Notes under the pieces: model-generated
Seen by the model: the letters and a program-made list of their open reading frames with translations, nothing else
Databases searched by the model: none
What the model was told of the DNA's origin: nothing
Program-made: the position numbers and the translations under genes
Origin: Macrostomum lignano
Lineage: Eukaryota
NCBI GenBank assembly: GCA_002269645.1
Contig: NIVC01001217.1
Location: 1-64,000, forward strand
Reading direction: 5' to 3'
DNA length: 64,000 nt
Shown here: positions 1-64,000 of the stretch, one piece after another
How positions within the stretch are numbered: the stretch's first letter is position 1
Layout: each line of letters begins with the position of its first letter

Positions 1-16368
<16,368 letters not shown>

Positions 16369-16499
16369 CTGGAGATTGGCGGCAAAATAATTGCACTCGA
16401 GATAATCAGGCTGGCTTGCCGTAAAGACTGTGGATTATTGGCTCACAAGGAACTGTTTGACAATGAATTATCATAATGGGGATTATCTGACAGAGACGG

Positions 16500-17160
16500 G
16501 TAATTATCGGACAGGGGATTATCGGACAGGGGATTATCGGACAGGGGATTATCGGACAGGGGACTATCGGACAGGGGATTATCGGACAGGGGACTATCGG
16601 ACAGGGGATTATCGGACAGGGGATTATCGGACAGGGGATTATCGGACAGGGGATTATCGGACAGGGGATTATCGGACAGGGGATTATCGGACAGGGGATT
16701 ATCGGACAGGGGATTATCGGACTGGGGATTATCGGACAGGGGATTATCGGACAGGGGATTATCGGACAGGGGATTATCGGACAGGGGATTATCGGACAGG
16801 GGATTATCGGACAGGGGATTATCGGACAGGAGACTATCGGACAGGGGATTATCGGACAGGGGATTATCGGACAGGGGACTATCGGACAGGGATTATCGGA
16901 CAGGGGACTATCGGACAGGGGATTATCGGACAGGGGATTATCGGACAGGGGATTATCGGACAGGGGATTATCGGACAGGGGATTATCGGACAGGGGATTA
17001 TCGGACAGGGGATTATCGGACAGGGGATTATCGGACAGGGGATTATCGGACAGGGGACTATCGGACAGGGGATTATCGGACAGGGGACTATCGGACAGGG
17101 GATTATCGGACAGGGGATTATCGGACAGGGGATTATCGGACAGGGGGTTATCAGACAGGG
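16500..17160. repeat. 15-bp minisatellite GGATTATCGGACAGG
   Basis: About 44 copies just upstream of the Nmdar2 start codon. Confidence 0.98.
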
Positions 17161-17433
17161 GATATCAAATTATCAGCGTAAGAGTTTTTGTTTCTCCCAT
17201 AGGCAGCATAAATCCGACGATACATTCGATTCATTCACCGCCAATTCATGGGCTGAATTTCGCATTCAGCCCATGGCGACAAAGAGCCGCTGATTAATAT
17301 GGCACCCAAAGGGCGGGAGGCGTATGTAAAAAACGCATTTTCTTCCTATTACATGAAGTAATCCCACACTGGGGAGCATGGATGGACTGTCTTGAGTCAG
17401 TTGTACACGGCTAGCATTATATATATATATTTA

Positions 17434-25910
<8,477 letters not shown>

Positions 25911-26087
25911 CTGATGCTAAATGTAAAAATGGATTGAATTCACAGCAAAGCATTATATAAGCTTCACGGCCTTGTAGCTCTGGAACCTGGGCACATCGCT
26001 GATTTGTCCGCTCTGAATAGGCTGGTGGCTGCTGATTGGCTGGCTTAACTTCTAGTCATTTTTAGTTATGGAAACTCATTTCAGTAT

Positions 26088-26855
26088 AGTCACTGAAGGA
26101 TTGGGGAGGAAGGTCACTGAAGGATTGGGGAGGAAGGTCACTGAAGGATTGGGGAGGAAGGTCACTGAAGGATTGGGGAGGAAGGTCACTGAAGGATTGG
26201 GGAGGAAGGTCACTGAAGGGTTGGGGAGGAAGGTCACTGAAGGATTGGGGAGGAAGGTCACTGAAGGATTGGGGAGGAAGTGATTGGGGAGGAAGGTCAC
26301 TGAAGGGTTGGGGAAGAAGGTCACTGAAGGATTGGGGAGGAAGGTCACTGAAGGATTGGGGAGGAAGGTCACTGAAGGATTGGGGAGGAAGGTCACCGAA
26401 GGATTGGGGAGGAAGGTCACTGAAGGATTGGGGAGGAAGGTCACTGAAGGATTGGGGAGGAAGGTCACTGAAGGATTGGGGAGGAAGGTCACTGAAGGAT
26501 TGGGGAGGAAGGTCACTGAAGGATTGGGGAGGAAGGTCACTGAAGGATTGGGGAGGAAGGTCACTAAGGATTGGGGAGGAAGGCCTCTGAAGGATTGGGG
26601 AGGAAGGTCACTGAAGGATTGGGGAGGAAGGTCACTGAAGGATTGGGGAGGAAGGTCACTGAAGGATTGGGGAGGAAGGTCACTGAAGGATTGGGGAGGA
26701 AGGTCACTGAAGGATTGGGGAGGAAGGTCACTGAAGGATTGGGGAGGAAGGGATTGGGGAGGAAGGCCACTGAAGGATTGTGGAGGAAGGTCACTGAAGG
26801 ATTGGGGAGGAAGGTCACTGAAGTATTGGGGAGGAAGGTCACTGAAGGATTGGGG
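26088..26855. repeat. 24-bp minisatellite GGTCACTGAAGGATTGGGGAGGAA
   Basis: About 32 copies. Confidence 0.98.
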
Positions 26856-27119
26856 AGGCAATTCACAGCGTTCCAGTGTGTACAAATCTATCCGAAGGGA
26901 AAATCGAGAGCTTCATTATATTAAGTATATATTGAGCCATGGTAAAGAAGCTTTCTATATAATACGATTCCAGACGCTTTTTGATAATTTTATACTTACG
27001 AATACTGTAGATGTGGATGTTTGAGAGCACACTATTGATGTCCTATACAGCCGTACTGCCTCATTACACTGTCAATCATCACTAAGCTTTATTTGGCACT
27101 GATTGCTTTCCAGTTTAGT

Positions 27120-28066
27120 GGGGGAGGGCCGGGTACTTTCGTACTGCGATCGTGACCGCCATGCGAGACCATCCTGCTGTACAGTGACTTCAATATCAGC
27201 GACGAAAGGGCCAACCTTGCTCATAGTATGGATTAAGAGGCAGTAAAATCAATATTGAATAAAATCCATTCAGACTGCAGAGTCCACGCTTGAATTTCAA
27301 CTTAGAATTAGTTGTATTGGGCTTGTTTACACCATTTTCTACTGTTATAAGTAGTATATACAGAACTCAATTTTTTAAACTGAATAATTTCACCGGTTTC
27401 AGCGTAAGCACGTAAAAATACAGAAACTGCAATAAGCCTTCATCAGGAAATGTGAATTTTATTGTCCTCAACGTCCTTTGAGCAGCAGTTCTTCTTTCTA
27501 ATAAAAATGAGGGAGCCAAAATGCTCCGGCTTTCCAAGAAAGTACCGCACCGAAGCCCCAGCTGGAATGGTGGCGAATGTTTCTGGGTTTGAGTCTGGTC
27601 TGTCGGCAGATGTCGCTTCCAGCTCCTTTTTCTGGACAGGTGAGCTTGGCCTTGCCTGAAATTTATTGAAAGAGCAGCTCAATGTACTGAAGAGATGTTA
27701 AAACTGGACCAGATGTTGCTCTAATTGGTCAATTATAAGGGACTCAACCCAACCAAAACTGACTCACGAGAGCAGAAGATGCCGTCTACGAGACGAGAGC
27801 CGGTCTCACACAGGTCGCACTCTGTCATGCCGGTCTCAAGCGCGAGAGCAAAGTTCAAGTCGCACTTTTTGCACTCTGTCGCTCCCAGAGTCCGAATAAG
27901 TTCCTGGCGGGCACTCGCTGCATTTCTCCTTGCCAACACCTTTGCTGGAGTTGATGAAGCTGCCAGGTTGGCAATTTGGTGGCTCAGCTCTGCCGGGAAG
28001 TCTGCCGCAGCTGGCGGCGGAAAGTATTGCGAACAGACAGAGTTTCGAAAAAGGATTTCTCTGTAC
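27120..28066 (-). pseudogene. Degenerate gene for a secreted or surface protein: Cys-rich ephrin-receptor-like (GCC2/GCC3) repeats + FTP/F5-8-like lectin-fold segment
   Basis: Exon about 28066-27768: KLCLFAILSAASCG (signal-like)..NCQPGSFI..KCSECPPGTYSD/LGATECKKC..TECDLCETG..FCS, donor C|GTGAGT, one frameshift. Exon from 27655: KAKLTCPEKGAG/..DSNPETFATIP..FLGKPEHFGSLIFIRKKNCCSKDVE, with further frameshifts and stops. The 5' end abuts a MITE at 28107. Confidence 0.55.
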
Positions 28067-28106
28067 CTAGTCAGTGAGGGGAACAGAGGTTGCCTTGCCC
28101 CACGGC

Positions 28107-30037
28107 CACAGATACTAGAATAATTAGATGAGCCACTGAGCACATTTGAATTTAAACTACTTTCAGTTCAGTAGTAAGTTAAACAGAAGCATTTTAATGT
28201 ATTTTTAAAGCTAAGGCTCATTTATTGGCTCTTACCCCCCCCCAAACTTCCTCCAACCCCGCCTTTCCACACTACCCCTTGCCCCGCCCCAATCCAACCG
28301 GGGGGTTTCACAAACTCGAAATTTCACAATCACAACGTCGAAAGCACCCTCCTTCATAAGGTCGAGGCTTCACAAGGTCGAAATTTCACAACATCGAAAA
28401 CTCGAAAAGCAGCCACTTTCACAAGGTCGAAATTTCACAAGGTCGAAAACTCAAATAGCAGCCACTTTCATAAGATCGAAATTTTACAATATAAAAACTG
28501 AGAATTTGGAAGATAAATTAATATGACAAATAAATTGGTAGATTGGTAGACAGTTATACAGTATATATGAATCGATAGACAGGCTGTAATAATCATTTTG
28601 GCTAAAAAAACTTATTTGTCTATATACCTACGCTCGTAACAGTGTCTTCTGAGGTAGTTGCTTTAACGGTTGCCTTCAGTTGATTGAAAATATAAAACAT
28701 GCCAAAAATTTTCTCTTGTTTTTAGTTTCTGGATATTGTGCTGATTTTCGTCTTAAGCCTTAATTGATTGAACCCTAAACGTTTAATTATGTTATAAAAA
28801 TACTATATATAAAAATAGATGTAATTACATGCAAGAAAACGCATGCTAGCTCGTATATACATGTACATGTTTTTACTACAGCTAGGATATTGTAATACGG
28901 CGAGTTGTTTGTAGTTTTTTACATAACAGGGAGCAGCTCCTACATATAGGTACATGGAACAAACCACCTTACTCTCCTTTACTTATTAAGCGAATACAGA
29001 TACAAAACGTATATTGTGTCAACAGTAAGTCAAGCGAAATTCCCTGCCGGTCAAATCCAAATTAAAGTCGGAAACCCAAATTTAAAGTTATCGATATTTG
29101 TACGAGTATTTTATATATAGACTTGAAAGAATTTATGATTTACATTTCCAGTATTGGAGAGGAGGCTAATATGCTTCAAAGTGTCAATAGCTTGGAGTTG
29201 TATTTCAATTTCGTAATGTATTTGAAATACCTGCTACAGTAGACACTGTTTATGAGAAAACAGCACTGCTCTTGTCATAGGGAGTATAGTGAGTTCTGTA
29301 AGAGTTTTCTATGTGAAATTTCAACCCTTTTGAAAGTGGTTGCTATTCGAATTATTTATGTGAAATTTCGACCTTATAAAGTACCTTGCTAGCGTTTTCG
29401 ATGCTTTGAAATTTCGACCTTGTGAAAGTGGCTGCTATTTGAGTTTCGATGTTGTGAAATTTCGACCTTGTGAAATTTCGACCTTATGAAGTCCTTTGCT
29501 AAAGCTTTCGATGTTGTGAAATTTCGACCTTGTGAAGTTTCGACCTTGTGAAAGTGGCTGCTATTTGAGTTTTCGATGTTATGAAATTTCGACCTTTTGA
29601 AATTTCGACCTTGTGAAAGAAGGTGCTTTCGACGTTGTGAAATTTCGAGTTTGTGAAACCCCCCCCCCTATTTGAGTTTGGATGTTATGAAATTTCGACC
29701 TTGTGAAATTTCGACCTTATGAAGTCTCTTGCTAGAGTTTTCGATGTTGTGAAATTTCGACTCTGTGAAAGCATCCCATCCAACCCCTCCTTTCTCTTAA
29801 TTCCAGCCTAAAAGCTGCCATGTACATTCAGTGGACTGGCTATTGCTGAACCTAATTAGCAAGTTGTTTACGCCTGCAAGCTTGAGCTTCTAAACTCATT
29901 TCATTTCAGCTGCCTTTATTCTTATACAATATAGCTTATGCATTCTTCCTTCAACTGAACTGAAAGTAGAAAGCTGTTTTACTAAGTATACGAGTCAGTA
30001 TGCCTGAGTGGCCCATCCAGTCATTCTAGAATCTGTG
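28107..30037. mobile_element. CACAG-terminated MITE, copy 1 (interrupted by a foldback insert)
   Basis: TIRs CACAGATACTAGAATAATTAGATGAGCCACTGAG and the reverse complement of CTGAGTGGCCCATCCAGTCATTCTAGAATCTGTG; the body matches the uninterrupted copy at 43763-44223. Confidence 0.85.
28300..29777. mobile_element. Foldback-like DNA element with long modular inverted arms
   Basis: Left arm GGGGTTTCACAAACTCGAAATTTCACAA..; inverted modules TTTCGACCTTGTGAAA at 29320-29777; 8-bp TSD ATCCAACC at 28292-28299 and 29778-29785. Confidence 0.88.
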
Positions 30038-30167
30038 CCTTGCCCTGGCCGGATAATGCATGCATCCTCAGACTTTTCAGAGAACACACTTTATTAAATA
30101 TGCTTTATAAAATTGTTTTTTTTAGTTCACTGTGTGGAATTCATTACAGATATTGATACAATGAATC

Positions 30168-30340
30168 GGGGAACATCACAAACCCGAAAAATCAAAATTC
30201 CGAAATCCGAAGAGCGCTTTCCTTCATAAACTCGAAAAATCACAAACTCGAAATATCAAAATTCCCAAAGTTCTATAGCAATGTCCGACGCTATTTTTGT
30301 TTTCGGAGTTATGATATTTCGGGTTTATGATGGCGACCCC
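30168..30340. mobile_element. Small GGG-terminated MITE related to the foldback element
   Basis: Ends GGGGAACATCACAAACCCGAAA and (reverse complement) GGGGTCGCCATCATAAACCCGAAA; no exact TSD seen. Confidence 0.6.
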
Positions 30341-31135
30341 GATGACGCATGTATACCGGCAAAATGATTACATTGAGTAGCTAAGGTGACTAAAGATAAG
30401 TAACAAAGTTTCAGTTTAATTGTATTTTCAATTGGCCATAAAATTTATCGATTAAATTAAGAAAGCTCACTGCAAGTCCTTAAAAAGCAATAAAAGGCCT
30501 TCACCCAGGCCAAATGGGCAGGCACTACATATCATGGTTATCTAAACTCCGTGGCAGGGGTTTGGGGTTTGAGGTGGAGGGGGTTAGCGAGGCCCCTAGG
30601 GGGGTTGTTGTCTCTCTCAGTGGCCCACCCCATCTACACCCCCGGCCTTGTCCAATCCTTGCAAAGGACCACGGGCGCCAGAGGCGTACTGAACTGGCTC
30701 GTATAAAACCGGCTAACTTTAATTTTGACCCCGCCTTTACACATCTTCGTTTCTCCGTTTTCAAATAGGCCGGCCCTAAGCTGTGGAGCCAAACTAAAAG
30801 TACTGAGAAAAGTGAAGAAACGTAAAAACAGGAGTTGAAAAGCAATTAGTCATTTGGCCGCCCCGAATAAGCATGGCTTCAACCAATAGAATGTGTAAGT
30901 TTTTTATTTTCTTCATATTTCTACTTAATTTAGAATTGTCCATCTTTAGTTATTGGGACAGGCTGAGGAACTCTAGAAGTCTGGTTATTAATTAGTCTGC
31001 TTTGGAAAGCGTTTTAACTACCAATTTGAAACTAGTTAATAAGCAAATGTTATTGCTGCTTATAACTGAGTGTACCCAAGATTTTCCATTGGGGGGGAGG
31101 TGCGCGCTGTCGGAAAGGGGCGGCAGGGGGCGCTG

Positions 31136-34100
31136 ATGGACCACCGCCGCACCGCACCACAGGTCCACAGCCAAAGACCTCCGTCACCCTTCGGCCCCCC
31201 GTCGTACACTCAGCAACATCAACATGTTACTGGTCTCTGGTTTCTGGGTTTTTTTAACATGTTGCTGGCTGTACATAGAAACTTTACACCAATTGATTTT
31301 TGAGAGCTGTTTATGCGGCAAAATACATGAGAAAATCCACAGATACTACACTTAGCAACAGCTAAACATCTCCATCCCTGGCGTGGCGCGGCTCAGAGGA
31401 GTTGCGTAACAATAACAGACACCTCTCGCCTCTAGCAGGTGGCAGTAAAAATGCTATGAATGTGGCTGTCAGTGCGGCACTCAAGCATGTGAATTGCCCG
31501 CCTATAGACTCGGCCAGAGAAGAGGAGAGTAGAGATGAAATAGGAGAAAAGAGAGAAGAGAGATAAAGAGGTAGAGGGGAGAGAGGAGAGGAGAGAGGTG
31601 TAATAATGTACATGCAACTGTGCATATGGTACTCGCAGACTAATGTAATTATTATTCTAAAACCTGTGCACAGAGTCTAAAGCAATAGAGGCCAATTCCT
31701 CATTGTTTCCGATCACAGTGCTATAGGTTGCCAGACGGGAGTCAAATCATTGTTCATTTGAACTCTAACTCTCCCTCTATCTCAAACCCAGCTAAGTCAG
31801 GGGGTCTCGGTCTCGACCTTGTGCAGATCAGAAGCCGGATGCGAAAGACCTTAGCACTATCAGGACACCCTTTAGATGCCCAGCATTGGGTTGGTGGCAG
31901 AACTACATGTAATTTAAGCAGTCCCTGCCTTCAAAACTCCTTGGCCGTAGTTGGGATTAGAACAGTGGGACCTTGCTATCGGACCACAACCCAAGCCAAG
32001 CTACCAGTTCTCCATCTAGGGCGGGTGCCTCTGGGAGGGTGATGTCTGATCCCCTACACCCTGGCCCTGGGTATCAGTACCTCGGGCCATAGCTCTGTAA
32101 GCTCATTCCCCAGGTTACATCACAATCAAGTGTGATTTTCCTGAGCTGATACTGGCAATCTGGCCAGCCCGTACACCAGCCCGTACATCACACTCCAATT
32201 CAGAGCTCACTGTCAGCAGGGGCGTAGCCAAGGGGGGGGGGGTCATGGGGGTCATGAACCCCCCCAGCCGGCTGATCCAGGCCAAATTTTCAGGCCGCCT
32301 CCCCCGTCGCAGATGCCTAGCTCCCCCTGCCCCCGGTTGCCGCTGTGAGCCTGTGACTGACTGTGACCCCCCCCCCTCCAGAAGGAAATCCTGGCTACGC
32401 CACTGACTGTCAGTTTCTTGTTTGCAAAATATTTTGTTCTGTTCTGCTTTCTTATTGAAAGCCCTTTAAAGTCAGATTAGATTGCTTCGTAAACCGAAAT
32501 TGCACCAACATAGATTAGAAACTTTTTTTAATCCCGGGATCCCGGCCCGATTTGTCGGAATCCCGGGATTGGCAAAGTCGAGGATATCCCGATCCCAAGA
32601 ATCCCGGGATTTTCAAAGTCCGGGATATCCCGATCCCGAGAATCCCGGTATTTTCAGAAGTCCGGAATATCCCGATCCCGAGAATCCCGGGATTTTCAAA
32701 GTCCGGAATATCCCAATCCCGAGAATCCCGGGATTTTCAGAAGTCCGGAATATCCCGATCCCGAGAATCCCAGGATTGGCAAAACTCGGGATTTTGTATT
32801 CCCTACTAGACATCGATTCCCTTGACTTCCTTGAATTTCCTTTCCTTCTCAAAGTCATGGGTGGGAAGGGGAGTGGGAATATGAAGAATCATACAGAACG
32901 AATCACCCGTAAGCAGTTTAATTATGGAGAAATGAGAAAATAAAAGTCTCTAAAAACCTTTGGCATGATTGGCACGGCTCTATCTCTATTGGGGTAGGCC
33001 TAATCTATAGCTCAGCTAATGAGAGAGCAGTAAGGAATAACCGATCAATAGTATACTTTTAAGTATGTCAATTTAATTGGGCAGTTACCGTATTTTTTAA
33101 ATACTTCTCTTTCGTATGTCTTTGAACTTTTTAATAAATTATTCAGCAATTTTATTTTTCCATTTTATACCAATTTTTATCATTTATAAAAAAAGCTAAA
33201 AAGCTACTTTTGCTACTGAAAAGAGTAGATAAGAAGCGCATTTTATCTCTAAGACCTATCAGATAATACCTGCCTTGTATAGCTAGCTAGAACTCCTTAA
33301 ACTTGCCTAATCCTACGCAGATGCTCCCAGCAGTAGTCTCGTGAAGATGTCGCCCACCGCTGCAGCCGCCGCTGTTGCTGCGAGAAGGCCGCTGCGAGCT
33401 GACCATCAACTGGGCCGGCTGGCAGCTTCCACTTTGACATCCTGCAGCACCACCTCGCCTGCAGTTTCTGCTGCTTCTGTTGCAGCATCCGCTTTTTCCA
33501 ATTCGCAGCTCAATCGTCCGGTACGAGCCGTTGGCATCGTCACAAATCCCCGGATTAGGAGGCGGCTGGGCAAAACCGCTGTGAGTTGCTTAGTCCAGGG
33601 AATGTTTATATAGAAATGACTGCTCCAGTCTTGCCCCTTGTCACTCTCCAATCCCTGTGTCACTCTGATTCTAGTGTCAGTCCAGTCCCAGTGTCACTCG
33701 AAATCTAGTGTCACTCTAAATCTAGTGTCACTCTAAATCTAGTGTCACTCTAAATCTAGTGTCACTCTAAATCTAGTGTCACTCTAAATCTAGTGTCACT
33801 CTAAATCTAGTGTCACTCTAAATCTAGTGTCACTCTAAATCTAGTGTCACTCTAAATCTAGTGTCACTCTAAATCTAGTGTCACTCTAAATCTAGTGTCA
33901 CTCTAAATCTAGTGTCACTCTAAATCTAGTGTCACTCTAAATCTAGTGTCACTCTAAATCTAGTGTCACTCTAAATCTAGTGTCACTCTAAATCTAGTGT
34001 CACTCTAAATCTAGTGTCACTCTAAATCTAGTGTCACTCTAAATCTAGTGTCACTCTAAATCTAGTGTCACTCTAAATCTAGTGTCACTCAAATTCTAGT

Positions 34101-36052
34101 GTCACTCCAATTCTAGTGTCACTCCAATCCTTGTGTCACTCCGATCCTTGTGTCACTCCGAACCCTATAGTGTCACTCCGATCCTTGTGTCACTCCGAAC
34201 CCTATAGTGTCACTCCAATCCTTGTGTCACTCCGATCCTTGTGTCACTCCGAACCCTATAGTGTCACTCCAATCCTTGTGTCACTCCGATCCTTGTGTCA
34301 CTCCGAACCCTATAGTGTCACTCCTATTCTAGTGTCACTCTAACTCTAGTGTCGCTTCCGCAATTGTCATTCCCATCTCAGCGTCATTCTCAAGGTGTCA
34401 CTGACACTCTCAACCTAAGTTAGTGAGTGTCACTTCGGTCTCGATGTCGCTCCATCATAGCTTCCAGCTTCGCCGACCCTGAAGCATAACAATCTCTCTC
34501 GTACCAGGTTGTCGCATCGTCGCCGCATTCAACAACTGGCTCGCAGACCAGTCCGACTTCAAGCCCGCCACCTGAGCAGCAGCAGCCCCAGCCCCATTTA
34601 CGCCGTGTGTGGCGAACGCCAACCAAATGGGCCTGCAGGAAATTTGTTCGCATCTTTCGCAGTCTCAGCGCCTCCAGTTTTTCTAACGCCGCCGCCACCT
34701 CTGACCAACGCAATCTGGCCAACGCCGACGATTTGCCTACGCCGAAAGACTGTCGCCTTCGGCACTGTCGCCATCGTCAGGCTTCGCTGCAGCGTCTTGG
34801 TCAGCTGCCCGTGCAGGCGGCGGCGCCCCCGGACGCTTCCGGCTTGTCGAGCTGCGGCGGCCGGGTGCTGCACCACCATCCGGACGGCTCTCGGACGGTG
34901 CTTCTGTGCCGGCCACCGAACGGCAGATTCGGATTCTTTTTGGCTAAGAAAACTGGAGGTGAAGCGTGCTGTGTCTGCTTTGTATTGGTGCTAAAATTGC
35001 TGCACCTCTATTCAGAAACTTCTGTTCAAATCGAACAAACTAGCAATCCAGTGCTCCCCCCCCATTTGGGGCGGCCAATAAGAAATTGGAACGAAAATTA
35101 TTTGTGAATTCTATTTGCCTTGATATCTCAGCAATTCCCCTCAAGCCTTGACATCTCAGCAATTCCCCTCAAGCCTTGACATCTCAGCAATTCCCCTCAA
35201 GCCTTGACATCTCAGCAATTCCCCTCAAGCCTTGACATCTCAGCAATTCCCCTCAAGCCTTGACATCTCAGCAATTCCCCTCAAGCCTTGACATCTCAGC
35301 AATTCCCCTCAAGCCTTGACATCTCAGCAATTCCCCTCAAGCCTTGACATCTCAGCAATTCCCCCCAAGCCTTGACATCTCAGCAATTCCCCTCAAGCCT
35401 TGACATCTCAGCAACTCCCCCCAAGCCTTGACATCTCAGCAACTCCCCTCAAGCCTTGACATCTCAGCAATTCCCCCCAAGCCTTGACATCTCAGCAATT
35501 CCCCCCAAGCCTTGACATCTCAGCAACTCCCCCCAAGCCTTGACATCTCAGCAACTCCCCTCAAGCCTTGACATCTCAGCAATTCCCCCCAAGCCTTGAC
35601 ATCTCAGCAATTCCCCCCAAGCCTTGACATCTCAGCAATTCCCCCCAAGCCTTGACATCTCAGCAATTCCCCTCAAGCCTTGACATCTCAGCAATTCCCC
35701 TCAAATTATCTCCAACTGCAACAGTCACAGTTCCCAAAATAATTTAGCTATATTTGTGCACTGGGAACCAAAGTTTTAGCTTTTTTATAGCTCGTAATTA
35801 AAATTGTAGAAATTAAGCTTTAAAACTTCAATGATCGGCTACGCCACCTGCCACTGTTTGCCTCTCTTGCCCGCAGGCACAGTTTACGTGTCTCGGTTCG
35901 CCGACTCCGGCCTGGAGTCCTGGTACAGCGGCCTGCTGAGCGTTGGCGACACAGTCGAATCCATCGCCGGCCTCCGCCCGGACAGCGTTTCATTTGAAGC
36001 CGTCGGAGCTCGCATCGGCGGCAGGACCGTTGTGCAGGTGAAAGTCAAATGA
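31136..36052 (+). CDS. PDZ-domain protein (Par-6/KIAA1614-like PDZ at the C-terminus, low-complexity N-terminus)
   Basis: Phase-compatible exons: 31136-31232 (tentative, weak donor), 33321-33580, 34508-34958, 35877-36052; 327 aa in total. PDZ: RTVLLCRPPNGRFGFFLAKKTGGTVYVSRFADSGLESWYSGLLSVGDTVESIAG. Confidence 0.68.
31338..31668. mobile_element. Diverged CACAG-terminated element
   Basis: Left end CACAGATACTAC; right end TTATTCTAAAACCTGTG. Confidence 0.45.
32217..32405. mobile_element. hAT-type MITE
   Basis: TIRs CAGGGGCGTAGCCA and TGGCTACGCCACTG; 8-bp TSD ACTGTCAG at 32209-32216 and 32406-32413. Confidence 0.9.
32530..32805. mobile_element. MITE-like element built of AATCCCGGGAT modules
   Basis: Palindromic modules with about 36-bp periodicity; right end reads TAGGGAATAC on the minus strand (hAT-like); left end not resolved. 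Confidence 0.5.
33700..34350. repeat. 17-bp minisatellite GTGTCACTCTAAATCTA grading into 17/20-bp variants
   Basis: Directly visible in a PDZ-gene intron. Confidence 0.97.
35125..35705. repeat. 28-bp minisatellite GACATCTCAGCAATTCCCCTCAAGCCTT
   Basis: About 20 copies in a PDZ-gene intron. Confidence 0.97.
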
Positions 36053-36239
36053 CACTTTGCACTCTAGACAAAATTAACAGCAGTTTTGTCTGCATTTTTG
36101 TTTTTGGTATCCGTTCTGGTTTCATTTTCCTACACTTGGTTTGTGCGTTTGTTTTGAGTTACATTTGTAGACTCCTCACGCTCCATTCACGTCTGCTATC
36201 TCAGTGTATACTGGCGCTTGTCTGTGTCAAATCTCTCTC

Positions 36240-37078
36240 CATGTCATTTTCACCTCGTGTCTTTAACCTCACTCTCCATTTCTCCTCGTGTCTTTAACCT
36301 CACTCTCTCCATTTCACCCCGTGTCTTTAACCTCACTCTCTCCATTTCTCCTCGTGTCTTTAACCTCACTCTCCATTTCACCCCGTGTCTTTAACCTCAC
36401 TCTCTCCATTTCACCCCGTGTCTTTAACCTCACTCTCTCCATTTCTCCTCGTGTCTTTAACCTCACTCTCCATTTCTCCTCGTGTCTTTAACCTCACTCT
36501 CTCCATTTCACCCCGTGTCTTTAACCTCACTCTCCATTTCTCCTCGTGTCTTTAACCTCACTCTCTCCATTTCTCCTCGTGTCTTTAACCTCACTCTCTC
36601 CATTTCTCCTCGTGTCTTTAACCTCACTCTCTCCATTTCACCCCGTGTCTTTAACCTCACTCTCCATTTCTCCTCGTGTCTTTAACCTCACTCTCTCCAT
36701 TTCTCCTCGTGTCTTTAACCTCACTCTCTCCATTTCTCCTCGTGTCTTTAACCTCACTCTCTCCATTTCACCCCGTGTCTTTAACCTCACTCTCTCCATT
36801 TCTCCTCGTGTCTTTAACCTCACTCTCTCCATTTCACCTCGTGTCTTTAACCTCACTCTCTCCATTTCTCCTCGTGTCTTTAACCTCACTCTCTCCATTT
36901 CACCCCGTGTCTTTAACCTCACTCTCTCCATTTCTCCTCGTGTCTTTAACCTCACTCTCTCCATTTCACCCCGTGTCTTTAACCTCACTCTCTCCATTTC
37001 ACCCCGTGTCTTTAACCTCACTCTCTCCATTTCACCCCGTGTCTTTAACCTCACTCTCTCCATTTCACCTCGTGTCTT
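36240..37078. repeat. 31/33-bp minisatellite CCTCGTGTCTTTAACCTCACTCTCTCCATTTCT
   Basis: About 25 copies downstream of the PDZ stop codon. Confidence 0.97.
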
Positions 37079-37195
37079 GGGTTGCTTTCACAAGCTCGAA
37101 AACCATTTTAGCAGCCACTTTCACAAACCCGAAACTTCATAAGCTCTTTTTCGAGGTTTTCGAGCTTGTGCATTTCCAGCTTGTGAAGCGACCCC
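37079..37195. mobile_element. Small GGG-terminated MITE (foldback-related)
   Basis: Ends GGGTTGCTTTCACAAGCTCGAAA and (reverse complement) GGGGTCGCTTCACAAGCTGGAAA; shares GCAGCCACTTTCACAA with the 28.3-kb element. Confidence 0.65.
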
Positions 37196-37792
37196 GTCTG
37201 CAGTGTAATTCTCCCCGTGTCTCCGATATCTCTGTCTCACGCTATGGAAAATTTTATGGCTTGATGTGATTTTCATAGTCTCACCAGTCTCCCTGCTCCA
37301 ACTTAATAATACGCCACTTTGCCTCCAATATCACTGTCTTCTTGTCTCCATCTCCCTCCAGCGTCTTGCGCCTGACTATTTCAGATTTTTTCAGTGAACT
37401 GCTTCAATGCTTTGTGACGACAAAAATCACACGCGTTTGAAATTTCATTTTGCACAATCACCGTGTATCCGTGTTATAGTGAACTTTAGATTAAAGTAGT
37501 TAATTACGGTGCAATCTGTGTACATATGTTCTACTACTCCATTCAGCGCCTGACCTAGTTCACGATTTTCAAATATAGAAAGCCTTATTACTTACTTTGA
37601 ACTAAAAGCTGTTTTTTCTTTGTCCCTCTATATATAATCGATTCCTATATTTTTTTTCCACTCTACTCGAATTTGTTGCACGACTTTGACCACACATACA
37701 CACACTTATTTTCCTCCCGTAGCAGAAGTGTTCATTTTTTTGTTGTTTTTGCAGCCGAAGTTAGGTAATTGATCGGATATGTGTGTTGTCAC

Positions 37793-37823
37793 CACAGATA
37801 CTAGAATAGTTGTAGAATCTGTG
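37793..37823. mobile_element. 31-bp minimal CACAG element (two termini only)
   Basis: CACAGATACTAGAATAGTTGTAGAATCTGTG. Confidence 0.55.
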
Positions 37824-38099
37824 CTGGTCACTGGACAATCCAGCTCTCGTCGTTATGATTTCAATCGACTCATCTTTTTCCTGTCCCAACAATGAATTGT
37901 CGCATGTTATGCTCTGCTATATTTAATCACGACAATGACAAAATAAATGATAACGTTTTTCGTTTTTTTTCTGCTGGGAATTTTCTGACCTTTCAAGCCT
38001 TTGTATAAACATTTACTTTGTAAGGCAGCTCGTGGTTTTAATGACAGAAAACGAGCTTGCACACGCCAGTAAATGCTCAAGAACTACTTAAGAACACAG

Positions 38100-38720
38100 C
38101 ACGTTACATTCGCTAATTCTAAAAGGCCGCTTTGAATGTACGTGTCTAGGGCCTTTGTGATCGTTTTGGCTTTTAATATTAAAGCTGTGCATGTAGTGAA
38201 TATAAGACTTTTATGCGTATGTATTCCGACCAAAAGTTACAGTAGGTACGTGAAAATGTTCATATGCTTCGCGAAGTTTTGCGGCATCCATCGTAGCATT
38301 GGTCGCGCAATTGTTGTCTACATATGTAGAGACCGACATCTTAAGTGGCTTCTGTGACAACTTCAGCGGTCGAGGATGTACAGTCTAATAAGCCAAGAAA
38401 GTTGTCATCAGGAAGTTGATATTTGCCTACGTAATACATATACATACCGAATGCAAATTGCTTGCTGATCTTTACCGCTGATGTTGATGGTACCACTGAC
38501 TATAGGCGAAAAATATTTGAACGTTGTTTTGCTTGCTTTAGCCAAGACTGCGAAGAAAGTCTTTGCCATTTGTCCCAGCATTTCATTTAGAATCTCAGAA
38601 TTAGTGAATTTTAGATTTTTGAAAGAGTTACTTTTTCATCAGCCCAAAGTTGCAAACACAACTATAGAAAATACAACCGGGAGTAGTATTTTTAACATGT
38701 GCATGCTAATTTAAATGAAT
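38100..38720 (-). mobile_element. Fossil hAT transposase (ZMYM1/DUF4371-like)
   Basis: Minus-strand frames FTNSEILNEMLGQMA..KYFSPIVSGTINISGKDQQAICIRYV../DNFLGLLDCTSSTAEVVTEAT*..LRDQCYDG match the hAT motifs TS.EIQNE..YFS.I.D.T.D.S..EQ..I..RYV..FLG..RGQ.YDG. Confidence 0.7.
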
Positions 38721-41328
38721 GGCAATCTTCACTGGCACACATAAGATGCAATCATTCATTTTATGATTAAAAATTCTTTTTCCTATCTCCGCAGTGAATT
38801 TATCCGTAACCATGCAGTTATCTAGACATTCTTTAAGTACTTAAAAATGTGTCTTTTTGAAATTTGGTTTTCCGGGAAACTATAATCGACTTTTCGGTAT
38901 TTTTATAGGCCTATACGCATTACGCTTACGCTGAAGTAGCAGCAGAATGGCTAGTGTAGAGCCTAAAGAAACTGATTCACCATTGTGATCGTGACGTGTG
39001 ACATAATTTTGCACACTAATATTTAGCTCTCAATCATTTTAATATTGTAAGATTATAAATTGAAATTCATTTGAATCTATTTTTGTAAAAGTGTAAATAA
39101 AGGTCTATCATCTGTATAGTATACAGGTCAGACCAACATCCCTAAAGCATTTTGACAATATTAATGTCATGAAGAGGTTGTTGGGAAGCTCCCTATCCCA
39201 CTCCATATCCCCACCTCCTATTCCAGTATTCCCCAGTAGACAAACATTTTTAGAAAAGAAAACTTTTTGTCTGCTCAGCAGATAATTTATCAGCAGACAG
39301 AACAACTGGGTTGAACTGTCGCCTGTGGTTGGGATAGTAGGGGTTAAAGTCACAATTAACAGTTAAAATGAATAAAGCCAATGAGGAAGCCACCTGGCAT
39401 TTGCCACTATCAAGAAAGCTAGACTGCAAATAATTTAAGAGGCTTTTGCTATTTAATCTTCTTGGAAACCAACTGACAAGCAGGTGATAATGTCAATGAT
39501 TTTGTCAAGTGGCATTGACAACTCAGTTGACAATGTGACTAAAGTGTTGGGGTCAACTGTATTAGTGGTTGATGTGTGCCCAAAATTTCTATTATATAAA
39601 TTATATATACCTGATATAAATCTACATTATTATTGTACAAAAATTATTATTGCTGACATTGTTTTAATAATTATCCTATTTTATTCTAAACATCCCAACA
39701 ATAAAAATTAGGATTCAAACATTTAATAGTAGTAGTAGGCCTACCAATATTATATTATTATACTATATATGCATAGGCCTAGATGAAATTTTTTAATACA
39801 TGTTCTAGGCCTAGCCTATTCAAATGTAGGCCTATCACTTAATGGATTGCACCCATAATTTTTTATTTCTAAATAGACGTGGAAAGTAATTTAAGAGGCA
39901 GGTCTGCAGATTTTTTTGTAAAGGTAAGCATTTTTGTAGTATTTATTGTAATATAGTGCTAATTGTCTAGCTTTTGGCTTAGTTCTCTTTCTTTGTGCAT
40001 GTGTAACTGCTTTTTTACAAGAAATTTCTCATCATTAAAGCTTAATTGGGAGGTTTTATCTTTGTATAGTGTCTTGAAGTCTATACTTTTTAGTTTCTTT
40101 TAAGTGCATTATATTTTGTAATGAAGCAGGAAAATGTTGCAAAATGGTATATGGTACCTGGACACTTTGTCATCTAGATGACAATCTGTCCAATATCTCA
40201 GAGGATGGATGACAAAGTGACTTAGACTTGTGGATACTTTGTCATCTATAAAACAAAAGTTTTCAAAGTTAAAACAGAACCACCTTTCCTCACCCCACAT
40301 CACCCTCAACATGCACATGATTTTGTTATTTTGAGACATTGTGTTGGCACCTCCAATATGCACACAATTTTGTTATTTTGAGACATTGTGTTGGCACCTA
40401 TCTTTCAACTCTTTTAATGAAATCAGTTTTGACACCTCTTTTTGACAATTTAGAGTGTGAAGTGTGTTCACACCTCTGCCCCACCACCCCACCCTCACTT
40501 TATTCCAAACAAAGCAAGTACAAAAGCACCTCCATATCCAATGTGCATCCAATAGGCTCATGAGACCTTGTGTTGGCGCCTGTTCCCTCAATCCATCTTA
40601 GCCCACCCTTCAAGTTTTCATACCTCTGTCCACCATCCCATCTCAACCATACATTACTCCAACTTGTACCCTATTTAGTTATTTAGTACACCCTATTATA
40701 CTAGTTATTTAGTATATAAAGGCAACCGGAATGAAACCAATCTTATATCTTACATGAAGTTGTAAGATGACAAAGTGTCTAGGATCCATGGTATGGATAT
40801 TCATATGGCTAGATACCTTAGTCTTGCGTGAGGTTTCAGTTTTAGTTTTTTTTAGCTATGTAGGGTATTTTAATTGGCAGTTGACAAAGTGATCAAGGTG
40901 GGGAACTCACCATTGGCTAGTTGACAAAATGACCAATGTGAAACTAAGTTGATAAAATGGCCAGTGGACAAAATTCCAATTGATGAAATGACAAAGACCC
41001 CTGACAAGCAGGCTAGCACTCTCATATGAGATCTTGGTAAGCATTGAAGATTTTGTTACTTGAGTTATTTAAACATAACAAGAAGAAATATGAGAAGGGA
41101 AAGAGGAAAAGAGATAAGGGGAGAAAAGGGGAGAGGGAAAAAGGGAAAGAGGAAAGAGAAAGAGAAAGAAAAAAGAGGAAACAAGAGAAAGGTGAGGAAA
41201 TAGAAGAGAGGAAAGAGAGGAGAGAGGTAAGAAAATAGAGAAAACTGTTTAAAATGTGATCAAGTTGATAAGCATTGAGTGCCACAGATGGATTCTACAC
41301 TGTCTATAGAATGCTATTCATGCTTGGG

Positions 41329-41484
41329 TGCAACCTTTGGATTCACTCGGCCGTTTCTATTGACAAAACACATGTCTGCCCTTGCAACCTTGGGAATCAC
41401 CTGGCCATTTCTATTGGCAAAACAGTGCTAGCGACATACATGTGTTTTGCCAATAGAAATGGCCAAGTGATTCCCAAGGTTGCA
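41329..41484. other. Near-perfect hairpin (42-bp arms, 18-nt loop) preceded by a degenerate third arm
   Basis: 41383-41424 versus the reverse complement of 41443-41484: one mismatch. Confidence 0.85.
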
Positions 41485-42229
41485 TGTATGATGCTATTTA
41501 TAGTTGCATTCTTCAAATTGGAACAGTTAGCAGCAAAAATTCTTAATGCCTAATCAGTGACATTCTTATCAATTATTGCTGGCTAGTAGCACATTGCAAC
41601 CACAGCAAGAAAGTTATACATTGTATGAAGTTACAGAAAATTTACAAGCTATAGATATGGATATAAAAAAGACTATGGGAAATTTTTTGAGATATGGCTA
41701 TAGATATTAATATAGGAAAATTTTGCTTATAGTGAACTTCTATTATAAATTACAGAACAAATCTTTTGGTTTATAGAAACTTTTATAATTCAAAGTTAAA
41801 CACAAATATTGTATAACGATTCTAATATGCAGAAATCAATTATCTTTATATTGTCTAAATTTATTTTAAATTTGTAGTTTAAAAATGATGCAAATAATTT
41901 TTTATCATTCAATAATTTTTAATATCTTGCTATATCATATAGACTATTCTAAAAAGTTTCAGCAATCAAAAATTATTTTACTGATCATATTAATTGAATT
42001 TAATAAATTACTAAATCAAAAGTACTACCTACCTTGAAACTCATTCAAAACTTTTTTGTCCTTTGCAAATGTGTTATTTCTTAATGCATATTAAGTAGAG
42101 ACTAAGTTCTATAATTATATATTAACTGCTATGAGTATATTGATATTGCTATATGATGCATTATTTAGTTAATCTTACTAAAAAGCTAGGCTTATTTATA
42201 AATCTAATATGTTGGCTCATATCCATATA

Positions 42230-42985
42230 GCAAATATCAAGCAATGCAAATTTCAGGCTAAGCAAATGCCAGGCTAAGCAAATATCAAGCAATGCAAATT
42301 TCAGGCTAAGCAAATACCAGGCTAAGCAAATGTCAGGCTATGCAAATGTCAGGCTAAGCAAATGCCAGGCTAAGCAAATGCCAGGCTAAGCAAATGTCAG
42401 GCTATGCAAATGTCAGGCAATGCAAATGTCAGGCAATGCAAATGTCAGGCTAAGCAAATGTCAGGCTAAGCAAATGTCAGGCAATGCAAATTTCAGGCTA
42501 AGCAAATGCCAGGCTAAGCAAATGTCAGGCTAAGCAAATGCCAGGCTAAGCAAATTTCAGGCTAAGCAAATGCCAGGCTAAGCAAATGTCAGGCTAAGCA
42601 AATGTCAGGCTAAGCAAATGCCAGGCTAAGCAAATGCCAGGCTAAGCAAATTTCAGGCTAAGCAAATGCCAGGCTAAGCAAATGTCAGGCTAAGCAAATG
42701 TCAGGCTAAGCAAATGTCAGGCAATGCAAATGCCAGGCTAAGCAAATGCCAGGCTAAGCAAATGCCAGGCTAAGCAAATGCCAGGCTAAGCAAATGCCAG
42801 GCTAAGCAAATGTCAGGCTAAGCAAATGTCAGGCTAAGCAAATGTCAGGCAATGCAAATGTCAGGCAATGCAAATGTCAGGCTAAGCAAATGCCAGGCTA
42901 AGCAAATGTCAGGCTAAGCAAATGCCAGGCTAAGCATTTGTCAGGCTAAGCAAAAGTCAGGCAATGCAAATGCCAGGCTAAGCAA
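42230..42985. repeat. 16-bp minisatellite GCTAAGCAAATG(T/C)CAG
   Basis: About 46 copies ending about 100 bp before the COX16 ATG. Confidence 0.97.
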
Positions 42986-43085
42986 ACGCATTATAGTATC
43001 TGTGAGTAGTCTGCAGTGCAATGCAATTTTTGCTGTTTTGCTGCCAAACCCAGCTAGACTGCAAGAATCTCCTTAGAAAGCAGCA

Positions 43086-43394
43086 ATGATACCGGGCAAG
43101 GGCAGCAGTTTTTATTCTTTAATCCGGCCCGGCCTGCCGTTCATAGGAGGCCTGGTGGCCCTGGCTTTCATGGTGGGGTCAATGGCCGACACTCGGCACA
43201 GGCTGCATCGAATTAAAAGCTTGCAAAGCAACGCTTATTACGACGCGTCAATGAAGATACCAGATGCGCCGAAGATGCTGAACGACATGCTTGGCAATCG
43301 CGACATCGATAATTGGGACAATCTGCGCGGACCCCGACCGTGGGAGGACAGTCGGGCCATGCAGACCGAGCAGCGCAAAGTTCAGTCCAAGTGA
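43086..43394 (+). CDS. COX16: Cytochrome c oxidase assembly protein COX16 homolog
   Basis: 102 aa, one TM segment (GLPFIGGLVALAFMVG) and the diagnostic C-terminal motif D.D.WDNLRGPRPWED. Confidence 0.87.
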   Translation: MIPGKGSSFYSLIRPGLPFIGGLVALAFMVGSMADTRHRLHRIKSLQSNAYYDASMKIPDAPKMLNDMLGNRDIDNWDNLRGPRPWEDSRAMQTEQRKVQSK

Positions 43395-43762
43395 TCAGTT
43401 GAAGGGCCTGGTGCCAAATAATGGCGTCATCAGCTCTTACATTATTGAATGACGAGGTCTGTTTCTTCCCCAAGAAGTTCATATCGTGCCATATTGGACA
43501 ACTCGGGTAAAAGGACTCTACAGTCGCAATTCCTAAGTTTTCTGCCTGTTCTGTCTGTAGAATCCTACTCATTTAATTACGTAATAATGAACACCTTCAC
43601 ATGGATTTACCTGAATCCCCATAGTTAATTATAGAATTTAAATCAGAATAAGAAATTTACAGAATATTGTTTATGAACAAGGGAACACAGCTTTTTAATT
43701 AATTTAGTGATATAAGAACTTATTAGAATCTAAATTAAAATTAGTTAACACTGATTCTGAAC

Positions 43763-44223
43763 CATATATACTTGAATAACTAGATGGGCCGCTCAGCACA
43801 TTTGCATGTAAGCTACTTTCAGTTCAGTAGCAAGTTAAACAGAAGCATTTTAATGTATTTTTAAAGCCAAGGCTCAATTTATTGGCTCTTACCCCCCCCC
43901 CCCCCCCGCATAAACTTCGGCCTCTAGCCGCGCCTTTCCACCCCACCCCAATTTTTATTGCCTTTCTCGGAATTCCAGCCTAAAGCTGCCATGTACATTT
44001 CAGTGGACTGGCTAATGTACATTATTGCTGAACCAATTAGCAAGCTGTTTACGCCTGCAAGCTTTTGTTGGGCTTCTGAACTTATCAAAGTTAGTTCAGC
44101 TGCCTTTTTTTATAAAATTAGCTTATGTAGTCTTTGCTACTGAACTGAAAGTAGAAAACTGTTTTGCTAAGTTCACTAAGTATATATGCCTGAGTGGCTC
44201 ATCTAGTCATTCTAGAATCTGTG
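43763..44223. mobile_element. CACAG-terminated MITE, copy 2 (uninterrupted)
   Basis: Colinear with 28107-28299 + 29786-30037; inner inverted repeat CTACTTTCAGTTCAGTAG / CTACTGAACTGAAAGTAG. Confidence 0.85.
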
Positions 44224-44619
44224 CACTAGAATCAGAGGCAGACGAATCAGTTATATTTGTCCCTAATTTCTGAAGCCCATTTTCTCATTAATGGCTTGCA
44301 GTCTCCAATCATCGATTGTCCGTTGTATATAAAATAGAGCTCCTGTCCTAGAAAAGTAAATGTCCCGAATGAACTGTTGGACTCTGTGGACTGGGGCGCA
44401 TTTCATGATTTTGTTATTTTATATGACAAATACACCTTTAAATACGGTACTCGTACACTGCCGGCCGCCATCTTATTGGTATTGGCATTGTTTTTTTCTG
44501 AATTGAGAAATTAACCTTAAGGTCTCCATTGCTACTATAAGTAACTGAAATAGGATATTACTGTTTTTTAGCCATGTTTTGTAAAACGTTGCATTTCTCT
44601 TGTGGGTGCACGCAAATCG

Positions 44620-44910
44620 ACTGCCACAATTTAACTGCGGATAATTTGACAATTTCACTGTGGACAATGTCACTGGGGGGGGAATTTGACTGCGGACAAT
44701 TTCACTGGGGGGGCAATTTGACTGCGGACAATTTCACTGGGGGGCAATTTGACTGCGGACAATTTCACTGGGGGGCAATTTGACTGCGGACAATTTCACT
44801 GCGGACAATGTCACTGGGGGGCAATTTGACTGTGGACAATTTCACTGGGGGCAATTTGACTGTGGATAAAATTACTGCAGAAAATATGACTGTGGACTGC
44901 GGAAAATCGA
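44620..44910. repeat. About 31-bp repeat GACTGCGGACAATTTCACTGGGGGGCAATTT
   Basis: Tandem modules, possibly the interior of a MITE. Confidence 0.8.
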
Positions 44911-45607
44911 CTGCTTCAAAAAAGACTCCATGCTATTTATGCATGCTCGCATTATATGCAAGGCTAACAACGCTCTTTACACAAGCAAAAATGCAAGCTA
45001 CTTTAGCTTTTGACTAATAGCTTTTCTGATGGCACAGGTATATGGATTGCATTTTAAAAAAACTCTGAAAGATTCTATTTAGAAAGATTCTAAAATATGG
45101 AAGTCTGGGAATAATATTAGGTGTAGTAAATTTATAAATTCTCAGTGGGATTTGTTAATGTTTTGAGAAATCTCAATTTATCTTTGTATTTAAACGTTGT
45201 TGTTGTGACGACTAAATGGCATCAGTATGATACTTCACCGAACTACGCATACATGTAGACGTAAAAAAGTGTGACAACGTGCTAATCTTCAAGAGTGTCA
45301 TTTTGTCTGTAGTGTACATAGCTTTGAAAGTTAAAATGGATTAGTTCGATTAAATTGCTTGCTTGCATTAGTAATGCCAACGCTGTGCTAAAAATAGACT
45401 AGCGGAGAGAGGGATTCCCCAGCCCTCCGGCCGGATTGCAACACACATGACGCTTGTTGCTAAAAATAGATTCCGCCTTGCATGGCCTATTTAAATGCAG
45501 TGAGCGGGCGCAAGTGACAAGACTGCTAAGGTTAGAGAGGCATTAAAAGAAATTCGCGTTTGATTTTGTTCTGCCATATTCTAAGAATTCTTGCAATACT
45601 TCCAGTC

Positions 45608-47550
45608 ATGTCATTATCATCTTTCGAGCCCCACACAAAGCAGCAGGTGCTAGAAGAGATTAGCGCAATTACCGAACAGCTTAGCGTCCGTTGTCGAGTG
45701 ATTGATAATGTCGGCTCATTCCAGTTTGTAGTCAGCCTGGCCTGCGACCGGTCACCGCAGCTGGCCGTTAAATTGCAACTGACTGGTGAGATATTAAATA
45801 TTGTATACTGGTGTTAATTGGTGCCATAATAATAGGTTCAGATGGGTTAAAGATTTTTTCATGATGGTGGAATTAGGGGTTCCAAATTTAGGCTGAGAAA
45901 TACAGAGATTTCGAGATCGGGATTCCCTTCCACTTCTTTTGTCATGCTACGAGCGTAATTGTAATTTAAAAAAACTCTGAACTGTCGCTACGACAATTGA
46001 CTGCCGAACGTAATTCTAAATTACGAGTAACCTACACCCTTACCAGGGCCTATATGTACCTTATACCTTAATTCCTAAACCCTGCACTAAACCTTAATTC
46101 CTAAACCCTACACTAAACCTTAATTCCTAAACCCTGCACTAAACCTTAATTCCTAACCCTGCACTAAACCTTAATTCCTAAACCCTACACTAAACCTTAA
46201 TTTCTAAACCCTACACTAAACCCTAATTCCTAAACCCAGCACTAAACCTTAATTCCTAAACCCTACACTAAACCCTACACTAAACCTTAATTTCTAAACC
46301 CTACACTAAACCCTAATTCCTAAACCCTACACTAAACCTTAATTCCTAAACCCTGCACTAAATTCTTCCCTGCCTGAGCGACTGTCATGTTGATACAAGC
46401 ATAAGCAGTGGTTGGTAGTACAGTAAGTAGTATGTAGCGCACATGTAAAAGCTAAATTATTTAGAGATTCGATTCCATCGCACCAACACGGCAGACCAAT
46501 ACCCGTTGGAGCCGCCCTGCGTGTCGGTCCGCTCCGCCCCAGCTACGGAAGCTGAACTGGCCACACTGGCCAACTCGCTGCGCGGCCGAGCCATGCTGCA
46601 ACAGCTGGCCGCTGCCGCCTTCCCTGCGGGAACTGCTGCTCTGTCAGCTGTGAATGAAGCCGCGGAAGTCTCCAACAGCAAGCAGGCGGCCGCCCCGCCG
46701 TCCCGCCAGCGTCGCTACGAGTCCGCCCGCACCAAGCGACGCCGGCGAGCCGCCGCGGCCGCCGCAGCCGACGAGTCCAAGCAGGCGGCCAGTTTTAAGG
46801 CCAAACTGAAGCCAATGAAAACCGCCGACGATGTCTTGAAGCGAATCCAATGGGACGAGGGCATTCCGGCCCAGGACATCTTCATCGGCTATCTGGACAG
46901 GTTCAAAGGCGTAGTTGAAAAACAATTCGACGAATTCAGCTGGGAGGACATTGCCAGCGTCGACTATTACACGTTCGTGATCCCCCGGCACCGGATTTGC
47001 TACTTCAAGTACAGGCGCGCGGTCATCTGGGACAAGCGGCGCCGGCTTGACCTGGTGTTCGGCTCCACGGCCACTGCCGACGATGTCGCTGAAGGCGCCG
47101 ACATCTACAAGCTCATCGCCAACTACCGGGACGAGGACTATCCGGACGGCGAGGCGTCCATGGCCTCGGCCGCGTCGTCCTCAAACTCGGAGGCTGACGA
47201 ATCCGACCAATCTGATGAATCTGACGACGACGGCGTCCAGGTGCGGCTCGACCGGCGCGTCGTCGAGTCCGCAGCTCAGCGGTGCGGCGATGACGGCGAC
47301 AGTCTGAGCGAAGGCGAGGACCAGGCCCAACTTTCCGGCACCGCCAAGGTCTACTGGCGCGACCTGCTGCGCCCAAATTTCTTTGTCTGCGTCCGGGTTG
47401 TCGATCCGGCCGTCGCCTCCGCCGCTGCCGCCGTGCAGGCCAGCATCGTCCGGCAGCAGCCCGCCTTCGCCTCCTGCTGCATCCCGCCGGAGATGCTGCA
47501 CTGCACCCTGGCCACCCTGCGACTGGACTCCGCAGAGCAGGTGAGGATGC

Positions 47551-47585
<35 letters not shown>

Positions 47586-47592
47586 GTGTCTG

Positions 47593-47663
<71 letters not shown>

Positions 47664-47731
47664 GTCTGTCTGTCTTAGTGTCTGTCTGTCTGTCTTAGTG
47701 TCTGTCTGTCTTAGTGTCTGTCTGTCTGTCC

Positions 47732-47775
<44 letters not shown>

Positions 47776-47805
47776 TAGTGTCTGTCTGTCTGTGTCTGTC
47801 TGTCC

Positions 47806-47897
<92 letters not shown>

Positions 47898-48401
47898 GTG
47901 TCCCTCTATCTGTCTGTCTACACTGTCACTCAATCATTCAACCAGGTGTCCGCCTGCTCCGCTGCCCTGTCCGCCGCCCGCTCCGAGCTGCTGGCCAGCC
48001 TGCCGCGGGAGCCGCTCCGCCTGCGCGGCCTCGGCTGCTTCTTCGGCCGGGTGCTGCACGCCCGAGTCGACCCGGCGCCCGCCGGCCTGACCGACTTTGT
48101 CGACCACCTGCAGGCGGTGATCCGGGCCGCCGGGCTGCAGGTGCTGGAGACGCACGAGTTCGTGCCGCACGTCACTCTGCTGAAGACCTCCCGACCGGTG
48201 TCCCGGCAGCTGGGCTCGCGCCTCATCCCGCCGCGCCTCTACGCCGGCTCCGAGGGCGTCGATTTTGGCGAACAACCGCTGGACGCCGTCTACCTGTGCA
48301 GCATGGAGAAGGCGCGCGGACCGGACGGATTCTATATGGCCCCAGGCTGCGTGAAGTTCGTGCGCACCGTGCTGGAGCAGGCGGCGCCCAGCCACGACTG
48401 A
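45608..48401 (+). CDS. LENG9: LENG9-like protein with N-terminal RWD domain: RWD - MJ1316 (DUF504) - acidic linker - AKAP7-like 2H phosphoesterase
   Basis: Exons 45608-45785, 46495-47540, 47946-48401 (phases 1 and 0; 559 aa). RWD: [41 protein letters not shown]1316: [47 protein letters not shown]. 2H motifs LHCTL and PHVTL. Confidence 0.9.
46060..46345. repeat. 26-bp minisatellite AAACCTTAATTCCTAAACCCTACACT
   Basis: About 11 copies in intron 1 of the LENG9-like gene. Confidence 0.93.
47550..47910. repeat. (TGTC)n microsatellite
   Basis: Fills intron 47541-47945. Confidence 0.99.
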
Positions 48402-48462
48402 CTGCTTCACAAGTTAACCTAATCTAATGTACCGCACCGGTCCACCATTGACGCCCGTTTAG

Positions 48463-48970
48463 CTGCTTCTTCCGCCCCCTTATCCGCTTCTTCCGCCCCC
48501 TTATCCACTTCTTCCGCCCCCTTATCCGCTTCTTCCGCCCCCTTATCCGCTTCTTCCGCCCCTTATCCGCTTCTTCCGCCCCCTTATCCGCTTCTTCCGC
48601 CCCTTATCCGCTTCCTCCGCCCCCTTATCCGCTTCTTCCGCCCCCTTATCCGCTTCTTCCGCCCCCTTATCCGCTTCTTCCGCCCCCTTATCCGCTTCTT
48701 CCACCCCCTTATCCGCTTTTTCCGCCCCCTTATCCGCTTCTTCCGCCCCTTATCCGCTTCTTCCGCCCCTTATCCGCTTCCTCCGCCCCTTTATCCACTT
48801 CTTCCGCCCCCTTATCCGCTTCTTCCGCCCCCTTATCCGCTTCTTCCGCCCCCTTATCCGCTTCTTCCGCCCCCTTATCCGCTTCATCCGCCCCCTTATC
48901 CGCTTCTTCCGCCCACTTATCCGCTTCTTCCGCCCCCTTATCCGCTTCTTCCGCCCCTTTGTCCGCTTCT
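48463..48970. repeat. 21-bp minisatellite TCCGCTTCTTCCGCCCCCTTA
   Basis: About 24 copies starting about 60 bp after the LENG9-like stop codon. Confidence 0.97.
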
Positions 48971-49707
48971 TCCGCCCCCCAGCCCCCTATTCTTCCCCTT
49001 AGAATCCCAAATATTGTCTCCCTATCCGTTCTCCTATTATTTTTTAAGCTCTTCTTTGTACCCATTTCCATTGTAACTTCTTATTATTTCCAATCAAAGA
49101 AATAAAAATTAATATCATTAAAACAACTATACATACCTGTTATGTATTCTGTGAGGATTTCTCTTAATTATTTTGGCTGAGGACATCGATGTACTGGGCT
49201 TTACTGTGCCATCTATTGGTCAAAAAATAATATCATATGATTATACGAGCAGCATGATTGCAGCTTTTTACTTTCTTTCACTTAAACAAGAATTTTGCCT
49301 GTGATTGTCTATGCTCTTTCATTTATTTAGTCCAGTTTTATAGAGGTCAAAATTTCATATTCTCACTATAAGGAGTAACAAAAAGATGAAAACTTTCTCA
49401 TGCAAACTTAATTCCAGTTTGTTGTTTACTATTTTGTGCTTATTTTTTACAAATATACTACATTAACTACTTAAAGTGAAGTGGCAATCATTTTTATGCT
49501 TATTTTTATTCCAGTAATAAATATAGATGTCTTTCCTGCTATTAAATAAATCTTTTCGATACATATCGGACAGCTCTTAGTGAAGCGTGTATACACTGTT
49601 AAGGTACTGCCATTAACGATTAGCAATTATTGCATACTTATTCTGCACAAATTGGCGTTATCCTTACCGGCTGAAGAAAGCAGCAGTAGAAAAAAATGTT
49701 TTTATTT

Positions 49708-49713
49708 AAAAAA
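49708..49713 (-). terminator. RNA polymerase III terminator (T-run) of tRNA-Gln
   Basis: TTTTTT 2 nt downstream of the tRNA 3' end on the minus strand; further T-runs follow. Confidence 0.85.
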
Positions 49714-49715
49714 GA

Positions 49716-49787
49716 AGGTCCCACCGAGATTCGAACTCGGGTCGCAGGATTCAGAGTCCTGAGTGCTAACCGCTACACCATGGGACC
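49716..49787 (-). tRNA. trnQ-CTG: tRNA-Gln, anticodon CTG
   Basis: GGTCCCATGGTGTAGCGGTTAGCACTCAGGACTCTGAATCCTGCGACCCGAGTTCGAATCTCGGTGGGACCT: 72 nt, intact cloverleaf, A and B boxes. Confidence 0.98.
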
Positions 49788-49884
49788 GCTATCAAATGCA
49801 GAGTTACTGTTGCTTGATTATTTGTACACAGACTGTCTACCAAGGGAAAAATCTAGGGTAATCCCCTTCCAGTAGCTTCGGTAG

Positions 49885-52800
49885 TTGCCCCCTCGGTGGC
49901 TGTCGGACGCCTGGATGAGGCGCTATCCGCACGGCAGCTTCATCAACGTCGGCCTTTGGAAGCTGCGCATCCGCTCCTACGAGGCCGACCCTCCCCGTGG
50001 CAGTGAGCAGGGCGGGCGGGATGCTGAGGCGGCCGGGGCCGAGGCGCGAGCTTCTGCTCAGGCTGCCAAAGCAAACCGCCCCGCCCGGCAGCACGGCCGC
50101 GCGGGTAAAGCTGAGCGCGCTGCTGAGGGCGGAGGCGACCGACGCCCGGCGCGCAGCACCAAGCGGCGCGGCCTGTACCAGCGCGCAGCTGAGGCGGTCC
50201 GCACCGCCAAAATCACCCAGCTGAGGCGAGAGGTCGCCGGGACGCCTAGGCGCACGAGTTCGTCCAGGGAGGGTGGGGACGACCCAGCTGGGCCCAACCC
50301 CTCGGGGCAGGGCCGACTGGAGACGGACCCGCCTGCCCAGGCGGCTGGCTGCTCCAGGGCATTGGGCCAGTCTGAAGCGGAGGACCCCATGGCTGGTAGG
50401 CGAAGGGCGGCGAACGCTGCCTATTGCCTTCCGACCAACCGGGGGCCTTTTGCTGAAGAGGAGCCCATGGACACCGGCGACCCCGACCCGAAGCTGGTGA
50501 GCGCCGAGGAGGAGGAGGAACTCCTGGCGACTGCAACACCCGATCTGCAATGATGCCAGCGGCTACCTGGTGTCTGCAGATCAACACCCAGCACTGCGTG
50601 GCGGCGTCAGTCAACCTGATGCGTACGACAGAGCAACAACTTCCGGGCCTGGTCTTCGTGCAGGAGCCCTGGATGACTAAAGGTAAGCCAAATAATGTGC
50701 CATCTGGCTACCACTGTTTTTGCATGGCGGACTCTCAGCCTCGCCCAAGATCTCTGGTCTTTGCTGCAAAAGCTTTTGAGGCATGGATGAGACCTGATCT
50801 CTCGACTGGGGACATCTGTGTTGTTCAAATCAATAACCTCATTCCAAATAAACCTGTGCTGGTAGCATCTGCCTATTTCCCAGGCGATGCCCCAGTAGTC
50901 TGCGACGCGCTAGTCAACCTCATTGACTTACGCTACGTCCCGTCGGTTCGAGCTGCTCATTGCAGGGGATGTGAACGCACACCACCTGCATTGGGGCAAC
51001 AGGAACCCCAATAACAGAGGCGAGGAGCTGCTGGCCTATGTCAGCAGCACAAACCTCAATTTCTGTAACGTGGGCAATGAACGAACGTTCAGGGGGGCCG
51101 TAGCGCAGCGGTAGCGCAGCTGCTCTGGTGTGCCAGCGACCCAGGCTCGATTCCAAGTGCAGTCACATTAATTTGGGGCTGAATTGGAATCTCGGCTTGG
51201 CTCTGCTAGTGCAATTAACGGCCTTGAGAGCCAACCCCCCCAAGGCGCAGTGAAGTGTACATGCCTAACGATAATATAAGTTACATGTAGGGCCGCTGTA
51301 CACTCCTGTGTGAGTGTGTGCCTGCGTACGGATCCGCGCGCTTGTATGCCTGCTCAGGGGAGTCGGCGGAATGGGCAGTAATTCCTCTCGCCGGTTGTGC
51401 GCCAGGGTGCACACAACCCCCCTGTCTCTAAAAAAAAGAGCCAATGCCAGAGCTTTCCGCAGTCACGGGCTGGCGAGTGTGGGACGAGGACTCGCTCTCG
51501 GACCACCGCTTTATCCGCTTTTGCATTGGGCCGACCAAGCAAAAGCCCAAGGTCACTTGGAGTCGAAACGTCAGGAATACCGATTGGGCCGCCTAATTTG
51601 GCTCGAAGCTGAGCCGCGGCCTTCGCGATCTTGTCCCCCTCCCCCCCCCCAGTGACCTCTCTGACTGCCAGGTGGTGGATGATCTCGCCTCCTCCCTGGG
51701 CGGGGCGATCACCACTGCCTTTGAAGCAGCCTGCCCTCTAAAAGACTACAAAGGCAAGAAATCTGCTCCCTGGTGGAACCCAGAGCTCAGGGCCCTTCGG
51801 CGCCGAGCCAGGACCCTCCAAAGGCGAGCGCTCAAAACCAAAGACCCATCTGAAAGAGAGGCCTATACCCGTGCGATCCACGAGTTTAAGGGCCAAGTCA
51901 GAACGGCCAAGACGGCCACGTGGCGCCAATATTGCGAAGGGCTTGAGGGCTCTCGCCCCGTAGCCCGCGTGGTTAAGGCACTCACTAATGACCGTTTTTC
52001 TAAACTGTTGTGAAGAGACCTGATGGCTCGGTCACAGAGAGCTCTGAAGAGACTCTAGAGCTAATGCTCAACAGTTTCTTCCCTAAATCTCCGACTCAGC
52101 AGGGCCCGCCTGACCACACCGTGGGAGGGCAAGGCCTAGCAAAGTCTATGATCACCAAAGACCGCATTATTAGAGCGGCAAGGTCCTTTAACCCGTTCAA
52201 GGCGCCTGGGCCCGACGGCATCTACCCAGCGTTCTTGCACGAGGCGGTAAAAAACCACCGCTTCCAGGACCTCCTCTGTCGTCTCCTCCGAGCTTGTGTG
52301 GAGCTGGGCTATGTACCAGTTACGTGGAGAGAGGCCCTGGTGGTCTTTATCCCCAAGCCTGGAAAGAGCGACTACCAATCGGTGAAGGCCTTCAGGCCTA
52401 TCAGCCTCACCTCCTTCTGCCTTAAGCTCCTCGAGAGACTGGTGCTTTGGCGCCTACTTTCGGTCGAGCTGAAGCGCTTCCCACTCTCGCAGAACCAGCA
52501 CGCCTTTTGCGCGGGCAGGTCTACCGAGAGTGCCCTCCATGTCATTGTTGACTTCCTGGAGAGGGCCGTTCTTAACAGCGGCTTTGCCCTCTCGCTTTTC
52601 TGGACATTGAGGGGGCCTTCGACAACGTCATCTTCGAGGCCTTCTGCAGAGCCCTGGAATCCAGGGCCACGCACCATCATCACCTTGTCCGGTGGATCAT
52701 GTTCATGATCCGAAACCGCACTGTTGTGGCCCACCTGAACGGCAGCTCTCTCTGGGCGCCTGTCCCGAAAGGGGGCCCCAGGGCGGAGTTCTCACCCCCG

Positions 52801-52965
52801 TTCTCTGGAACATGGTCAAGGATGAGTTGCTTTGCAGTGATCTCCATGACCCCATTCTCAAGGTGGGCTATGCCGATGATGTGACCGCGACATGCGCGGG
52901 CCCCTCGGTTGATACCATCAGAGATCTTCTGCAGGGCTTTCTGGGACGAGCGGAGCGTTGGGCAG
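49885..52965 (+). mobile_element. Degenerate LOA/R1-type LINE: ORF1 C-terminus + ORF2 (APE endonuclease, reverse transcriptase), truncated at both ends
   Basis: ORF1 to 50553, overlapping ORF2 at 50550 (ATGATG). APE: LQINTQH..FVQEPW..AGDVNAHH..WG..SLSDHRFIRF. RT: KAPGPDGI, FRPISLTSF, QHAF, LDIEGAFDNV, PQGGVL, YADD (52869-52880). Several frameshifts and stops. Confidence 0.93.
51092..51437 (+). mobile_element. tRNA-derived SINE inserted into the LINE endonuclease
   Basis: Head GGGGCCGTAGCGCAGCGGTAGCGC (A box)..GGCTCGATTCC (B box), about 270-bp body, A8 tail; the APE frame resumes immediately after (VTGWRVWDEDSLSDHRF). Confidence 0.8.
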
Positions 52966-53285
52966 TAAAACCTATGGGTGGACATGCCAAATGCTTTGTC
53001 CCCCACCCCATCTTTTGGGACCAGTTATGGAAATCAATAATTTTGTTTCAGGGCACCAAAATATAGCACCTGCGGCGCCAAAATGAGTGCATGTGGCGCC
53101 AAAACGAGTGCCCAAATGAGTGCTTGCGGCGCCCAAATGAGTGCTTGCGACGCTAAAATGAGCGCTGACAAACACCGAGTCTCAAAATAATGTACATGTA
53201 CATGTAGGAATCTTAGTCATGTACATGTAAAATTCTTGGCTTTGTCCCCCCCCCCATCATAAAATCCATCATGGCGACGTCCCTG
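52966..53285. mobile_element. Partial hAT-like element truncating the LINE RT
   Basis: Right end reads CAGGGACGTCGCC on the minus strand; internal about 21-bp GCGGCGCC(A/C)AAATGAGTGC repeats; left TIR not found. Confidence 0.45.
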
Positions 53286-53324
53286 TACATAAATATATAT
53301 TCGCAGGAGGGCTGTACTCCAGAA

Positions 53325-53790
53325 TTTACCATGTCTTCAGTACATTGAGCTGCTCTTCCAATAAATTTCAGGCAAGGCCAAGCTCACCTGTCCAGAAAAA
53401 GGAGCTGGAATTGCGACATCTGCCGACAGACCAGACTCAAACCCAGAAACATTCGCCACCATTCCTGCTGGAGCTTCGGTGCGGTACTTTCTTGGAAAGC
53501 CGGAGCACTTTGGCTCCCTCATTTTTATCAGAAAGAAGGACTGCTGCTCTAAGGACGTTGAGGACATAAAAATCACATTTCCTAAAGATGACTATTGCAT
53601 AACTGGTACAGCAAGCACGGAGAACAGCACTGAGAACTACTTGAGATTGAGTTACCCCGTTACCCCGTTACTGCGGCTATGAATACGTAAAAAATACTTT
53701 GACGTGTCTTCGTGGAGAACCAACCGCAGCATAACTTTCTGAGACATCGAATTTGAAGCTTGGCTACCAAAATTATCACTTAGTTAAACT
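53325..53790 (+). pseudogene. Duplicated intron+exon fragment of the 27.1-28.1 kb Cys-rich/FTP-like gene
   Basis: About 260 bp closely similar (inverted) to 27440-27700, including the intron tail and AG at 53370-53371. Frame from 53372: KAKLTCPEKGAGIATSADRPDSNPETFATIPAGASVRYFLGKPEHFGSLIFIRKKDCCSKDVEDIKITFPKDDYC.., then stops. Confidence 0.6.
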
Positions 53791-53989
53791 GAGGGACTGT
53801 TAATTACTGTTTGGCTTCATAGCTGGATTAAGCCACAGCTCACCTAAATAAAAAAAATGAATTCCGACTAAAAACATGCATCTTACGATTATACAATGCA
53901 AAGCCTTAACGTGCATATACATGTACATGTACATGTACTGTATACATGTAAAATGTATAGTTACAGGAGAGCACAGCCGAGTAGGTTCA

Positions 53990-54150
53990 CTCGCGCTCGT
54001 CACCGATTTTTAAGGCGAAGCGCCGCTAGCAGGCCAGCGAACGCCACGTCAACTTGCAGTGCAAGCGAGTCCGTCAGCGTCCAGGTCTCGGCTCCGCAGG
54101 ACGGCCCCGTAAAAAGCTGCCTTTGCGGCCGGACATGATCGATTGGTACA
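53990..54150 (-). mobile_element. Small RTE-like LINE fragment
   Basis: Motif CGAETWTLTDSLALQVDVAF..LL..LRL resembles the post-RT RTE motif LYGAETWTLT...LD.F...LR.I. Confidence 0.45.
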
Positions 54151-55267
54151 CTGTAGGACAAAAGACAAATAGAGCCAAAATCAAGTCTAAAATAACTCAT
54201 GATTTCAGTGAGGAATACCGAATTAGTAGATATTCACATTTTATTTGCAGGTTCCATCCGTCTTAATTGTGTGTTGTCCAGTCGACAAATTCGCGCTTAA
54301 GAATTCTGTACACGTCACTTTTTGGTTTCAATGCCTCCTTTACACAAGAAAGCAAGACGCAGTACGACTTGTTATAATTTATTAATTTCCTTTGCTAATG
54401 ACGTAATGTCTCCTTCTTTATTCTTAATCTCTTTGTTGCTCCTAATTCTCCTTAATTCCCATGCCGCGACTAAGGATCCAAGGCCGTCTCCAATTTACGG
54501 TTTGCCCAATCCCAAATATTCTCTAGAAATGTTTTTTTAAAATTCATTTTTTTGTAACATTGATTTATAGTAAAGAAAACAATTTTTTTGATAACTTTTA
54601 ATTAGTATGTATTTAAATAAATGAATTTGTTTATCATAGCAGTTAGGCCTTGCTAGTTTTTTAAAACGCTTTGGCGATTTCTTAGGAATTGAAAATCACC
54701 ATGCATCTGGGCTTCATGGACAATGGTTTGTCCCATATTGCACTATACAAAAATTACAGAGCGTTTTTAGATGGACATAAACTATAGCATATAGAGTTCC
54801 GCCGTATCCGTATCCGTATCTGTATCCACAAAAAGTTAAAAATTTGTGGATATTCAATGACGTGGATAATGAGTGGATATTATCATATTGAAAATTTGTT
54901 GATATTTGTGGATATACAATGTATCCTAAAAACTATTAGTATATACAAATGCCACTGGGGCCTAGGCCCCACCCCAAGCCTTTTCTAAATTCTATTTTAA
55001 AAATAATACCAGGCTTAGGGTAGGCATAGGCCTAGGCTAGGCTAGAGGCCCTAGTAAAAAATCAATAAGAATTTTACTCCTTGACCTTAGCAATTTCAAG
55101 TATATCTAATACAAAAATGGTTAATAATTGAAAAAAGTTTATTATATTGGCAATGTTTTTTAAATTTTGGCCTATAAATTGACATATTATGCTAGAAATT
55201 ACCATTTTTTTTATTTCAAAAATATAAACTATCTAACTAGGCCCAAAAGGTGCCCCTATTTTTATTA

Positions 55268-55661
55268 CGAAGAGCTTGCGTGCACGGCCGCCATTCACGT
55301 AAGCTTAGAATTGCGTGCACGGCAGAGCTATATCTTATAGGCTTATACACTAAGTCATATACTATTCGAATTAATATTCAAGTTAACAAAAAAACAATGA
55401 ATTAAGATTACATTTGCAGTCCATCGTGTATGGGGGATAAAACATTATAAAACAATATAGTAAAAATATTTTTTAATTAGGTTTGCCAATGCCAATGCAT
55501 GGATTTAAGGGCCCCAGTCCCGGCCAATTGCCGGCTGCCGTGCACGCAATTACAACACTAGGTGTACGGCTGCATACATGCAAATAAAGCACTAGGTAGA
55601 TAGCCGCCGTGCACGCAATTCTGAGCTTACGTGAACGGCTGCCGTGCACGCAAGCTCTTCG
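55268..55661. mobile_element. Mutator-like MITE
   Basis: About 60-bp TIRs CGAAGAGCTTGCGTGCACGGC..TTCACGTAAGCT(T/C)AGAATTGCGTGCACGGC; 9-bp TSD TTTTTATTA at 55259-55267 and 55662-55670. Confidence 0.88.
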
Positions 55662-58033
55662 TTTTTATTATAGATTTCTAATAAATCTTTTATAAAATAT
55701 GATTTAGTTATCATCCCAATGAAAGCCAGGTACATATTTAGGCCTATAAAAATGTTTCTCTAGTCTCAGTCTATGAATTTTTTTTGTTTCTTTTTAGTTT
55801 GTTTTACACTCTGAATCATGTAGTATATGCCCCAAAATCTAGGTGTGCTGCATAGGCGCATGACTAAGACTGCCACACACCAAGATTGCTATACCTATTA
55901 TTGGCTACTGGTATTGAGGGGGGGGCTACCAATCCAATCTTCTAGCATTGCTATTCCTCTCATAGGTTCTTCTTTTATAGGCTTGTCCTATAGGCTCTCC
56001 TACCTAGGGGCCTACTCATCTGCTCTCTAGCTATATTGAGTAAGGCGGCAGATATGCCAGAATTTTCTAGCGTGCATATGGACATGGTATGCTAGATGTT
56101 TATGGCATGCTTTTTTGGCATGCTCAAAGCACTGATAAAAAATATAACACAATTGGCATGCTTAAGATGATAGGGCCTAGTAAAAAATATGGTGCAATCC
56201 ATAAGGCAGCTACAGAGGCTTTGAGTCTGATTCTATGAAACAATGTCCAATGAAGTATTTAAATTTTTAAAGCTTCTAGACAATCCAGTGACAAGATGGC
56301 AACAGACAATCTAGCAATAATCAAAGCAACAATAGACAATCTTGGAATAGATTATAGATTTTTTATGGAATTTATCTGAGACAGCAGATAAACAACACTT
56401 ATGGAAATGTTTATATAATATAGTGACCTAATTAATAATATAATATTACTTTCTAGTGATAAAAACATTATGTATTTCATTGTTGTAGAATAATCATTTT
56501 AAAAAGTATCACATAATGTTTTTAATAGCCTAAAAAATTCAAGGCTGAAAATGTTAGGCCTAGTATGTTTATATTGCATAGTAAAAAGGGTCATTAAAAT
56601 TTTGGCATGCTTGGCATGCATTAAACAGTTGACTAAAAATTTTGATATGCATGACATGAATTAGTAGCTTTGCTCATCTTCAATTCTAGCATGTCTCCAA
56701 TCCAATAACACATTGAGCCAAATTCCTCCCCTAGCTCCCCTAAGTGTAATGGTCTTGGTTTTATACCACTGTATGTATCAACCTTGCATGCCAAAAGTTA
56801 GGCGTACATAGTTGGCATGCATTACCCCTAAGAAATAGTGTGTACACATACCTGGTGTACACTTTATCAAATCATGCAAGAGTTAGTGTTAAGTTAAGTG
56901 GAAAAAATATAGAAAATTTGATTTTTAATTTAAGCATAAATTTCAAGCTTTTTAGTTTTTAAGCTTATAGTAAAGCATTTAAACAAATGTTTATATGTAC
57001 CAGTTTTGTGCTATAAATAGTATAGACAAGAAAGATAAATAATCAACCAAATTATTAGTCAATAAAGGTCCTTTACATATTGCTAAAAAGGTCATTTATT
57101 ATTGCAACATTAGTCTAGATTTGAGAGTATAGGTGTGCACTCAATTTTTTGGCATGCATTTGTAACTATTCAATTTTTTTGGGCATGGACCAACATGATC
57201 TGGACTATGGTTTATATTTGCTTTTTATTCTAAGCAATAGCATTGCAAAGTTATTTATTTGCAAAAAAACTATTTTTATATAAATTTACCTTTTGCATAT
57301 ATATTATCAAGTCATTAAACCCTCATTGAAGTCCCTAATTTTAATAAATGGATTGGAATTAGGATCCTATCCTACACTTAGCTAAATTTGGACCCTGTAT
57401 AATAAATTGGCATTCTGTTTTTTAAGATAGGTATATGTGTTCAATTTTCAGTAATTAAAATTGAACCTAATTTTTCAAGATAGATATATTTATTTATTTT
57501 TAAGTTCCATATTTTTGTTACTCATTTTCTCAAGATTTCAATAAGTTTATAATTATTGGAATTCTTTAAATTTCAAAATTTCATTCAATTGTTAGATTTG
57601 AGTAATTAGAAGTGTAAATGGCATACATGCGCAACCCCATTGATTTATACTGGCTATGCAACTTTTTGAGCAAAAATGCAACTTACCTATTAAATACAAT
57701 AAATAGCAAAATACATAAGTATGGGTAAACGGCAGGAGTAACTGTAACTGTATTATTAAGGCTAAATGCCTCGTCATCTAATTAGCACTTCATCTGTTTT
57801 TGATGGGCATTTTTGTGACTTACCTTGGTTAGGCCCCTCGCCAGCCAGCTGGATTGGCCGGGTGTTACACATGTTTGGTAATGGGTAGGGTAGATATATT
57901 GGTATTTCATTTAATTGTGAACTGATCTGGCTCAGCTTGGACCAGAAGAGCCATCCAGTCCAGCAGTCAGGCAGAAATTACACAATAGTTTGCTATTCAT
58001 GTACCGCATGTTGCTGCACTAGAAGGCAAAGCA

Positions 58034-60610
58034 ATGCCGCTCTCCTGTCGCTACTATGAACGCAAGTTCCCCGAACTAGAAGAGGTGGTCATGGTGAACG
58101 TGCGCAGCATCCAGGAGATGGGAGCCTATGTGCACCTATTGGAGTACAACAACATTGAGGGCATGATCCTGCTATCCGAGCTGTCTCGTCGGCGGATTCG
58201 CTCCATTAATAAGCTCATTCGAGTCGGTCGCAACGAAGTTGTGCTGGTGATCCGAGTAGACAAGAACAAAGGCTACATCGATCTATCCAAGCGGCGCGTG
58301 TCCCAGGAGGAAGTGGAAAAATGCGAAGAGAAGTTCGCCAAAGCCAAGGCTGTCAATCAAATTTTGAAACGCGTCGGAGAAAAGCTGGGCTACGAGAAGG
58401 ACGAACAGCTGGAGGAGCTGTACAACAAAACTGCCTGGCATTTCGATCGCAAGTACAACAGGCCCGGGGCCAGCTTTGAAACCTTCAAGCACTCCGTCAC
58501 TAATCCTGAGGTGGGCGCTGCGCTTGGCTGTTTTTTGTTTCAAATTCTCCTTTTCTTCAGCTGCCCTGTCACAATCCCTCAGTTACAGTTGCTACCCTGT
58601 CCCTAATCCCTCAGTTACGGCTGCTACCCTGTCCCTGATCCATCAGTTACAGCTGCTACCCTGTCCCTAATCCCTCAGTTAGAGTTGCTACCCTGTCCCT
58701 AATCCCTCAGTTACAGTTGCTACCCTGTCCTTAATCCCTCAGTTACAGTTGCTACCCTGTCCCTAATCCCTCAGTTACAGTTGCTACCCTGTCCCTAATC
58801 CCTCAGTTACAGCTGCTACCCTGTCCTAATCCCTCAGTTACAGCTGCTACCCTGTCCCTAATCCCTCAGTTACAGTTGCTACCCTGTCCTAATCCCTCAG
58901 TTACAGCTGCTGCCCTGTCCCTAATCCCTCAGTTACAGCTGCTACCCTGTCCCTAATCCCTCAGTTACAGCTGCTGCCCTGTCCCTAATCCCTCAGTTAC
59001 AGCTGCTACCCTGTCCCTAATCCCTCAGTTACAGCTGCTGCCCTGTCCCTAATCCCTCAGTTACAGTTGCTACCCTGTCCCAAATCCCTCAGTTACAGCT
59101 GCTACCCTGTCCCTAATCCCTCAGTTACAGTTGCTACCCTGTCCCTAATCCCTCAGTTACAGTTGCTACCCTGTCCTTAATCCCTCAGCTACAGCTGCTA
59201 CCCTGTCCCTAATCCCTCAGTTACAGCTGCTACCCTGTCCCAAATCCCTCAGTTACAGCTGCTACCTGCCCCAAATCCCTCGGTTACAGCTGCTACCCTG
59301 TCCCTAATCCCTCAGTTACAGTTGCTACCCTGTCCCTAATCCCTCAGTTACAGTTGCTACCCTGTCCTTAATCCCTCAGCTACAGCTGCTACCCTGTCCC
59401 AAATCCCTCAGTTACAGCTGCTACCTGCCCCAAATCCCTCGGTTACAGCTGCTACCCTGTCCCTAATCCCTCAGTTACAGTTGCTACCCTGTCCCTAATC
59501 CCTCAGTTACAGTTGCTACCCTGCCCCTAATCCCTCAGTTACAGTTGCTACCCTGTCCCTAATCCCTCAGTTACAGTTGCTACCCTGCCCCTAATCCCTC
59601 AGTTACAGTTGCTACCCTGTCCCTAATCCCTCAGTTACAGTTGCTACCCTGTCCCTAATCCCTCAGTTACAGCTGCTACCCTGTCCTAATCCCTCAGTTA
59701 CAGCTGCTACCCTGTCCCTAATCCCTCAGTTACAGCTGCTACCTGCCCCAAATCCCTCGGTTACAGTTGCTACCCTGTCCCAAATCCCTCAGTTACAGCT
59801 GCTACCCTGCCCCTAATCCCTCAGTTACAGTTGCTACCCTGTCCCTAATCCCTCAGTTACAGTTGCTACCCTGTCCCTAATCCCTCAGTTACAGCTGCTA
59901 CCCTGTCCTAATCCCTCAGTTACAGCTGCTACCCTGTCCTAATCCCTCAGTTACAGCTGCTACCCTGTCCCTAATCCCTCAGTTACAGCTGCTACCCTGT
60001 CCCTAATCCCTCAGTTACAGTTGCTACCCAGCCTCTATTCCCTCAGTTACCTGCTCTAAAGCTTAAAAGGCTTTAGTAACAAAACAAAACTCGCGCATTG
60101 AAGGTTCTGAACGAATGCCAGATCGACGACCAGGCCAAGGAGGTGCTGTTAGAAAACATCCGGCGGCGCCTGATGCCGCAGTCAGTGCGAATCCGCAGCG
60201 ACATCGAGGTGTCCTGCTTCACCTACGAAGGCATCGACGCTGTTAAAGCCGCGCTGAAGGCCGGTCTAAAGCACGCCACCGAGGAGTTCCCGTTGCACAT
60301 TAACCTGATTGCGCCGCCTGAATACGTGGTGACCACTTCAACGCTGGATAGGCAGGAAGGCCTCGTCAAGATGCGCGCCGCCCTGGACGACGTCAAGGCC
60401 AACATCGAGGGTCGCGGCGGCGTGTTCAGCATCAAACGCGAGCCGTGGGTCATCTCGGACACTGAGGAGGCCGAGCTGAAACAGAAACTCGAAGACCTCG
60501 AACTGGCTAATAAGGAGGTCAGCGGCGACGAGGACTCCGATGGTGACGAAGACGACGACGAGGAGGGCGGCGGCGACGACGGCGATGAGAATGGGGACGG
60601 GGCAGACTGA
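58034..60610 (+). CDS. EIF2S1: Eukaryotic translation initiation factor 2 subunit alpha
   Basis: Exons 58034-58510 and 60104-60610 (phase 0). [42 protein letters not shown] (phosphosite loop)..[17 protein letters not shown]; acidic tail; AATAAA at 60698. Confidence 0.98.
58560..60050. repeat. 32-bp minisatellite (C/T)TGCTACCCTGTCCCTAATCCCTCAGTTACAG
   Basis: About 46 copies filling the eIF2-alpha intron. Confidence 0.98.
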
Positions 60611-61089
60611 GAGACATTCGCTAGTGCGCAGATGAGGCGTTTGATTAGTGCGTTTGAGTTAAAGTGGTTAGCAAGTTGCTACATTGCATTGAATTTCAAT
60701 AAACAAAATGAAAGCTCCTAAAGGGTTAAATGTTATTTGTTTTCGTTTGGGCAGAGAAACGAATTGTTGATGCTGTGCGGCAGTTTCATGACTGTTGGTT
60801 TTTTGTGTTTAAAAACGGGACTTTTCAAGTAAATAAAATATTGGTAATGCCTCTTGCTACTACTACTTCATGTAAGTAGTATAATTTAGATTCCTAATAG
60901 CCAGTTTTAGCTGACGCTGCAGGTTCTCAGAAGGCTGTAAGTACCTGCATGGTTTGCATCTTGCAGTCCTTTTTATGGCTGCAAAATATGAAATCTCCAT
61001 TTAGCTCGTATAGACAAAGGCGGTGAGTGAGTTCAAATTGTTCAAACTTGGGCGATTCGAATCAACCTTAAGCTAAGGAAGATCATATA

Positions 61090-62000
61090 TATAGATTCGA
61101 GTCTGGGGTCAGGGATTCGAGTCTGAAGTCAGGGATTCGAGTCTGAGATTAGGGATTCGAGTCTGAGATTAGGGATTCTAGTCTGAAGTCAGGGATTCGA
61201 GTCTGAAGTCAGGGATTCGAGTCTGAGATTAGGGATTCGAGTCTGAGATTAGGGATTCGAGTCTGAGATTAGGGATTCGAGTCTGAGGTCAGGGATTTTA
61301 GTCTGAGGTCAGGAATTCGAGCCTGAGATTAGGGATTCGAGTCTGAGATTAGGGATTCGAGTCTGATATTAGGGATTAGAGTCTAGAGTCAAGGCAAGGA
61401 TTCAAGTCTGAGATTAGGGATTCGAGTCTGGGATTAGGGATTAGAGTCTAGAGTCAAGGCAAGGATTCGAGTCTGAGATTAGGGATTCGAGTGCGAAGTC
61501 AGAGATTCGAACCTGGCGAGTCTGGGTCAGGGATTTGAGTCTGAAGTCAGGAATTCGAGTCTGAGATCAGGGATTCGAGTCTGTGATTAGGGATTAGAGT
61601 CTAGAGTCAAGGCAAGGATTCGAGTCTGAGATTAGGGATTCGAGTCTGAAGTCAGAGATTAAAACCTGGCGAGTCTGGGTCAGGGATTTGAGTCTGAAGT
61701 CAGGAATTCGAGTCTGAGATCAGGGATTCGAGTCTGGGATTAGGGATTAGAGTCTAGAGGCAAGGCAAGGATTCGAGTCTGAGATTAGGGATTCGAGTGC
61801 GAAGTCAGAGATTCGAACCTGGCAAGTCTGGGTCAGGGATTTAAGTCTAAGTCAGGAATTCGAACCTGGCGAGTCTGGGTCAGGGATTTGAGTCTGGGGT
61901 CAAAGGATTCAAATCTGGGGCCAGGGTTTTGAGTATTGAATCAAGGAATTTGATTATTGAGTCAAATACTTGAGTTTGGGGTCAAGGGATTCGAGTCTGG
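61090..62000. repeat. 20-bp minisatellite GGGATTCGAGTCTGAGATTA with higher-order variants
   Basis: Directly visible; decays toward 62000. Confidence 0.95.
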
Positions 62001-63569
62001 GATTTTGGAAAATCTGGAAAAAAAACATTTTTAGTATATGGATATGCATTCAAGTCTTCATAGTCGAACCGAAATTCGAGTTGGGGAATAGTGATTCAAC
62101 GGGGTGGTGGTTTATAGCTTTTTGCGATTAGAATCCTTCTCTAGCTGTCTTCAAGCATAGCCCCGCCCCAATTGCTACTCGAGTCCCGAATGTATTACCG
62201 CAGGTTTTAAACAGGTGTGCGTGTCAATTTTAATAGAAATCCACTCGACTACAGCTAGCTGAGAGCCGAGCGCTGTCCTGATCAGAAAACATCAACCTCC
62301 CTATCCTCTCAGTGCCCCGCGGCTACTCCATACCGGATTGGATGTCAAGCAGCCCCTGCTATTGGGAGCTTAGCTCTGGACTCCCCTTCCTCCTCTTGCC
62401 TCCCCACCCCACTCAATCCCCTTCCTGAATGCAGTGCATAATTCAGATCCCTGCAGTAAGTGAGCGCGGAACTAGGTGCGCTCGTGCTTCACTCGAGCTG
62501 CTGCTTGCTGCTTCCCGTCTTCTAGAAGCAATAGCTAGCTAGAAAATTTCTGCTCCCCCATCCATCCGGCCCTGCCCAGCTTGCGACTCTCAGCCAGTCA
62601 CTGCCAGAGCCGCGCAGTCTCCCCTGCATCGCCATATCTTCCTTCTATTGTCTGTCGCGCAACCCGCATTGCCGCCACCTGGCCTCTTCCCGGCTCCCTC
62701 CCTCCCTCTCTCTCAATTTCGGAGTCTCCAATCTGGTGACGATTGCCAGAGCAAAGCCAGAAAGTAGGCGAAGCGACCGCAGCAGCCTAACTTCAAATCG
62801 GTAAGTTTATATCGGTTACGCGGACGATCCTCACCCAGATCCTCAGTTTGATCCTCTCTCCGAATCCCCAGCTCTACAGTAGCTTTCAAATTCCCTCGGG
62901 CCACGATTGCCTCATCTCCTGTGGGATTCTGCTTAGAGCCTTTGTTTCCGCCTCCGGCTCGATCCCTTTTTGATCCCCATCCAGTAGTTCCCCTCGGAAG
63001 GTGTAAAGGTAAGGGCAGAAATCAATTTTTCAAACTAATTGCTGTTCGATCCCAATAGCCCTGCTCCTACGCGGAACAAAGCGTAGGGGATTAAATATAT
63101 CCGTGATTTGCACCAAATATAGATGTTAGTAAATTATTGCCATTCAACAGAGCCGACAACTAAAACAGGTCAGTTTAACTATCGAGCATCAGGAGTAGAT
63201 GTTGCTCTGAAAATGGACTCAAAAAATCATCCCAGCCGCCCCTTTAGCTAGTCTAAGGACTCAATGAAATTGAGAGTGCATGGCAGTGCGCGGATAAACG
63301 GGGGCAAGTCAACACGCAACGCAAGAGGACTAGAATCTTTCTATGCTGTCAATTTAAACAGCTTTTAGTTCCCACAGTCTCGTCGCATTTTTGCCAATTA
63401 ATTTAGCTCTTCTCCCTTTCTCACGCCCCACTCTCAGCGGCTCCTAAACTCGGGATGTGCAGACAAAGCAGATTCTTCACGCAAACCCCTCAGAGACTTC
63501 ACAAACCCGACTTCAAGAAACCATTTCCACCAACCCTCTCCACGCTTAGACATTCTACTTAAAATTGCA

Positions 63570-63885
63570 GGGCTTGTAGCCTAGTGGTCAGAGCGTGGGA
63601 CTCACGACTTGAGGGTCAAGGGTTCGATTCCCGATCCCACTGGAACAATTTGTGTCCTTGAGCAAGACACTTAACTCTGCATTGCTTCAGTTCACCCAGC
63701 TGTAAAATGGGTGCCAGCATTAGCTGGGGTAATTGAGGGTGTGTGTGGCGACCCCCCAGTCCTTGGACTGAACAGCCGTACGCAGCCTTCAGATGCGCCG
63801 CGCAATAGCTGCGGCTGAGCTGATCTGCCCACCAGGGCAGGTGTAATCAGATATATATTATTGTAATTATAATTATTATTATAGT
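63570..63885 (+). mobile_element. CORE-type (MIR-like) tRNA-derived SINE
   Basis: A box TAGCCTAGTGG (63577), B box GGTTCGATTCC (63621), CORE-like TGTGTCCTTGAGCAAGACACTTAAC..GCTTCAGTT..CTGTAAAATGGG (63651-63712), (ATT)n-rich tail. Confidence 0.85.
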
Positions 63886-64000
63886 TGCAAACAGAATTCC
63901 ACAGAGAGGGGGAGTCCTCCCTAAAGAGTCTGGGCATTCAATCAGCAGATAAACTATAGAAAACATGCTTCTCTACTACGAGTAACAAACACGCTTGCGG

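What the first reader, a model, noticed from the sequence alone, without database searches (positions are those of the whole stretch)
45608..48401. RWD + MJ1316 + 2H phosphoesterase fusion: candidate ribosome-linked RNA end-repair protein
The ORF track shows only two unconnected pieces. Splicing in an upstream exon (45608-45785, G|GTGAG to CAG|AC at 46495) completes an RWD fold ([26 protein letters not shown]) in front of a LENG9-type MJ1316 domain and a 2H phosphoesterase with both HxT motifs intact. Established knowledge: MJ1316 is predicted to recognise RNA 2',3'-cyclic-phosphate ends, 2H enzymes hydrolyse cyclic or 2'-5' phosphodiesters, and the RWD domains of GCN2, IMPACT and RNF14 engage GCN1 on stalled ribosomes. 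Human LENG9 lacks an RWD as far as I know. Inference: this protein may bring cyclic-phosphate sensing and processing to collided ribosomes or cleaved tRNA/mRNA. Whether the architecture is already catalogued cannot be judged from the sequence.
Basis: partly seen in the sequence, partly recalled or inferred. Interest (0 to 1): 0.75.

Follow-up and report, generated by a model that had tools for sequence, protein, structure and literature searches.

The report
Flatworm LENG9 gene with RWD domain
This is the already annotated Macrostomum lignano copy of LENG9, a conserved animal gene of untested function that joins a protein-docking RWD domain to two RNA-end-processing domains, and this layout is the normal invertebrate form rather than a new fusion.

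Summary
Exons 45608-45785, 46495-47540 and 47946-48401 (+), with GT..AG at both introns, give a 559-aa protein.

- **Domains:** Pfam finds MJ1316 (E 4.7e-24) and an AKAP7-type 2H phosphoesterase (E 1.7e-29). Both HxT motifs (H395/T397, H483/T485) are conserved across 25 orthologues.
- **RWD:** the N-terminus is a real but divergent RWD domain. It scores 23.2 bits alone against a cutoff of 22.8. Eleven of 12 orthologous N-termini hit RWD, and the family profile hits the RNF25 RWD at 7e-16. The AlphaFold2 model has the alpha-4beta-2alpha topology, and its top PDB fold matches are all RWD domains.
- **Not new:** the window is M. lignano contig NIVC01001217.1. GenBank PAA70636.1, from an RNA-seq-guided annotation, equals the model minus Met1. 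A UniProt fragment of it is already named "RWD domain-containing protein".
- **Ordinary architecture:** RWD-(CCCH)-MJ1316-2H is the usual LENG9 layout in corals, molluscs, annelids, nemerteans, echinoderms, hemichordates and amphioxus. The vertebrate and arthropod sequences returned lack the RWD. Coral and sponge orthologues add a P-loop kinase (and HAD), which points to RNA end-healing.

No functional study of LENG9 was found. The proposed link to GCN1 and collided ribosomes is plausible but untested. Modest interest.

The parts
45608..45785 (+). Exon 1: ATG plus codons 1-59 and the first base of codon 60. Encodes RWD helix 1 and strands 1-3.
   Evidence: Identical in GenBank PAA70636.1 and UniProt A0A1I8IH14. 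No differences from the paralogous copy in L001.
45786..46494 (+). Intron 1 (709 bp, GT..AG). Contains a 26-bp tandem array at 46065-46362.
   Evidence: Splice sites are conserved in the L001 copy.
46495..47540 (+). Exon 2: rest of codon 60 to codon 408. Encodes the rest of the RWD, the basic linker, MJ1316, the acidic linker and the first half of the 2H domain.
47541..47945 (+). Intron 2 (405 bp, GT..AG), almost wholly a (CTGT)n microsatellite at 47550-47919.
   Evidence: This intron is 1616 bp in the L001 copy.
47946..48401 (+). Exon 3: codons 409-559 plus TGA. Encodes the second half of the 2H domain.
45635..46670 (+). RWD domain coding region (residues ~10-118, interrupted by intron 1). 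The YPxxxP motif Y62-P67 lies at 46500-46517.
   Evidence: Pfam RWD 23.2 bits on the isolated N-terminus; 11 of 12 orthologues hit RWD. Family profile against PDB: RNF25 RWD 6.9e-16, RWDD1 3.6e-15, GCN2 2.8e-9. AlphaFold2 topology H-EEEE-H-H. Top Foldseek hits are RWD domains.
46671..46814 (+). Basic, alanine-rich linker (residues 119-166, including [13 protein letters not shown] and KAKLK). Predicted disordered. Lacks the CCCH zinc finger that sits here in coral, echinoderm, hemichordate, amphioxus and vertebrate orthologues.
   Evidence: pLDDT below 50 for residues 118-163. Alignment columns 180-260. Pfam on orthologues.
46815..47132 (+). MJ1316 domain (residues 167-272; Pfam match 167-240 = 46815-47036). 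This is the most conserved block of the protein.
   Evidence: PF04457 E 4.7e-24, covering 1-75 of 75 profile positions. 29 invariant columns between K163 and S250. Folded in the model. No solved structure found by sequence.
47133..47363 (+). Acidic, serine-rich linker (residues 273-349). Predicted disordered.
   Evidence: pLDDT below 50 for residues 274-348. Acidic in all orthologues.
47364..48371 (+). AKAP7-type 2H phosphoesterase domain (residues ~350-550, interrupted by intron 2). HxT motif 1 (H395-C-T397) lies at 47499-47507 and HxT motif 2 (H483-V-T485) at 48168-48176.
   Evidence: PF10469 E 1.7e-29. PDB by sequence: AKAP18 and kinetoplastid mS64, about 5e-14. Foldseek: AKAP18 central domain, target-normalised TM 0.87-0.90, rmsd about 2 A. 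H395, T397 and H483 invariant, T485 nearly so.

Best explanation
The locus is one of at least three near-identical Macrostomum lignano copies of the LENG9 orthologue, in the RWD-containing layout that is normal for non-vertebrate animals. It is a three-exon gene.

The product has three folded modules joined by disordered linkers, the first basic and the second acidic.

**Shown here:** the gene model, the three domains, the intact 2H active-site motifs, and orthology to LENG9.

**Inferred mechanism:**
- The MJ1316 module binds an RNA 3' end that carries a 2',3'-cyclic phosphate. This is a published computational prediction, not an experimental result.
- The adjacent 2H domain hydrolyses that cyclic phosphate, or a 2'-5' phosphodiester. 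This would be an end-healing step of RNA repair or processing.
- The RWD is a non-catalytic docking module that places the enzyme on a protein partner still to be identified.

Coral and sponge orthologues that add a P-loop kinase, a second CPDase-like stretch and a HAD phosphatase support the end-healing reading.
For: - **Gene model and identity:**. The annotation is RNA-seq guided (PMC5730564).
- **Orthology:** best named hits outside Macrostomum are "leukocyte receptor cluster member 9" of Biomphalaria, Aplysia, Mercenaria and Lingula, at E 1e-87 to 1e-101 over 95% of the length.
- **Domains:**
- **Active site:** H395, T397 and H483 invariant and T485 nearly so across 25 orthologues; MJ1316 is the most conserved block.
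- **2H fold:** nearest to the AKAP18 central domain, then kinetoplastid mitoribosomal AKAP7_NLS proteins, ASCC1 and LigT/CPDases.
- **Fusion evidence for end-healing:**
  - Coral P0037: RWD + CCCH + MJ1316 + 2H + AAA_33.
  - Sponge Geodia LENG9 (P0087): CCCH + MJ1316 + 2H + AAA_33 + tRNA_lig_CPD-like stretch.
  - P0089: as P0087, plus HAD_SAK_1 ("Swiss Army Knife RNA repair proteins").
  - All.
- **MJ1316 role:** described as recognising RNA 2'-3' cyclic ends and as fused to RNA-repair domains across eukaryotes (PMC6514570).
Against: - No enzymatic or genetic data exist for any LENG9 in the searchable literature.
- The MJ1316 ligand is only a computational prediction, and no solved structure was found.
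- The closest solved 2H relatives include proteins whose role may not be catalytic. AKAP18 was crystallised with AMP, and the kinetoplastid proteins are components of the mitochondrial small ribosomal subunit.
- The Macrostomum RWD is the weakest of its family. It has an ~8-residue deletion after ELATL and a degenerate last helix, so its docking function may be reduced.
- The AAA_33 hit of coral P0037 scores 25.3 bits, below the cutoff of 27. The sponge hits pass.
Confidence: 0.8

Rival explanations
1. First reader's model. [quoted passage not shown] There it processes cyclic-phosphate ends of cleaved mRNA or tRNA.
For: - The N-terminus is a true RWD.
- RWDs of GCN2, Yih1/IMPACT, Gir2 and RNF14 bind GCN1 on stalled ribosomes.
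- The family profile's best solved matches include RNF25 and RWDD1, the human counterpart of Gir2 by my own knowledge.
- ASCC1, another 2H protein, is a structural neighbour. By established knowledge it belongs to the ASCC complex, whose helicase splits collided ribosomes.
Against: - There is no direct evidence.
- Many RWD proteins have other partners, and RNF25-GCN1 binding was not reliably detected.
- The RWD was lost in the vertebrate, arthropod and, apparently, parasitic-flatworm sequences returned, while MJ1316-2H was kept. The core function therefore does not need it.
- The Macrostomum RWD is degenerate in helices 2-3.
Confidence: 0.2
2. The 2H domain is a 2',5'-oligonucleotide phosphodiesterase that limits an OAS-type immune signal, like AKAP7 and the viral ns2 and VP3 enzymes. 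It would not be an RNA-end healer.
For: - The closest solved fold is the AKAP18/AKAP7 central domain (target-normalised TM 0.87-0.90).
- Rotavirus VP3 and MHV ns2 2',5'-phosphodiesterases are also recovered.
- That AKAP7 can degrade 2-5A is established knowledge, from my own memory.
Against: - The invariant fusion to MJ1316, and in corals and sponges to a P-loop kinase, a tRNA-ligase-type CPDase-like stretch and a HAD domain, points to polynucleotide ends rather than a small second messenger.
- The viral enzymes are far weaker matches (E 1e-4 to 1e-2).
Confidence: 0.12
3. The protein is mainly a non-catalytic RNA- or nucleotide-binding scaffold, and the RWD in Macrostomum is a decaying remnant on its way to loss.
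For: - The top sequence matches in PDB are structural mitoribosomal proteins with this fold, and AKAP18.
- The Macrostomum RWD has the lowest RWD score of its family and an internal deletion.
- The nearest relatives, parasitic flatworms at 44-46% identity, apparently lack the RWD.
Against: - Both HxT motifs are invariant or nearly so across 25 animals, which is expected for an active enzyme.
- The RWD is predicted to fold well in the deeper alignment, with 10-residue block means of pLDDT between 80 and 94 for residues 11-100.
- Exon 1 is identical between two copies that differ at 2% overall.
Confidence: 0.08

Closest known systems
LENG9 (leukocyte receptor cluster member 9), vertebrate form
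   Same: Orthologous MJ1316 and AKAP7-type 2H domains in the same order, with an acidic linker between them and a basic stretch before MJ1316. Both HxT motifs are shared.
   Different: The vertebrate proteins returned have a CCCH zinc finger and no RWD. The window protein has an RWD and no CCCH. Function is unknown in both.
Invertebrate LENG9 / "RWD domain-containing protein" of molluscs, annelids, nemerteans, echinoderms, hemichordates and amphioxus
   Same: Same RWD - basic linker - MJ1316 - acidic linker - 2H layout. 29-40% identity over ~95% of the length. The lophotrochozoan members also lack the CCCH finger.
   Different: The window RWD is more divergent: an ~8-residue deletion in helix 2, a degenerate last helix, and 23 bits against up to 77 bits in Ptychodera. 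There is also a small insertion at the end of the MJ1316 region.
Coral and sponge LENG9-like "Swiss Army Knife" RNA-repair proteins (P0037, P0083, P0087, P0089)
   Same: Shared (RWD)-CCCH-MJ1316-2H core.
   Different: They carry extra C-terminal AAA_33 P-loop kinase, tRNA_lig_CPD-like and HAD_SAK_1 modules that the window protein lacks.
AKAP7/AKAP18 central domain (PDB 2vfk, 2vfy, 5jj2)
   Same: Closest solved 2H fold: target-normalised TM 0.87-0.90, rmsd ~2 A, 24-25% identity, both HxT motifs aligned.
   Different: AKAP7 has no MJ1316 or RWD and carries a PKA-anchoring helix. It is a paralogous family, not the orthologue.
ASCC1 (KH + 2H phosphoesterase; PDB 8tly, 8tuk)
   Same: An AKAP7-like 2H fold joined to an RNA-binding module. 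By established knowledge it is part of a complex whose helicase acts on collided ribosomes and in alkylation repair. That gives a precedent for a 2H enzyme docked to such machinery.
   Different: It uses a KH domain rather than MJ1316, has no RWD, and is a much weaker match (E ~1e-9).
RWD domains of RNF25, RWDD1, RWDD3 and GCN2
   Same: Same fold and YPxxxP motif. Profile E-values run from 7e-16 to 3e-9, and these are the top Foldseek hits.
   Different: In those proteins the RWD is attached to E3-ligase, DRG-binding, SUMO-pathway or kinase modules, not to RNA-end enzymes. The partner of the LENG9 RWD is unknown.

Membership tests
LENG9 orthologous group | Best named matches across the full length, outside the species itself, are LENG9 proteins. 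| tested here: met
   Named LENG9 of Biomphalaria, Aplysia, Mercenaria and Lingula at E 1e-87 to 1e-101 with 95% coverage. A reverse search from coral P0037 recovers the same family, including vertebrate LENG9.
LENG9 orthologous group | MJ1316 domain followed by an AKAP7-type 2H domain in one polypeptide. | tested here: met
   PF04457 at residues 167-240 (E 4.7e-24) and PF10469 at residues 353-542 (E 1.7e-29).
LENG9 orthologous group | CCCH zinc finger upstream of MJ1316 (a feature of vertebrate, deuterostome and cnidarian members). | tested here: not met
   No zf-CCCH hit, and the alignment shows a gap where CxxxxxxxCxxxxxCxxxH lies. It is also absent from mollusc, annelid and nemertean orthologues, so it does not define the whole group.
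2H phosphoesterase superfamily (AKAP7_NLS / LigT-like) | Two H-x-T/S motifs on a duplicated alpha+beta fold. | tested here: met
   H395-C-T397 and H483-V-T485; H395, T397 and H483 are invariant. Fold match to AKAP18 with target-normalised TM 0.87-0.90, and to LigT and CPDases.
2H phosphoesterase superfamily | Histidine-dependent cyclic or 2'-5' phosphodiesterase activity. | not testable with these tools
   Needs an enzyme assay.
MJ1316 (PF04457) domain | Full-length match to the family profile above its gathering score. | tested here: met
   85.3 bits against a cutoff of 26.3, covering profile positions 1-75 of 75.
MJ1316 (PF04457) domain | Binding of RNA 2',3'-cyclic phosphate ends. | not testable with these tools
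   Only a published prediction (PMC6514570). No solved structure found by sequence.
RWD domain (PF05773) | Profile match above the gathering score. | tested here: inconclusive
   19.6 bits in the whole protein, below the cutoff of 22.8. 23.2 bits for the isolated N-terminus, just above it. Settled by homology: 11 of 12 orthologous N-termini hit RWD (best 1.4e-17), and the family profile hits the RNF25 RWD at 6.9e-16.
RWD domain (PF05773) | Alpha - four antiparallel beta - two or three alpha fold, with a YPxxxP turn after strand 3. | tested here: met
   Model elements H11-24, E29-35, E38-45, E53-58, E68-71, H78-87, H94-116. Y62, P63 and P67 are nearly invariant. Foldseek ranks 1-6, 8 and 10-12 are RWD domains, followed by E2 enzymes.
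GCN1-binding RWD proteins (GCN2, IMPACT/Yih1, Gir2/RWDD1, RNF14) | Direct binding to the GCN1 RWD-binding region, dependent on R2259 (yeast) or R2312 (human). | not testable with these tools
   No complex prediction or interaction data are available here. The literature shows that not every RWD binds GCN1.

The most novel reading that the evidence does not exclude
In most non-vertebrate animals the RWD of LENG9 is a client domain for GCN1, like those of GCN2, IMPACT, Gir2 and RNF14. LENG9 would then be an RNA 2',3'-cyclic-phosphate end-processing enzyme recruited to stalled or collided ribosomes. This would be an RNA-repair arm of ribosome quality control that the sampled vertebrates rewired by losing the RWD.
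Probability: 0.15. Interest if true: 0.7.

Novelty: already known. Interest (0 to 1): 0.3.

Why it matters
As a sequence feature it adds little. The exact protein is in GenBank, UniProt already labels its N-terminus as RWD, and the architecture is catalogued in dozens of animals.

What is left is a reasonable open question about the whole LENG9 family. It is conserved from sponges to humans, joins a predicted cyclic-phosphate-end reader to a 2H phosphoesterase, and has no tested function.

The RWD in the ancestral form is a concrete handle for finding its partner, with GCN1 as one candidate. M. lignano has RNA-seq, genome and transgenesis resources that could be used to test this.

Tried and rejected
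- **Chance ORF joining or mis-splicing:** rejected. GenBank PAA70636.1 is identical, a UniProt fragment spans the junction, splice sites are conserved in a second copy, and orthologues align across the junction.
- **N-terminus is not an RWD:** considered, because the whole-protein Pfam score was below the cutoff. Rejected by the orthologue census, the profile-to-PDB search and the fold search.
- **A second copy inside the window:** none found by tblastn.
- **Literature on LENG9 function, or on LENG9 together with RWD or GCN1:**
  - Only gene lists and expression signatures came up.
  - MJ1316 appears in two papers, one of them relevant.
  - The primary source for MJ1316 (Burroughs and Aravind 2016) and the 2H classification (Mazumder et al. 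2002) are not held. Whether they already describe the RWD fusion could not be checked.
  - The Mlig gene identifiers appear in no paper.
- **GCN1-contact residues of RWD domains in PMC5438488:** nothing usable.
- **Solved MJ1316 structure by sequence:** none.
- **dN/dS between copies:** only 11 differences, 6 synonymous and 5 not, which is too few to be informative.
- **Look-up of the exact spliced product in the contig index:** Solved by way of P0190.
- **Not run:** the representative-library HMMER job and the third homology search. The architecture census was already clear.
Full report
**1. What is in the sequence**

Reading 45000-49000 and joining 45608-45785, 46495-47540 and 47946-48401 gives a 1680-nt open frame of 559 codons plus TGA. 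Both introns have canonical GT..AG boundaries. The mechanical ORF list shows only separate pieces: 45560-45817, 46506-47678 and 47778-48401. Intron 1 (709 bp) holds a 26-bp tandem array. Intron 2 (405 bp) is almost entirely (CTGT)n.

**2. Is the splice real?**

Yes.
- The best database hit is a Macrostomum lignano protein at 99% identity over the whole length.
- Its 90% cluster holds three GenBank proteins and two UniProt fragments.
- PAA70636.1 (P0190, BOX15_Mlig024171g1) is identical to the model except that it lacks Met1.
- UniProt A0A1I8IH14 (171 aa, named "RWD domain-containing protein") equals residues 1-171, including Met1 and the exon 1/2 junction.
- The contig stretch carrying P0190 (NIVC01001217.1, 42611-51401) matches window 42611-51401 base for base. 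The window is therefore the start of that contig, and the annotated gene lies at 45611-48401.
- The Mlig_3_7 annotation was built from STAR-mapped RNA-seq, StringTie/TACO and a de novo transcriptome (PMC5730564). The junctions therefore rest on transcript data.
- A second copy (NIVC01000296.1, L001) is 97.9% identical over 7.1 kb and keeps both pairs of splice sites. Its CDS differs at only 11 of 1680 positions, with none in exon 1. Its intron 2 has expanded to 1616 bp.
- Orthologues from other phyla align without a break across the exon 1/2 junction.

**3. The domains**

Pfam on the whole product gives four relevant hits:
- AKAP7_NLS, residues 353-542, E 1.7e-29.
- MJ1316, residues 167-240, E 4.7e-24.
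- Weaker LigT-type hits.
- RWD, residues 16-89, at 19.6 bits, below the cutoff of 22.8.

I tested the RWD call four further ways.
- The isolated N-terminus scores 23.2 bits, and 11 of 12 aligned orthologous N-termini hit RWD, the best at 1.4e-17.
- A profile of that alignment hits solved RWD domains: RNF25 6.9e-16, RWDD1 3.6e-15, RWDD3 2.6e-12 and GCN2 2.8e-9.
- AlphaFold2 gives helix, four strands, then two to three helices. Mean pLDDT is 73.5 with 12 sequences. With 25 sequences the 10-residue block means are 80-94 across residues 11-100.
- Foldseek against PDB returns RWD domains at ranks 1-6, 8 and 10-12, followed by E2 enzymes, which are the parent fold.

The YPxxxP signature is present (Y62, P63, P67). 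The Macrostomum domain is nevertheless the most eroded of the set, with an ~8-residue deletion after ELATL and a poorly conserved last helix.

The full-length model shows three folded modules, at residues 10-118, 167-272 and 350-550. They are separated by a disordered basic linker (118-163) and a disordered acidic linker (274-348).

The 2H module superposes on the AKAP18 central domain with a target-normalised TM-score of 0.87-0.90 and an rmsd of about 2 A. The next matches are kinetoplastid mitoribosomal AKAP7_NLS proteins, ASCC1, LigT and the CPDases.

In a 25-sequence alignment H395, T397 and H483 are invariant and T485 nearly so. MJ1316 is the most conserved block. No solved MJ1316 structure was found by sequence.

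**4. How common is the architecture?**

Very common.
- Among the 50 hits to the window protein, 14 carry RWD + MJ1316, most of them also with the AKAP7-type domain.
- Among the 120 best hits to a coral orthologue, about 35 do.
- Named examples come from:
  - molluscs: Biomphalaria, Aplysia, Patella, Mercenaria, Mya, Dreissena, Arion, Nucella
  - an annelid: Owenia
  - nemerteans: Tubulanus, Lineus
  - echinoderms: Diadema, Lytechinus, Acanthaster, Patiria, Asterias, Anneissia, Antedon
  - hemichordates: Ptychodera, Saccoglossus, Glandiceps
  - amphioxus
  - a coral: Montipora
- Many are already called LENG9 or "RWD domain-containing protein".
- Deuterostome and cnidarian members also have a CCCH finger between the RWD and MJ1316. 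The lophotrochozoan members, including this one, do not.
- The vertebrate sequences returned (amphibians, reptiles, coelacanth, lungfish, a marsupial) have CCCH + MJ1316 + 2H without an RWD. The chelicerate and crustacean sequences also lack it.
- The parasitic flatworm proteins, which are the closest relatives of the core at 44-46% identity, start just before MJ1316. Missed upstream exons cannot be excluded for those.
- The simplest reading is that RWD-CCCH-MJ1316-2H is ancestral to animals, and that different lineages dropped the RWD or the CCCH finger.

**5. What it probably does**

Nothing experimental is known. Full-text searches for LENG9 returned only gene lists, cancer signatures and locus maps.

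The inference rests on the domains.
- MJ1316 is described as recognising RNA 2'-3' cyclic ends and as fused to RNA-repair domains in many eukaryotes (PMC6514570). This is a prediction.
- 2H enzymes hydrolyse cyclic or 2'-5' phosphodiesters. This is established knowledge of the superfamily, and the solved neighbours are consistent with it.
- Fusion evidence strengthens the end-healing reading:
  - The coral orthologue adds a P-loop kinase (AAA_33, 25.3 bits, just under the cutoff).
  - The Geodia sponge LENG9 adds AAA_33 (29.2 bits) and a tRNA-ligase CPDase-like stretch.
  - A related 1110-aa protein also adds a HAD_SAK_1 domain of the "Swiss Army Knife RNA repair proteins".
- Kinase plus CPDase is the healing pair of fungal and plant tRNA ligase, by established knowledge.

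I therefore read the window protein as an RNA 3'-end reader plus a phosphodiesterase, with the RWD as a docking module.

**6. The ribosome/GCN1 idea**

It is fair but unproven.
- GCN1 binds the RWDs of GCN2, Yih1/IMPACT, Gir2 and RNF14 through one conserved region next to the GTPase centre of the stalled ribosome.
- RNF25 binding was not reliably seen, and humans have about 30 RWD proteins with diverse roles.
- The LENG9 RWD profile ranks RNF25, RWDD1 and RWDD3 ahead of GCN2, and that ranking does not decide the matter.
- Repeated loss of the RWD with retention of MJ1316-2H shows that the catalytic core works without it.
- I give this reading about 0.15-0.2.

Two other rivals remain:
- A 2-5A-type phosphodiesterase role. 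AKAP7 is the nearest solved fold, and viral ns2 and VP3 are distant matches.
- A largely non-catalytic scaffold. The invariant histidines argue against this one.

**7. Novelty and verdict**

But the gene, its product and its domain content are already in public databases, and the architecture is the ordinary invertebrate LENG9.

I could not read Burroughs and Aravind 2016 or Mazumder et al. 2002. I therefore cannot say whether the RWD fusion has been discussed in print.

Interest is modest. The value lies in the family-wide open question, not in this locus.

Noticed in passing
window 43086-43394 (+): Single-exon 102-aa ORF matching Pfam COX16, the cytochrome c oxidase assembly protein (E 7.4e-7, 29.8 bits against a cutoff of 27). 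It lies 2.2 kb upstream of the LENG9 gene on the same strand and is also annotated in both assembly copies. M. lignano often has polycistronic, trans-spliced units (PMC5730564), so the two genes could share a transcriptional unit.
   Followed up: partly
window ~50550-53066 (+): A run of frame-shifted ORFs with weak reverse-transcriptase matches (RVT_1, E 5.5e-5 and 4.3e-4) and motifs such as FIPKPGK...RPISL and YADD. This looks like a degraded non-LTR retrotransposon 2 kb downstream of the gene.
   Followed up: partly
window 48465-48979: A 21-bp tandem array (GCTTCTTCCGCCCCCTTATCC, 24.7 copies, 94% matches) starts 64 bp after the stop codon, probably within or just beyond the 3' UTR.
   Followed up: no
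window 42229-42986; 47550-47919; 24268-24826: A 16-bp tandem array with 47 copies lies at 42229-42986. The (CTGT)n array of intron 2 has a related copy on the opposite strand at 24268-24826, seen as cross-matches. The same intron is 1616 bp in the paralogous copy against 405 bp here.
   Followed up: partly
L001 (NIVC01000296.1 432359-448360) and the cluster of P0001: The assembly holds at least three near-identical copies of the gene: PAA70636.1 (this window), PAA86058.1 (5 substitutions) and PAA79233.1 (2 substitutions). This fits the known redundancy and neopolyploidy of the M. lignano DV1 assembly (PMC5730564). All three are flagged 'partial' at the 5' end.
   Followed up: partly
window 45600-45610: A polypyrimidine stretch plus AG (cttccag) ends 2 nt before the ATG. 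About 39% of M. lignano genes are SL trans-spliced, so this could be a trans-splice acceptor. It was not tested, because the SL sequence was not to hand.
   Followed up: no
P0037, P0083, P0087, P0089 (coral and sponge orthologues; not in the window): Early-branching animal LENG9 proteins are much longer. They carry an AAA_33 P-loop kinase, a tRNA_lig_CPD-like stretch and a HAD_SAK_1 domain after the 2H domain. This suggests that bilaterian LENG9 is a trimmed-down multi-enzyme RNA-repair protein.
   Followed up: partly
window 11996-13260 and 21228-22855 (+): Long overlapping ORFs (up to 517 aa) lie in GC-rich, strongly strand-skewed sequence with no meaningful Pfam match. They are probably low-complexity or repeat-derived.
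   Followed up: no
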